This document shows positions 1-64,000 of a stretch of DNA of 64,000 nt, piece after piece. The stretch's first letter is position 1; every line of letters starts with the position of its first letter. The stretch is from Paramoeba atlantica (Eukaryota; Protista; Discosea). The stretch lies in NCBI GenBank assembly GCA_977017575.1, contig CDRNVI010000002.1, positions 930,001 to 994,000 of the forward strand, in the 5' to 3' direction. The position numbers and the translations under genes were made by a program. A model generated the notes under the pieces. That model saw only the letters and a list, made by a program, of their open reading frames with translations. It made no database searches and had not been told where the DNA came from.

Positions 1-66
1 TCATTGACTCTCATTTTTTGATGAAATGATTTGAAAAGAGTAGCAAACTTGGAATTGGTTACGAGC

Positions 67-3012
67 ATGCCTGTGAGGCGAACCTGTAGAAAACGGAGCG
101 AAGACAACAGCAAGCCGAAGGCAGAGAAGCGTCTCCGATCTGATATGGATTCATTGGATTTATCCCCGTACGTACGAGTTATTCCGTATGCTAAAACTGA
201 TGCAGTGTGCACCACTCCGGAGCTAGGAATCACGTCGTGTGAAAGTCATCAAAAAATCATCGAAAAATCTGAATCCTACTTGCGTTGCCTTTTCACGCAT
301 CCTGACACATTGCTTTACTTTCCTCCTCCCAGACCAGCAAATTTTTGGGATGACGTTTTAGAGCAAGTGTCAAAAACGGCGGAAGGCTACTTAGCGCAAA
401 TCAATGGGCAAGAAAAGATGCACTCCGCACTCTGTATATCCGCTCAGCGTCGTGTTGAGGCGTCTAAAAGGAAACCTGTGGAGCGTGCTGCTACACAGAA
501 AAGAGCTATTAATCACGTGGCACGTAACCTGTGCGAGGCCTCTAAAGAATTCTGGGCTCCACTTCGCGCTGAGGCCCAGAAACAATGTACCAAGGCCATT
601 AAAATAGTAAAAGAAAGGGAACTTCATGAAAGACAACTCAGGGCGCTGGAAGCTACTGAAGCGTTGGTTCGCACACGCAGTTCGCTTCACTTGGGTATGG
701 GTAGAACGGTTCCACCCCTAAATTTACTTGAGGAAGTATCCACTGGATTGCGAGGCTATCAGAAGGTTGGTGTTGAATGGCTTATATCCTTACATGACCA
801 ATCATTAAGTGGTATATTGGCCGATGAGATGGGTTTAGGAAAGACAATACAAACCATAGCATTTTTTGCATTTCTTGCGGAGCATCGTCAAAATTGGGGA
901 CCTCACCTCGTTGTTGTTCCTATGAGCGTGCTACTAAATTGGGAGAGTGAGTTCAAACGTTGGGCTCCGTCGCTAGAGGTGCTGAGCTACTATGGAACCA
1001 CTGCACGTCGAGCTCAGCTGCGAAAGGGGTGGAGCGGAGATTGGGCTGCGAACGTCGTACTAGTCTCGTACAACACTATTTTATCAGATCAAGCCCGGTT
1101 TCAGAGACGACGTTGGCGATATCTGGTTTTAGATGAAGCACATGGTATAAAAAATTGGGAGTCTCAACGTTGGCAAGTATTATTAAATTTGCATTCTGAA
1201 AATCGACTTCTTCTTACGGGAACTCCTTTGCAAAACAGCGCCATGGAATTATGGTCTTTGCTGTATTTCCTAATGCCAGACTCTAATATATTTGATAGCC
1301 ATGACGACTTTCAAGCGCTGTATGGCAGTTTGACTCCTCGTCCTGAGGAAATTCGAAGATTGCATGACATACTACGCCCATTTATGTTACGTCGGCTGAA
1401 AAGTGACGTCGAAAAACAGCTTCCGAGGAAATTTGAAAAGGTTATTCTATGTCCATTGTCTCAGAAGCAGCGTATGATGTACGATGATTATATGCGACTT
1501 GATGAAACGAAAGAAATGCTTGCTTCGGGCAACGCTTTAGGTATTCTAGCTGTTCTAATGGGGTTACGAAAGGTATGTAATCACCCTCGTTTATTTGCAG
1601 CGAGAACAGCAGACGTTCCATACGTAATGTCGCCTTCAGTACTTGCACAATACCGTTGCTGTTGCGAAAGACTGCACGGGATGGCGAGTACGAAGGATAT
1701 ACTCCTTCAACTGTCATCAACAAGAAATATCCTGTATCATTCTTTGTCTTGGTTGTACCAAGAAGAAGCTCATTCTCCTCCCAAGATACCAGTTGAGAGC
1801 TATGATATTAGTAAGGTAGAGGAATTAGCATGTGAAACATTACATTTTCCTTTCACGCATCCAGAACTTGAATCATATGTTGATGAATACAAATCCCGAA
1901 AAAGGCAAGAACGGGAACTACGCTCTTTAGCATCGCTGAAACGCTCTGCTGATCACTTTCGTTTGCTTAACATATGGGACGCACCTCCCCGCATGTTTTT
2001 TTCTTGCACACAAAAGGCCATGTTTGGGGATCGAAATCTTTGTAGCGTTCCCTTGATTCACGGTGATCACGACGTGGCACGCGAAATCTTCCCACTGTTA
2101 GATCAAATACCAGTTACACATAAGCGGTGCATAGCATCGAATAGTTTCGCTATGGGCTCTTCTAAAATTGTAGAAGCGGAAAAAATGAAATTTGATCCGC
2201 TGAATTGTGCACACCAATTTCGACAAGAAATTTCACGGCGACACTGCTTGGAAGACCCCGGCACTCGTGGTTTGATTTTTGAATCAGGAAAGCTCCAGGT
2301 GCTATCAATTTTGCTGCCTCAATTGCATGCCCAAGGTCACAAATGTCTCATTTTTACACAGTTTACCAAAGTGCTAGATATTCTTCAGGAATTTCTTACG
2401 GGTCTCACTCTTCCATATGTCCGGCTTGACGGAAAGACACCAGTCCGAGATAGGCATCGTTTAGTTACCCGCTTTAATAATAATTCACGCATTTTTGCTT
2501 TTATTCTTTCTACCCGAAGCGGAGGTCTCGGGCTAAACCTTACAGCTGCAGATACAGTTGTGTTTTATGACAGTGATTGGAATCCCACAGTCGATCTCCA
2601 AGCTCAAGACCGTTGTCACCGCATTGGACAAGCTCGAGATGTTACAATTTATCGTCTAGTCTCTGAACATACTGTGGAAGAACGTATTCTTCTTCGTGCG
2701 CGACAAAAGCGACGACTAAATCATCTAGTCTTGCGTACCGGCCGTTTCGATACCCTCGACCCTCAGGAGTGGTCCAGCGACTTTGGCGTAGAAGACAAAG
2801 ACTCAGCCTCAGTGTTGGATTTCTTTCAAGACTTTCCCGGAGTTGAAGACGGGATGGAGAAAGCTGAGCGAAGAACTCACTTCGAAGACTTGCTCAGGCA
2901 AGTTGAGGACATGGAAGATCAAGATATTTCAACGTCTGCGCAAATATCTTCTCCTTTTCTCGGTGTTTTGTCACGCTACGGACTACGTTTATTGTGTGAA
3001 AATAGTTTATGA
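67..3012 (+). CDS. SWR1: SWR1-family SNF2 chromatin-remodelling ATPase (split ATPase)
   Basis: Motifs GILADEMGLGKT, VVVPMSVLLNWESEFKRW, DEAHGIKN, LLTGTPLQN, LRKVCNHP, long insertion, AQDRCHRIGQ. First ATG at 67. Confidence 0.9.
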   Translation: MPVRRTCRKRSEDNSKPKAEKRLRSDMDSLDLSPYVRVIPYAKTDAVCTTPELGITSCESHQKIIEKSESYLRCLFTHPDTLLYFPPPRPANFWDDVLEQVSKTAEGYLAQINGQEKMHSALCISAQRRVEASKRKPVERAATQKRAINHVARNLCEASKEFWAPLRAEAQKQCTKAIKIVKERELHERQLRALEATEALVRTRSSLHLGMGRTVPPLNLLEEVSTGLRGYQKVGVEWLISLHDQSLSGILADEMGLGKTIQTIAFFAFLAEHRQNWGPHLVVVPMSVLLNWESEFKRWAPSLEVLSYYGTTARRAQLRKGWSGDWAANVVLVSYNTILSDQARFQRRRWRYLVLDEAHGIKNWESQRWQVLLNLHSENRLLLTGTPLQNSAMELWSLLYFLMPDSNIFDSHDDFQALYGSLTPRPEEIRRLHDILRPFMLRRLKSDVEKQLPRKFEKVILCPLSQKQRMMYDDYMRLDETKEMLASGNALGILAVLMGLRKVCNHPRLFAARTADVPYVMSPSVLAQYRCCCERLHGMASTKDILLQLSSTRNILYHSLSWLYQEEAHSPPKIPVESYDISKVEELACETLHFPFTHPELESYVDEYKSRKRQERELRSLASLKRSADHFRLLNIWDAPPRMFFSCTQKAMFGDRNLCSVPLIHGDHDVAREIFPLLDQIPVTHKRCIASNSFAMGSSKIVEAEKMKFDPLNCAHQFRQEISRRHCLEDPGTRGLIFESGKLQVLSILLPQLHAQGHKCLIFTQFTKVLDILQEFLTGLTLPYVRLDGKTPVRDRHRLVTRFNNNSRIFAFILSTRSGGLGLNLTAADTVVFYDSDWNPTVDLQAQDRCHRIGQARDVTIYRLVSEHTVEERILLRARQKRRLNHLVLRTGRFDTLDPQEWSSDFGVEDKDSASVLDFFQDFPGVEDGMEKAERRTHFEDLLRQVEDMEDQDISTSAQISSPFLGVLSRYGLRLLCENSL

Positions 3013-3279
3013 AAAGGCGTTGATTAAAGAAGTTCGTGCAGCCTTCATTGCACAGAGGTTTCAGTTGATATTCGCTCCGTAAAAAATCGAATGTTTTCCT
3101 CGGTTTTGCTTATTTTAAACTTCTTACTTCTGTGGGTAGTATGTTTTGCGCAGGGGCGAAAGATGTAAAAAAAATCTCTTTATCTCTAGAGACAGCGTAT
3201 GTAGAAATCTTCAAAAGTGTATTACAAGTATATTACAGGTTAAAAGGGTATTTTAGTTCATATAATTTCGCCTTTGAGC

Positions 3280-4059
3280 ATGTCGCTTTATTGTCATTAT
3301 GTGACATTCAGCGACAGCACTATCAGCCGTTCACGTTTAGGGAAAGCCAGGGCATCACTTCCGCAGGAATACAACCTCGCGCGATGCATACAAGGTATTG
3401 AGAATCCCAGAGATTCGTGGAACGTTAATACAACAGCTTGCAGTTGGGAAGGTATCGCCTGTGATGAAAATCAGAAAGTAGACAAATTCCGTTTTTGGGG
3501 GTGGCAAATACGAGGTTATTTGGAGTGGGCTTATTTACCAGAGACGTTAAAGGTCGTGGACGTCAGTGACAATAAATTGTTGGGACCGCTGTGCATTGAA
3601 CAGCTTCCACGCGCGCTGACTCGACTATCTGCTTACATTAATTTGTTGTCTGGTAGCCTTAATCTGTGCGAATTTCCTAATACAATGCTCTCTGCTTTTC
3701 TTTACAGAAATAATTTTTCAGAATCCATTGACTTACGTTGTCTCCCTCAAGGCATGCAGTGGTTATCCATAAGGTCTAATTTTCTCACAGGAATGCTCAA
3801 TTTAACTGAGTTGCCGGTCACAATGTACGACATTAACGTTTCAACCAATTTCTTTCATGGTGCAGTTACCTTAGATTGCTTACCACTCAGCATGGAACAC
3901 ATTGATTTGTCAAACAACCCTGATCTGACAGGAGTGTGTAATCCTTCCCTGCTACCGACGAATTTGCGTCATAAACGTGTCGGGTGGTTTCGGTTTGTTT
4001 ATACTGTTGACGATACAGCCGTCCTTTTTGAGAACACTGAAATCAAAGTGGTCGAATAG
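3280..4059 (+). CDS. Short LRR protein, dispersed family copy 1
   Basis: N-cap SW...ACSWEGIAC, then repeats of LPxxLxxLxLxxNxLxGxLxLxx. ATG at 3280. Confidence 0.85.
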   Translation: MSLYCHYVTFSDSTISRSRLGKARASLPQEYNLARCIQGIENPRDSWNVNTTACSWEGIACDENQKVDKFRFWGWQIRGYLEWAYLPETLKVVDVSDNKLLGPLCIEQLPRALTRLSAYINLLSGSLNLCEFPNTMLSAFLYRNNFSESIDLRCLPQGMQWLSIRSNFLTGMLNLTELPVTMYDINVSTNFFHGAVTLDCLPLSMEHIDLSNNPDLTGVCNPSLLPTNLRHKRVGWFRFVYTVDDTAVLFENTEIKVVE

Positions 4060-4302
4060 TTTGCAAGTATCACACAAGATTTCTAAGCGGTGAAACTTTC
4101 GGCATTGAAGTGGTGTGGTACTTACCCCCTAGTAATAGACCGGTGGATTATCATCCAGCGCACCATTTTTTCTAGATTATCATATCCAGTGCACCAAAAG
4201 TCTATTTTTGGAAATTCGTTGCTAGTTCTATTCTATCAATATTTATATTGTATACTCTAATTGTTCTTTTCTTTATTCCTCATGTCAAAATATCAGGGCC
4301 GG

Positions 4303-4431
4303 GCAAAGGGACAGAGTCACCATTCAAGAGATGTTTGAGGCAGGCGCAACACGGCGTGAGATCGTCACGGTAAATCCCGTAGCACCATTAGCCATGGGCT
4401 GGCCCGTAACAAGAAACGGGGTCGGCGTTAA
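4303..4431 (+). pseudogene. Frameshifted transposase-type helix-turn-helix relic
   Basis: Manual translation across one frameshift gives QRDRVTIQEMFEAGATRREIV(x)TGKSRSTISHGLARNKKRGRR, resembling Tc1/IS30-type N-terminal HTH domains. Confidence 0.5.
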
Positions 4432-5389
4432 GAGGCCAGCCGCGCACACAGAGTGTCAAAGCGTCGCCTGGTAAGTAAGGGTGTGCGTCCCTGCCTTATC
4501 CGTGGGCCTGTGGAACGAGACAGAATTTTCGAACATGAAAGAGTGAATAAAAAGTTCGTTGCAATTCATATTTTTGCGCTCCGTACCATTCATGGGAAAA
4601 GGGGGCGGTGGAAAACATGAATGGTCTAATTCATCAACACCGCAAGGCGACCGACTCATTTGATTCTCTCAGCCTCACGGAGGTCACCAAGACAGCAAGA
4701 AAGTTGAACAAGCGGCCGAGGAAGGTTTTGTGGTGGGAATGTCCGAAGAATATCAAAAACCTGTTTGTTAAAGTTTGAAGAGTGACGTTATGTAGGTAAG
4801 TAGAAAGTAATAGTATAAAAGTAGAGTATTGAGGGAGATACGGTGAGTAACTAACTCGCTTACTAAGGTTAATTCCACGAGCCCAAAATCGGCATAAAAC
4901 GAGCACAAAAACGATTTTTTCAAAATTTTAAAAACAGAGGTATGGCTCATCATCAATCTCTGTAATTCTCCAAAAATGAAAAAAATCGAGTACAGTCCGC
5001 CGTTTTTAGAACGCTTTTACCGAAAACGAGACTCGGAATGCGGCTCAGAAACGGACATTTCAAATCCGAAAAAAACACGAAGATGCTTGATTATGTTCCC
5101 AAAATTGACAGACTACAGCTGTATCAAAGCTTGGGGAATATTTTTGAGCTCCTAAACTAACTTCCAGGACTATCTTTTTCTTTTTGAAACTCATTTCACT
5201 CGCCGACGGCATGACAAATGAACGAAAAAAAAGTATAATTTTTTCGGCCCTGAAAAAGTGGCCAGCTGGCCACCACCTGGAAAAATGGCCAGCTGACTAC
5301 CAAAAAATACAGTTTGCATTTCGTATACGTAAGATGAATGGCGACGTCCAAAAAAAGTCGCAAGCTCGCCAACTCCTGCACGAAAGGAC

Positions 5390-5765
5390 AGCTGGCCACT
5401 TTTTCAGTGGGTGGCCAGGTGGCCACTTTTTCACAGGGCGACCAGGGGGCCACTTTTTCTTAGGGTGGCCAGGTGGCCCCTTTTTCAGAGGGCGACCAGG
5501 TGGCCACTTTTTCAGTGGGTGGCCAGGTGGCCACTTTTTCTTAGGGTGGCCAAGTGGCCACTTTTTCAGGGGGTGGCTAGCTGGCCACTTTTTCAGGGGG
5601 CGGCCAGGTGGCTACTCTTTCAGTCGGTGGCCTGCTGGGTACTTTTTCAGGGGGTCGTCATCCGGCCACTTGTTTAGGGTGTGGCCAGCTGACCACTTTT
5701 TCAGAGGGTGGCCAGGTGGCCACCTTTTCTTAGGGTGGCCAGGTGTCCACTCTTTCACAGGGCGA
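5390..5765. repeat. 27-bp tandem array (~14 copies), consensus GGTGGCCACTTTTTCAGGGGGTGGCCA
   Basis: Directly visible. Explains the GGHFFxGWP peptide repeat in ORF 5184-5963. Inverted partial copies at ~5254-5295. Confidence 0.9.
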
Positions 5766-6072
5766 CCAATCCAAAAAAATCCAAATCATTCCGGATTGCT
5801 CCGGATGGGCACAGGCAAGCCAGACCCTTCACCGACAGATTTGGAAGTTCCGAGGCCGACGTCCTCTACTAGTTTCCGCTTGTCCAAATCGGCACCAACG
5901 TGCTGTTGCCAACATGCTGCGTCGACGAACTGTACGTCAACACGGCTTACCCAAGAGGTGTAAGCCGGGTAAGGGAGCTGGTTTCCTGAGGGGAGGGTCC
6001 GGGACGGTCCTCCGAGTACTGGTCCTAGTCGGTTCTCAGCCCAGCCTCTTAGAGTGAGGCCGCCGGGAATAT

Positions 6073-6151
6073 TGCGATGAGCGGGTTTGAACTCGCCGTC
6101 TGAGCACCATGTGCTTCAAACTTTGAATTCTTGCCATTCCGCCACCTCCGC
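6073..6151 (-). pseudogene. tRNA-like relic (Leu-CAA-like or tRNA-derived SINE head)
   Basis: Reverse complement starts GCGGAGG then TGGCGGAATGG (A-box at position 8), has an AGCAC/GTGCT hairpin, a GTTCAAACC B-box and a partly pairing acceptor stem. D and anticodon arms are degenerate. Confidence 0.4.
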
Positions 6152-6646
6152 GGTCCCAATCACCACGGTCCCAATCACCAAAATCAACATTTCCAAGCAA
6201 AAATTCGAATCCACGAAAACGGAAATGGAGAGCGGTCGGGGGACAAAAAATACATTTATGCGACCCCAACAAGGGGGCATCCGCCATTACTCCAAAACAT
6301 CCCCGAGGCTCTACAAAGAAGCAATCTGCTTCATCTCACAAACACAGCTTGAATTCAGACCTCGCGAACCAGTGGCCCACTGTTAAGCAACTTCGTACGT
6401 AAGCCGTTTCGTTGTCGCGTTCGGTCGTTGCGGTGATTGGTCAGAAAATAACCCATTTCAACTCGTCCACCACGTAAAACGCTGAAATGCGCAGGGGAAT
6501 TGCCAAACTCGTCTTCCGCACGCAATTGCGTTGCTGAAACAGGGTCCAGCAAACAGGCACCGTCAGGGATATGCTTTACGAGAGAGGCTTGATCGTCCCT
6601 GCGTTGTTCTGTGTCGAAATCTTGGCGTGCTTTCAAACTTGTGCGT

Positions 6647-6785
6647 TCAGTGGGCGACCAGGTGGAACTTTTTCGCCACTTTTTCACAGGGCGACCAGGT
6701 GGCCATTTTTTCAGGGGGTGATCTGGCCACTTTTTAGGGTGTGGCCAGATGGCCCCTTTTTCGGAGGGTGGCCAGGTGGCTATTT
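6647..6785. repeat. Second 27-bp array (~5 copies), same orientation as 5390-5765
   Basis: Same GGTGGCC...TTTTTCAG..GGTGGCCA unit. Confidence 0.85.
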
Positions 6786-6873
6786 TTTACTGATTGATAA
6801 GACGAAAGTGTTTTACGAAGTTTAAGACGAGACTGATTGATTTTACTGATTGATAAGACAAAACTGTTTTTGT

Positions 6874-7099
6874 AGAATCCAGGTATAAAGGGAATTCAAG
6901 TATAAAAGGCGAGTGAGATACGAAGCAACAGATGTAGCAGATTCCCACTGAAAAGAAATCGTATCTCCCTGCACGAATTTGGCTCCAAGCTAGCAAGCGC
7001 ATAGGCATTTCTCGTGCAGGGAGAGACGATTTCTTTTCAGTGGGAATCTGCTACATCTGTTGCTTCGTATCTCCCTCGCCCCTTTATACCTGGATTTCT
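6874..7099. repeat. Long inverted repeat / foldback
   Basis: 6908-6976 is the reverse complement of 7012-7080 with about 2 mismatches and a ~35-nt loop. Outer arms AATCCAGGTATAAAGG / CCTTTATACCTGGATT. Confidence 0.9.
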
Positions 7100-8001
7100 G
7101 AAAGGTCCAGACTACTGCTTTGTTTCTCACCAATATGCTTGTTTAATGCTGCTTTATCATTTTTGATTTTCCAAGTCATTTTTTCTGATGTCTAATGCCA
7201 GTTTCATGTAGAAATTTATACCAATCATTTTGTTATCCAATAAAGTCCATTTTTTTATAAATATTCTTGGTGCACTGGATATGAAAAAATGTTTGACACC
7301 TGTGAACGGGCTTCTTTTTCATCTTTTTTGGTGCACTGGATACGCGAAAATGTTGGTGCACTGGATATGATAATCCGTGACCCCTAGTAACGAGGATTTG
7401 ACCCTTTTTGGGCCGACCCCCAGTAACAATGATTTGGGTTGGGAGCGTGGTTGGACGGGCACGGATGGCGTATATATACAGTTGTAGTTGCCTGGTTGAC
7501 ATACCTGTAGTATGTTTTGCCTTATCGTGAACAAGGGTAGGTGACATATCTTCCCCCCTGGAGTTTCGGCAATTAGGGTAAAAGAAAATTTTGCTGTCGT
7601 TTATTGTGCTGCTGTTTCTTATTTCATTTTTTCCTGTTTTTCTACATACAAACTCAGGACTTCGTTTCTATACAGCGGGATATGCAGCAGAAAAGTCATG
7701 TAAACTTGAAAAAATGAACTTCATTTTTTTGATAAATTGAAGTGCCAATTTTCACCACAGTTTTAACTAAAATCACATGATGATTGCTCTTGTAGTGATT
7801 CGTTGAAATGATACAACTTAACCCACAATTCGCTGAATGTATGAAGGTCTCTCATAGTTGGATAATGCATAATTTTCCTTTAGACGATGGTTCTCATAAA
7901 TTTTACGTGTGTACGTGTGTGCGTATCTGATACAATTTCTTTAAATTATACACACTTCGAACTATTCAATAAAAAAGTCTTTCATAAAAGACCCGAATTG
8001 T

Positions 8002-9657
8002 ATGCAACTGTCCCACCTATGGGACAATTTGAGTTTACTTGCGGACTACACGTTGAATCGTTTGGATTTTTCAAGCGGGGCGAATGACATAGTTGTCATA
8101 CAGGATACACGAGGTCATCTTCGTTCCACTCCATTTCACATTCGCTTTGGAAGGTGGAAACGTTTTGGGTCACAATCTAAAAGAGTGAGTATTGAAATAA
8201 ATGGTTCACCAGTGGATATGTCTCTTTATCTTGGTGAGGATGGATATTGTTACTGGCTTTCACCGGACTCTTCAGTTATTGATAACAATGAAGATCCTAT
8301 TTTTGGGATACCTGTACTTGGTAGTCCGCGCGGCATAGAAACCTACGAGAGTGGGTGGAACAATAAAGCAAGAAAATCTTTGTTTCCTACTGAGTGTGTT
8401 TTACGCGAACTTGCTCCTCATGAAGGCAAAAATGTAATTCGATTTTTGTTAGATCGTGACTCGAATACTTGTCGTGATATCACTGCCAATATTTTTCGGT
8501 GGAGAGAAGACGCCCAACTTGTTATCAGTGACATTGACGGTACGATCACTAGAAGTGACATTTTGGGGCATATTCTTTCAGGGGTCGGTAAGGATTGGAC
8601 TCGGCAAGGGACGTGTGCATTTTACCAGCGTGTTGCTCGCAATGGATATCATTTTATTTATCTCACTTCACAAACCTTGGGTCAGCAAGAACAAACGAGA
8701 AAATTTTTGACGAACGTTAGACAAGGAGATCGCGGCCTTCCCGATGGGCCTGTTGTCGTAGCACCGGATCTTTTCTTTTCCGGGTTTCAACGAGAAGTGT
8801 ATCATCGGCCTTACGAGTCAAAAATAGCTCTACTTCAATCACTTGGCCGGTGCTTTCCCAAAGGTTGTCATCCTTTTTCCGCCGCGTTCGGCAATACAGT
8901 TAGTGATGTGGTTGCCTATACATCTGTGGGGATACCTTCATCACGCATTTTGATTTTAACGAAATGGGGAACAGTCTTATTAGGAGGTGTTGAGTCTTCA
9001 TATGTCGATTTAAACGAATTGGTTGAATTGCTTTTTCCTCCACTAGTAGCTGATAGTCGTTGTATCGGCTCGCCATTTTTTAATTCGTACCACTATTGGC
9101 GAATGCATTTGTCGTCAGCATGTGCATCGGAGTTTTTGAAATTAGATACGAATGAAACAGTGCAAGAAGGTTCTAACAAACTTTTTTCTAGTACAGATTG
9201 TCTCCCCGGTACCTACCTATTGCGCAATGCGCACTGCGACGGCTTTATGGCTTTGCACCAAGCAGAGTCTTCCCAAGAAATATCAGCCATCGTTGTGAGT
9301 GCAAACACAGCATCGAAATCGGGCCTTGTGAAAGCGGCATGTCTGTGGTATCTTCAAAAATGTTCAGAAGACTCATCATTGCCCCGTCATTATCTAATAA
9401 ACTGTATAAGCCGACATAAGCTTTCCCTCTCTTCACACGATGGGCTAGTAGGAGACTTTCCGGAGCAGCCATCATTGAAGTATCATGTAGAGCATTTCTC
9501 AGACCGCAAGGCACTTCGTTTTTTGGATGCCAAAGGAAATGCCCTCGCAGTTGACAAAACAATGTGTGTTGTGCAAAAATCTCTAAATGAATTGTATCAT
9601 CCAGATGCGGCTTTGTGGGCGTTGGTTCCAATCACAGTGGACGAAGGCAGCGCTTAA
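8002..9657 (+). CDS. PAH1: Lipin-type phosphatidate phosphatase with C-terminal beta-trefoil-like extension
   Basis: N-LIP SGANDIVV...STPFHIRFG, intact HAD motif DIDGT, DWTRQG, AAFGNTVSDV. Confidence 0.9.
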   Translation: MQLSHLWDNLSLLADYTLNRLDFSSGANDIVVIQDTRGHLRSTPFHIRFGRWKRFGSQSKRVSIEINGSPVDMSLYLGEDGYCYWLSPDSSVIDNNEDPIFGIPVLGSPRGIETYESGWNNKARKSLFPTECVLRELAPHEGKNVIRFLLDRDSNTCRDITANIFRWREDAQLVISDIDGTITRSDILGHILSGVGKDWTRQGTCAFYQRVARNGYHFIYLTSQTLGQQEQTRKFLTNVRQGDRGLPDGPVVVAPDLFFSGFQREVYHRPYESKIALLQSLGRCFPKGCHPFSAAFGNTVSDVVAYTSVGIPSSRILILTKWGTVLLGGVESSYVDLNELVELLFPPLVADSRCIGSPFFNSYHYWRMHLSSACASEFLKLDTNETVQEGSNKLFSSTDCLPGTYLLRNAHCDGFMALHQAESSQEISAIVVSANTASKSGLVKAACLWYLQKCSEDSSLPRHYLINCISRHKLSLSSHDGLVGDFPEQPSLKYHVEHFSDRKALRFLDAKGNALAVDKTMCVVQKSLNELYHPDAALWALVPITVDEGSA

Positions 9658-9818
9658 GTGAACAGGAAATACGCCTTTCTTTTCTTACATTACTCGAAAG
9701 TACATCGAGCACGGTAGATGTAACTTTTGTAGACCTTTTTAGAACAAGCTTAAAGTTATTTTTCTATCATACCAGCGATTTTAATTTAGATTTTTAGTGT
9801 ATTTTATCTTGATTTGTT

Positions 9819-10442
9819 ATGAGCAATTCTTCATTGGAAGAAACGACTGCGAGTATTACTCACTTAAATCTCTCTAGAGAAAGCACACCGGGTGAGGTAT
9901 CCCACACAGAATATTCTCCTATAAAAGACTACGAGAACGGGGAAGGGTTTCATGTTTCAGAGTTTAAGAGCTCTAAAGTAGAGCCTGAAACTAGAATCCA
10001 AACAAGTAGCCCTCTCTCCGTTAAAGGATCGGAAACTCCAACTCATGCGACAAAAACGAAAGCTGACTTTCTGTCTGATTTTGAAAAATCCACTCAACAG
10101 CGTTTGGCGCAGCAGGCCTCGGCTGAGCAAGCTCAACTATTACATCAGGAGGAGCAGGCACGAATATATCTGCTGAAGCACGAGGAGGATCGAAAGGCAC
10201 TGACTGCCCAGCGTCGTGCGATGCATGAGTCTGCGGGTTGCTATGACACGCCATGTGATCCCACGCCTGCTCAAACGGGAACGCCTACCTGGGAGAGGGT
10301 GTCCCAATTAATTGATTTTGGGAAGCTGAAAAGTCGAGAAAATGTGAACGCACGTCGCATGGAACAAATCTTGCGTTCGCTGACGAAACCAGGAAAAGGG
10401 ACCTCCCCGACGCACTCTTCTCCTACCAGCCCGACACGTTAA
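9819..10442 (+). CDS. CLC: Clathrin light chain
   Basis: Acidic N-terminus, central helical region, C-terminal WERVSQLIDF...RRMEQILRSL. Confidence 0.7.
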   Translation: MSNSSLEETTASITHLNLSRESTPGEVSHTEYSPIKDYENGEGFHVSEFKSSKVEPETRIQTSSPLSVKGSETPTHATKTKADFLSDFEKSTQQRLAQQASAEQAQLLHQEEQARIYLLKHEEDRKALTAQRRAMHESAGCYDTPCDPTPAQTGTPTWERVSQLIDFGKLKSRENVNARRMEQILRSLTKPGKGTSPTHSSPTSPTR

Positions 10443-10752
10443 GCTGTACATTGGCATAGTTTGTGATCGCTTGAACTTCTATTCTGACTTTCTATAAATT
10501 CCCTATTTTTTATGTAATTTTTCCTCTGCACGCTTCGTTCTGGAAAAACAGAAGCGTTCTCTTATACAACCTCATTCTCCATTCGACAGCCTTCATACCC
10601 AACTCAAACCTCATCCATTCTTGTCCAATACCCGTACCTCTTTTCAACTCGTTTCAACACACAAAACCAAACCATTTCCCTCCCTCTCCTCTTTCCCTTC
10701 CTCTTTTATACTCTCTTCCTCCCCCACCCCCACCCCCCCTCTCCCCTCCCCC

Positions 10753-11472
10753 ATGCACGCCCTCCTCTCCACCCTCCCCCCCTCCCTCACCTCCTCCCCC
10801 GCGGTCCGTGCCGCTCTCCTCTCCACGGACCGCCGCCACTACGTCCCCCCCGCCTCCTCCCCCCTGGCCTACACCGACGCCCCCCTCCCCCTCGGCCACG
10901 GCGTCACCATCTCCGCCCCCCACATGCACGCCATGGCTCTGGCCCTCCTCGAGCCCTATCTCCTCCCCCGAACCGATCCCACCCCTCCCCTACGCATCCT
11001 GGACGTTGGCTCCGGCTCCGGGTACCTCACCGCGGCGCTCGCGGCCATGGCCGGGGTGGGGGGGGAGGGGGGCGACAACGACAACCGCAGTGGTCGCCGG
11101 CCCCCCCCCGTGGTCGTCTACGGGGTTGAATCCGTAAAGGAGCTGGTCCCGGTCTCCAAGGCGAATCTCGCGGCGGATGGGAAAGGGGCGTGGGTGGAGG
11201 ACGGGAGAGTGGTGCTACGGCACGGGGATGGGAGTCAAGGGGTGCCGGGGGAGAAGGGGCCGTATGCGGCGATCCATGTGGGGGCGGCCGCGGGGGTGTT
11301 CCCGCGGGCGTTGGTGGAGCAGTTGGCGGCGCCGGGGGGGATGGTGGTGCCGTTGGGGGGGCAGGGGGAGGTGCAGCAGTTGACGTTGATTGAGAAGGAT
11401 GGGGAGGGGAGGGTGAGGATGAGGGAGTGTTGTGCGGTGCAGTATGTGCCGTTGCATATGGAGGGGGGGTGA
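10753..11472 (+). CDS. PCMT1: Protein-L-isoaspartate O-methyltransferase
   Basis: AYTDAPLPLGHGVTISAPHMHA, ILDVGSGSGYLTA, GDG, PYAAIHVGAA, QLAAPGGMVVPLG, VQYVPL. ATG at 10753. Confidence 0.92.
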   Translation: MHALLSTLPPSLTSSPAVRAALLSTDRRHYVPPASSPLAYTDAPLPLGHGVTISAPHMHAMALALLEPYLLPRTDPTPPLRILDVGSGSGYLTAALAAMAGVGGEGGDNDNRSGRRPPPVVVYGVESVKELVPVSKANLAADGKGAWVEDGRVVLRHGDGSQGVPGEKGPYAAIHVGAAAGVFPRALVEQLAAPGGMVVPLGGQGEVQQLTLIEKDGEGRVRMRECCAVQYVPLHMEGG

Positions 11473-11482
11473 GGGGGGAGTG

Positions 11483-11676
11483 AGGGGTTGCGTTGCTGGG
11501 GTTTTGTTCCTGTTGGGAATGAAGATTAGTTGTACATACGTGGGTTAGCGTTATTACAAACTAAAAAAACTAAACCGGGGGGTAGGGGGAGTGATGGGTT
11601 GCGTTGCTTGGTTTTTTTCCTGTTGAGAATGAAGATTAGTTGTACATACGTGGGTTGTACATACGTGGGTTAGCGG
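11483..11676. repeat. ~70-bp direct duplication with an internal 15-bp tandem duplication
   Basis: GGGTTGCGTTGC...AATGAAGATTAGTTGTACATACGTGGGTTAGCG occurs twice. Confidence 0.85.
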
Positions 11677-11833
11677 TATTGTTTTGTTAGTAGATTATTT
11701 AACATACGAGTGACTAAATACTGTCAGTCTTAGAGTGTATTATTCAATACGTAGACTTAGAAAAAAAATCAGACGGGGATTTGCCCTTATAAAGCAAAAC
11801 ATCGTGTACGCATACTTTTGGCATAAGTTTGCT

Positions 11834-12466
11834 ATGTACTTTATATGTTTATTGTTCGTGGACGAGTTACAAACTGTAACTCGTGCTGGTAAAGTAAGAG
11901 GTAACATACTTCCGCCTGAACACACACTTTCTTACTTTATTGAGAACGTGGAAAACCCGCACCCCTCATGGAACACTACTACTCCGGCATGCAGTTGGGA
12001 TGGAATATGCTGCAATGAATTGGCCCAAGTTATAGAAATAAAATGGCAGGGTCGTAGACTGCGCGGCTTCCTGAATTGGGGTAAACTTCCCAGTACGATG
12101 GTATCGATAAACGTAGGCACTGGCGCCTACGGACTCCGTAATCATCTTACTGGGATGATAGAATTTATCCTTTTGCTTCCAGGTTTGGAAAAACTCCTCG
12201 CCATGAAGGCTAATTTTTCGGGGGATCTTGACTTTACACAGCTTCCAGACAGTATGCGAAACGTTGTATTGAATGGAAATCGATTTAGCGGTGGGCTAAA
12301 TTTCCTACAGTTACCTTCAGGATTAAACACTCTGGTGTTAAGCAGCAATTTTTTCTCAGGTGTTGTCGATTTCACTAACCTTCCGAGTAAACTGCATCAT
12401 CTAGAAATTGATGCGTATGTTATCATTCCTCTTGGGAAAGTGCCTCCATGTGTGATTTTCGTGTAA
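11834..12466 (+). CDS. Short LRR protein, copy 2
   Basis: RAGKVRGNILPPE...SWNTTTPACSWDGICC followed by LRRs. ATG at 11834. Confidence 0.85.
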   Translation: MYFICLLFVDELQTVTRAGKVRGNILPPEHTLSYFIENVENPHPSWNTTTPACSWDGICCNELAQVIEIKWQGRRLRGFLNWGKLPSTMVSINVGTGAYGLRNHLTGMIEFILLLPGLEKLLAMKANFSGDLDFTQLPDSMRNVVLNGNRFSGGLNFLQLPSGLNTLVLSSNFFSGVVDFTNLPSKLHHLEIDAYVIIPLGKVPPCVIFV

Positions 12467-13120
12467 TTATTAAGTGGAAGGTCCCTTGATTCCCCTGATA
12501 CATTTTTCGAAATATGGTGTAATTGGAGGTAACACTATGTTGTCCTGATTTATTTATTGTTGTCCTTCTCTTCTGATACGTGTTACGCTTCTCGGGCAAC
12601 CCTCTATTAGTTTTTCTGCATCCGTTATCTCCTCGTACCTCCTTTGCGGAGATGAGCCACTGTCAGTGGCGACTTGGCCGCGTTACAATTTCTTTTTCAT
12701 AGCACAGAAAACAAAATTCCAGTAAGTACTCAAATATTTCTTCTGAAAAACATACGGCAATATTCAAGTTTTTTGAAAAGGATTACTGTCGCAGGCTTAC
12801 AGTTCTTCAAGAACAGAAGAATTACTCAGCATCGGTTCTTACGACCTTTGCGAAGCCACGCCGATTCAAAGATGAAATATTCCTGAACTTCCATGCGTGA
12901 TACTTCGCCGGTAACAACCGTAAAAGTAGTGGGAACGGTGTGGTGTGCATACGCCACGAAAGTAGTACGCTTGGCGTACTCCCGGTACCACGTATGCACA
13001 TTCCAAATCCCCTTGAGCCCGCTTGGGCCTTGATGAGGTGAAGAGAAACCATGCATTACACATCACTTTCCCTATTATCATCAGTCCTTTCTGGACTTTC
13101 TGTATGTCCTTTCTTTTCTT

Positions 13121-13201
13121 GTGATGAGTCTTACGCTTCTCAGGCAACCCTCTTCTGAGTAACCTGAAGAAAATGAGCACCGAACCCATATATGCACCTG
13201 A
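13121..13201 (+). ncRNA. Box C/D snoRNA candidate, copy 1
   Basis: C box GTGATGA at 13121, D' CTGA at 13155, C'-like TGAAGA at 13165, D box CTGA at 13198. 81 nt. Repeat conservation ends right after the D box. Confidence 0.5.
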
Positions 13202-13639
13202 AAGTCACTATCTTTGCTCTAAAATGCAGTTATACAAATTGGGTCTATGCTGCATTTTTCAATTCTATATATTTATTTTTTCTCCTACTCAAAATACTTG
13301 CTTGTTTTTCACCACAACCTGTGCAGTACCTTTCAAAATTATTTATCTTATCGGTTCTTACGACCTTTGCGAAGTCACGCCGCTTCAGAGATGAAATATT
13401 CCTGAACTTCCATGCGTGATACTTCGCCGGTAACAACCGTAAAAGTAGTGGAAACGGTGTGGTGTGTGTACGCCACGAAAGTAGTACGCTTAGCGTACTC
13501 CCGGTACCACGTATGCACATTCCAAATCCCCTTGAGCCCGCTTGGGCCTTGACGAGGTGAAGAGAAACCATGCATTACACATCACTTTCCTTATTATCAT
13601 CAGTCCTTTCTGGACTTTCTGTATGTCCTTTCTTTCCTT

Positions 13640-13720
13640 GTGATGAGTCTTACGCTTCTCAGGCAACCCTCTTCTGAATCACTTGAAGAAAATGAGCACC
13701 GAACCCAAATATGCACCTGA
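13640..13720 (+). ncRNA. Box C/D snoRNA candidate, copy 2
   Basis: Same box layout. Most differences from copy 1 fall between D' and C'. Confidence 0.5.
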
Positions 13721-14431
13721 ACATAACCGTCCTTTCCCCCTGATCGCAGTCGCATGAATTGGGGAATTCGGATTCTTTTACTTTTATAAACTTTTTCCGT
13801 TTCGTGTTACTTCAAAATATTATCTGTCTCATCGGTTCTTACGACCTTTGCGAAGTCACGCCGCTTCAGAGATGAAATATTCCTGAACTTCCGTGCGTGA
13901 TACTTCGCCGGTAACAACCGTAAAAGTAGTGGGAACGGTGTGGTGTGCGTACGCCACGAAAGCAGTACGCTTAGCGTACTCCCGGTACCACGTATGCACA
14001 TTCCAAATCCCCTTGAGCCTCTTGGGCCTTGACGAGGTGAAGAGAAACCATGCATTACATATCTTCTATACAAACAAATAAATACATAAAATGTATTACA
14101 AACAGATAAGATTAATTAATGTTACGGTATGACAAATGTGAGTTTCGTTCTTTTCACTACAAGATGAATGCTTCGAAGTTACTGCAATTGTCATGCAAAT
14201 TTTTAAAGCTTTTTTATAGAATAGCTTCGTCATATTAAGTCTATGTCGCTCTTCTAAGACAAAAAATTATGCACAACTTCTCTGTATGAACTCATAGGAG
14301 AATTTTATGCATGTACAATGTATGCAATTTGTTTTTATATCGTTAATCTCTGGAATGTCAGTTGAATGTTACAAAACGATTCAGTCAAGATACTGATGCT
14401 GCGGATTACAAATTCCATCTAGATCTCAACG

Positions 14432-15003
14432 ATGAGGACAAGGGCCGTACAAAGTGAGATGTGGTTCAATGTGTTTTCGATGAGCATAGTTCTTGGAACA
14501 TCTATTCTTTGGAAGTGGCTTAATGTAATTGACACTATTTATAACGAAACTATAACTGGCAACAAGATTTTATGGATGTCACACGCATGCTGGGCAATTC
14601 TCCTTTTTTTAGGGATATACCATACATGGTATGATCTTCCATCTAATGCTACATTCAACACAGCTTCACATAACGGGACAATTATTTCCGAGACTAAATT
14701 CACGGCGTTCATTAAATTTTCTACGGCAATCTTTGTCACAGGCTGCACATGTTGGTGTTTAGCACTATGGCATCAGTACTCTGTATTTATATTTTTTCTA
14801 GGATTCTGGACAATTTTGAGCTTTTTACATTTATTGCCATATCTTTCAATTTAGTTGTCAAAAGTACGCAGAATTCGGTTGTCTCGAATGAAAGCCTCCT
14901 ATTGGAATTTTGTCTTTCCTTGCTAAAGGGTATTGGAATTCAAGTTTTTTCCTATTCGAATGTGTTCTATGATTTATGGTGGTATTGGATGACATGGTAT
15001 TAG
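14432..15003 (+). pseudogene. Possible frameshifted multi-pass membrane protein gene
   Basis: Two overlapping hydrophobic ORFs (14432-14854, 14749-15003). No recognisable family. Confidence 0.3.
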
Positions 15004-15146
15004 ACACGACATGGTATTAGACTCTCATGCGCTTTTGATTCCATTTTGATTCCAATATTCGAATACTTTTTTATTTGCCAGGAAAGATCCTTAGGGGAGA
15101 GTACAAATTTAGGCGTCCTTCGTGTTTTCGATATTTTCCTTTCAAA

Positions 15147-15794
15147 ATGTTTACTTGTTCTCTCCTGCATTTTTGTGGCAAAGATTGTGCGGCTCCATCG
15201 AGGGGTCACAAAGTAAGAGCTAATCTTTTTCCAGCAGAACACAGTCTTGCTTTGTTTGTTTGTGATATTGAAGACCCTGATGAAAGCTGGGTGGGCTATA
15301 ATGCCGCGTGTGACTGGTTCGGAGTTACCGTTAACCAGGCAAGATTTGTTACAGAAATTCGCTGGAGTGGTATGGGACTACAGGGTACGTTACAATGGAA
15401 GCACCTTCCCGCAACCGTTGAAGTCTTGGAAATAGGGGCTGGTTTTCGCGATCGTTTGTTTCGACAGAACCATTTACAAGGTACACTCGATTTCTCGCTT
15501 TTGCCTCCATGTTTGGTCTGGTTCTCTGCTACGGCTAACGACTTCTCAGGTACCTTAGATTTTACTCAGCTACCCCCATCTTTGCGCCACCTAGGACTAC
15601 ATGGAAATCAATTTAACGGCGAGGTGGATCTAACTAATTTGCCCCCCAATATTGAACATATATTTATTGGCAAAAATCTTTTTTCTGGGCGTCTTGATTT
15701 TTCGAAGTTGCCGGGAGGCCTGAAGCGGCTTGAAATTAACAAATACCGTATCACCTACTCGGGTAAATTGCCAGATTGTGTTTTCTTCGATTAA
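15147..15794 (+). CDS. Short LRR protein, copy 3
   Basis: RGHKVRANLFPAE...SW...ACDWFGVTV followed by LRRs. ATG at 15147. Confidence 0.85.
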   Translation: MFTCSLLHFCGKDCAAPSRGHKVRANLFPAEHSLALFVCDIEDPDESWVGYNAACDWFGVTVNQARFVTEIRWSGMGLQGTLQWKHLPATVEVLEIGAGFRDRLFRQNHLQGTLDFSLLPPCLVWFSATANDFSGTLDFTQLPPSLRHLGLHGNQFNGEVDLTNLPPNIEHIFIGKNLFSGRLDFSKLPGGLKRLEINKYRITYSGKLPDCVFFD

Positions 15795-16222
15795 ACGGTT
15801 CCGAAATCCGAGTATTGATGTGAAGCATCTAAGTCATGTTTCGTTTCTTTTATTATCGGACTTATAAAGTAGGAACTTTATTAGTAGTAGGAACTGTAGC
15901 TTGGTACTGTACTAATAGGATACAGCCAATTGTTCATTTTTCATATGGTTTAATTTTTAAAAAAGATATATTGTACTTAACACACGTCAATGTATTCTTT
16001 GTAGATCCTTTTAAGAAATATGATATGATTACTCTCATAACGAAACGTACAGTACAGTATTGTACGTAGGTGTAGCGTAGCAGGCGGAATCTTGTCTTTT
16101 ACACCAAAAAACCGAATTTTAAAAACTAGAATTAAATAATGTTAAGAATTAATGGAAGACTAGAATCTTGCAATATCGAGCTAGTAAATTTTTGAACTAT
16201 ACTTGTTCTTGTTTGACATAGC

Positions 16223-16996
16223 ATGCAGTGTGCTGACGTGCCGGTTCGAGCAGCGAAAGTTCGGGGTGGCACTCTTCCCCCCGAGCTGGAGCTCAGCCGA
16301 TTCTTGGGCGATGTGCATAACCTGCGTTCTTCCTGGTCTGTGGAGACTCCGATTCACAAATGGGAAGGAGTGCGGTGCAATGAAGAAGGGAACGTTGAGG
16401 AGATCTCGTGGCCTACATTTGCTCTTCGCGGAACGATTCATCAATGGAGTTATCTTCCCTCTACGCTTCGTGTACTGTGTCTTGGGCCAATGCTGGGCAC
16501 GGGCAATGAATTGGAGGGCAAACTAATCACCGAGGATTTGCCTCGCCAAGTTAAACGTCTTGTGCTTAGCAACAATAATTTCACCGGACCGGTAAATTTT
16601 GAAGCTATTCCAGCCGATGTGGTGAAATTCGATCTTTTTGGCAACAGCTTCTCAGGTGAGGTCATCTTTAATAATCTTCCTTCCCGTCTGGAGTACTTTG
16701 ATTTGGGAAGAAACGAGTTCAGCGGGAAAGTTTGCATGGCGCACCTGCCTCATTCTCTCACCGTAATGGATCTTTCAAGAAACAATTTTAGCGGAACCCT
16801 GGAGATGACATCATTATGCCCAAAGATAAAAGTTCTCTATTTAAACCACAATAGATTCACTGGAATCGTCGATCTGTCAAAGTTGCCTTCCACTCTTGTA
16901 ATTCTTCAGCTGTTCGGCAATTCAATTCAAGTGTCAGACACGTACGTTCTTCCCGGATGTGTTAAATTGGGAGATCCCAATCCAATGGTAAAATAG
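16223..16996 (+). CDS. Short LRR protein, copy 4
   Basis: RAAKVRGGTLPPE...SWSVETPIHKWEGVRC followed by ~7 LRRs. Confidence 0.88.
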   Translation: MQCADVPVRAAKVRGGTLPPELELSRFLGDVHNLRSSWSVETPIHKWEGVRCNEEGNVEEISWPTFALRGTIHQWSYLPSTLRVLCLGPMLGTGNELEGKLITEDLPRQVKRLVLSNNNFTGPVNFEAIPADVVKFDLFGNSFSGEVIFNNLPSRLEYFDLGRNEFSGKVCMAHLPHSLTVMDLSRNNFSGTLEMTSLCPKIKVLYLNHNRFTGIVDLSKLPSTLVILQLFGNSIQVSDTYVLPGCVKLGDPNPMVK

Positions 16997-17249
16997 ACTT
17001 TGTCGGTCTAGGTCATAAAGCACTAGGTCATAGTTTATGGCAATGTGTAACCTTATACAGATAAGTTGTAGATACTGTAAATTAGCTACAAGGGTGGGCA
17101 AACATGGGGAGTCAAAATCTGTAAAACAAAATATCCAATTTTGGAGGGTATACCGCATTGGAAAGCTCTCGCAAAGTTACATACCGTCCAACCATGCGTT
17201 TCCCGCAGGTATAGGGGCTCTCACCACCTTTTGTCGAAGGGACTAAAAC

Positions 17250-17750
17250 TGAGAACTTCAACCCATGCCAAATAAAATGACGTTTTACTTGAATGCTGTT
17301 CCCGCTTAGTTCCGAAAATGTGCAACTCAATGTATTGAAGTTTATGTGTCTGAGCACCTTTGCCATTGCGTGGGTCTCGTTATTCACGTTAACGAGCAAG
17401 TGGCTTGTACCTTGATAAATAAACTCCAATATCTTAATCTCTCCACGTGCACTAGACAGAGCGCTGCTGAAAAATCCTTGCTTTTCTGAGAAAAGTTTTC
17501 TCGACGTGCTGAGATTATGCGAGAGATCCGTTTCCATGTCCAAGTCGAGTTTGCTTGGTCCAATCTTAAGCATGCGAAGAACTCATCAGCATTCTAAACA
17601 AGCTCTTTTTTTTGACACCCATACTTGTAGCGCTCCAGCTGAGCAAAAAATACATCCCAAGCTTGTACAACTTTCTTTGGCGTGACGGTGCGATCACTGG
17701 CTGCATGGTGTTTTGTTTCATCCAATCTTTAGCCCATGACAATGAAAATT
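17250..17750 (-). pseudogene. pogo/DDE_1-like transposase relic
   Basis: Broken frames give FFAQLERY...V*NADE and EKQGFFSSALSSARGEIKILEFIYQGT, recalling the N.DET and K..T.....G...P.Q.IY.GK motifs. Consistent with the TA flanks. Confidence 0.4.
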
Positions 17751-18178
17751 TCATCGATCCACCGCCCAGAGACGTAGAATTTGGCGAAAGGCCCTCTTTA
17801 ATACCCGAGCGTCTACAGGTGGGTTATATTGCACCCATTTCTAAAAAAACGAAAAAAGCGTGACCATGCATTTTCAGACATAATTAAATTTCACCTTTTA
17901 TCACAAAACTTTCTTTTCTGTCGGATTTCCGAACACCAAACCTCCTTAGGACTTCACTGTGTGACGTCACTTATGTCACAAGAAAAAGTCTGAAAATATT
18001 AAAAATAGACCGTATCTTCAACATACATCTCAGTACTCCTTCCTTCACACTTTTTTCACGGATTCATGAAACGCTGGATCAAGTTCCATGTTTCTTTGTC
18101 TTCTGCCTCCGTTGCTGTTTCTTTTCCACCTCTTTCATGCACATTGTTCCTCTTCCTCTGTTTCACTTTCAATGTCCT

Positions 18179-18560
18179 TCATCCATATTCGGCAAGCTTT
18201 TCCCAAGTTTTAGACACAGAAGTAATGATTGTAGATGTTCTTTTTTGACGACTTTTTTGATCCAAAGTGTATACAGGGCAATGCATTTCTCTGCTTCTCT
18301 CGGTTTCATAAACCTTCCTTTCCTTCGGACTGAACGCTTCTGCACGATTCGTGCGCACCCGCTCCGCTGTGACAAACCGGTATTTTCCGCTTCTGGAATG
18401 GTTCACAGTTCGATGTTGCACTGTATCACCCAGGCCTCTATAGGCACGCCATCCATCGGTGTACACTACTGTTCTTTTTCCTCAGCAAAGGGTATTTCTT
18501 CACAGGGTTCTGCAGCGTTACAGCGTCCCTTGTCGCCCGTAGTACCACATTTTTGTACTA
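18179..18560 (-). pseudogene. Merlin/IS1595-family transposase relic
   Basis: RDAVTLQ (frameshifted), then VYTDGWRAYRGL, HRTVNHS, RFV, VRTNRAEAF, matching the IS1016-like DDE core. Confidence 0.75.
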
Positions 18561-19266
18561 ATTTTCACCGCTGTGGAATCTCTCCTGCAATTTACTGTAC
18601 GCTATTGGAACTCTCCGGCAATGTATTGCGCGCTTTTGAAATGATCAGTGCACCAGCGTGCGGCACCGCCTAAATGTGGGGCGGGTAGGTGCTAACTGTA
18701 TGTACATCTATAGCGCATTCTATAGCGCATATAAATTCCAGACCCCTGTTGTTCTTAAAAGTTCGTTTTTTCCTGCAATTGATTCGGCGCTCGCAAAGAA
18801 ATCCCCCTACCCCAGGGTGTGGTCATTCGCGGGTATACAATATGCGAGCACACAAACGCAAACATACGAAAAGAAATAAAACAACAGAAACAGCCCGTGC
18901 ATAACCCCGCGCCGCTTCGCCGCCTGAAACTTTTTGATCTCTTTTTTTGACGCGGCTACATATGCGCATTTTTGGGCCGAAACCACGTTGCGTTTCGAGT
19001 AACTGTGCGAGAGGTCTCCAATACGGTGCCACTTTCCAAAATTGGACAATTTTTACAAATTTTGATCCCCCCATATTTTCGCCCCTACTCCTGTATGTTA
19101 TTGAATATTCACGAAGCATGTTTCTCTCATTCAGTATATATTTTTTACATCCCTACGTAACATCTTCTTTTGCGAATAAGTTGATACTTGTAAAAGAATT
19201 AATATTTGAACAAGTGGGAGTTATGCAATACTGATTTTTTTGTCCACTCAACACGAGAATGAGATA

Positions 19267-20208
19267 ATGTCACCGCGCCGGTCATTCACTGGGCGATACA
19301 TGGACATTATGGAGGCATTACGGCGCTTGGAGAGCGCTCAACCAAAACTCATTGAGGTAGGGCGTCCAACTCCGCAACTTGTGGTTTCGTTTGGTGGATC
19401 GGGAGCACTGGTAACGTATAGCCTGGGTGTGGCCCAGTGGCTGTTGGAGAACAGAGGCGATTTACTAAATCAGTGGTACTTTGTGGGTTCTGGCACCGGA
19501 GTGCTCCCCGCCGTTGCCCTTCCTTTAGCCGTGCAGAAAAAAGAGCCTCACTTGTTACGCGAGATATCCAAGTACGTCGTACAGCAGGCTCCACGTCACG
19601 TCTTTGATGAGGATCTTCGCCGTAAGTATATTCTGGACGGCCTGCGAAAATTTGTTCCAGAGGATGCTCATTGCGTACTTGAGGGGCGGGTGTGTCTATT
19701 TGCTCACATTAACTTCGAATTTATCATTGGACGTACCCACGAGGATCTTCCAAACTCTTCTATTTTGTACGGGAATCCGTTAATTAAGTGGGACTCATCT
19801 GCGGAGTTATCGCAATGTATGGATGCCGCCATGGTGCCTTACCGAACGCACTCTATAGATTTTAGAGGTATACCACTTCTCTCGGCGACCAAATATTCTC
19901 TTTCCTCGGAGGTGAGTTCTCATTTGCGCCACGTTTATGTACACGGATATGCCGGGAATGCCATTCGTACATCTCATACTCGGCACAATTATGTATTTGG
20001 TCGTCATGGTACTCTGGCGAATACATCCGTTTCTTTCAGAAGACAATTTTGGGCAAATTGTTTTCCTGGATGGTCAAAACAGGTCCTAGAATCTTCGTAT
20101 CACGCGGGTTATCGCGACGCTTCAAGGTATCATCGATGGGAGGAGGACCCTTACTATCGTGCAAGAGGGTTGTCAGAGGTTGAGTTCGCGGAAGCCATCA
20201 AAAATTGA
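19267..20208 (+). CDS. Patatin-like protein, probably catalytically degenerate
   Basis: VSFGGSGALVTYSLGVAQWL matches the patatin N-terminus. GxSxG is replaced by VGSGTG and no DGG is seen. Confidence 0.6.
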   Translation: MSPRRSFTGRYMDIMEALRRLESAQPKLIEVGRPTPQLVVSFGGSGALVTYSLGVAQWLLENRGDLLNQWYFVGSGTGVLPAVALPLAVQKKEPHLLREISKYVVQQAPRHVFDEDLRRKYILDGLRKFVPEDAHCVLEGRVCLFAHINFEFIIGRTHEDLPNSSILYGNPLIKWDSSAELSQCMDAAMVPYRTHSIDFRGIPLLSATKYSLSSEVSSHLRHVYVHGYAGNAIRTSHTRHNYVFGRHGTLANTSVSFRRQFWANCFPGWSKQVLESSYHAGYRDASRYHRWEEDPYYRARGLSEVEFAEAIKN

Positions 20209-20374
20209 AATACACCAATGCTCTACCTGCCTACACATCTTTGTAATAACCTGAACATCTTACTTCTTCTGTAAAGTTTTTGATTTCTTCGTACTGCCTT
20301 TTTCTTTCAGTTACACTTCGTATATTACTTCGTAGTATTTTCTCTTGATTCTGCTCTCTTTGCACCTGATCTGA

Positions 20375-22579
20375 ATGAACGCTGTAGAATCTCTACTCGC
20401 CAAGCTCGGCTTGGATCGCTACAACTCGAATTTCCGCCGCGGTCAAGTCGATCGCGTTGCCACGCTCCGTTCCATGAGTGACGGGGAACTCACTCGTCTC
20501 GTTCCCCACGCCTCCGACCGCTCCACCCTTCAACGCGCGTTGCACCGCACCCCCACCCCGACCACCACACGAAAGCCCAAAGACGACAAGAAACACGGCA
20601 CTGGACCCCTACTCCGTACCTTCCCCAGCCATGAGTCTAACCCTCCCTCAAGCACTCGTCCCTCCGATCCCACCAAAGGTTCTCGCAACCGTTCTTCCCG
20701 AAATCCCCCATCCCAAAACACCCATGGCCGCCGTAGCAACAACCACCCCTCCTCTTCCTCCTCCTCCCCCACCCTCCCACCTGTGTGTCGTGCCTTTCAC
20801 ACCCCCACCGGGTGTCCCCGAGGAACACGTTGTCCGTACCGACACAGTGATTCTCCTATCCCCAACAACAACAACAACGATCTCCCCATCTCTTCTTCTT
20901 CTTCCCCTACGACTACCCCCACTACCCGTGCTGCCCCGGTGTGTCGTAACTTCAACTCCCCACACGGGTGCGTCTCCGGCCAAGGGTGTCGGTACCGTCA
21001 CGTGGTGTTACGACAGGGGGAGAAGACGAAGGCGGAGAACGGCAGTAGCAGCAGCACCCCCACAACAGCAGCAATAGCCCATGAGGAGAACCCCAAGAAG
21101 AGCCACAGCCGTCCCGCCGGGGTGTGTCATAACTTTAACAGCCCGGAGGGGTGTGGCCGAGGGGAGGGGTGTCGGTATTTTCACATGAGCTATGAGGAGG
21201 CGCAGAAGGTGTTGCCGGGAGCTGGGGAGGTTGCCGCGGGGATGGCCACGACGGCAGTGATGACCCCGGGGAGTGAGGGGACGGGGGAGGGTGGTGTCGT
21301 CCCTCCACGGTTTCCTCCACGGTGGGGTCCACGGGAGGGGGATGCGGAGATTACGGTGACGATTCCCGCGTACAAGGTGAAGCTGTTGTTGGGGAATGGA
21401 GCCGCCGCGTTGGTGGGGATTAACAAACGGCATAATGTGGTGAATAGTGAGATTCCTCACCCGGAGGATTTTACGTCCAACATTTCCTTCTCGTTGTATG
21501 GGGCGTTGGAGTCGTTGGAGGCGGCGAAGGAGGAGGTGCAGCATTTGGTCGGAATCACTAAGGAGAAGGAGGCACAGAATCGGCTGGATTATCTTCTGCA
21601 CCAGTCCCAGCGTAATGTGCACACGATGGAAATTTTGGGTGTCGCGAATGTGCGCCACCAAGGTACAGAACGTGAGCTCCCGGAGCCCATTCTGCGTCAA
21701 ATCGCCAGTAAGTTTTCCTACCGCTCCCCAGAGCTCCATGTCAAGGAGTATTTCATTGTCGTCGACGCCATGGACAACAAACGTATCCAGCTTCTGGACG
21801 TCATTCTCAGTTATATGGAGAACCGTGTCCAAAGTGTGGTATTCTGTGCAGCAGAGAAGATTGACACCGTGACAGCACTCAGCGAGCGAACTGCGGGGAT
21901 TGCCCCGTTTGGGGGTTTCACCACTCCCACCTCCCTGAAACCACCCTCGGGCCAGAGTGATGGTGTGGAGAGTAAGATCCACCGCATGACGCAGCTGGAG
22001 AAATTTAAGCTCGGGGTCGATACGGCATCACCAGTAGGGGGTCAGGGATCCGCGGGTGTGGTAGCGCAACGTCTGCTCGTCACCACAGATGACTACGCCC
22101 GGTACGCTCGTACTCACACGGTTCCCTATGTTAATCTTGTGCTCCATTACAATTTCCCTGCCAACAAGGAGGCGTACCTTCTACGACGCCGGCTACTCGG
22201 TCGTGGGCTCGAGACTCGGGGCTGCAGTATTCTATTTGTGTATGAACGGGAGCAGTACAAAATTAAACAGCTCCAGGGTTGTGCGACTCTGGAAGAGTTG
22301 AAGCTGGAGAACCTTCCGGAGCAAATGATGAACATTGCCGAGGCGCTTTCGGTGGAGACAAAGGAGAGTCCGTACGTGCAGTATTCTCAAGTAGAGCCGA
22401 TGGGGATGAACTGGAAAGAGGATATCTACCGGAGGGCAGAGGAGAAGGCCGCGGGGCGTGTAGCGAAGGAAAAGGCCAAAGAGGAGGAAAAACTAGCAAA
22501 GGAGAAAGAAAAACAGGAAAGAGAACGCGAACGGCAAGAAAAGGAGCTCGAAAAAGTTGCACAACCTGTACAAGCTTAG
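20375..22579 (+). CDS. SAM + 3x CCCH zinc finger + KH + degenerate helicase-C protein (possibly ZC3H41-like)
   Basis: SAM-like N-terminus, three C-x7-C-x5-C-x3-H fingers, KH-like IPAYKVKLLLGNG, C-terminal LLVTTD...VNLVLHYNFP resembling DEAD-box domain 2. Confidence 0.8.
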   Translation: MNAVESLLAKLGLDRYNSNFRRGQVDRVATLRSMSDGELTRLVPHASDRSTLQRALHRTPTPTTTRKPKDDKKHGTGPLLRTFPSHESNPPSSTRPSDPTKGSRNRSSRNPPSQNTHGRRSNNHPSSSSSSPTLPPVCRAFHTPTGCPRGTRCPYRHSDSPIPNNNNNDLPISSSSSPTTTPTTRAAPVCRNFNSPHGCVSGQGCRYRHVVLRQGEKTKAENGSSSSTPTTAAIAHEENPKKSHSRPAGVCHNFNSPEGCGRGEGCRYFHMSYEEAQKVLPGAGEVAAGMATTAVMTPGSEGTGEGGVVPPRFPPRWGPREGDAEITVTIPAYKVKLLLGNGAAALVGINKRHNVVNSEIPHPEDFTSNISFSLYGALESLEAAKEEVQHLVGITKEKEAQNRLDYLLHQSQRNVHTMEILGVANVRHQGTERELPEPILRQIASKFSYRSPELHVKEYFIVVDAMDNKRIQLLDVILSYMENRVQSVVFCAAEKIDTVTALSERTAGIAPFGGFTTPTSLKPPSGQSDGVESKIHRMTQLEKFKLGVDTASPVGGQGSAGVVAQRLLVTTDDYARYARTHTVPYVNLVLHYNFPANKEAYLLRRRLLGRGLETRGCSILFVYEREQYKIKQLQGCATLEELKLENLPEQMMNIAEALSVETKESPYVQYSQVEPMGMNWKEDIYRRAEEKAAGRVAKEKAKEEEKLAKEKEKQERERERQEKELEKVAQPVQA

Positions 22580-23117
22580 ATTCTGTTTTACAAGTTCTCA
22601 TGATTCAGGAAACAATTTTACGCTGATGGCCATTTTCGCTTTTGCTATGTATTACATTTTTCGAGATTTATTATGGGTACATACTTGCAGCAAAATTATT
22701 CAGAAAAGGGGAACTCCTGTTGTGTGTAAATCATTGTATAAGCGCATGCGTCGTTTCCTTTAACATTAAATTGCGAACGATTGGAATTTTTACTTTAACC
22801 GACTATTTCTCATCGCCTCTGTATTCAAACAAGATGCATACTGGATAGTATAGAACGTCATATTTTTAACCTTGCTGGTGCTCACTGACACTACTGTGAG
22901 GACTGCACAGGGTATACTTGATAAGATATTTTACAAGGAATGGGAGCGCTTTTGTCTGCCACACTACGTGCTAAGCAGCATTCAGTATGAGAAAAGCATA
23001 TTCCAGCTTAATTTACATTGGCAATTCAACGCCACTACACCCTCTTTCTCCTTGATTTCTCAAACAACCATTTTTCTTCAAAAGCATTATTTTTTTCTAT
23101 TTCATCGTTCTTATACC

Positions 23118-23822
23118 ATGGTACGCCACAACAACCGCATCGTTAAAAACCACTTCCGGTACCACTGGCACCCGGAGGCGAGTCAAAAAGGTCACGTCAA
23201 AGTCCTCCTCGGTCAAGCCAAGGCAGCGCAACGACGTCGGGAGCAGCGCAAGAAAAAAGCCCTCGCCGTCTTCCCCCGACCCGTTAGCGGTCCGCTGCGT
23301 CCCGTGACCCGCTGTGAGACCATTCGGTACAACATGAAACGTCGTCTCGGTCGTGGCTTCACCAAGGAGGAGCTTAAAGCGGTTGGGCTTTGCCCGGCCT
23401 ACGCGCGCACCATTGGGGTATCCGTCGACCACCGCCGGGTGAATAAAAGCGAGGAGGGGTTACAGGAGAATATTACCCGGCTGAAGGAGTACCTCTCCCG
23501 GCTCGTGGTCCTCCCCCGCAAGGCACGTAAGGTGCCAAAGAGCAAACAGGCGGCGGAGGGCAAGACGAAGGTAGGGAAAGGGGAGATGGTGGATCTTACC
23601 CAGGTCGCACAGGACCGTACCCGGAAGAGTCCTCTCCTGCTTGAGACGCAGACAGTGCCGCGGGAGGCCCCTCGGGAGCTTACGGAGCAGGAGAAGAAGA
23701 GGCACATCTTCCAGTTTCTACGTAAGAGCTACCGAGATGAGTACCTTGTGGGTGTGCGTGAGGCTCGTGCGAAGGCGAAGGAGGAGAAGGCGGCGGAGGA
23801 GGCTGCAGGGAAGAAGAAGTAA
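23118..23822 (+). CDS. RPL13: 60S ribosomal protein L13e
   Basis: HFRYHW, FPRPVSGPLRPV, RYNMKRRLGRGFTKEELKAVG, SVDHRRVNKSEE. ATG at 23118. Confidence 0.95.
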   Translation: MVRHNNRIVKNHFRYHWHPEASQKGHVKVLLGQAKAAQRRREQRKKKALAVFPRPVSGPLRPVTRCETIRYNMKRRLGRGFTKEELKAVGLCPAYARTIGVSVDHRRVNKSEEGLQENITRLKEYLSRLVVLPRKARKVPKSKQAAEGKTKVGKGEMVDLTQVAQDRTRKSPLLLETQTVPREAPRELTEQEKKRHIFQFLRKSYRDEYLVGVREARAKAKEEKAAEEAAGKKK

Positions 23823-24233
23823 AGTTGGGTGTAAGGAAAGCGTGGTAATGTGGAAAGATGATGGGAAGTGAGTTTCGTGTTGTGTAAAACATGTTTTAAT
23901 ACATTCATTTATTCAATTTTGATATGAATTGAATGCCGAGATGTGAAAATTTGTTTACTTTGACTAAATAAAATGGACTATTTTACAAAAACTAAACGTG
24001 TTTTCTTCTATTTTCACCACTGGGTCAGCTCATGAAACCGGGCCTTGGTCTAAATGCATCTGATTCCTCGTTTTGAGCGAGACCTAGAAATGCTGCTTAT
24101 AGATGTTGCTGTTGCACGATGGTAATAGTGGGTCGGATACTGTAGATGGGGGCTCTTGCTCCTATTTAGACACGTCTTATCATCGCACCAATCGCCTTCT
24201 CGATTTTAATACACAGTATATTTGGTCACATTA

Positions 24234-26747
24234 ATGACAAAGGATAGTTTTACCCGATCAGACAATGGCCCGGACCAAATTTCTATGGACTACAACTTGT
24301 CAATTGATGCAATAGAGTCCTTATCATTGGAACGTAAGGATCCGGGAGGGAATTTCCTGACAGATTCGATAAGCAATGCTTCTGCGGATCGTGTAGAAGT
24401 CCAGAACGAAGCAAGTGAATGTCACATTTCGCAAACATCGACAAACGTCGGCACACTTGTCCTGGAAACCGAAATCTCAGACCGCGCAAACGATGACACT
24501 GCTCCTCCTCTGTCATGCCCTTGTTCCGATACTGATGATCAAGTATCAAAGCGAGTGCCTTCGGTAAATTCACAATACAGCTGTTTTCAAGAAGGGGCAA
24601 CGCAACTAGAAAAGGTTTCTTTTTATGCTGAAAATTTACTTGACTCATTGGACTCGCTACGCACTCGTTTGACCTCTTTGTTGTCAGAATATCACGAACG
24701 AAAAAAGTTACTTGATTATCTCAAGCGTCAACTTGCTAAGACGCAACATTTTTGTCGCGTATTGCGTTACCACATGCAACAGATAGTGCTTGAGAAGCAT
24801 CATACCCAAAGCTTGATGCGTGATCCTGTGAATTCCGATGCTTATCAAAATGCTCACAAGGCGCTCGAGCAAACTTTGCAGCGGATTTCGAATTATGATA
24901 ACAAGCAAAAAAGTGACTTACAGCTGAACACTGCTGTATCTTCATCGAAGGACTCTTCAGAAAAAATAGCTACATTATCGTCGCAAGACGCAGAAACTAG
25001 CTCGTCTATGAATATGCCACGATTACATGGCTCTGATCCGAATAGCAAGGAAGTAAAATTGCTAATTCATCAGCTTCATGACGTATACAACGCGCTTATG
25101 GCGCATGCTGGTCTGCGCTTGAGTAGTTTTTTGAAAGCACGCGTTACAAGGCAACAAAATGATGCTTTTGAATCAAGCTCCTCCGATAATTTTTTAGGAG
25201 AACATCGGTTCCTTGTTCTCCTACTAGGGAAGCTTAATTACGCATCTCTTTCGGAAACACTTCAACATTACGCGAGTTTTCAATGTGCTAAATACCGTGA
25301 AGTGTTTCACAAATACGCGATTTTTCTGTTGGCTGCGTCATTAGAATACAAAAAAGAAATTAGTGACTCGGAGAGGAAGTCTCATAATTTATTTGAAAAG
25401 TCAGCTTTGCTTCAGGGAGCTGATCCAGTAGCTCACAGTGTGTCATACGTAGTTTCACATTTGAGATATCAGCCATTACTTGAATCACTTTCTTATTCGG
25501 ATATTCTCGACTCCAGAACTAACGGCAAGCGTCTTACACACTTCGAAACGGTCTTTCAGTGTCTAGTGAACCTTCTCCTGGACCTCACACATTATGAATA
25601 TCACTGCTTAACATCTTTGACTTCTGTAATAGAATCTGTCGAACCATACTTATCAGTCATGTTTGATCCGCTTCTCACAGAATTGTGCAAAATACACAAT
25701 ATCTGGGTGGATTCAACTGATGACTATGTCGCGTTGTTGCACGTCATTCGGTGCATTGAGAAGACCATGGCGAATCCCAGTATGAAAATCTTTAATGCTT
25801 CTATTTGGAAAGTGATGCACAAAAATAGTTGCGAAACTTTATTTACCGTTTTTCAAGGCCAGACTGAAAGTCTGCGTTCGATACGAGAGGAGACATCATT
25901 GGAAATTCCATGGCATAGAGTTTCTGTGTTACCCAGTACAGCGCGCTACGCAGAGTTTACTGCGTCCCTTTTACGATTTTGCATATTATTTCGTGAAACG
26001 AAGTGCAGGACAAGTGTACAGGACACGTATGTTTCCTCGGATAATAATCTTCAAGATTGTAATCATATCACGGCGAATGGGGACAAAAAACCATTACATC
26101 ATGATAGTTGCACTACGGGCACGTCTTCTAAACAGACTGAGATGAATTGTTTAGGCTCAAGAGTAGGCACAGAATCTATTTTTGTTGACTCTTCGGTTCG
26201 ATTACGTTCTCAGGTAGCCTTTACGTATGCCCCGGCTGCACTTCTGTTTCCTTTACACGACTCGTTATCGGCCTTCGTAAGTTACGCTTGGAGTATTTTT
26301 GAGCAGTTTATTATTTTTGTATCTCGACTTATACCAACGGAAAGATCTGTGGAACGCTGGCTGCTGAATAATTACTATCACGTAGTATTGGTGTACAAGG
26401 AGAGAGGGATTCCCCAATGGCGAGAGCAGTATCCTATCTTGAAACAGCTTGATGAACGAGTTCGATTGTATCAGGAACACCTTATGGAAGATTGCTTAAA
26501 CAAATTTTCAATAACTTCAGAGACACACTTGGAAGATGAATGGAGACAAGTTATGAACTCGCAGTATCATGAACGTTTCAGTCATAATTTTGGTTCTTCG
26601 GATATGGGAAAGCTTTTCTACTCAGCTCTTACTAGTGACCTAGTTCATGCCGATTCTAGAGAGGAGCTGTCAAAACTTTGTGCAGAAAAAATAGTTTTTC
26701 ACAGCGAACACTCTGAAAATCGGGAGTCTTATAGTGTGCCACCTTAA
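24234..26747 (+). CDS. VPS52: Vps52/Sac2-like GARP subunit
   Basis: Coiled N-terminus, TARYAEFTASLL and WLLNNYYHVV match the Vps52 C-terminal motifs. Confidence 0.65.
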   Translation: MTKDSFTRSDNGPDQISMDYNLSIDAIESLSLERKDPGGNFLTDSISNASADRVEVQNEASECHISQTSTNVGTLVLETEISDRANDDTAPPLSCPCSDTDDQVSKRVPSVNSQYSCFQEGATQLEKVSFYAENLLDSLDSLRTRLTSLLSEYHERKKLLDYLKRQLAKTQHFCRVLRYHMQQIVLEKHHTQSLMRDPVNSDAYQNAHKALEQTLQRISNYDNKQKSDLQLNTAVSSSKDSSEKIATLSSQDAETSSSMNMPRLHGSDPNSKEVKLLIHQLHDVYNALMAHAGLRLSSFLKARVTRQQNDAFESSSSDNFLGEHRFLVLLLGKLNYASLSETLQHYASFQCAKYREVFHKYAIFLLAASLEYKKEISDSERKSHNLFEKSALLQGADPVAHSVSYVVSHLRYQPLLESLSYSDILDSRTNGKRLTHFETVFQCLVNLLLDLTHYEYHCLTSLTSVIESVEPYLSVMFDPLLTELCKIHNIWVDSTDDYVALLHVIRCIEKTMANPSMKIFNASIWKVMHKNSCETLFTVFQGQTESLRSIREETSLEIPWHRVSVLPSTARYAEFTASLLRFCILFRETKCRTSVQDTYVSSDNNLQDCNHITANGDKKPLHHDSCTTGTSSKQTEMNCLGSRVGTESIFVDSSVRLRSQVAFTYAPAALLFPLHDSLSAFVSYAWSIFEQFIIFVSRLIPTERSVERWLLNNYYHVVLVYKERGIPQWREQYPILKQLDERVRLYQEHLMEDCLNKFSITSETHLEDEWRQVMNSQYHERFSHNFGSSDMGKLFYSALTSDLVHADSREELSKLCAEKIVFHSEHSENRESYSVPP

Positions 26748-26831
26748 AATTCACGAAATCTTCGCAATAATGTCATAGATCTGATACCTTGGGGTAAATA
26801 TCGGGATTCAGCCCTCTTAGATTCTTGTAGC

Positions 26832-26950
26832 AACATCATACTGTTCCTACAATCTGGTACTTCATTCTGATTTTATGAATTCATTAAACCTCATACTGTT
26901 CCTACAATCTGATACTACATTCTGATTTTATGAATTCATTAAACATCATA
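26832..26950. repeat. 55-bp tandem duplication
   Basis: TCATACTGTTCCTACAATCTG...ATGAATTCATTAAAC twice; a third start is cut by the element at 26951. Confidence 0.85.
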
Positions 26951-27908
26951 GGACACTGCAAGTTTACCCTCCCGGTGGATGGCACGAAATGGCACAGGAT
27001 GGCGCGGCGAGTCTAGTTTCAGGAGGAATCGTCATCCTCCTAAGTAGCATTTTAAATAGGAATAAATTTTCTGATGCTCTTTTGTAGTTTTGTATATGGT
27101 TTGATAATTCATAATTTGGAGGTGTCTTTACGTCACGAGTGGGGAGGTAAGTAAGCACAATCTTCCAGCTACCCTAATCTCCTCTTGCGAAAAAAGCGTG
27201 GTCGTAGTGATGATGAATTGAAGCAAACTAACTTAGACCATTTCATTGTTTATGATAAGAATTGTACCGAAAGAATGGCTTCTTCTGATTCTCTTCACCT
27301 CACTATCCTCGAGTCATGAACTCATATGAACTTATGGGAGAGAAATAACGTAAGATAAAAAAACGTTAACCACCGCGTTTAATGGAGCGACTACAAACTT
27401 GTACTTACAGTTGCTACCGCTTATGAGTGCCCCCAATTCTGGTACGCTTATGAGTTCCTTTTTCTAAGGCGAATGTTTTTGTACCTACTTTTTGCGAAGC
27501 GATCTTTTTTTTGCACAGAACCAAAATTCATAAAAATCCCAACAACCCTACGTCAGGCTGCTCTACAGACTCGCTCACTGAGCGGATAATCATTTTAGCG
27601 CCAGTATTATTGTCGAAGACAACCCGCGGCGCTAAGCACCGCGGGCCCGAATTTTCGTTTTTTTATGGCTCGAATTCTGGTCTGGTACGCTTATGAGCTC
27701 CTTTTTCTAAAAACCGGGGAACTCATAAGCAGGAGGGGTATAGTGCTTGGAACCACCCCGCCTTTTCTTGTAAACGGGTACCAAGATCCACATGAAGACG
27801 AGCGCCAAAGGTCCTCATTGTGCCAAAAATCTTCGCTCTGGATGGCACAGGATGGCACAGGATAGCACCGAATGGCACAGGATTGCACAGGATAAGTGCA
27901 TAGTGTCC
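26951..27908. mobile_element. Non-autonomous GGAC...GTCC element (PHIS-like) with ATA TSD
   Basis: ATA|GGACACT ... AGTGTCC|ATA. 10-bp subterminal repeats (GATGGCACAG) in the same orientation at both ends. No ORF. Confidence 0.7.
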
Positions 27909-27957
27909 ATAGACCACCATAATTCCATAAACAAACGTAATTCGGTCCAATTTTTTG

Positions 27958-28347
27958 ACTAAACCACATACCCGTTCAAAAAATACCTATACCTTGGATA
28001 ACATACCGGGGGGGTATGTTATTCTGACCTGCGACAGTTAACATACCCCCCCTCATTTTTTTTGTGCAACAGTACAAAAATCTAACCGTACTATCACGTA
28101 CTTTTTTAACAAAATGTTTCTTTTATGCGTTTTTAGATGTAATTTTAGATGTAATTTTAGATGTAATTTTATACGTTTTAGCATTTAGTACTACACGCGG
28201 TACATCTTTAGATACAGGTTCTACTGTGAGAGTGATTCTTTTCTTTCCTATTTCATTACCAGTCTACTTAACATACCTATACCTTGATAACATACCTATA
28301 CCTTGATAACATACCGGGGGGTATGTTAAATGGGTATGTGGTTTAGT
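27958..28347. mobile_element. MITE-like element
   Basis: Perfect 16-bp TIR ACTAAACCACATACCC / GGGTATGTGGTTTAGT. Palindrome TAACATACC-Gn-GGTATGTTA near both ends. Internal 12-bp x3 and 19-bp x2 repeats. Confidence 0.7.
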
Positions 28348-28355
28348 TCTTTTTC

Positions 28356-28988
28356 ATGGCGCTCTTGATAAACTCTCTTAAACTATTTCAGAATATGTAT
28401 TGCTCTGATATCCCCGCTAGTTCTCGAAAAGGCAAGGTATCGGCGGCTAACCTACCTTCACAATATGCCTTATCTCTTATGATACAAAGTCTTGAGGTCC
28501 GTCCAAAAAACTGGAATGTAGAAACGCCAGCGAACGAGTGGCCCGGAGTAACGCTAAATTCCCGCTCTGAAGTGGACACCATTATTTGGCGAAACAAAGG
28601 TCTTGTAGGAATAATTCTATGGAAGTATTTACCATCCTCCATCAAAGTATTCGATTGTGGTCTGGACGCTTATATGTCACGCAATCGTCTTACCGGGGAA
28701 GTCGATTTTTCATTGCTTCCCGGCAATTTGGAGGAACTTCACTTGGACTTCAATGAGTTTTACGGTCCTGTACAAACGAATTTATTTCCTTCATCTTTAC
28801 GGATACTAGAGTTGCAGTGCAACAGCTTTTCGGGGAAAATAGATTTTACAACGCTGCCACCATCGATGATCAAGATTAATGTGCAGCACAATGCAGCACT
28901 GGTGGGTACTTTCATTAAAGCGCAATCTCCAGATTTTACTTTGTTTTGTTCGGGGACAGGTATCACAGTACTTAGTAGGGACTGGTAA
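28356..28988 (+). CDS. Short LRR protein, copy 5
   Basis: RKGKVSAANLPSQ...NWNVETPANEWPGV followed by LRRs. Confidence 0.85.
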   Translation: MALLINSLKLFQNMYCSDIPASSRKGKVSAANLPSQYALSLMIQSLEVRPKNWNVETPANEWPGVTLNSRSEVDTIIWRNKGLVGIILWKYLPSSIKVFDCGLDAYMSRNRLTGEVDFSLLPGNLEELHLDFNEFYGPVQTNLFPSSLRILELQCNSFSGKIDFTTLPPSMIKINVQHNAALVGTFIKAQSPDFTLFCSGTGITVLSRDW

Positions 28989-29245
28989 GTGACGAGAGTT
29001 TTCTACTGTTTGGCATGGACTTCGATGTTCTTGAAAGTGTAGTTTGCCCTAAGGGCAGATTTCTAATCGACGAAAGGGTAATTTAAAGGTTCTGCTTTCG
29101 CTCCTTTTTTTCTTGTGGCAAATGTCTGCTTTTTATGAAGTCTATTTTTTTAGTGATAGTTTATCTATAAAGATACTTTAAATTTGATTACTTTACGATT
29201 CATGCATGTATAAACTGTTCTTAGGCAACGTATTTTAATAGATCT

Positions 29246-29653
29246 TTGTTCTGTTTGATGACACATTCGCTCGAGACTCCAGATTGGTCGAAGGATGAAG
29301 CATCGCTTAAAGGCGCCAAGGAATATCTCCGTATTGGAGATACGGTGGATTTTTTTGAATATGTGCTCTCGAGTTTGATGAGACAAAAGCCCGAGCAAAT
29401 ACCTTCGTTTTGTCTTGATCTTGTGTTAGGCCTGCGAAAAGATGGATCTGTGTACCCGCTGAATACCTCTCAATATACAAGAGAAAAAGAAGGTGCATAT
29501 CTTGAGGAGAACAGGATCTGTGATTTTCTCAATCAGTGGATCGTAGAATTATTGAATACCCGCCCAGAGACCAACGAGGATCGAATGGAGTTTCATGAAA
29601 ATTACCTTAAAAATATCCTTGTGCAGAAAAATATTTCCAAAGTTGTAGAATGA
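29246..29653 (+). CDS. Small protein with two RIIa/Dpy-30-like dimerisation repeats
   Basis: EYLRIGDTVDFFEYVLSSLMRQKPEQIPSF and AYLEENRICDFLNQWIVELLNTRPE. Confidence 0.55.
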   Translation: MFCLMTHSLETPDWSKDEASLKGAKEYLRIGDTVDFFEYVLSSLMRQKPEQIPSFCLDLVLGLRKDGSVYPLNTSQYTREKEGAYLEENRICDFLNQWIVELLNTRPETNEDRMEFHENYLKNILVQKNISKVVE

Positions 29654-29876
29654 TGTCTTTTTTATTTTCTTTTTAAGTTCGACACCAATGTATGCTTAGC
29701 ACAGCTCAACAGGTGCCGTTCTCGGCTTCTCATATCTTGCCCACAAAGCTTTGTTAGCTTTTCTCTATACACTACAAAGCTTGTGGCATACATCTCACTA
29801 CGTATTCGCTACAAACTCATTTACATTGCATTTTCTTTTCTACCTCCCCATCGTCTCCAAAACCCTTTTTACCCCC

Positions 29877-30668
29877 ATGCCCGCCATTCTCCCCACCCTT
29901 GACCGCGACAACACCTGTGCCGCCTCCCGTGTCGGGCCCCACTACTCCGCCTACAACAAAGCCGTCGACCACCCCGACCCTTGCCGCAAATTCTCCAAAT
30001 TCCCCGCGGGGTGCGCCACCCGTCCCACCACCTTCGCTCTCGCCCCACCCGACCCCTCCCCCCTCACCCCCACCGCCATGCGCCAAACCCCCCGCTTCCG
30101 TCACACCCCACTCCTCCGTACTACCGGACCACAACAACAGCAGCAGCAGCAGCAGCCACAACAACCCTCCCATGGCCTACGCCACGGCTACCCCCGGGCC
30201 TACGCCTCCGAGGGCTTCACCATCACTACCCCTCTACGGGCGACCCCAAGCAAGCCCGCACGCAAGCCCCTCCCCGCCCCCGCGACCCCCGCCGCCCCCA
30301 CCCCCCCACGGGCCTATGCCGGCGGGATCAAACCCCGCCGTGACATCAACGCCCAGTGCCGCACCGAGGCCCCCGGGCCCGCCGAGGTCAGCCGGGCGAT
30401 CCGTGCCTCCTCACGGTACACCCACTCCGGCCGCGTGAGTGTCGGCGGGGGTGGGGGGCGGGAGGGGAGGGATGTGCTGCGGTTGAGTCCGGCCTCCTCC
30501 CCGCCCGGGGAGGGGGTGCGTCGGAGTATTGGGAGGCCGGGAAGGTACCGGTACACCCCGCGGCCAACGGATCAAACGTTGAAAGGGGTGTTTAAGGAGG
30601 ACCCCGAGGCGAATCGGCGGGTGAGGCCGGTGGCGCGGCCGGCGCCGTATGGGGTGGATAGAAGTTAG
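29877..30668 (+). CDS. Hypothetical low-complexity basic protein
   Basis: Open frame across the whole GC island; third positions are C-biased then G-biased in this frame. No family recognised. Confidence 0.6.
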   Translation: MPAILPTLDRDNTCAASRVGPHYSAYNKAVDHPDPCRKFSKFPAGCATRPTTFALAPPDPSPLTPTAMRQTPRFRHTPLLRTTGPQQQQQQQQPQQPSHGLRHGYPRAYASEGFTITTPLRATPSKPARKPLPAPATPAAPTPPRAYAGGIKPRRDINAQCRTEAPGPAEVSRAIRASSRYTHSGRVSVGGGGGREGRDVLRLSPASSPPGEGVRRSIGRPGRYRYTPRPTDQTLKGVFKEDPEANRRVRPVARPAPYGVDRS

Positions 30669-31083
30669 GGAGGGAGGAAACGGTGTGGGGTTGTGTGTCA
30701 GAGGATGGGGATGTGGATAGATATCGATCGTGTGTTTGGTTTCTAGAATTTTTGGACAGGTTTTTGAATCCACTCACGGTTTTTTGTACGGCATTTTTAG
30801 TTTTCTTGTATAGCTCGGGTATGAAAATTGGTCGCATCTCGAAATTGTAGATATATTGTTACGACAGGGATAGAATGTGAGTTCAAAAAAAATGGATACA
30901 TTGGGGGTACTCTTAAAGACATAATTTCTTGGACAGTCCGGGTAGCGTTTGAATTTTGTGGAGAAATCGCGTAAGAATCTGGTCAGTACGAATAGATCTA
31001 TCAGACCGTACATGTGCATGTACGTAGCATATGACAAATGAGATATTAACTGGCTAGTCTTTTTTATAAGATTGAGTTATTCG

Positions 31084-34000
31084 ATGCGTCTGGAAAATTT
31101 AATAAAAAGGCAACCCCAGCAGAACGTACGTTTCGGTGCACGTCTTGAGCCCCCTCTAAAATCAGGCACATGCTCCCGTCATTCTTCTTTAGACAAAACG
31201 AGGCAATCAGTGGCTCTTGCCGGAGATGGAATAGTATCAACGACTTCATTACGCGCAAATTACGGAATTTTGTTTCGAAACTCACCTTTCACTGCGCAAA
31301 GGTCTCATTACGCGCGAAGTAGTGCACTCTTCACTCCACTTTTTAAGCCTTTTAGTGCTGGAGATGAAGCGGAATTGGTCTCTGTTCTTACCACACGGCC
31401 TCGACACGTGCTAAGAAAAGTTCGGTTGATGGTGGAGGGCAGTCGACAGCGTCTCGCCACATTTCGAAACACAGTTACATACTTAATGATTGTTCTTCAA
31501 GCCCAACTGCAGAAAAAGGTATTGAGTGCAGAAGCCGCAACTGAGATTATAGCCGTCATCTTGGAGGAGTGTACCAAATGGGATACCTCTGACCTTGCCC
31601 ATTTACTGTTTCGCGCCTCATTGCGTTTTGCCAAATACGGCGTGAAGACCTCTCCCAGAACAATGCATCTTTTACTTCAATCTTACAAAAATGCAAAGAG
31701 TGCCCGAGAGTTGATGCTCAAACTCGGGGGTGAATTACAAGGCAAGTCGAGCACTGAATCATTGGCTATCGCGGCGTATCTTTTTGCAAAGGATCCTGCA
31801 AGGGCGGAAAAGGTCAGGGCTGATTTAAAGCAGAAAGGTCCGCTTACGATAAATGCTTACCAAGGGCTTGTAGAAGGATATGCGCGTCTAGGAAATACAA
31901 ACAAAGTGGTTGAGAACATTAAAGAGTGTGTAAACGCAAAAACAATAGGAAGAGAACCAGAATTAGAAGACAGTGATGACGGCGAAGCTGTTTACACTGC
32001 AAAAAGCGCGCCAAATAGAAAAGAAATTGTCAACATGCTTGTTGAGGATGCCCTATGCTCGTTTCCAGCCGAATATGGCAAGGCGGAGGACGCGGAAAAA
32101 ATTGTGCAACTTTGTGAAAGGCATGGGACCGGAAAACTCTCTGACGAAACTTTGGGTCATCTCGTCCGACTTCTCTTAAGCCGCGCACAAGACAGTCAAA
32201 GCATTATGAAGGTAGAGGAAAGAGCTAAATCGTTATCACGCTCTCGCGGGGCATCCGGAGAAGAGGGTACTGTAGGGGAATCAAAAATGGGTATTCACGT
32301 CCTTTCAGCTATCGTATCCGCCTTGAGTCGTGTACGAGACGAGGAGTCCAAAGCTTCGGACGGGATAATGCGAGAAAAAGTCAGCTCTTTGCGACTCGTC
32401 TTGGAACAACGCTTGGAAAGCGTCGAAACACGTGACGACGTTACGGGAAAACATTTAAGCATTCTAGTGCGAGGGTATTCTGCCTTGGGAGATAGTGAGG
32501 GGATGAAAAGTATTGTTTCCATGTTGAGAACGAAAGGATACACGTGTGACACCACGATTTACATCGAACTGCTTCGAGGCTTTGGTTCCATGGGTAATGT
32601 AAAAGATTTGCTTGCCTTAAAAGAGCAAATGGACAAGGAAGGAGTATTTCAAAATGCAGCTTCTTACGCCGCCCTTTTTCGGGGGCTCGGAAAATACTAC
32701 CCAACCTTGCTTGATCGATATGAAAAGGAGATGAGAAGTCGTGGAATTCGTCACGAGCCGGTAACTTATTGCGCGCTCATCCCGCTCTACAACGATATGC
32801 AAAATTTGAATAAAATTGACGAGTACGTTGCTGACATTCATCGCCGTCACGAGCGCGGAGAGTTCATGTTCACATTTCCGATGATGTGTGCAATTCTTCG
32901 CGCTTACGTTTCAGATTTCGAGCGTGCTTCACGATATATCGATGTTGCTACAACACTGAGCCTTGATTCTGATCCTATGGTACAGTCTTGTATTTGCTCC
33001 GTGTACACCTACCATGAAAAAATGGATGAGCTGCTCTTGTTTTTAAAACGCACTTCAAGTTACGGTATTGAAGTCTACAATCAGCTTATCTCGTATTACG
33101 GCCGCAAAGGAAATTGGGAAAAGCTCAAGGAAACGTTACAAAACCTGCGTGTCAGTCGAATTCCTTACAACGAGCACACCTACACCGCTCTTGTCCATGT
33201 CTACGCCAAAAACAAAGCGGTCAACAAAATCGCAGACCTGCTCCAAGACATCAAAGATTCTCATATGTATATCAGTGCCAATTTCTACAGCGCTGTCGCT
33301 CTCGCGTACCAAACCTGTGAGAACAGCTCAGAGGTGGAGGTCGCGTGGCGTGATCTCCTTGCCAGTCGCGTCCCTATTCCCACCCGGGTGTATAATCAAT
33401 TCCTTGAGCTGTTTGTGGAGCAAAATAACTTTCCGCTAATCCAACAAGTTCTTGGCACAATGATGTCTCGCCTTCCACCGAATTCTATTACCCTCACTAC
33501 TGTTATTGACATGTTAGGGAGGTTAGGGCGAGTAGAGGAGATGGAGTCCGTCTTTGAGGAGATGGTCCAGTGCGCGGAGGCCCAGCCTACCGCGGTGACT
33601 TACCATCACATGATGTCTGCCTACGCAAAGCGAGGAGATGTGACAAAGATGGAGACCATGCGTCGGAAAATGCACGAAGTGGGGTGCTACGATGACAGCG
33701 GGGTGACCTATAACGTGCTTTTGGTAGGCTACACCCGCGCGAAACAGTTTGAGAAGATTCCGGAGATTATTGCAGAGCGAGAGAAACGGGGGATGCCGAT
33801 GGATGACATTAGCTATGGTGTCCTGATTCGCACCTACGGATTCTGTCAATTGGAGTCTCGATTAGACGAAGTGGTGCGAAAGGTGGAGACGCAACTTGCC
33901 GAATCAGGCTCGGCGTCTCCAAACGTTGATAATGCTAAACGACCCATGGGCCTCCGGCTGCTGTTCTCTATTGCATCTGCGTACCAAAGCTGCAATCACA

Positions 34001-34455
34001 AGGCCAAGGTACACCACTACGGGGAACAAGTGCTAACGCACCCCCAACGTGGGTTGCGTGAAATTAACGGTATTCTGGTTCTCTACTGTAGAATGAGCGA
34101 CTCCGAGGCTATCGAGAGCGTCCTGGGGCGTTTCGGTTCCGTGCAGAATGCAATGTTATACAACACCGCGCTACGTGGGCTTGCGCGGTCCAAACTATGG
34201 GATCGTGTTCCCTCGTTGCTGGATCGCATGAAGGCCACGGGGGTAGGGGTGGATGCCACAACCGGGATGGAACTCAGTGCTGCCCTCATGAAAAATGGAG
34301 ACATGGAACTTGCCAAGCGAGTATTGCTCCTGCAACAGAGCGACGACAGTGTCCGAGCTCGAAAAGGGAAGAGAAATGTTTCCTCGTCCAGAGTGCGTGA
34401 GGTTGAGGCACAAAAGGCCAAAATAGAAGCCGACCTGAAGGATTCTTTTATATAG
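31084..34455 (+). CDS. Pentatricopeptide-repeat (PPR) protein, likely mitochondrial
   Basis: Many 35-aa repeats, e.g. TYTALVHVYAK, TYHHMMSAYAKRGD, TYNVLLVGYTRA. Confidence 0.9.
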   Translation: MRLENLIKRQPQQNVRFGARLEPPLKSGTCSRHSSLDKTRQSVALAGDGIVSTTSLRANYGILFRNSPFTAQRSHYARSSALFTPLFKPFSAGDEAELVSVLTTRPRHVLRKVRLMVEGSRQRLATFRNTVTYLMIVLQAQLQKKVLSAEAATEIIAVILEECTKWDTSDLAHLLFRASLRFAKYGVKTSPRTMHLLLQSYKNAKSARELMLKLGGELQGKSSTESLAIAAYLFAKDPARAEKVRADLKQKGPLTINAYQGLVEGYARLGNTNKVVENIKECVNAKTIGREPELEDSDDGEAVYTAKSAPNRKEIVNMLVEDALCSFPAEYGKAEDAEKIVQLCERHGTGKLSDETLGHLVRLLLSRAQDSQSIMKVEERAKSLSRSRGASGEEGTVGESKMGIHVLSAIVSALSRVRDEESKASDGIMREKVSSLRLVLEQRLESVETRDDVTGKHLSILVRGYSALGDSEGMKSIVSMLRTKGYTCDTTIYIELLRGFGSMGNVKDLLALKEQMDKEGVFQNAASYAALFRGLGKYYPTLLDRYEKEMRSRGIRHEPVTYCALIPLYNDMQNLNKIDEYVADIHRRHERGEFMFTFPMMCAILRAYVSDFERASRYIDVATTLSLDSDPMVQSCICSVYTYHEKMDELLLFLKRTSSYGIEVYNQLISYYGRKGNWEKLKETLQNLRVSRIPYNEHTYTALVHVYAKNKAVNKIADLLQDIKDSHMYISANFYSAVALAYQTCENSSEVEVAWRDLLASRVPIPTRVYNQFLELFVEQNNFPLIQQVLGTMMSRLPPNSITLTTVIDMLGRLGRVEEMESVFEEMVQCAEAQPTAVTYHHMMSAYAKRGDVTKMETMRRKMHEVGCYDDSGVTYNVLLVGYTRAKQFEKIPEIIAEREKRGMPMDDISYGVLIRTYGFCQLESRLDEVVRKVETQLAESGSASPNVDNAKRPMGLRLLFSIASAYQSCNHKAKVHHYGEQVLTHPQRGLREINGILVLYCRMSDSEAIESVLGRFGSVQNAMLYNTALRGLARSKLWDRVPSLLDRMKATGVGVDATTGMELSAALMKNGDMELAKRVLLLQQSDDSVRARKGKRNVSSSRVREVEAQKAKIEADLKDSFI

Positions 34456-34826
34456 TAGTTACAGTAGTATACTATCACAAACTTACCGTTAGTTATCACA
34501 AACTTACCGGTAGTGGTACTGTTTTCAGATAGAAAGTATCTTTCACTTAACTTTTTGTAGATACACATTTGTGGATATATTTTGTTAGTTTATTTAATAA
34601 CCACATTACTTAACGGATGTTCACTTGAATAAGGGCAATAACATGACCGTTGGAGCAATAGAGATATTTCTATTGTACAGATTAAATTTCTCTCATTATT
34701 TTCGAAAAAACAAAAAAGGAATAATGAAAAGGCTTTATCACTCTTACCTTTAAGCACTATTTTACTAGAAAATTTGAATCATATAGTTGTAAGTTATCTT
34801 ACCTCACTAATAACACTCCCCCCACC

Positions 34827-36122
34827 ATGGACTCTCTACTCATTACGGAGGACACTGTCGAGACGGCACAACTACGGTACGACGCTCTTGTCGCTGAATT
34901 TGCCTTCCTCGAGAAAAAACTAGAACAAGTCAACCCGGTAGTACGCGAGGAGTTCCTTAAAGATCGTGAGGAAAAAGCCATGACGGAGATTGAGGCCAAA
35001 TGCCGTTCTGAGGCTGCGGAACTCACCCAGCGACGGGAGTTACTTGACAAGGAGCTGCGCGCCGTCGACGCCCGTGTGGAGAAACTACGCCACGACGCTC
35101 TGGAGTTACAGCCGGAGACCTTCGACCACAGCGAACTCCACGCACGGCTCTCCGCTTTACGTGATGAAATCTCCCGTGAGAACACCCGACTGACTCGTGG
35201 ACCTCATGAACGTCTCGCTGCTCACGCGAACGCCCTGGCAGAGTTGTACCAAACGCGGTGTGATGTGGCACAGAGTCGTCTACGACTCGTCGAGGGGTTC
35301 CGTCACACCGCACAAGCCCTTGAACAAACATTAGCAGATTCCGCAGCCCAGCAAGCTACATGGGAAAATGTCACAGAGCACATGGAGAGTGCGCAACAAA
35401 ACGAGATAGCTACCGCTCGGGAACGACAAGGAATTGAGGCAGAGTTCGCGGCCCAGGAGCTGACCTACCACGAGGGGGCGACACAGAAATGGGAGCAGTT
35501 GGAACACGAGACCCGTCACCTGGCAGCGCTACAGCAGGAGCACAGTGAGGCAGTAGCTCGGCTAAACACACTGGAGTCCGAGTGTTACACTCTGTCTGCG
35601 GTACAAAGCGCAGAGGTCGCCCAGCTCCGTCGACAAATTCAACAGGAGGTGACACAAAAAAGAGACGGTCTTAGGGAGGTACAGGAGGCCGAGACGACGC
35701 GCGTACAGGATGCCCATCAGCTGGAATTGGAGAAACTACATTTGCTCCGTGAGAGTGTGAGCAAGGAACAGGAAGCGGATTTCACGATCACACATCAGCT
35801 TGTTGCTTCACTTGACAGTGCGATAGAAGGATTAAGGCAGCAAGCCGCGGAGGAGGACATAATGCGGTATAGGCATGTTGAAGCTCAACATTCGGTGGTT
35901 GCGCTTCGACACGCATTATCTGAGTTGTATGGCACTATTGAGGTGCAAAAACAGTCTATTATTGATTTAGCACAGGAATATGAGCAGGTCAAACAAAGCA
36001 TATCGGGTATTAAGGTGCAGACTACATTGACCAAAGGCGTGGGGTTGTATCCTGGAGGTACCACAGGCCTGACACCATACAAGACTCCTAGACGTTTGCA
36101 GACTACTCAAACTTTTGAATAA
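34827..36122 (+). CDS. Coiled-coil protein
   Basis: 431-aa E/Q/R/L-rich heptad pattern. No specific family. Confidence 0.8.
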   Translation: MDSLLITEDTVETAQLRYDALVAEFAFLEKKLEQVNPVVREEFLKDREEKAMTEIEAKCRSEAAELTQRRELLDKELRAVDARVEKLRHDALELQPETFDHSELHARLSALRDEISRENTRLTRGPHERLAAHANALAELYQTRCDVAQSRLRLVEGFRHTAQALEQTLADSAAQQATWENVTEHMESAQQNEIATARERQGIEAEFAAQELTYHEGATQKWEQLEHETRHLAALQQEHSEAVARLNTLESECYTLSAVQSAEVAQLRRQIQQEVTQKRDGLREVQEAETTRVQDAHQLELEKLHLLRESVSKEQEADFTITHQLVASLDSAIEGLRQQAAEEDIMRYRHVEAQHSVVALRHALSELYGTIEVQKQSIIDLAQEYEQVKQSISGIKVQTTLTKGVGLYPGGTTGLTPYKTPRRLQTTQTFE

Positions 36123-36318
36123 GGACTTTTCATACTGTATATTCTATAATACCTTAGGTGCACTTCTGTATTGATTTTCCAAACTATGATGATCTAGGGT
36201 GCCGGTAATATCAATTGCATATTAATGAAAGGCGTCCGAACATTGCGTTTCGCGCATAGTCTTAGAATCAGTATGTTTCAGAACCGTTTTTCTTGTATTT
36301 CCAATTCAAAAAAATTCT

Positions 36319-37356
36319 ATGCCTACACGCGAAAAGCAACGCCGGGAACTGATGGAAGATTTTATTCTGGAAATTAGCCACTGTGATCGCGATCGCCACG
36401 AGCTTTTGCGTCAACTTCACCCATGCTACCCTTTTTTTCGTCATAGAAACTGTCCTCGTCGCGCTTCATGTCCGTACGCGCATACTAAAGCTCAGGTCCC
36501 TCGTACTCTTACCAATCTGGAAAAAATTCATGGTCTCAAACATGGGACGCTGACCAGAGAAAATGGGCGAGCTTGCGTAAATCAGATTGTAATTGAGCCT
36601 TTTTCGAGTGCGTTCTGTCCAGAGAAAATAAAAAAAGGTTACTGCTCCAACGCACCTTGTACTTCAGCTCACACCGCTTCAGAATTATGGCGCGCGATAA
36701 AATTAGTAACCAAGGCCCGGTGTCCTTCCACATCTCACGTCGATTTCAAAGGCAAAAGTGCACTATACATTTACTCTTCTCGGATATCTGCAAGCAATTC
36801 ACGGGATAGCTCTTCTTACGCAAACGGGAGGTCTGGACAAGTAATGCGCGATTCTACAAGCATACGCGTACCAGAGGAACCCTTTTGTGAAGAAGTTGTC
36901 GATCGGATCAACACGAAATCAGCAGTGGTTGAGTCACGAACACTTTCTGAAAGTCGCCCGGGAGATCAAGTGAACCACGAAAATGAATGCGCCCTTCGAA
37001 ATCGCTTACGTTTTTGTCAGAGTTTGATGCAGCGCGGCTGTTGTCCCCGTAGACAAGATTGTCCACATGCGCACAAGATGGGAGAAATACGAGTAGCCTT
37101 TCAAAAACTTCTACGCTTATGTGCCTACGATAAAAAGGCTTTCACTGCACGTATCCAGAGACAGGGGGCGCGAAAAACACAGTATCGCAATCTAAATGTG
37201 GAGCTACTGAAATCTCGTGCAATATTTTGTGAACAAATGATCAAGGAGAAGTGGTGTAGTCGTGAGAATGAATATCCATTTTCGCATCGTAGAGAGCTTA
37301 TGTTTGCTATATTGCAGTTAAAAGAATATCATGCGCACCGACGAATGTCACATTAA
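36319..37356 (+). CDS. Multi-CCCH zinc-finger protein
   Basis: CYPFFRHRNCPRRASCPYAH, CPEKIKKGYCSNAPCTSAH, CQSLMQRGCCPRRQDCPHAH and a degenerate fourth finger. Confidence 0.75.
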   Translation: MPTREKQRRELMEDFILEISHCDRDRHELLRQLHPCYPFFRHRNCPRRASCPYAHTKAQVPRTLTNLEKIHGLKHGTLTRENGRACVNQIVIEPFSSAFCPEKIKKGYCSNAPCTSAHTASELWRAIKLVTKARCPSTSHVDFKGKSALYIYSSRISASNSRDSSSYANGRSGQVMRDSTSIRVPEEPFCEEVVDRINTKSAVVESRTLSESRPGDQVNHENECALRNRLRFCQSLMQRGCCPRRQDCPHAHKMGEIRVAFQKLLRLCAYDKKAFTARIQRQGARKTQYRNLNVELLKSRAIFCEQMIKEKWCSRENEYPFSHRRELMFAILQLKEYHAHRRMSH

Positions 37357-38041
37357 AAATATGGATTGGTGCAACATCTTCACGTACAGGTGACATTTCC
37401 AAAAGCTTGCTTTTTTATAGTTATTCTTCTGTTATGATATCTTCTGTTATGATCATAACGCCGTATTAGTCCTATTTTTTGTGTACTAACTATTTTTTCT
37501 TGCCCTAAGTATTTTCTGATTTGAAATATCATTATGTTACGCTTTTTGGCGACGGATACATGCACTTGAATAAGACTTGTAGTTGTTATAAAAAGAATCC
37601 ATGTATACAGTGTTATATTTAATTACGCTTTTAAGGTTATTTTTGGACAAAATTAATCTTAATTAAATTGACTGTAAGATAATCCACTCGTAAATTAATA
37701 ATTTTTGAACACACCTTTTGAGTAATGTTTAAAAAAAACGAATTTCGCTTCGGTTTAGCCGAATTTTTCATTACGTAAGTATTTCTTGTGAGCATTAGTA
37801 CGCATAATTCTCTTATTCGAAATGTACACTATTTTACAAATATTGTTCATTTTTCGTTTCCGGCAATAATTATAAACTCAAAATATTAGGTGGCAGTGTA
37901 TGGTACTTTCAGTGCATTTTTTCGTCTTTTTGAGCAAAGTACTGTAGATTGGATTAACATTTTCACGGGATGAAGTCATCAGCAAATCGAAACTCCACGT
38001 CCTCGTTTTCGTAGCTTGTCCGCGCTCAAAATAGACACTCA

Positions 38042-39223
38042 ATGACAACTTTGAAAAAAATGATCCTACCGAAGAAAATGTTGGATGACATAAATGCAAT
38101 GGCTGCGATCATCTCCGGAATTTTATCAAAAAACGCAATTCGCGACCCGAATTATGTGGCCGCTGATGTTGATATGTGTAGCACTGGTGATCTCACACTT
38201 TCTATGGCGCAATACTTTCCAACAACTTGGTCAATTTACTCTGATCCAAGTCAATATAGTGAATTAGATCATCGTTTAAGAGGAGAAACTACTCCGATAT
38301 CTCGCTCTGATCAATCCAGTGTTTCTAATGGGAAAAGGGCCTCTTTTGATATGACTAATGCAGTGCTCCAGAGGAACCGTATTGAACTCGCTTGCAACTC
38401 AATTTATGACGGAGAAAATCTAAAGTTGCCTTTTCTAAATAGTTCTATAGATCTGATATTTGTGTCCCAGAAGATAAAAACTCTTCTACCAACCCAAATG
38501 TGCAGTTCAATAATGACAAATCTAGTTGACCCTACATCAATTAATAGCCTTTCACATCTTATCGAGGAAGGGTACCGGTGTTTGCGAACGGATGCAGGAG
38601 TATTAGTCATTTACGGTACGTTGTCTCCAGAACTTAGCGAAGTACAACTAGGTGACAGTAGTTGGATCCAAATACCGGACATGCCTCAAATACAAGAAGG
38701 ATGGCTAGAGATCAAGCGAGAGTTAGGTTTGTCCAAGAGTTCCTCACTTAAACACGAAAAAGAAATACTTACGAAAAATATAATGACCATGAAATGCACT
38801 CCTTTCGGAAAACATCAGCTCTCAAGCTCTTGGAGGTCACGTTCGTATTCCCGATTTACGCAATATTTTGATACAGCACAACTGACCCTTCCAGAATTTT
38901 ACCTTGAATTAAAGTCTTTGCCACAATATCAATTTTTCGTGCGTCCCATGAACGATCCAGAGACCGTCGGCTGCCACAGACATCACGATAATAATGTTGT
39001 CGAAAGTTTTTGTCTTTTTCTTCAATATAATAAAATTAAAAGAGTCCGATTGAGGCGTACTCATCGTCTTTTCCTGCTTTCCTCCTCAAGAAGCCTAATA
39101 CACCACGAATTATTGTTTATGAAAGATGATGAAACCTCAGTTTTCGATGCTACTAAATCTAGTGCACACTCTTTCAACCAAATTGAGAGTCACATCCACT
39201 TGTTAGGTCGAGAAAAGAAGTAA
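38042..39223 (+). CDS. Divergent class I SAM methyltransferase-like protein
   Basis: Degenerate motif I (ADVDMCSTGDLT), SSIDLIFVSQ, YRCLRTDAGVLVIYG. Confidence 0.5.
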   Translation: MTTLKKMILPKKMLDDINAMAAIISGILSKNAIRDPNYVAADVDMCSTGDLTLSMAQYFPTTWSIYSDPSQYSELDHRLRGETTPISRSDQSSVSNGKRASFDMTNAVLQRNRIELACNSIYDGENLKLPFLNSSIDLIFVSQKIKTLLPTQMCSSIMTNLVDPTSINSLSHLIEEGYRCLRTDAGVLVIYGTLSPELSEVQLGDSSWIQIPDMPQIQEGWLEIKRELGLSKSSSLKHEKEILTKNIMTMKCTPFGKHQLSSSWRSRSYSRFTQYFDTAQLTLPEFYLELKSLPQYQFFVRPMNDPETVGCHRHHDNNVVESFCLFLQYNKIKRVRLRRTHRLFLLSSSRSLIHHELLFMKDDETSVFDATKSSAHSFNQIESHIHLLGREKK

Positions 39224-39380
39224 AAAAACGTGATCCCAAATTAAATAAATAACTTTATAATGGAGCTTTAATCGTTGAAAATAACCCTGCTTAATGTAGA
39301 ATTCAAAATTATTTTTACTTGAAATTGGGTGTGTGTCATGTTTCACTCTTTTTATCAGCATTTTTCCGCATCTCGCGTTT

Positions 39381-41801
39381 ATGGAATTCGTCCCACTTTC
39401 CCCTTTATCCAGGGTGCATTGTAATCTGCTCAGCGTCGATTTGGGGTCCTCCGGCACATTTCGCGTTCTTCTTGACTGTGGGTGGAGGGAAGATTTCGAT
39501 CCATCGCTGGCGAAAGCGCTTCGTGGGTGTGCACCACTCTTGGATGCTATTGTAATTACGCATGGAACTGTGTCGCACATCGCAGCACTTCCCTATCTTA
39601 TTGGCGTCCTTCGCGTTTCGTGTCCCGTCTACGCTACTGTTCCGGCTACTCGATTGGGGCATCTAACATGTGTTGAAATGTTTTATAATCGCTCAACTGA
39701 TATTATTTTGCCCTCTGTAGATTGCTACACTGCTGCTGATATCGATACAACATTCTTTCCTAATCGTATTACCGAGGTTGATTTTGAGGAACGTGTCGAG
39801 CTTCCACGTGGCCTCACCCTTCAAAGTGTATGTGCGGGACATACACTTGGCGGGAGTGCGTGGAAAATCACTTCCATTTCGTCTGACACCATTCTATATA
39901 ATCCAGAGTGTTCAACAAGCAGAAACTTTTTTCTTCCTTCAATATCACAATTAAATTTTTTACGCTCAGAGATAATATTAGTGTCATCTTCTTGCGCTCG
40001 TCGCACAGTATGTTCGGAAAGTTTTGAAGCGTGCGCTGAACCAATTTTGAAAACGATTTGTGAAACGTTGCACAATAATGGGAATGTGCTTATACCATGC
40101 GATGCAGGTGTTGAGGTGCTTCCTTTCTTGCTTTACGTCGACCGCGAATGGCGTAAAAAGGGAATGGCAAATTATCCTTTGGTTTTCCTTTCTCATACAG
40201 CCATAATCTGGTCTGATCTCATTAAATCTCTTTCGAGCTATGCGTCAGAGGACGTGCAGCGTGCCGCACTTGAAGGAAAGAATAATCCTCTGGATTTAAA
40301 GCGACGCAAAAATATGTTATTTTGTCGGGATATTACTGAAATTCGTGAGCTCTCTGGACCGAAAGCGGTTTTTGCTACTCCTTTTAGCATGTGTGCGGGA
40401 TGGTCTCAAGAACTTTTATTGATGTGGTGCGATGACCCCAAAAACACTATCATATCTTTAGATCAGTCAAATAACGATGGCGTAATGAAACGAATTGTCG
40501 ATGACATGAACGAGGCGAGACGTCCTTCAACTTATACTTTGCGTGTTTTTTCTCGTGAAACAGGAGAAAAATATGATGATAGCATTTCGGAAACCAGTTC
40601 TTCCAGTTCCTCAACGCCCATAAAATCTCGAAATTTTAATAACCTTGACGAAATACATTCCCCTTCATCAGATGGGGAAATTGATCAAAATACTTCCCGC
40701 GAGCGAATTCTTAATCCCAAAGAAGGGGAAATACGTCCCGGAGTATTCGTCTCTCGAGAGGTTAGGGGGGCACTACGTAAAAACCAAGGACTACTTGCGA
40801 ATCCGGCCATCCTTCAGTTTCCTTTTTCAGATCCTACAAGTCCCACTTGTGCGGAATACGGTTCGGACATTCCGCGCGAGCTGCTTTGCGCGTGGCGAAC
40901 TCAGAAAGGCAGAGTCAAACCCAATGTAGAGCAGGTGAGAGAATCTCAGTCAGATGAGCGAAAAATATCAGAATATACATGTAATGCCCAAAATGATTCA
41001 GAGAATCACATTGATGAGCATGCTACAGAAATAGGTAGCTCTGCACTTCAAGAACACGGGGCGACACAGGTTGTAGGGAGGTTAGATCTTTCTAAGAAGC
41101 TTCGAAATTACAACGTACAGTGTCGCGAGCAAATAATGCAATTGCGAGCAAAGGTTTATTCCTCAATACTTGTTCCTTGTATGGACTTTACCGCTCTGAC
41201 ATCGGTACTACGTTCTCTTAGCGAAAAGACTCGTAAAGTGTGCTTCATAGGAAGTAAAGAAGAGAATGAGTCCGTTCGAGAATGGGTGGCAGAATATCTC
41301 CCAGAGTCACGAGTGTGGTATGCCGAGGATACAACAGCGAAGCTCGTTCTCTCTTCACCCATTCAGTGTACTATTCACATTCATCTCGAAACGCTTAAAA
41401 GTGGAAGACAGCATCATATTGCTAGCGAAGACTGTAATCTATTAACTCTACGCGGGGAATTTGTACCTTTCAAGGAGAGTAATGGAGATAGAGAAGCTGA
41501 AACTGAAAATGACGATTCGTCTCGTCGAGCTCAACAGGATCACTATTCTATTGTTCCATCTTCTGAAAAGGTGTATCATACACCTCCTACTGTATTTGTG
41601 GGAGAAAGCAGTTCATCTTCTATTTCTACGTCTCTTCAAAGGAGCTATGTAAATCATACCTCACACTTGGATATGCTAATGCTACAGGATTCTCTCTTAC
41701 TTCACAGCGAAAAACAGGGTGATTTATGTATGGAGATGGTGGTATCTTCTACTGCGTTGAATGCACGCAGAGCTGTACGGGCTCACTTTGTCGAAATATA
41801 A
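39381..41801 (+). CDS. CPSF2: CPSF100 (metallo-beta-lactamase/beta-CASP)
   Basis: VLLDCGW..DFD, DAIVITH...HIAALPY, AGHTLGGSAWKI, GNVLIPCD. First in-frame ATG at 39381. Confidence 0.85.
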   Translation: MEFVPLSPLSRVHCNLLSVDLGSSGTFRVLLDCGWREDFDPSLAKALRGCAPLLDAIVITHGTVSHIAALPYLIGVLRVSCPVYATVPATRLGHLTCVEMFYNRSTDIILPSVDCYTAADIDTTFFPNRITEVDFEERVELPRGLTLQSVCAGHTLGGSAWKITSISSDTILYNPECSTSRNFFLPSISQLNFLRSEIILVSSSCARRTVCSESFEACAEPILKTICETLHNNGNVLIPCDAGVEVLPFLLYVDREWRKKGMANYPLVFLSHTAIIWSDLIKSLSSYASEDVQRAALEGKNNPLDLKRRKNMLFCRDITEIRELSGPKAVFATPFSMCAGWSQELLLMWCDDPKNTIISLDQSNNDGVMKRIVDDMNEARRPSTYTLRVFSRETGEKYDDSISETSSSSSSTPIKSRNFNNLDEIHSPSSDGEIDQNTSRERILNPKEGEIRPGVFVSREVRGALRKNQGLLANPAILQFPFSDPTSPTCAEYGSDIPRELLCAWRTQKGRVKPNVEQVRESQSDERKISEYTCNAQNDSENHIDEHATEIGSSALQEHGATQVVGRLDLSKKLRNYNVQCREQIMQLRAKVYSSILVPCMDFTALTSVLRSLSEKTRKVCFIGSKEENESVREWVAEYLPESRVWYAEDTTAKLVLSSPIQCTIHIHLETLKSGRQHHIASEDCNLLTLRGEFVPFKESNGDREAETENDDSSRRAQQDHYSIVPSSEKVYHTPPTVFVGESSSSSISTSLQRSYVNHTSHLDMLMLQDSLLLHSEKQGDLCMEMVVSSTALNARRAVRAHFVEI

Positions 41802-41949
41802 GTTGAAATATGACGTTGAACTGTTTATTAAGTGGTATCTCAATTTATTTCCCTTTCCACTTTTCGTGGTCGTCGCTTCGAAAGCCTTTAACATAAATTT
41901 CTATAATTTTTGTAGAAGTGTCATACAAACAAAAGTAACATAATCAAAA

Positions 41950-43392
41950 ATGAAAATAGATATTCATGCCAAGAGAGCTTCCTACGCACAGCAGAGAGGA
42001 GCATCCTGTGAATTTAAACCTGAACGGCACGAACAGCCATCGAATGAGCCTAGGTATGTGCTTCCATCATCAGATTTGGATGACTGCGATAAAAATCAAA
42101 AGGTTGAAACTACAGTCACTCCGTGGGAGGTGCAAGGTGAAGTCGATTACGAAAAGTTGATTCGCGATTTTGGAAGTGAACCTATAACTGCGGATATGGT
42201 TGAAAGTCTTAAAATTTTGACAAACTCACGACCCCACCATTTCTTATCTCGTAACATTTTCTTTAGTCATCGTGATTTTCATCGTATTTTACAGGCACAC
42301 TCTAGTGGGACGCCTTTTTACCTGTATACAGGAAGAGGGCCTTCCTCCGAGGCCATGCATTTGGGTCACCTTGTCCCGTTTCTCTTTACAAAGTGGTTAC
42401 AAGACGTTTTTGACGTTCCTTTGGTGATACAAATTACGGATGACGAGAAGTACCTTTGGAAAGACATCACGATGGAGAAAATGGACCGCATCGCGCATGA
42501 AAACATTAAGGACATCATTGCTTTGGGTTTCAATCCCCAGAAAACGTTTATCTTTAAAAACTACGAATACCTTGGATCTATGTACCGCGTGGTGTCAAAG
42601 ATTCAACGCGGTGTCACTGCCTCCCAGGCGCGTAATTGCTTTGGCTTTCGTATGGAAGACAACATTGGAAAGTGGTCCTTCCCAGCCATTCAAGCCGCTC
42701 CCTCTTTTGCTGCAGCTTTTCCTCATCTCTTCCCAATGCCAGAAAAAGAACAGAGGAACGTACTGTGTCTCATTCCTTGTGCGATTGACCAGGACCCCTA
42801 CTTTCGTCTCACGCGGGATATTGCACCGAGGCTGGGGTGGCCCAAACCTGCGCTACTGCACAGCATCTTCTTCCCCGCTTTGGTCGGTCCACATACCAAG
42901 ATGAGTGCCTCCGCCTCTCACACGTGCATTTACCTCACCGATACACCGGAAATGATAAAAGATAAAATCTCTCGGTATGCTTTTAGTGGCGGGGGCGCGA
43001 CGCGTCGAGAGCATCTAACCCTTGGGGGGCACGCGGAGATAGACGTCCCGTTACAATGGCTGCGATTTTTTATGGAGGATGAGAATAAACTCGCGGAGCT
43101 CACCTGGGGGTACCGCACGGGACGAGTCTCCACGTCTGAAGTGAAGAAAGTGCTTATTGAGGTGCTGCAGAAAATAGTAGCGGAACATCAACGAGCTAGG
43201 GCATTGGTCACAGATGCTGATGTCAAATCATTTACTTGTGTGCTTTCAAACAAACCAAAGAATCAAGGAGAAAACGTGACCAACAGAACATCTGTTAACA
43301 AGAAATGTATGCGTGAGAAACTCACGAAGTTTTGGACTGCTGCATGTCTTCGTCTCAGCAAAAGCAAAGCATGCTTTCGGAATTTGATTTGA
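41950..43392 (+). CDS. WARS: Tryptophanyl-tRNA synthetase (eukaryotic type)
   Basis: YTGRGPSSEAMHLGH, QITDDEKYL, AIDQDPYFR, KMSAS. Confidence 0.95.
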   Translation: MKIDIHAKRASYAQQRGASCEFKPERHEQPSNEPRYVLPSSDLDDCDKNQKVETTVTPWEVQGEVDYEKLIRDFGSEPITADMVESLKILTNSRPHHFLSRNIFFSHRDFHRILQAHSSGTPFYLYTGRGPSSEAMHLGHLVPFLFTKWLQDVFDVPLVIQITDDEKYLWKDITMEKMDRIAHENIKDIIALGFNPQKTFIFKNYEYLGSMYRVVSKIQRGVTASQARNCFGFRMEDNIGKWSFPAIQAAPSFAAAFPHLFPMPEKEQRNVLCLIPCAIDQDPYFRLTRDIAPRLGWPKPALLHSIFFPALVGPHTKMSASASHTCIYLTDTPEMIKDKISRYAFSGGGATRREHLTLGGHAEIDVPLQWLRFFMEDENKLAELTWGYRTGRVSTSEVKKVLIEVLQKIVAEHQRARALVTDADVKSFTCVLSNKPKNQGENVTNRTSVNKKCMREKLTKFWTAACLRLSKSKACFRNLI

Positions 43393-43619
43393 TGTATTGT
43401 AGTTTTTTAGTCCATTGTCTGGAACAATGTCCACTGCTCATTTTAAATAAGCGTCTTGTCGGGTAAAAAATTATTTACCGTATTTTATGGACATGATACA
43501 CATTGCTTACTACGTGGAGAGCGTAAGTTCATAGTTTGAGTTAAATCTTTGAGTATCTGTTGCGGACAGAAGGATAATTTTCAAACGATACTTTTCTGTT
43601 AATGCATTGATCAACACAT

Positions 43620-43920
43620 CTTCCAGTGTAAACAACACAGGTACTGGCAGAGGTATTGAGTCTGGAAGCCTCGAAAGGATTCGAATCACTCAGCCTCCTT
43701 GGTAGCCACGAGGCACTTGGCCTTGAGGCTGAGGCCGATGCACTTAGTTTCCCTTCCTAGGGAAGACATTGCCTGAGCATACAAGGAGAGAGCAGCAATA
43801 GTTACATCAACCAAGTTGAAATCCGTGGAAAACTTGTCCGTGCATTTTTGTGTACCTATTTATAAAAGCATGAGGCCGAGGTGGTCCCCCTGCCTCAATC
43901 CCTTGCTGATGATAATCTTT
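43620..43920 (-). pseudogene. Non-LTR retrotransposon RT relic (CRE/SLACS-like)
   Basis: Manual translation: KGLRQGDHLGLMLL*IGT...FNLVDVTIA...IGLSLKAKC, matching G.RQG..LGP.LF, (Y)LDD and GL.LN..KC. Confidence 0.6.
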
Positions 43921-43943
43921 TCATCTCAAAATACTACCGTATA

Positions 43944-45720
43944 CGGGGGGGGGGGGGGGGCACGAAAACTAACAAGGTCCGCATTTTAGCGTCCTGAGGC
44001 CGTTTGAGCTGATTTTTGTCGCAAACGAGAGATCTCGTTCTGAATATCGTGTCTACACTATTTGGATCCCGTTTCTTCTCAAAAACAATTATTTACAAAA
44101 TACTGGAATTTTGGCCAAAATATTTTGCAAAAAGTACTGAAAAATGTAAAAAGGTTTATTTTTTCTTCTTTTTACCTTATTTTGGGCAAAGGGAATAGAT
44201 TAAAACGTCGCCAGCTATCACCAGAACAGTGTTCATATCTTGTGCACATTGTTTGTGCACACAAACAACTATTCCGGATACGGCACGTATGATGAACTGT
44301 TCAGAGAGCTCTGTTTCTCGGTACAAAGCTGCTATTCCAAAGGCCAAGGAATTGTTGAACGAATGTCACGAGGCGTGTGTAAACCATAGCTGTAAAATTG
44401 CGGTGGTTGTAAAACTACCGCTCTACACTCGATTATTGAAGAAAAAGTGAACAAAAACAGTGAAAATATAAAGGGGAACACAGTAATATAATAGAAGAAA
44501 AAAATATAAAAGGGGGCTCCGGTGGACCAAAACTGAAAAATTGAAAAAAATGGGGGGTCCAGGGGGGGGGTCATGGTCGAGCAAATTTTTTCGAAAAAAA
44601 TAGTTTTCGAAAAAAAAACGCAGAAAGGGTAGCCGGGGTCTTGGCGCGCATTTTCCACCCCCCTACCCGGGGGTGACCCCCCCGCGTATCCGCAGGACGG
44701 GTCCGCCAAGTTCGGATTTTTTCGGAAAAAAAATTTTGAAAAAAATTTCAACTTGGCGAAAAAAATGGCAAAAAAATATTTTTCCAAAATCGTTTCCCCT
44801 ATTGTATTTTGATAGTTTGGGACCTACACTAGCTTTCTCCGCAGTTGTTTTCGCAAGGTATCCCTTCTTCTAACCGTGGTGCGCCCCTCAAAATGACTCA
44901 TTTTTGACTATAAAAGGTGAAAAAGTATTTTTCGGACCCAAATGGGCCTTTTTGTGTCGAAAGAATGGTATGGTTGGAGTCGTATTCTCTACCCAATACG
45001 TTCAGTAGGGTTCATGCTTACGAGTGATTTCCCACACGAAAATGTCGGATTTAGTGCTCTGACAGCAAAAATACGCGAAAATCACCCCATTTTTACCCGA
45101 AATTCGGCTATTTTTGGCTATAATCTTTCCGTTTTTCAGGCTAAATTTTCTTTTTTAGGCTCTTCGTTAAACGCGGTGGTAGTTTTCAACGCGAAGAGCG
45201 CAGCATGAGTGACTTCTAAGTTGAAAACAACCACCGCGTTTAACGAAGAGCCTAAAAAAGAATTGAAAAAAAAGTGAACAAAAACAGTGAAAATTTCAGT
45301 AATCATGTTAATTTATTAATAATTATTAATAATTGACCCTTTCTTTTAATAATAATTATTCATAATTATTATTAAAATTATTAATACAGCTATGGCGTAA
45401 ACACGCTAAAGAGACACCCCACGCGCCTCGCTACACTACGTGCGCGTGGAGGTGGGAATACTGGCTATTAAGACCTACTTTCTGGGTACTTTTTGGGCCG
45501 TGGTACGTAAAAATTACGAATTTTACCCGTTTTTCAATTTGCAAAATCTTTAAATTTTCACTTTTGTAACTCATTGGAAACGTTTTCCGGTGAACGTTTT
45601 TGTATTTTAAATAGCGTAGACACGATATTCAGAACGAGATCTCTCGTTTGCGACAAAAATCAGCTCAAACGACCTCAGTACGCTAAAATGCGGACCTTGT
45701 CAGTTTTCGTGCCCCCCCTG
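43944..45720. mobile_element. TA-flanked non-autonomous TIR element (Tc1/mariner-type ends)
   Basis: ~120-bp TIRs (Gn-CACGAAAACT...CGTGTCTAC) at 43944-44060 and 45608-45720. TA at 43942-43 and 45721-22. Confidence 0.85.
44397..45256 (+). mobile_element. Hairpin-ended module (Helentron/HINE-like), copy A
   Basis: Starts GCGGTGGTTGTAAAACTACCGC and ends in a ~40-bp stem (45151-45190 / 45220-45259). Alignable to 47567-48482 in inverted orientation. Confidence 0.7.
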
Positions 45721-46011
45721 TATATCCCTCAGTAATACCTAGTGTACCTACCTATCTACCTACTCGAAAAAACTTTCATTTGTTTTCCCCCTATTTTACA
45801 TCTTAAGTAAATTGTTTTATTATTTTAAGTTACCTTACAGTACTAATCGAATTTTCATAAAACCATGCTCACTTTACATGGCTTTAGTGTAAGCGCTTCA
45901 AACAAATGTATGTCATTGCTTCGCGATGATTGCAGCACTTTTTCTTGGGCCTTTGGTTCAAAACAAAGCGCACACGAAGCTTAACATTATGATCATTCAA
46001 AATCTGTAGTC

Positions 46012-46383
46012 ATGATGCCTCTTTTAAAACGAACGATTTCTATGAGAGATGATCTAGCCATATCTCTTTTAGTTAAGTTGAGGAAGGATCATAAGACGCC
46101 GTGTTCCCACCCTTCTCCTTGTCGAATAACAAAAGACTCTTCACCGATATTGGACCAGCGCGCCATTTCTTGCCCTTTACAATACCATAGCACATGCATG
46201 AACAAAAGTGGACTGATTGCTCCAAGTTCCCCACTTTGCGGTGGTTATGAACTTCTACAAACTATAGATTCGGATTACTTTACTTTTGACATTAGATCAG
46301 AAAATGAAGCAGCTGGTGCTCATGCATTGATGAAAATCCATGGTTTTCTTGGCAAGCTAGAGGGGAGCTTATCTCCTGTGTAA
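46012..46383 (+). CDS. Hypothetical ORF or gene fragment
   Basis: 123-aa ORF on the coding strand between elements. No firm homology. Confidence 0.3.
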   Translation: MMPLLKRTISMRDDLAISLLVKLRKDHKTPCSHPSPCRITKDSSPILDQRAISCPLQYHSTCMNKSGLIAPSSPLCGGYELLQTIDSDYFTFDIRSENEAAGAHALMKIHGFLGKLEGSLSPV

Positions 46384-46639
46384 GTCGAAATCATGTACTT
46401 TGAACCATCTAACGGAAATGTGTGGTGCTCATTATCTCGTTTTCTTATAACGTGGGTAGTGTTTACTGCAACGTCATAAATGCTATTTACGCTTGCATAT
46501 CCATGTTTTTTTATGAATCTCTGATAAAATTTTTTAGTGAAACTACAATTTAACTAATTAGATATTTCTTTCCGCGTACCGTTGCTGATACTGTTGTAGG
46601 TTCGGATTTCTTGCTTCCAGCTTTTTGTATTAAAAATCA

Positions 46640-47145
46640 CTGTCCCCCCTACTTAAGAGTCCTTTTTGACGGAGCCTCGGGCTGCCTGCGGCGCGAAACG
46701 CCGCCAGATTTTTTTCTTTTTCTTTGATTTTTTTAGTTGTCTTCCCGTTGCGTTTAGTTGCATTTTTAGTATTTCCAAACTATTTATACTTGATGGTACT
46801 CCAAGGAAGGAGCAGACTACGGGCAGGCATGGTACACAACCATCCTCCTCAACCCCCTTCAACTCTCTCGCGAAATGATCGAAGTAATTTTATCAAATTC
46901 ATAAAATTTACCACTCCTCATGTGAGTGCGCAACGGGGAAGTATGGTCAGGACCTCCTCGTGGTCTTCCCTGGCACTGCTATCTTATCGATAATACAGAC
47001 GCCGACCTTCATTAGACAAAAAGTAGAGAAAAAAACATAGACAAAAAAGGAACCGGCCATATTGAAATTTTATGAAAAAATGCTGACCCCCCCACTTAAG
47101 AGTCCAAATGCCCAAAATCGGCGGACTCTTAAGTGGGGGGGACAG
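46640..47145. mobile_element. MITE with 23-bp TIR
   Basis: CTGTCCCCCCTACTTAAGAGTCC / GGACTCTTAAGTGGGGGGGACAG (1 mismatch). Right flank TA, left CA. Extra internal TIR copy at ~47083-47105 forms a hairpin. Confidence 0.75.
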
Positions 47146-47232
47146 TATGTCAAAGTGGTAAAGTGGTGGAATACTGTCTCCCCCGTTTATGTGGAGCCTC
47201 TTGACTTCCGCGCAATATTTTACTAGCAATTA

Positions 47233-48505
47233 CACCCCCGCCAAAAAGTATTGTTCACAAAAATGGCCTACACAAAAGTATTGTATTTAATAGTGTCGAC
47301 CATTTTTTTGAGTTTTGACCTGAATTTTAGTTGTTTTTTTCGAATTTTCAGGAAATTAGCATAATGAGTTCTGATATACGCGGCCACTTGATCACCTCGA
47401 GGGAAGCTGAGTGATTTCTCTCCTATTTTTGTGCTTCACTATACGTTTACACAGATCCGATATGATAATGTCCAACTTTTTGGAGGCCAGTGGAAAATCG
47501 TGAAAATCGACAAAAAGCATTGTATTTATTAGTATCGATCAAACATTCGTGGTCGATACCAATAAATTTAGGCTCTTCGTTAAACGCGGTGGTTATTTTC
47601 AACTTCAAAGTCACTCATGCTGCGCTCTTCGCGTTGAAAACTACCACCGCGTTTAACGAAGAGCCTAAAAAAGAAAGTTTGGCATGGAAAGCTGAAGAAA
47701 ACAGAAAGATTGTAGCCAAAAATAGCCGAGTTTCGTGTAAAAATGGGGTCATTTTTGGGTATTTTGGAGCACTAAATCCGACATTTTCGTGTGGGAAATC
47801 ACTCGTAAGCATGAACCCTACTGAACGTATTGGGTAGAGAATACGACTCCAACCATACCATTCTTTCGACACAAAAAGGCCCCTTTAGGTCCGAAAAATA
47901 CTTTTTCACCTTTTTCGGTCAAAAATGGGTCATTTTGAGGGGCATACCACGGCTCGAAGAAGAGATACCTGGCGAAAACAACTGCGGAGAAAGCTAGTGT
48001 AGGGCCCAAACTCTCAAAATACAATAGGGGAAACGATTTTGTAAAAAAAAAAATTGCCATTTTTTTCGCCAAGTTCAAATTTTTTCAATTTTTTTTTCCG
48101 AAAAAATTCGAATTTGGCGGATCCATCCTGCGGATACGCGGGGGGGTCACCCACGGGTAGGGGGTGGAAAATACGCGCCAAGACCCGGCCTACCGCTTCT
48201 GCGGGTTTTTTTAGAAAAATATTTTTTTCAAAAAAAAAATCGTGCGGTAACCCCTCTAGGACCCCTCTAGACCCCCCCCATGGACCCCCCCTGGACCCCC
48301 CCATGGACCCCCCCCTAGACCCCCCATTTTTTTCAAATTTTATTTTCGATTTTGGACCACCGGAGCCCCCTTCTATATTTTTTTCTTCGATTATATTATT
48401 GTGTTCCTCTTTATATTTTCACTGTTTTTCACTTTTTTTTCAATAATCGAGGGTAGAGCGGTAGTTATACAACCACCGCAATTACAATACGTTTTGGCGG
48501 GGGTG
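47233..48505. mobile_element. TA-flanked non-autonomous TIR element
   Basis: TA|CACCCCCGCCAAAAAGTATTG ... CAATACGTTTTGGCGGGGGTG|TA. Confidence 0.85.
47567..48482 (-). mobile_element. Hairpin-ended module, copy B
   Basis: Inverted copy of 44397-45256 with an expanded ~12-13-bp minisatellite at ~48250-48325. Sits in the right end of the 47233-48505 element with no TSD. Confidence 0.75.
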
Positions 48506-48616
48506 TATATGCAGTCGGATTCTCGCACAACTTTTTTAGCTTATCGAATTTTAATAATCTTTTATGTACGAAAGAACTTTTGTTCCTGTGTTCTTATTGT
48601 TAACTTCTTTATTGGT

Positions 48617-49318
48617 ATGAACGCTGCTGGCATCAGTTGTAAGGATCCGTTTCCATGTGAAACAGAAATGACTGGCAGTGGTAATAGCTTACACTCTACT
48701 GAAGGTTTAGGAAGCAATCAACAAAGTGTATCCCGGGCAGGAAAAGTCAGGAAGTCCACATTGCCGCAGGAATTCCAACTCTTCCGTGTTGTCAAGAATG
48801 TGCGAAACACGCACAGTTCTTGGTTGGACACCGTACCGATATGTGAGTGGAGCGGAGTCATTTGCGAAGATGGACAGGCAAAAGAAATATATTGGGGGTG
48901 GCGCGACTTGTCGGGAACAATAGATTTTGAGTCCTTGCCTCACTCTTTAAATGCGTTTTCCGTTTGCACAAATGATCTCTCCGGGAACGTAGCTTTCGAG
49001 AATCTGCCACAAGTTCAGTATTTTAGCTTAACCAAAAATGCCTTCTCAGGTACTCCAGTGATCGAATATCTCTCAAATAATTTAATTGTGCTATTTCTAA
49101 GTTACAACGATCTTGAAGGTTTCGTCGATTTTACGACCCTTCCCACATCTTTGAAAGAATTATGGTTACGGGCAAACGAAAAGTTGACCGGTGATTTGGA
49201 CATTCCAAAACTTCCACTTTTGCTTCAGTATGATGTGGCATGGACTAGCATTACAGTATCAAATGGAAGGGAAAATAGATGGCTTTCGACTCCCTTAAAA
49301 CATGGCTTGCTCTGGTAG
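48617..49318 (+). CDS. Short LRR protein, copy 6
   Basis: RAGKVRKSTLPQE...SWLDTVPICEWSGVIC followed by LRRs. Confidence 0.85.
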   Translation: MNAAGISCKDPFPCETEMTGSGNSLHSTEGLGSNQQSVSRAGKVRKSTLPQEFQLFRVVKNVRNTHSSWLDTVPICEWSGVICEDGQAKEIYWGWRDLSGTIDFESLPHSLNAFSVCTNDLSGNVAFENLPQVQYFSLTKNAFSGTPVIEYLSNNLIVLFLSYNDLEGFVDFTTLPTSLKELWLRANEKLTGDLDIPKLPLLLQYDVAWTSITVSNGRENRWLSTPLKHGLLW

Positions 49319-49655
49319 AAAAGGAGTGTTGTCTTTTATAGTCTATATACACAATTTTTGTCTTTTACAGTCTACTACATGAACATGCATAGGGTTTGGT
49401 TGATTATTGTGCACGTCACAAGTCTTGAATCAGTATCAGGTGGAATATTTCGCACCTTGTTTGAGGCGAATATTCCATCAGGTATTTGTTAGTCGCACCT
49501 GTTCATAGTCACAACTTATAAATTCATAGTCACAATTTATAAAGTCACCCTATTCCCAACATTTACTAATGACTATCATATTTCTCATTTTCCATTATCC
49601 AATCTCATTTTTACGTTTTTTTTTCGTTTTTACCTCTCTCCTTTCTTCACCCTAC

Positions 49656-50480
49656 ATGGCATCCACCATTCCCTCCCCCGAGGCCCTCTTAACACTGGGT
49701 CAGTCTATGAACCTGGAGCGCTTTCTCCAGCTCCCCCGTGCGCATCGCGTCGCGGTCATCCCCTACTGCTCAGTCGAGGTCCGGCGTGAGATCGCGGCCC
49801 TGGCTAAGGAACCCTCGGCGGCCGTTGCCGAGGCCCCCGAAGACTCCACCCCGGAACTCTCCCTGCTCGACTTCAACAAATCCCCTGAAATCCTGACGCT
49901 TCACCGCGGGCCGACGGGCATCCATGCCGTTGCCGCGCGTGATCTCCGTGCGGGAGAAGAAATATATACCCTCCGAGGCCCTGTGCTGCCGTACGCAACC
50001 ATCTTTACCCTCCAGGTCACCCAGGGACTTCACATGAACCCCTATGATGGCTCCGAGTTCATTGCCCATGGGTGCCGTCCGAATATTCAGGTCGTGGTGG
50101 ATGAGCTCCCGGAGGGACCAAAGTGTGCGATCGGGCCCGAAGGTATCGAGGTCGCGAACAAGAATGAGACCCAGGACTTTATTCTCACTCACCCCTACGT
50201 GTTGCGCTGGATCACGTTGTGTGATATTCCTAAAGGTGCGAGTTTGAGTTTTAACTATCTAACGACGGAGTACGTCATGGATAAGCCCTTTGATTGCCTC
50301 TGTGGAGTGATGAAAACCGGAGACGTCTCTGGTGGAGGTCACCCGGAAGGGATTACGTGCTTTGGGAATATTAGTGGCTTCAAGTTTCTAAGTGCGCAAG
50401 ATCGTGCCGCGTTGGCCCCGTATATTACGCCAGTCGTAAAGCAGGCTGCAATTGCGGAGGGATTATTGAGTCAACCGTGA
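49656..50480 (+). CDS. SET + post-SET domain protein
   Basis: GIHAVAARDLRAGEEI, FIAHGCRPN, DIPKGASLSFNY, FDCLCG. Confidence 0.8.
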   Translation: MASTIPSPEALLTLGQSMNLERFLQLPRAHRVAVIPYCSVEVRREIAALAKEPSAAVAEAPEDSTPELSLLDFNKSPEILTLHRGPTGIHAVAARDLRAGEEIYTLRGPVLPYATIFTLQVTQGLHMNPYDGSEFIAHGCRPNIQVVVDELPEGPKCAIGPEGIEVANKNETQDFILTHPYVLRWITLCDIPKGASLSFNYLTTEYVMDKPFDCLCGVMKTGDVSGGGHPEGITCFGNISGFKFLSAQDRAALAPYITPVVKQAAIAEGLLSQP

Positions 50481-51185
50481 GTGAGAACAAAATAGAGAAA
50501 CTTGTAGTAAATTATTGTAGATTGACTGCAGTAGAAATACTTTTTGGACCTCCTTAATAAAAATGAATGATTTTCCATAAATATTCTCTTTTGCTTCTTT
50601 CACTTTTGCCACAGTTGGCTTAACAATATTTTTTCTTTTTTAATCCTTTTCAACATAACACCGCTACTGGATTAACCTAACTCATGCGTAGCAAAATTGT
50701 TTCTTGTGACCAATACTAAATAAACTTTATAATGCATCGCAGAAAAACGATTTAATACCTCCTATGTCGCTAATTCATAAATAGTTCTGAAACGTACACG
50801 TATTCACAACAAAGTTTTAACCATGGAAATTCTTTTAAAAATATTTTTTGTTGACTGTTATAAAGGCATTATTTTGGTTTATTGGCTTTTATACACAAAT
50901 TTTTAATTATCTGGCGTTCATTTGAAGGTTTGTCGAATCTTGTTTTGCTAACCTTATAACAACAAGGTAAAAGTACAAAAGAGTTAAAAAAATCGAGTGA
51001 TTGCAATCCGGAGGTACAAAAATAATGACTTGTTATTTTTCTATTATTAAGAAACAATCTCTATCCTATATGGCATTGAAAACTTTGGTCGCATGGCATT
51101 GAATTTTTTACTTGCACTTATTTTTTGGTATCCCTTTCGTCATTACCTTTTGGTAAATAAATTTGTTTTTCTACACATTACTCTT

Positions 51186-52007
51186 ATGGGATTTCTAGAC
51201 GACTCGTCAGCATCCAACAAAGCGCTCTTACAATGGTACCGACAGGAGATCGAGAGATTACAAAAAGTAGTAAGCGATCTGACCGCCGAAAATGCGCATC
51301 AACGTACCATTTATCATAGGCAAATTGAACAAACTCTCGCACAGCATTTGCAGCAAACTCCAAAAAGCACACTTGTCGATGTCAAACGCCTGCTAAAGGA
51401 CTTTCGGAGTGCTTTCGGGTCACAGAAAAATAATTCGGTACCTTCATCAACTGCAACGGCTACTGTTGACTCCGTTTGTTCTAAAACTTTAAAGCCCGGA
51501 TCCCATACGCTGCACACATCGATCCGATCTCAACCCTGTGCACCTTCGCCGAAGGATACTCAACGTCTTTTAGGAAAACTTGCGCTACATCTAAAACGAG
51601 GTCGAGAAATCGATAGAATGAATTGCTCTGAAAAAATCTGTGAGGAGAAACTGGAAGCGGAAGCCAATGTGCCTTCCGAACATGAGCGTCCTTGCTATTC
51701 CTACAAAAAACACCGACCCATGGAGCTCCTGCAACGTGCAGTCTCTCTCCCACGAAATACGACAACTGAGACTCAGGCACCCTCTTATCTTTTTGAAGCC
51801 TTGCTCGCTTCCACAGCGTCTCGTTCGGTTAGCCAAGTACCATCTGACTTTTCTTCTACCGCACCTCACCAGGGAAATTCTCGTCGCTGCGGTACGGTGG
51901 GTCGACGTGTGCCCACTCCCTCCCCCACACCTTGTCGACGAAGCGTGACTCCTCCCACTTCCCATAACCGTGGAAGCGCTCCGCGCGAACTAAACGTGGA
52001 TGCTTAG
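51186..52007 (+). CDS. Hypothetical protein with N-terminal coiled coil
   Basis: 274-aa ORF from ATG 51186, on the coding strand. Confidence 0.6.
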   Translation: MGFLDDSSASNKALLQWYRQEIERLQKVVSDLTAENAHQRTIYHRQIEQTLAQHLQQTPKSTLVDVKRLLKDFRSAFGSQKNNSVPSSTATATVDSVCSKTLKPGSHTLHTSIRSQPCAPSPKDTQRLLGKLALHLKRGREIDRMNCSEKICEEKLEAEANVPSEHERPCYSYKKHRPMELLQRAVSLPRNTTTETQAPSYLFEALLASTASRSVSQVPSDFSSTAPHQGNSRRCGTVGRRVPTPSPTPCRRSVTPPTSHNRGSAPRELNVDA

Positions 52008-52342
52008 ATCAAAGGCGAAAGACAAACAATCATCATAAAAACAAGTACTTCCTCGTTTAGTTTCTTCAAAATATTTTTTGTTATCCGCCTTTTTTTGTTT
52101 CTGGTCGACAAGTTTACTACGTTGAGGTTTACTACGTTGGGTTTTTTAGCCGACTAATGAGACAATCGTGTGATACATACAATTGTACCCATAGCACACG
52201 AATAGTAAAGAATGTATCATCATCTTGACTTTAACTTTTTTTTGTTTGCGATAAAATAGCTCAATATTAAGTATTCTGTAAATCTTATTCCGTTATTCTT
52301 ATTGAAGAATCTCTCTAAAATCCACTTGTTAATTTCTCCTAA

Positions 52343-52567
52343 ATGGCTGCTCCTGCTAAAAAGGCTGTGAAAAAGACCGTTAAAAAGGCGAAGAAGCCCG
52401 TCGTTAAATCACGAAAAGTACAAGCCAAGCGAGCAGTAAAGTCCAAGAAAGCCAGTCCGGCCAAGAAATCGGCTACTAAAAGCAAGAAAAGCCCTGTCTC
52501 GAAGAAGAGTCCCGTGATTAAAAAGAAGTCGTCTCCCAAAACTAGTGCAAAGAAGACTAAAAAATAG
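52343..52567 (+). CDS. Histone H1-like lysine-rich protein 1
   Basis: K/A/P/V/S-rich, no globular domain, core SRKVQAKRAVKSKK. Confidence 0.8.
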   Translation: MAAPAKKAVKKTVKKAKKPVVKSRKVQAKRAVKSKKASPAKKSATKSKKSPVSKKSPVIKKKSSPKTSAKKTKK

Positions 52568-53109
52568 GAAAAGTCGAGAAACTCTTAGTTCAAACGATTC
52601 CTAGAACCGAAAGAAAGCTGTGTCCTTAAAATTTAACACAAATTTGTTCTTTAAAATATACAAAAATATTTTTATGCAACATAGGCTATGATATGAAGTG
52701 CTATGATAGCACTTACAATATAAATCATAACAAGTCAACTGTAGATCTGTAGTTGGACCAGCGTAATAGTAGTAAAAAACTCTCGCTGCTTTTTAATCAT
52801 CGGTAAAAACCATCGGTAAAAAAAAGTAAATATAATATGTATTATGTTTTGTAGTTTCTTTTATATACATGTATAAACTAGTGTGTGTTTTGACATTCAC
52901 CCTTTATCGAATTTAGAAAGTTGTGCAATTATCGAACTTCAATTAAAGCGTGGCTAAGAAAAGCCATTTATCCAGGTACTATCCAGGCAACGATAGGTTA
53001 AATTTTTCTTTAACATGTTTCTTGCATTTTTCGTGTCGTTTCAATAGTTACGATTGAAAAAGATGTAGTATTGGTATATTTTTATCTTTTGTTTTTCATT
53101 TGTAGCATA

Positions 53110-53367
53110 ATGACTGCTCCTGTTAAAAAAATTGTGAAAAAGAGCGCGAAGAAACCGGTAGCTCCAAAGAAACAGGTCTCAAAACCACGTAAAGTACAGG
53201 CTAAGCGCATTGTAAAGTCTAAGAAAACGAATTCAGTCAAGAAAGCATCAACTAGAAAGAGTCCGGTCCCAAAGAAGAAGTCAGCTACTAAAAAAACAAC
53301 TGTTAAAAAAGGTTCGGCTAAAAAGAAATCTTCCCCAAAATCTACCGCAAAAAAGTCGAAGAAGTAG
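53110..53367 (+). CDS. Histone H1-like protein 2
   Basis: Core PRKVQAKRIVKSKK. Confidence 0.8.
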   Translation: MTAPVKKIVKKSAKKPVAPKKQVSKPRKVQAKRIVKSKKTNSVKKASTRKSPVPKKKSATKKTTVKKGSAKKKSSPKSTAKKSKK

Positions 53368-53894
53368 TGTAGTGCATTAAGGTATCTTAATCGAGATATT
53401 CTGTGTATATTAAGTTTTTTTAGCAATCTTCCTTTTTTATAGTGTCAAAAGTAGATTTTCTCTTAAGATTCTAAAAATCTTTTCTCGTAATTTTCACAGG
53501 TTACATGCCTTTTACGAGCGTGATAGGAGCTGTATTTTTCTTAATGTATTGTATGTAGTGTTTGCTCAACGCTGTTTTTAAGCCGAATAATTTCGTAAGA
53601 ATGATACATTATTAAATATTTACAATGGTTTTCCGCATACAATATAAACTTATAGGTTTTGGTGAATTCAACCTATTTAAAGGTATCAATACTGACAAGG
53701 ATACATAAAAATGCGCTTTTCACAAGGATCGTACTTGATTCCAGACCTTGTTTTCACCTCATTAGCTGTCTTCAATCGTGTCTTTAGTTTATTGAAACTT
53801 GTATATTTTTGAAAGCATGCACTTGGTATGTAAGGTCACTGGTGTTCTCGTCTGTTTATTATTGTTATTATTCTCTTTGTAAACTTAGAATTCA

Positions 53895-54158
53895 ATGGCA
53901 GCTCCCGCTAAGAAGGTCGTCAAAAAGGTATCAAAGAAGCCTGTGGTATCAAAAAAGGCTGTTGTCAAGTCGCGAAAAGTGCAAGCAAAGCGCTCAGTAA
54001 AATCCAAGAAAGCTAGTCCGGCCAAGAAATCGTCTACCAAGACCAAAAAAAGTCCAGCCTCGAAAAAAAGCCCCGTGTCTTCAAAAAGCTCAGCTAAGAA
54101 AGGATCTGCAAAAAAGAATTCCTCTTCCAAAACTAGCGCCAAGAAATCAAAAAAATAG
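53895..54158 (+). CDS. Histone H1-like protein 3
   Basis: Core SRKVQAKRSVKSKK. Confidence 0.8.
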   Translation: MAAPAKKVVKKVSKKPVVSKKAVVKSRKVQAKRSVKSKKASPAKKSSTKTKKSPASKKSPVSSKSSAKKGSAKKNSSSKTSAKKSKK

Positions 54159-54675
54159 TCTCCAAATATTAGGAAGCGTAGTATTAATACAATAAGCTAG
54201 TAAGATACACAAAACATTGAATGGGAACAATGCATACTGCTAGTCAAGAATAGTTTAACACAAAAATGTGACCGTATTAGCTACCACTTATTTAGTTTAC
54301 GGTCTTAACTTCATTGTATAGTCTTAGCTTTATACAATGCAATATTTTTTTAGGATTTAGGCATGAAAAATATGCTCATATGCTCTTCTGTTATCACATC
54401 TAATTCTTTTTTTATCCTAGTGATATTGTTTTGCATCGTTAATTTTGAAAGAACTGTACAACTTGTTTACTATTACGCTGAATTGTGAATTATTTATGTA
54501 GATACACTGTAACTGTCATGTGCTACGTTGAACTAGTGCTACACTGCATACTAAAGGGCTTGAATCATTATCATTGCTTATGAAATCCTTGGTAATCAAA
54601 GACAATCTATGAAGGTTCACTATTTTTTCTATTTGTACTCTCGGTTATATTCTAATTGTATTTTCTCGATTGAAC

Positions 54676-54936
54676 ATGACAGCTCCAGTCAAAAAAGTAA
54701 AAAAGGCTGTTAAGAAAGTTGCAAATACTGCACCTAAGAAATTGATTTCTAAATCCCGTGAAGTGCAGTCTAAGCGTGCTGTGAAATCTAAGAAGTCTAG
54801 ACTAGTTAAAAAATCCGTTACCAAAGGCAAGAAGAGCGCAGTTTCGAAAAAGAGTCCCATTGTTAAGAAGGGTTCGATCAAGAAAGGACCTGCGAAAAAG
54901 GTTATCTCTAAAAGTTCTAAGAATGTCAAGAAATGA
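54676..54936 (+). CDS. Histone H1-like protein 4
   Basis: Core SREVQSKRAVKSKK. Confidence 0.8.
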   Translation: MTAPVKKVKKAVKKVANTAPKKLISKSREVQSKRAVKSKKSRLVKKSVTKGKKSAVSKKSPIVKKGSIKKGPAKKVISKSSKNVKK

Positions 54937-55611
54937 AAGCGGGGGAATGGCGCATATCCCGAATGTAAGCGAGTTATTCACTTTCAGCTTAATCTTCAAA
55001 TATAGATGGAGCAATAGTTCAGCGTAGCGCATGGCAGTTAGAGTGTACATAAAGTGTAAGTTACAGTGTGTTACATGTACATCTACATGTATATCTAGTA
55101 AAGTAATATAATATAATAATGTATTATCTATAGTAGTAATGTTATTTAATAGTTGATGTTTTTTTCTAGTTTAATGTATGGAGTTAAGTTACTTAACTCC
55201 ATTCGTACTCAAAGTACGAATTGTTGGTTCGTACCACGGAGATAACATTATGGGCAATGATTGCTGAGACATTTTAATCAGGGTAGAAAACTTTTCTCAC
55301 ACTTTTAAAATTTCTAACTTATCTCTACAGGTAAGTCTTCTCACTGATTTTGTTATAACGTATGTAGAATTGCGCTTTGAATCTCTACATCATAAAAGGT
55401 TACTATAGCACGCCAAAATATTCCTTTTCCTCAAGATCGGATACCGAAAAACCGAGAAATTGATTGTATGATGTTTTATTGCACGATCTTTATTGAAGCT
55501 TTTTAGACACCATTATGAGCTTCTGCCGGCTCCCAATCACTCTCCTTTGTCCTCCGTGACTTCTCTCTCCTTACTCCCTCCCCCACGCCCGCACTGCCCC
55601 CCCCCCACTGA

Positions 55612-56832
55612 ATGAAATGTCCCCGTATCCATTCCACCCTCGGCTTCACCTTCCTCCTCGCCTGGCTCATCACCCTTGGCGTTCTCCTCGTCACGCTGTG
55701 TGTCACCGTCTCCCCCACCTCCTTCCAACCCGTCGCTGTGGTCTCTCTCTTCCACGACACCCCGGAGGTGTTGGAACTTAGCGGATTCCCCTCTATCGAG
55801 TCCCACTCCCCCTCCGTGGGTGCCCTCCCACGCTGTCCGTGGTACGTGCTGTTCTACGCGCCCTGGTGTGCACACTGTCGGCGTGAGGCCCACACATATA
55901 AACAACTTGCGGTGAACATCTCACGCCAGGGCGACAACCCCACACACATTGCTGCCGTGGACTGCTCCCTCTATGGACGACACTTCGCGGAGGCCACCAT
56001 CGAGGCCTACCCCACGTTGTACTACGGAGGGCGCGAGAGCTGGAGAGAGGTGGATCTGCCGGACGGGGACTTGTCTCGGGTTTTCTCGGTGGGTTCCGCA
56101 GGGGGGGAACCCAACACGGAGGCGAGTCGTGCCCCGTTGTTGTGGGAACAAAACCATACCGCCACCCGGGTATGTGTGGCCTCACGAAATGAGGCGGTCG
56201 ACCGCCGACGACAGCTCCCCCGTACCAATGCGGTGTTTGTTCCCCGGGTGGGGTGGTACAATTACTACCAGAGTTTTTATGCCGCGTTGCAGGAGGAGGT
56301 GGATCCACACACCCGGGAGCTCGCGAGTAAGCTTCCGAAAGAGCACTGTGACTCGGATACAGAGGTGGGCTCTCCGGTGTGTGTGTATATGAAATTCCGT
56401 GCCGCCGCCCTGGCAGGGGTCCCGGAATTACAGTATACGTTAGCACCGGATCCGCTGACGGACTGCGGGTACACTTGTGGTCTGTGGTTGCTCTTTCATC
56501 GAATGATACAAGCCCCGGAGGCTCTTGAAACGCTGGATGCGATACGGAGTTACGTCCTAACTTTTTTTCGTTGCACTGCGTGCCGGGATCACTTTCGGAA
56601 GATTCCCTACACCCCGAATCGGAGCTCTGGGGCACGAGAGGATGAGGCGAGGCTGTGGTTGTGGCGGTCGCATAACGCGGTGAACCTCCGTTTAGGCAAA
56701 GCTCATTTTCCCTCCCCCTCGCAGTGTCCAGAGTGTGTAGATGAGAACACGACATTGGATTTTCTGAGCACGTATTATGGTCCCATGCCGAACACTCCGA
56801 AAAAGAGATGGTTTGGCTTCTTTCCATGGTAG
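55612..56832 (+). CDS. QSOX: QSOX-type sulfhydryl oxidase (thioredoxin + Erv)
   Basis: N-terminal hydrophobic segment, FYAPWCAHC, CGYTCGLWLLFH, FFRCTACRDHF, LWLWRSHNAVNLRL, FPSPSQCPEC. Confidence 0.85.
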   Translation: MKCPRIHSTLGFTFLLAWLITLGVLLVTLCVTVSPTSFQPVAVVSLFHDTPEVLELSGFPSIESHSPSVGALPRCPWYVLFYAPWCAHCRREAHTYKQLAVNISRQGDNPTHIAAVDCSLYGRHFAEATIEAYPTLYYGGRESWREVDLPDGDLSRVFSVGSAGGEPNTEASRAPLLWEQNHTATRVCVASRNEAVDRRRQLPRTNAVFVPRVGWYNYYQSFYAALQEEVDPHTRELASKLPKEHCDSDTEVGSPVCVYMKFRAAALAGVPELQYTLAPDPLTDCGYTCGLWLLFHRMIQAPEALETLDAIRSYVLTFFRCTACRDHFRKIPYTPNRSSGAREDEARLWLWRSHNAVNLRLGKAHFPSPSQCPECVDENTTLDFLSTYYGPMPNTPKKRWFGFFPW

Positions 56833-57491
56833 AAATCACCTCGGACGGCATGAAGCTCGCGTTCTTACAGTATGTGGGTAATGTGCATTGTAGAGGGCAC
56901 TCTTCCCAAAATCGCAATGATCTTGAAGTGATGCAGACGAATACAATACGAATATACAATACGAGTGTACTTTCGTACACTCGCTAAAACTCTTGAAAGA
57001 AGAACATGGCATTTCTTGCAATAGTGGGCAAGTGACAAAATCACGACTGCAAGTCATTGCTTTTTTCTGACGTGAACTCCGTTTATGATCTTATTTTCGA
57101 AGGTTGAATACGTTTTCTGCTCCTACCGGATCATAATTCCGCTTTTTTTCTATCGTGGGTGACTTATTCCCCCACAGGTGAAGACTAGCAGATGGCTTGA
57201 GAAGCTTTAATTCTTGTCTACGTCGGACCCTTTCCTCTTTTTCTCGTGGGGTACCCTTTCCTACAGTGGATCGCAAGCTCTGGTACAATGTACGAATGTA
57301 CTACAACAGTACTCAGAAAATTGTGGTCTGTTTTCTTATTTCTCTTAGAAGATGGTTTTAATTTAAAACTTTTAAACTCGTCTATTCCTTTAACTCTTTT
57401 TTCCCTTGATTTTTTACAGAATGCTTCTTGCGTTGTGTAGGATTTCGTGCAGTTTATAGTTCTCTGAAATTTCGTCTTACAATATTACCGC

Positions 57492-58997
57492 ATGGTATTA
57501 CATGAGCTGGGGCACAAGATCGCGGGTGCCCTGCACAACTTTCACAAGCACGCCATTGTAGGCGATGAGGAGATTGATCTTCTTCTGAGAGACATTGGTA
57601 ACGCGCTGATGCAGTCGGATGTCAATGTAAAGATAGTGATGAAGCTTCGCAAAGACATTAAGACCCAACTGATGCTTACAGAAAACCAGGCCGGAGGTTT
57701 TAGTCGGCGTAAACTCGTTCAGAAGGCCGTTTTTGATGCAATTAAACAGATGATTGACCCTGGAGTGAAGGCCTATCAACCCAAACGAGGACAATCGAAC
57801 GTAATTATGTTTGTCGGGATGCAAGGCGCAGGGAAAACCACTTCATGCACGAAATACGCTTCCTATTACCAGCGAAAAGGCTTTAAAGTAGCACTGGTGT
57901 GCGCTGACACGTTTCGTGCGGGGGCATATGATCAGCTAAAACAGAATGCTTTAAAGGCTAGAGTTCGATTTTACGGCAGCTTTGCTGAGGGCGACCCAGT
58001 GGCCCTTGCCACACAGGCAGTAGAGACCCTCAAGACGGAGGGGGTGGAAATCATTATTGTGGACACCAGTGGCCGTCACAAACAGGAGGAGGCACTGTTT
58101 GTAGAGATGCAAGAAATTCGGGATGCTATTCAACCCCGTGACATTGTCTATGTCATTGATAGCACGAATGGTCAAATGGTGCAGGAGCAGGCGGCAGCAT
58201 TTCAAAAGTTTGTTCCCGTCGGGTCCATTATTCTTACCAAGCTTGACGGCCACGCAAAAGGAGGGGGCGCGCTCAGCGCCATAGCAGTTACCGGGAGCCC
58301 CGTCATTTTTTTGGGAGTCGGCGAGCACTATGACGAGTTTGAGCCTTTCAATGCGCAAAGTTTTGTAAGTCGTCTTCTGGGCTTTGGCGACGTGGAAGGC
58401 TTGGTGGACGCGTTAAAGGACAGTGGGTTTGATGAGAAATCCGTGTTATACAAGCGTTTTGCAGAAGGGTCCTTTACGTTGCGCGACATGTACGAACATT
58501 TGGAAAATGTGATGAAACTAGGACCTATGAACAAAGTTTTGGAAATGATGCCCGGACTTGCGATGACCGACAGCCGTGGTCGCGGGGAGCAAAACACTTA
58601 CCAGTTGAAATGTTATATGACTATTATGGATAGCATGAACGAAGCTGAGTTGGACGCCCCAAATGTGAAGAAGTTTTTTACACCAAGTCGACTTGCTCGA
58701 ATCTCGAATGGGAGTGGAAGGGCAATGTGGGAGGTGCAGGATCTACTAAAATCTTATAATAAGTTTGACGATATGGTACGGAAAATGGGTAAAATGAATT
58801 TTAAGCAGCTAACTAAGGATCCAAGTTTGCTATCCACACACACAGGGCAAGAGCAAATGTCGAAGCTTGCTCGAGCCATGGACCCTCAAATGTTGCGACG
58901 CATGGGTGGGGTGTCGGGACTGCAAGCTATGATGAAACAACTTTCTGAGTACGAATCAAGTGGGAAAAGTGAGAAAAAAACTGGAAAAACTCGTTGA
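57492..58997 (+). CDS. SRP54: Signal recognition particle 54-kDa GTPase
   Basis: GMQGAGKTT, ADTFRAGAYDQL, DTSGRH, TKLDGHAKGGG, M-domain FTLRDMYE. Confidence 0.97.
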   Translation: MVLHELGHKIAGALHNFHKHAIVGDEEIDLLLRDIGNALMQSDVNVKIVMKLRKDIKTQLMLTENQAGGFSRRKLVQKAVFDAIKQMIDPGVKAYQPKRGQSNVIMFVGMQGAGKTTSCTKYASYYQRKGFKVALVCADTFRAGAYDQLKQNALKARVRFYGSFAEGDPVALATQAVETLKTEGVEIIIVDTSGRHKQEEALFVEMQEIRDAIQPRDIVYVIDSTNGQMVQEQAAAFQKFVPVGSIILTKLDGHAKGGGALSAIAVTGSPVIFLGVGEHYDEFEPFNAQSFVSRLLGFGDVEGLVDALKDSGFDEKSVLYKRFAEGSFTLRDMYEHLENVMKLGPMNKVLEMMPGLAMTDSRGRGEQNTYQLKCYMTIMDSMNEAELDAPNVKKFFTPSRLARISNGSGRAMWEVQDLLKSYNKFDDMVRKMGKMNFKQLTKDPSLLSTHTGQEQMSKLARAMDPQMLRRMGGVSGLQAMMKQLSEYESSGKSEKKTGKTR

Positions 58998-59157
58998 TTC
59001 TTCTGTATATTTTCTTGTACGTTATTTATTATTTTAAACTTTTAATGTTGTACGTATTGGTAATCAAGCAGAAACGCTTCCACTAGCCCACATTTAGAGA
59101 GAGGGTCATAATCAAGATTCCTTTATGGCTTAACAATAGTATTTTTTTACATGCAAA

Positions 59158-59967
59158 ATGATACATACAACTTTCTTGGACACTGATTCTCTTGTTTCTC
59201 CCCCCAGAAAACGTCGTATGACGGGTAAGGTTAGCTTGTCCATTATGCCAAATGAAATTCGACTCCACCGATTTGTTCAAAAGATAAAAAATCGGCCACG
59301 GTCATGGAAACCCGGTGTGGACGTTTGCAAGTGGAAAGGGGTGATATGCATTGGTGAAAACATTACGGAATTACATTGGAACAATTTGGATTTGCGGGGA
59401 AACGTTACATGGGATGCAATTCCCGAATCGGTTGAGAATCTTTTGATCGGCAAAGACCTCTACGGGTTGGATAAGCTTCGGGGGGGATTCGATATGAAGT
59501 TGCTTCCTGCAGTTCTAAATTCCCTTGACATGAACGAACATGCATTTGCAGGCCTGGTGGATTTTTCCCATGCGCCTCGTGAGATGAAATTTTTTGTTGC
59601 TGCTGGCAACTCGCTACATGGGCCTCTGGATCTGACGCTTATGCCATGTACCATGGAACATGTAGAGTTACAGCGAAACCTTTTTGTTGGGACACTAGAT
59701 CTCACCAAGCTTCCTTCTGTGTTGGAATTGCTCCATTTGGGAGATAATTGTTTTGCGGGAAATGTGGATGTTTCAAAACTTCCTGATTCAATTTTGGAGA
59801 TTGGTCTTTATCGTAATCGACTACAAGGGGAGATAGATGTTCGCGATCTCCCAGATGGACTTCAAAAGCTTGAATTCAACGGTAATAATGTTACTTTTAA
59901 GGAAAACTTTAAACCCCCTAACGTGTTTTTTGATCCTGTGGACGACCAATATTTCCATTATTTCTGA
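59158..59967 (+). CDS. Short LRR protein, copy 7
   Basis: TGKVSLSIMPNE...SWKPGVDVCKWKGVIC followed by ~7 LRRs. Confidence 0.87.
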   Translation: MIHTTFLDTDSLVSPPRKRRMTGKVSLSIMPNEIRLHRFVQKIKNRPRSWKPGVDVCKWKGVICIGENITELHWNNLDLRGNVTWDAIPESVENLLIGKDLYGLDKLRGGFDMKLLPAVLNSLDMNEHAFAGLVDFSHAPREMKFFVAAGNSLHGPLDLTLMPCTMEHVELQRNLFVGTLDLTKLPSVLELLHLGDNCFAGNVDVSKLPDSILEIGLYRNRLQGEIDVRDLPDGLQKLEFNGNNVTFKENFKPPNVFFDPVDDQYFHYF

Positions 59968-60916
59968 AATTTCGCACCATCTCATGAGAAGCATTAGAAC
60001 TTTTCCTTAGTTTGCTGTCTCTGATTGTTTGACTACCGCGAACTTTGATTACACTGTCGCCAAAAATCATTGAATTTTTAATTATTGTCGAAACCGTGCA
60101 ACTTTTAATAAAAAATTCATTAATTTTTAATTTACCTTTCTAATTTGCCTTTCTCTGAAAACCTCAGTAATACATGATGACAAGTCGGAATGTGAATGTG
60201 CGTTTCAAGCGATGCAGTACCGCTTTGCTATTTAGTTACGCAGTTGATGTAACAAATACTAGCGTAAAAAGTGTGCTAGGTAAAGTACGAGGGGCCCACT
60301 TACCGCAAGAATACGAACTTTCTAAGTTTGCTGCGAATATTACCCATCACCGTCCTTCTTGGAGTACTTCAACTCCTGCCTGTGAGTGGGAGAACGTGTT
60401 CTGCAAAGATAACATACATGTTACGGGTATTGATTGGAGTTGTTCTCACCTTTCCGGTTCACTGCGATGGGATTTTCTGCCCCTCACATTGTGTACGCTT
60501 TCATTGATGGACAACAAACTTACGGGAATTGTTGAACTAGACATGTTTCCACAGCAGATAGTGTACGTAACATTAGTAAGTAACTTTTTTAAAGGCACGA
60601 TTGACGTAGAAAAATTGCCCCACAGTATAAGTGGTCTGGATTTGGAGTACAATGGACCCCCAGCAACTTCGGTACATTTCTGGGGCCACTATGGGACACT
60701 GTGGGCCACTATGGGACAATCGGTGCCACGATTGGACACTTCAAAGTTTAAGTTGTGCCTTTTGATTGCTTTTATGTTGTGTATATTGAGTTCGTAAGGA
60801 TTTCGTTCTCATGTATTTTTGGTCGACCACGTACAGCAGTTGTAAAATAGAACGAAATGAAGTAACTATGTACATCTAGAATTAAACGTCTGTTTCACAG
60901 TAATGAAGCTACTAAA

Positions 60917-61813
60917 ATGGAAAAAATGTTTTGTCCACGCTGCAAAGCAGACCGTAACGTAAGTCTTGGAGAACCCCGAAGGTGTGTAATGTGTGCCTGT
61001 CCCATCGAATGCGATGTAAAGGACCCCTGTATTCAGTGTCACAGGGTTTCAGTTCTCATAGGTTCAAACTACTGTCCGTTGTGCAATTCCCCTCAAGATG
61101 GAGAACGACTTCCCGCCAACACCTTAGACCACATTTATGCTCGTGGTCTGAAGGAAGAAAATGTTCTTAACGCATGTGCTGAGTACGTGGGTCGCATGCT
61201 CTGCGGTACGAAGCTTGCGTTCGGACATGTGGCCCACATCCTTATTCTTATCAAAAGGGCAAAAGATGTTTCTATAAAAAGATATATCCCGCGTTCGGCC
61301 GAAGCAGTTTGCTCGTATTTTAACCATGCGTTGCATCCAGAGGAGCGGGGCTCTCTGTAGGAGTTTTTGCGAAACCTCTGGAACTTGTATGAGGGCAAGC
61401 GCGCCAATGAAAAGAAAGTTCTGAGAGACACAAAGACTGCGTTGGTAGCAAGTTTTTTGTCGGTTCTAGGTGACTCAACATTTGAAATTGATCGAAAGTT
61501 TGTTCACCAAGTTCAGGGTGAGATTATGGACAAACTTGGCAATTCAATGGAGGAGAATGTTCCTACTGAACTTCTTTCTATCCGGGACGACCTTGTTCAA
61601 CTGCGGATTCTCAAGAAGGGAAAGACTTCGAATGCTCATCTTATTCACGTTGCCCGACCTCCTCGTCAAACTTTGACTGTCGCAGATCAGGAAGTTGAGA
61701 TAGTTGAAGTTCGGAACGATGAAAACCTGGTCAGCAATCCGAAGCGGCAACGCGTTTCCCGCATTGCTTCAACTTCAAGTTCGAACACTTTGCATTTTAA
61801 AAGTCGTAAGTAA
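60917..61813 (+). pseudogene. Transposon accessory gene with zinc-ribbon N-terminus and one in-frame TAG
   Basis: ORFs 60917-61360 and 61367-61813 share a frame, separated only by TAG at 61358-60. Four CxxC pairs at the N-terminus. Confidence 0.65.
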
Positions 61814-61995
61814 GTTGTAGGCCTGTAAATCGCAAATAAGTTTTAAGCGGTTATGTTGTAAGTGAAAAAGTTGCAAGTAAGGAATTTGGAAGTAAGGAAT
61901 TCGAAAAAAAAATCGTAAATCAAAGAATTTTATTTAATATAGAATCTTTCTTTCCTCTAATAAAATCATAATAATCTTTCCTCTACTTGATACTG

Positions 61996-63164
61996 ATGCT
62001 TGGCCGTATTGACACCCCGGAATATGACACACCCGTTAATATATCTGAAACGACGCACCACCTGATACATCCGGCGATGCACCTGAACCTGATGCTCCCT
62101 ACGAAAATAAATATTCAGAGTTGTCTTTATGCGGTTTAACGCATCGCGCTCTCACCTTTCTAAAACAATTTTATCCCTTTGAAGAAATTTTTGCGAGCTT
62201 TCTTTTTTTGCGGTGTGGGGGTAGCTACGACATTGTATCAGAACTCATATCCTTGAAATTCGGAACCGGTTGGTCTGAACGTTCTTGTTCTGACAAGATA
62301 CCCGCGTTTTTTAAAAAACTGCATTCCGATATGAAGGATACATGGCTTTGTTTGGATTCCGATATTTTGCACCATGAATCAAACGCAGTTCTTCCTTTTT
62401 GGGATAAGGACATAAAGGTGGTGATGGACACAGTGCCACTGTACGTTGATAGCTTGCCTCACTGCTATCAACCCAAATATGCTACACACGTCGTGAAAGC
62501 GCTCGTAGCATCTACAATGTCTGGGTATGTTTGCTTCACAGCAGACACATTGTACTGTGGAGCCTCATCCGACGCCGTTATTCAGGACTGTAGTGGTATT
62601 CTGGATTTTCTGGCACACAATCGTGTTCGCGCTCTTGCTGACGGGGGATTTTACGATGGTCTTACTGATAGATTAATAGTACCCCATTCTAAAGCCAAAA
62701 TTTGGTGTTCGAAGCGCCCAAAATCTAAGTCTATGCAGAAACATCATGATTCAGAAGCAGATGGTAAAATGTGCTTCAATGAAAAGTTGGCTCACTTTAG
62801 ATCGCGGGTCGAACACATTTTTTCTCGTTCGTGCTGTGGCAAATGGCTGGCTTTTAAGCAGTGGACTCGTAGTCCAGATTTTCTTTACTATGCTTTTTCG
62901 TGCGCTCTCATGGTTCATAACATGGAAGTGTTTCATAAACATGGACCTCAAGGAAGATATCCACCTCTTACCCCTGAGAAAGTGGAAGCAGTTAAAAAGA
63001 AGATAATGGAGCACAAAGGACAATCTTCCAGATATGGAGTATCTGACAGTTCTACTATCACAGGTCCGATGGACAAATACACGTATCCTAAAAATCTTGA
63101 TGCGTATGTTTTTTTTCGTGAACAACAATCCCCCCACCAGCACTCAACCAATAACCCCCTATGA
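61996..63164 (+). CDS. Harbinger/IS5-like DDE transposase (DDE_Tnp_4-like), probable 1-nt frameshift near the 5' end
   Basis: VMDTVPLYV, ALADGGFY...LIVPH, FNEKLAHFRSRVEHIFS. ATG at 61996 is one base out of frame with the main ORF near 62047. Confidence 0.85.
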
Positions 63165-64000
63165 TCATACACTCTACGCTCATATACAGTTGCCCCTCCT
63201 CGCTATACTTAGCTAGGTACGCTACTTATCAGAGAATCACTTGCCTCTATGTCGTCACGATTCTCCGGCGACGCTCGATTTTTGGGGCCACTGTGGGCCA
63301 CTGTGGGTCGTCTTGTGCCACTTAGTCCACTACGGGCCACCCGGGGACTGCATTGGGTCCAATGAGTTCGAAGGAAGCTTGAATCTAATGCATCTGCCCA
63401 AAAATATGAGAGTACTGCACGCAGGTCATAACAATTTGAGTGGAAATGTCATTCTTTTACATTTGCCACCGATTATGAAGTCACTGTATCTATCTTATAA
63501 TAAATTCTCAGGCACCCTGGATTTGCAGCACTTACCATCGGAGTTTCAAGATCTTCGATTGAATGTAAATAATTTTTCCGGTCTTATATTCTTGGATGAC
63601 CTTCCTAAGGGCCTCAAAACATTATGGCTGTACGGCAACGAAGAACTGCAAGGAGAGATCGACGCAAGAAAGCTTCCTGAAACTTTGGCCAGCTTTTCCT
63701 ACAGCGATACAAAAATTGAAATTTTACCTACTCCTCAACAATAATTAGTATAAAATTTATACTCAATATTTCTACAATTACAGTACTCAATATTACGTCG
63801 CTTATACCGTCAAAGCATAATTTATGGCCTTGGGACATAAATGACATTTTATGAGTTGTGACCAAGGACGAATGCGTAGCACCTGGATCACTTTTGTGGT
63901 TTGGGTTGTATGGAAACTCACGGTGGAGCATAACCTGTGGTCATGGCTCTCATCGATTTTGTTTACCTTCTCTGGCTTTACGGTGACACAGAACCTGAAT

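Follow-up and report, generated by a model that had tools for sequence, protein, structure and literature searches.

A recently mobile PHIS-type transposon interrupting an LRR gene in a putative relative of the Prokinetoplastina

The window, by which is meant the whole 64-kb stretch of DNA that was analysed, contains an LRR gene split in two by a transposon carrying two genes, and also a shorter derivative of a sister family. The two families are called F1 and F2, and the features are:

26951-27908, + strand: non-autonomous deletion derivative of family F2, 958 bp, ends GGACACT...AGTGTCC (26948..27911 with its duplications)
60174..60653, + strand: 5' part of the host LRR gene, taken from the list of open reading frames; weak match to LRRNT_2; ends with the target AAT, an Asn codon
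60651..60653, no strand: left target-site duplication AAT, with C at 60650 just before it
60654..63360, + strand: family F1 transposon, defective copy, 2707 bp, termini GGACCC...GGGTCC
60654..60659, + strand: left terminal inverted repeat (TIR), GGACCC
60677..60737, + strand: left subterminal repeat array, 10-bp-phased, unit GGGCCACTRT
60917..61813, + strand: ORF1, cysteine-rich partner gene of 298 codons, interrupted by TAG; intact in copies L003 and L005
61358..61360, + strand: premature TAG in ORF1; CAG in the three other F1 copies
61996..63164, + strand: DDE_Tnp_4 transposase gene, with a frameshift after 62051
62427-62429, 62640-62642, and 62811-62813, + strand: catalytic codons D146, D217, and E274, respectively
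63285..63348, + strand: right subterminal repeat array, 10-bp-phased, oriented like the left array
63355..63360, + strand: right TIR, GGGTCC
63361..63363, no strand: right target-site duplication AAT, with G at 63364 just after it
63364..63744, + strand: 3' part of the host LRR gene; match to LRR_4 (E=8e-7)

The limits of the element are set by two kinds of evidence. Homology to the three other F1 copies of the assembly (L001, L003, and L005), which lie at unrelated loci with different flanks, stops at bases 60654 and 63360, and contigs from other runs on this organism pass directly from 60649 to 63360, without the intervening 2710 bp, the length of the element and one AAT. An earlier note made from the sequence alone had described exact ends within 60651-63363, an AAT duplication, perfect TIRs of about 6 bp, and direct 10-bp subterminal repeats, and had proposed comparing the ends of other copies. 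All of this is borne out: the three other copies terminate at identical bases, and the span given comprises the element and both duplications. The triplet AAT is found on both sides, and the empty site proves that it is a duplication. It lies outside the element: one AAT is still present in the empty allele, and the Asn it encodes is required by the LRR consensus, so that counting AAT as element sequence was rejected. As the element begins with G and ends with C, a duplication of 3 bp is not strictly separable from one of 5 bp (CANNG). The longer duplication is less likely, judging from family F4, the sole family favouring 3 bp, where the left terminal base is A and the ACT duplication is perfect.

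The TIRs of the window copy are perfect over 6 bp and match at 9 of 12 positions when extended. The unit GGGCCACTRT is matched five times, compared with 0.06 times expected, and all matches lie no more than about 80 nt from the two ends. The repeats have a 10-bp period and are found on one strand at both termini, and the right array is one unit short relative to L001 and L005.

Removal of the element plus one AAT turns the host gene into an intact, stop-free reading frame of 286 amino acids that keeps the 24-residue LRR register, as had been anticipated, and the joined protein is 30% identical to a neighbouring paralogue (E=3e-36). The LRR gene family of the host is expanding, and the transposon disrupts one of its members. 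The suggestion to look for empty-site alleles proved fruitful, as an exact, footprint-free empty joint was found in two sequencing runs. In run X3 it lies in a contig of 1001 nt whose left and right flanks measure 527 and 453 nt (0 and 2 mismatches, respectively), while in X1 it has a depth of 55 with only 25 nt on the shorter side. Run X2 gave a contig with the filled left junction, and the empty joint was not seen in that run. The depths in X1, 55 for the empty joint, about 55 for the variant with T at 61358, and about 98 for the flank, suggest a heterozygous insertion. X3 has almost zero depth throughout the F1 interior, and this sample thus largely lacks the family. Since other samples keep an uninterrupted LRR gene, the element is a recently mobile one.

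The empty allele could equally be the ancestral state or the product of a precise excision. Some PIF/Harbinger-derived elements excise precisely, and an old insertion, ancestral at this locus and later excised, would agree with the clean empty site and with the presence of both alleles in X1. This history is nevertheless unlikely, given that X3 largely lacks the whole family and that the window copy differs from an intact copy by only 0.26%; moreover, either direction would still imply a mobile element.

The genes of the window copy are both broken. Compared with L005 it has T for C at 61358, giving TAG instead of CAG, and it lacks four bases (CCGT) after 62051, which shifts the transposase frame. 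The TAG had been flagged for a check in the reads, where T was found as a minority variant in X1 (about 55 of 266) and was not found in X2. A frameshift had been placed at about 62047; the comparison with L005 agrees with it, with the gap after 62051, but the deletion is seen in no Logan contig, a type of contig that drops rare variants. The description of the element as near-intact was apt, and a fully intact copy exists elsewhere in the genome. This copy, L005, differs from the window copy by seven substitutions and encodes a 298-aa cysteine-rich ORF1 protein and a 390-aa DDE_Tnp_4 transposase, both intact; no residue of the DDE triad is missing, and both ends are complete. According to BLAST, the three other F1 copies are 97.6-99.2% identical to the window copy.

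All but one of the four F1 copies carry defects, in L001 for instance D146S at a catalytic residue, and the element had zero coverage in the one RNA-type run. One could therefore regard the two genes as domesticated host genes or inert relics in an element that no longer moves. We find this very hard to uphold, since the insertion is polymorphic with an exact empty site, one copy has complete ORFs, triad, and ends, the lesions are private to each defective copy, and non-autonomous derivatives with target-site duplications exist. Present-day activity of the element we infer from the polymorphism, as all F1 copies differ from one another and a new transposition event was not witnessed.

The transposase of the window matches Pfam DDE_Tnp_4 above the gathering score (E=2.6e-10), as do all 27 aligned relatives, and D146, D217, and E274 are invariant among these 27. 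A structure model (pLDDT 84.7) has its best matches in HARBI1 (TM 0.55/0.61) and ALP1, followed by IS702, IS112, and IS5. The IS5-family transposases score nearly as high as HARBI1 in the fold search, with a TM by hit of 0.67-0.68 for IS702 and IS112. The HMM search that had been proposed and the fold search thus agree with the original description of the enzyme as PHIS/Harbinger-like. NCBIfam gave no significant match to an IS5 subgroup (best E=0.04), and Foldseek against the PDB gave only weak ISCth4 matches. Detectable relatives number 103 among 1.84 billion protein representatives, and the ten that were checked all stem from metagenome data (ENA, JGI/IMG, or Logan), none of them with a family name. 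A scan that started from a five-sequence alignment and used one or two peptide patterns yielded a single JGI contig (L009), which was uninformative, and no relative in prokaryote genomes (185,579 species) or IMG/VR; relying on so few patterns, the blank result is weak evidence.

The ORF1 protein is about 260-300 aa long and consists of an N-terminal region with eight cysteines, resembling a double zinc ribbon, followed by a helical region. A Pfam search with three orthologues at E<=10 gave no Myb, SANT, or MADF match and only sub-threshold zinc-ribbon matches, in keeping with the earlier statement that the second gene is not of the Myb type. No DNA-binding domain was recognised by Pfam or in the low-confidence AlphaFold model (pLDDT 55), which had no match in Foldseek and Atlas fold searches, and the Atlas features search found no family. 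Two matches were obtained among 5.8 billion proteins, both from ENA data, and the one that could be located (P0110) belongs to this assembly. Homologues of ORF1 are found upstream of the transposase in F1, F2, F3, and a second assembly.

The related families, all in this genome except one in the second assembly, share the pair of ORF1 and transposase, TIRs of 6-7 bp starting with GG or AG, unidirectional 10-bp-phased subterminal repeats, and the target C|ANN|G, mostly ANT. All eight complete elements have TIRs of 6-7 bp and a 3-bp duplication that starts with A and is flanked by C and G. The duplications of F1 are AAT three times and AGT/AAT once, while those of F3 (ATT), F4 (ACT), and the F2 copy in L002 (ATT) also fit ANT. 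Two of nine fall outside ANT, namely ATA in the F2 derivative of the window and ATG in L010. The F2 derivative at 26951-27908 has C and G flanks, carries GGATGGCACA repeats that are direct at both ends, and retains the 3' end of a transposase ORF. Direct 10-bp repeats are present at both ends in F1, F2, F3, and L010.

The Harbinger/IS5-type DDE domain, together with TIRs and a short duplication (0-3 bp), places the lineage in the PHIS superfamily (PIF/Harbinger-ISL2EU-Spy). It shares with PIF/Harbinger proper (Harbinger3_DR and PIF/Pong, with HARBI1 and ALP1 as domesticated members) the DDE_Tnp_4 fold, a 3-bp duplication, and two genes, the second probably encoding a DNA-binding protein presumed to bring the transposase to subterminal sites. 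It differs in that the partner is cysteine-rich, zinc-ribbon-like, and confined to the lineage, and not a Myb/SANT/MADF protein, and in its targets: none of the duplications AAT, AGT, ATA, ATT, ACT, and ATG is TWA, so the contrast to the canonical Harbinger target drawn at the outset stands. NuwaII (C|TNA|G) likewise has a 3-bp duplication within a 5-bp target, C and G flanks, and an ambiguity between 3 and 5 bp, but its triplet is TNA and not ANN/ANT, and the Nuwa partner is described as Myb/SANT; the targets of NuwaI and NuwaII (CWG or C|TNA|G) are not those found here, which are C|ANN|G. ISL2EU elements duplicate 2 bp (A|AT|T) as opposed to 3 bp, and Pfam gave no match to the THAP domain or YqaJ exonuclease of that type. 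Spy elements have a single ORF and no duplication, while two ORFs and a duplicated AAT are found here. The bacterial IS5 family (IS702, IS112, and IS5) has the same catalytic fold and short duplications, but a single gene.

By description, the nearest group is Pangu. Pangu elements have ANT duplications, TIRs of 11-40 bp starting with AG or GG, and two ORFs, with a transposase that has no extra domain, a second ORF that has no known motif, and a position adjoining IS5 (Han et al., 2015, PMC4482050). The ANT target that the earlier note had named for this clade agrees with the same text. The chances seem about even that the lineage is a plain Pangu member, a group known from animals, fungi, and algae, in a new host phylum with nothing else new to it. 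Most of the duplications (AAT, AGT, ATT, and ACT) conform to this, as do the GG/AG starts of the TIRs, the two ORFs, the transposase made up of HTH and DDE parts only, the second ORF without a Pfam family, and the IS5-family fold scores that almost equal that of HARBI1. On the other hand, two of the nine duplications (ATA and ATG) are not ANT, the perfect TIRs are 6-7 bp (9 of 12 when extended) against 11-40 bp, and the invariant C and G flanks of C|ANN|G and the direct 10-bp arrays are not mentioned for Pangu in the available text of PMC4482050. The host is a kinetoplastid, and the ten checked of the 103 relatives are metagenomic and bear no family name.

The host assignment follows from one protein tree and from gene organisation, which point to a kinetoplastid related to Prokinetoplastina. 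In a maximum-likelihood tree the TrpRS of the window (best identity 70%) groups with the Prokinetoplastina PhF-6 and PhM-4 (100/99) inside the kinetoplastid clade (82/94). Because of this grouping the host would be a kinetoplastid that is not a trypanosomatid; the earlier note had spoken of a kinetoplastid, which this upholds. Of 26 ORFs of at least 250 aa in the window, 24 are on the + strand and the remaining two, on the - strand, overlap ORFs of the + strand, and the conserved genes are uninterrupted by introns. The Erv domain of the QSOX has its best match in TbQSOX, and the TrpRS in PDB 3I05. Rfam had no match in the 64 kb. An ESM Atlas search with SRP54 gave only generic eukaryotic and bacterial clusters, and the exact sequence of this protein matched no other record; nothing specific to a lineage came from searching the PDB with one PPR protein and two orphan ORFs. 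The assembly was deposited at ENA as an analysis, and its contigs have metagenome-style names, which could raise the thought of a contaminant or chimera in which the element does not belong to a kinetoplastid genome. That is exceedingly improbable, as the real long ORFs of the window are all one-stranded and intron-free, the TrpRS, QSOX, and PDB affinities are those given above, and the flanks recur unchanged in four independent runs that bear a single organism label.

Kinetoplastid genomes are textbook cases of genomes with retroelements and almost no DNA transposons. The searched literature holds one report of class II elements in kinetoplastids, which concerns Merlin (Lopes et al., 2021, PMC8101967): the Perkinsela copies were judged inactive, and no verdict was reached on those of Bodo saltans. 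Such elements are thus rare but not unknown in this group, which qualifies the earlier remark that one here would be notable. The two cases are alike in being class II elements of non-trypanosomatid kinetoplastids, while Merlin belongs to an IS1595-like superfamily with 8-9-bp duplications (PMC8101967), and an intact copy and insertion polymorphism are found here. A Merlin-like ORF is present on L003, and peptide and k-mer comparisons did not match it to the Bodo saltans or Perkinsela sequences in the supplements of PMC8101967.

Very probably, then, the element is a cut-and-paste PHIS transposon, related to IS5, in the nuclear genome of a Prokinetoplastina-related kinetoplastid. The autonomous form would encode ORF1 and the transposase on the same strand. 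The transposase (340-397 aa), predicted to consist of a helical (HTH-like) bundle at its N-terminus and a DDE domain of the RNase H fold (D146, D217, and E274), would bind the 10-bp-phased subterminal arrays, probably aided by ORF1, whose own binding is presumed, and would excise the element at the short GG...CC inverted termini. Reinsertion at 5'-C|ANN|G-3' (mostly CANTG) with a putative 3-nt stagger would leave the 3-bp duplication. The window copy would have inserted at the Asn codon within one LRR repeat. Because of the nonsense codon in ORF1 and the 4-bp deletion early in the transposase gene it could now move only in trans, with proteins that the intact L005 might supply.

The intact master, the sister families, the derivatives, and an insertion whose state differs between samples (present, heterozygous, or absent) together argue for very recent cut-and-paste transposition in this deep branch of the kinetoplastids. 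The host range of PHIS elements is thereby widened, and the lineage-specific partner protein and unusual end architecture are open to biochemical tests. A bolder reading, which we hold tentatively and consider somewhat doubtful, is that the lineage founds an undescribed PHIS group, distinguished by a zinc-ribbon partner, asymmetric unidirectional arrays, and the C|ANN|G target, that is still transposing and is the first active class II element of kinetoplastids. With similar reserve, such a group would so far have been seen only in the present kinetoplastid genome, in a second assembly of eukaryotic appearance, and in unnamed metagenome contigs. If true, it would offer a natural system for the expression of promoterless DNA-transposon genes inside polycistronic units. 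The lineage also poses the problem of element gene expression where transcription is polycistronic and mRNAs are trans-spliced; among the copies whose host surroundings are clear, too few to generalise from, the element genes run in the same direction as the surrounding genes in four of four.

The element that interrupts the LRR gene belongs to a family here called F1, and its interior consists of two ORFs on one strand.

Features of the window copy
60651-60653 and 63361-63363: target-site duplication AAT, with C before the left AAT and G after the right AAT
60654-63360, + strand: F1 element proper, 2707 bp, beginning GGACCC and finishing GGGTCC
60917-61813, + strand: ORF1, broken by TAG at 61358
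start ATG 61996, + strand: transposase ORF, with a frame change after 62051

The earlier note had given the element exact ends, and 60651-63363 is indeed duplication, element and duplication, with the same terminal bases in three further copies. The short TIRs that it described, of about 6 bp, are a perfect inverted repeat, GGACCC/GGGTCC, which when extended matches at 9/12 positions. GGGCCACTRT occurs five times in the whole window (0.06 expected by chance), every time within ~80 nt of the two element ends; these units keep a 10-bp phase and lie on the same strand at either end, as had been noted. The three copies were reached via a protein search with the transposase and all lie in the ENA assembly ERZ24900291. 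They display 97.6-99.2% identity (BLAST), their flanks are unrelated, and homology breaks off at identical first and last bases.

Copies of F1 and their lesions
Window copy: ORF1 with TAG for CAG at 61358; transposase without CCGT after 62051; one subterminal unit fewer at 63293
L001:4663-7382: ORF1 with +5 bp and -8 bp; transposase full length, GAC>AGC changing the invariant D146 to Ser
L003:3996-7151: ORF1 intact; transposase interrupted by a 474-bp MITE flanked by TA, and with a 1-bp deletion
L005:3154-5874: ORF1 (298 aa) and transposase (390 aa) intact; 7 substitutions (0.26%) relative to the window copy

The lesions of each copy are private to it, which fits independent decay of the copies after transposition. 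The window copy is defective but very young, and belongs to a PHIS transposon with two genes; the genome encodes the required proteins intact, in the master copy L005. In contigs of the sequencing runs the TAG at 61358 is present, though only in a minority. The 4-bp deletion behind the frameshift, seen when the copies are compared, is absent from the run contigs, which drop rare variants. An uninterrupted transposase ORF need not be functional here, since P0001 from L001 (376 aa), the only full-length transposase first recovered, carries Ser at the catalytic D146 (L001:~6436-6438, corresponding to window 62427-62429). The termini of the MITE nested in L003 (L003:5371-5844, at a position equivalent to window ~62040) are long, inverted and G/C-rich, AACCCCCCACAGCG...CGCTGTGGGGGGTT, and flanked by what looks like a TA duplication, which suggests that this genome also has a family of Tc1/mariner type (Stowaway-like).

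When the element and one AAT are removed, a 286-aa ORF without stops is restored, as had been claimed. The 24-residue LRR register is continuous across the junction (…LDLEYNEFEGSL…), and the restored ORF shares 30% identity with its paralogue upstream, at 59158-59967 (E=3e-36). One AAT is host sequence, since its Asn codon supplies the conserved LRR asparagine. The tandem paralogues, 59158-59967 and 60174-63744, have LRRNT-like N-termini, and the element lies in the second; the contig L008, which holds an element of family F3, is also bordered by an LRR gene.

Logan contigs from four runs of one organism were compared with window 59500-64000. An empty-site allele was found as an exact joint in runs X3 and X1, passing from 60649 to 63360 and skipping 2710 bp, that is the element and one AAT. 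In X3 the contig is 1001 nt long, with flanks of 527 nt (left, no mismatch) and 453 nt (right, two mismatches); depth over the F1 interior is almost nil, while the flanks match at 99-100% identity. This depth suggests that the whole F1 family is present or absent between samples or strains. In X1 the empty joint has a depth of 55 (shorter side 25 nt), the copy-specific T at 61358 also ~55, and the flanks ~98, so the insertion looks heterozygous. A contig of X2 covers the filled left junction and reaches 26 nt into the element; the empty joint was not found among the X2 contigs. The insertion into the LRR gene is thus polymorphic among samples, and the element mobile.

The transposase is clearly of the PHIS/IS5 type. 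The window ORF matches Pfam DDE_Tnp_4 above the gathering score (E=2.6e-10), in agreement with the original assignment, as do 27/27 aligned relatives (best E=8e-17); four of these also touch DDE_Tnp_1 weakly. Across the alignment of 27 sequences D146, D217 and E274 do not vary; they lie in the motifs DTVP, LADGxF and RxRxEH. A confident AlphaFold model built from this alignment (pLDDT 84.7, pTM 0.79) predicts a bundle of helices at the N-terminus and, after it, an RNase H-like core. Ranked against Swiss-Prot models, the predicted fold comes closest to HARBI1 of several vertebrates (TM 0.55/0.61), then to Arabidopsis ALP1 and ALP1-like, the bacterial IS702 and IS112 (TM by hit 0.67-0.68), and ISH11 and IS5 InsH; among solved structures the model gave weak matches to ISCth4 only, and the NCBIfam IS5 models did not match the protein significantly. 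When 1.84 billion representatives were searched exhaustively with phmmer, only 103 relatives were returned at E<=1e-3. The ten that were looked up were all ENA, JGI/IMG or Logan metagenome data without any family name. The branch is therefore sparsely sampled.

ORF1 is a real, conserved gene that evolves faster than the transposase. Homologues lie directly upstream of the transposase in F2 (L002; 25% identity, E=4e-18), in F3 (L008), and in the F5 locus L010 of the independent assembly ERZ21831137 (E=1e-6), where kinesin and EMP24 genes are its neighbours on the same strand. The F4 element of L006 (1162 bp) has a decayed ORF1 homologue as its sole gene. Full-length homologues have four CxxC-type pairs within the first 60-75 residues and then a helical region. 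The second gene had been called non-Myb, and in Pfam it matches none of Myb, SANT, MADF, THAP and YqaJ, with zinc ribbons matched only below threshold. Among 5.8 billion proteins there were two matches, both ENA data; the ESM Atlas held nothing nearer than a score of 0.69, and a fold search with the poor model (pLDDT 55) matched no fold. From its position, its cysteines and the analogy with Harbinger partner proteins, ORF1 may bind DNA. In L010 an inverted partial copy of the Cys-rich coding region (~2560-2700) lies upstream of ORF1, an internal rearrangement.

The ends were compared in eight complete elements of five families, and for the target the F2 left end from L002 was added.

Element ends and duplications (slashes delimit the duplication)
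F1 (window, L001, L003): left C/AAT/GGACCC, right GGGTCC/AAT/G
F1 (L005): left C/AGT/GGACCC, right GGGTCC/AAT/G
F2 derivative (window 26951-27908): left C/ATA/GGACACT, right AGTGTCC/ATA/G
F3 (L008:3752-6382): left C/ATT/GGTGAGT, right ACTCACC/ATT/G
F4 (L006:4472-5633): left C/ACT/AGACCC, right GGGACC/ACT/G
F5 (L010:2359-5445): left C/ATG/GGAACCC, right GGGTTCC/ATG/G
F2 (L002): left C/ATT

The C and G flanks (window frequency 0.22 each) and the leading A are invariant, and the third base is T in 6/9 duplications, which gives a target 5'-C/ANN/G-3', mostly the palindromic CANTG. As G is the first base of the elements and C the last, a duplication of 5 bp is not formally separable from one of 3 bp; it is the less likely reading, because in F4 the left terminal base is A, yet the ACT duplication is perfect. 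Every family has arrays in 10-bp phase, running in the same direction at both ends, which start ~27-40 nt inside the left end and stop ~30-65 nt inside the right. Their direct orientation is therefore conserved across families, and no peculiarity of a single copy. The unit is family-specific (GGGCCACTGT, GGATGGCACA, ACTCACAGCG and a GTGTAA-type unit). The F1 core, GTGG(G/C)CCAC, is near-palindromic, which softens the asymmetry in F1, whereas the F2 and F3 units are non-palindromic, and neither family has reverse-strand copies.

PHIS groups are mainly defined by their duplications: TWA with a Myb/SANT partner in PIF/Harbinger, A/AT/T with THAP and YqaJ in ISL2EU, none in Spy, CWG in NuwaI and C/TNA/G in NuwaII (PMC4482050). 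The lineage fits none of these, the C and G flanks being all that it has in common with NuwaII. Pangu is there given an ANT target, as in the earlier note, TIRs that begin AG or GG and measure 11-40 bp, a motif-less second ORF and a position adjoining IS5 (PMC4482050). Compared by description, the lineage is like Pangu in four respects, but its TIRs differ in length and two of its duplications are not ANT. The element is PHIS and, by description, nearest to Pangu; that the lineage forms a separate PHIS group, set apart by partner protein, end architecture and target, is possible, if less likely.

Going by its genes, the host is a kinetoplastid related to prokinetoplastids and not a trypanosomatid. 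All real window ORFs of at least 250 aa are uninterrupted and on the + strand, and include SNF2, lipin, PPR, CPSF73-like, TrpRS, QSOX-like and SRP54 genes. The first match of TrpRS in the PDB is 3I05, from T. brucei; for the Erv domain of the QSOX-like ORF the best match is TbQSOX. The closest named TrpRS in a large protein database are those of EukProt PhF_6 (70%) and PhM_4 (61%), both free-living Prokinetoplastina; trypanosomatids, Neobodo and Bodo come next with ~58-61%. A maximum-likelihood TrpRS tree bears out the kinetoplastid origin of the contig: the window groups with PhF-6 and PhM-4 at 100/99 inside the kinetoplastid clade, with diplonemids and heteroloboseans apart.

In the literature searched, no PIF/Harbinger/PHIS element was reported from kinetoplastids or Prokinetoplastina, and PMC4482050 does not mention kinetoplastids. 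Before Merlin was described in Bodo saltans and Perkinsela, kinetoplastid reports were of retrotransposons only (PMC8101967, 2021). A PHIS element in a kinetoplastid is notable, as had been argued, with two qualifications: the host is not a trypanosomatid, and with Merlin already known from these two, class II elements are rare in kinetoplastids rather than absent (PMC8101967). Several class II superfamilies appear to be present in the genome. ORFs of other mobile elements lie near PHIS copies at L003:3567-4019, L003:11100-11531, L005:304-1107, L005:5876-6373 and L004:6817-7587; the types at these five places are DDE_Tnp_IS1595 (Merlin-like), DDE_3 (Tc1/mariner-like), hAT dimerisation domain, integrase (rve) and reverse transcriptase. 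The Merlin-like ORF matched nothing among the Bodo saltans and Perkinsela sequences of PMC8101967.

The element ORFs are co-oriented with neighbouring host genes in 4/4 copies with clear context (window, L001, L006, L010; n=4, not significant), an arrangement that would permit expression via polycistronic read-through. A ~40-75-nt repeat unrelated to the PHIS families occurs at window 45145-45262, 47575-47676 and 19009-19081, at L008:~6645-7010 and at L004:~792-895, the first two copies forming an inverted pair ~2.4 kb apart.
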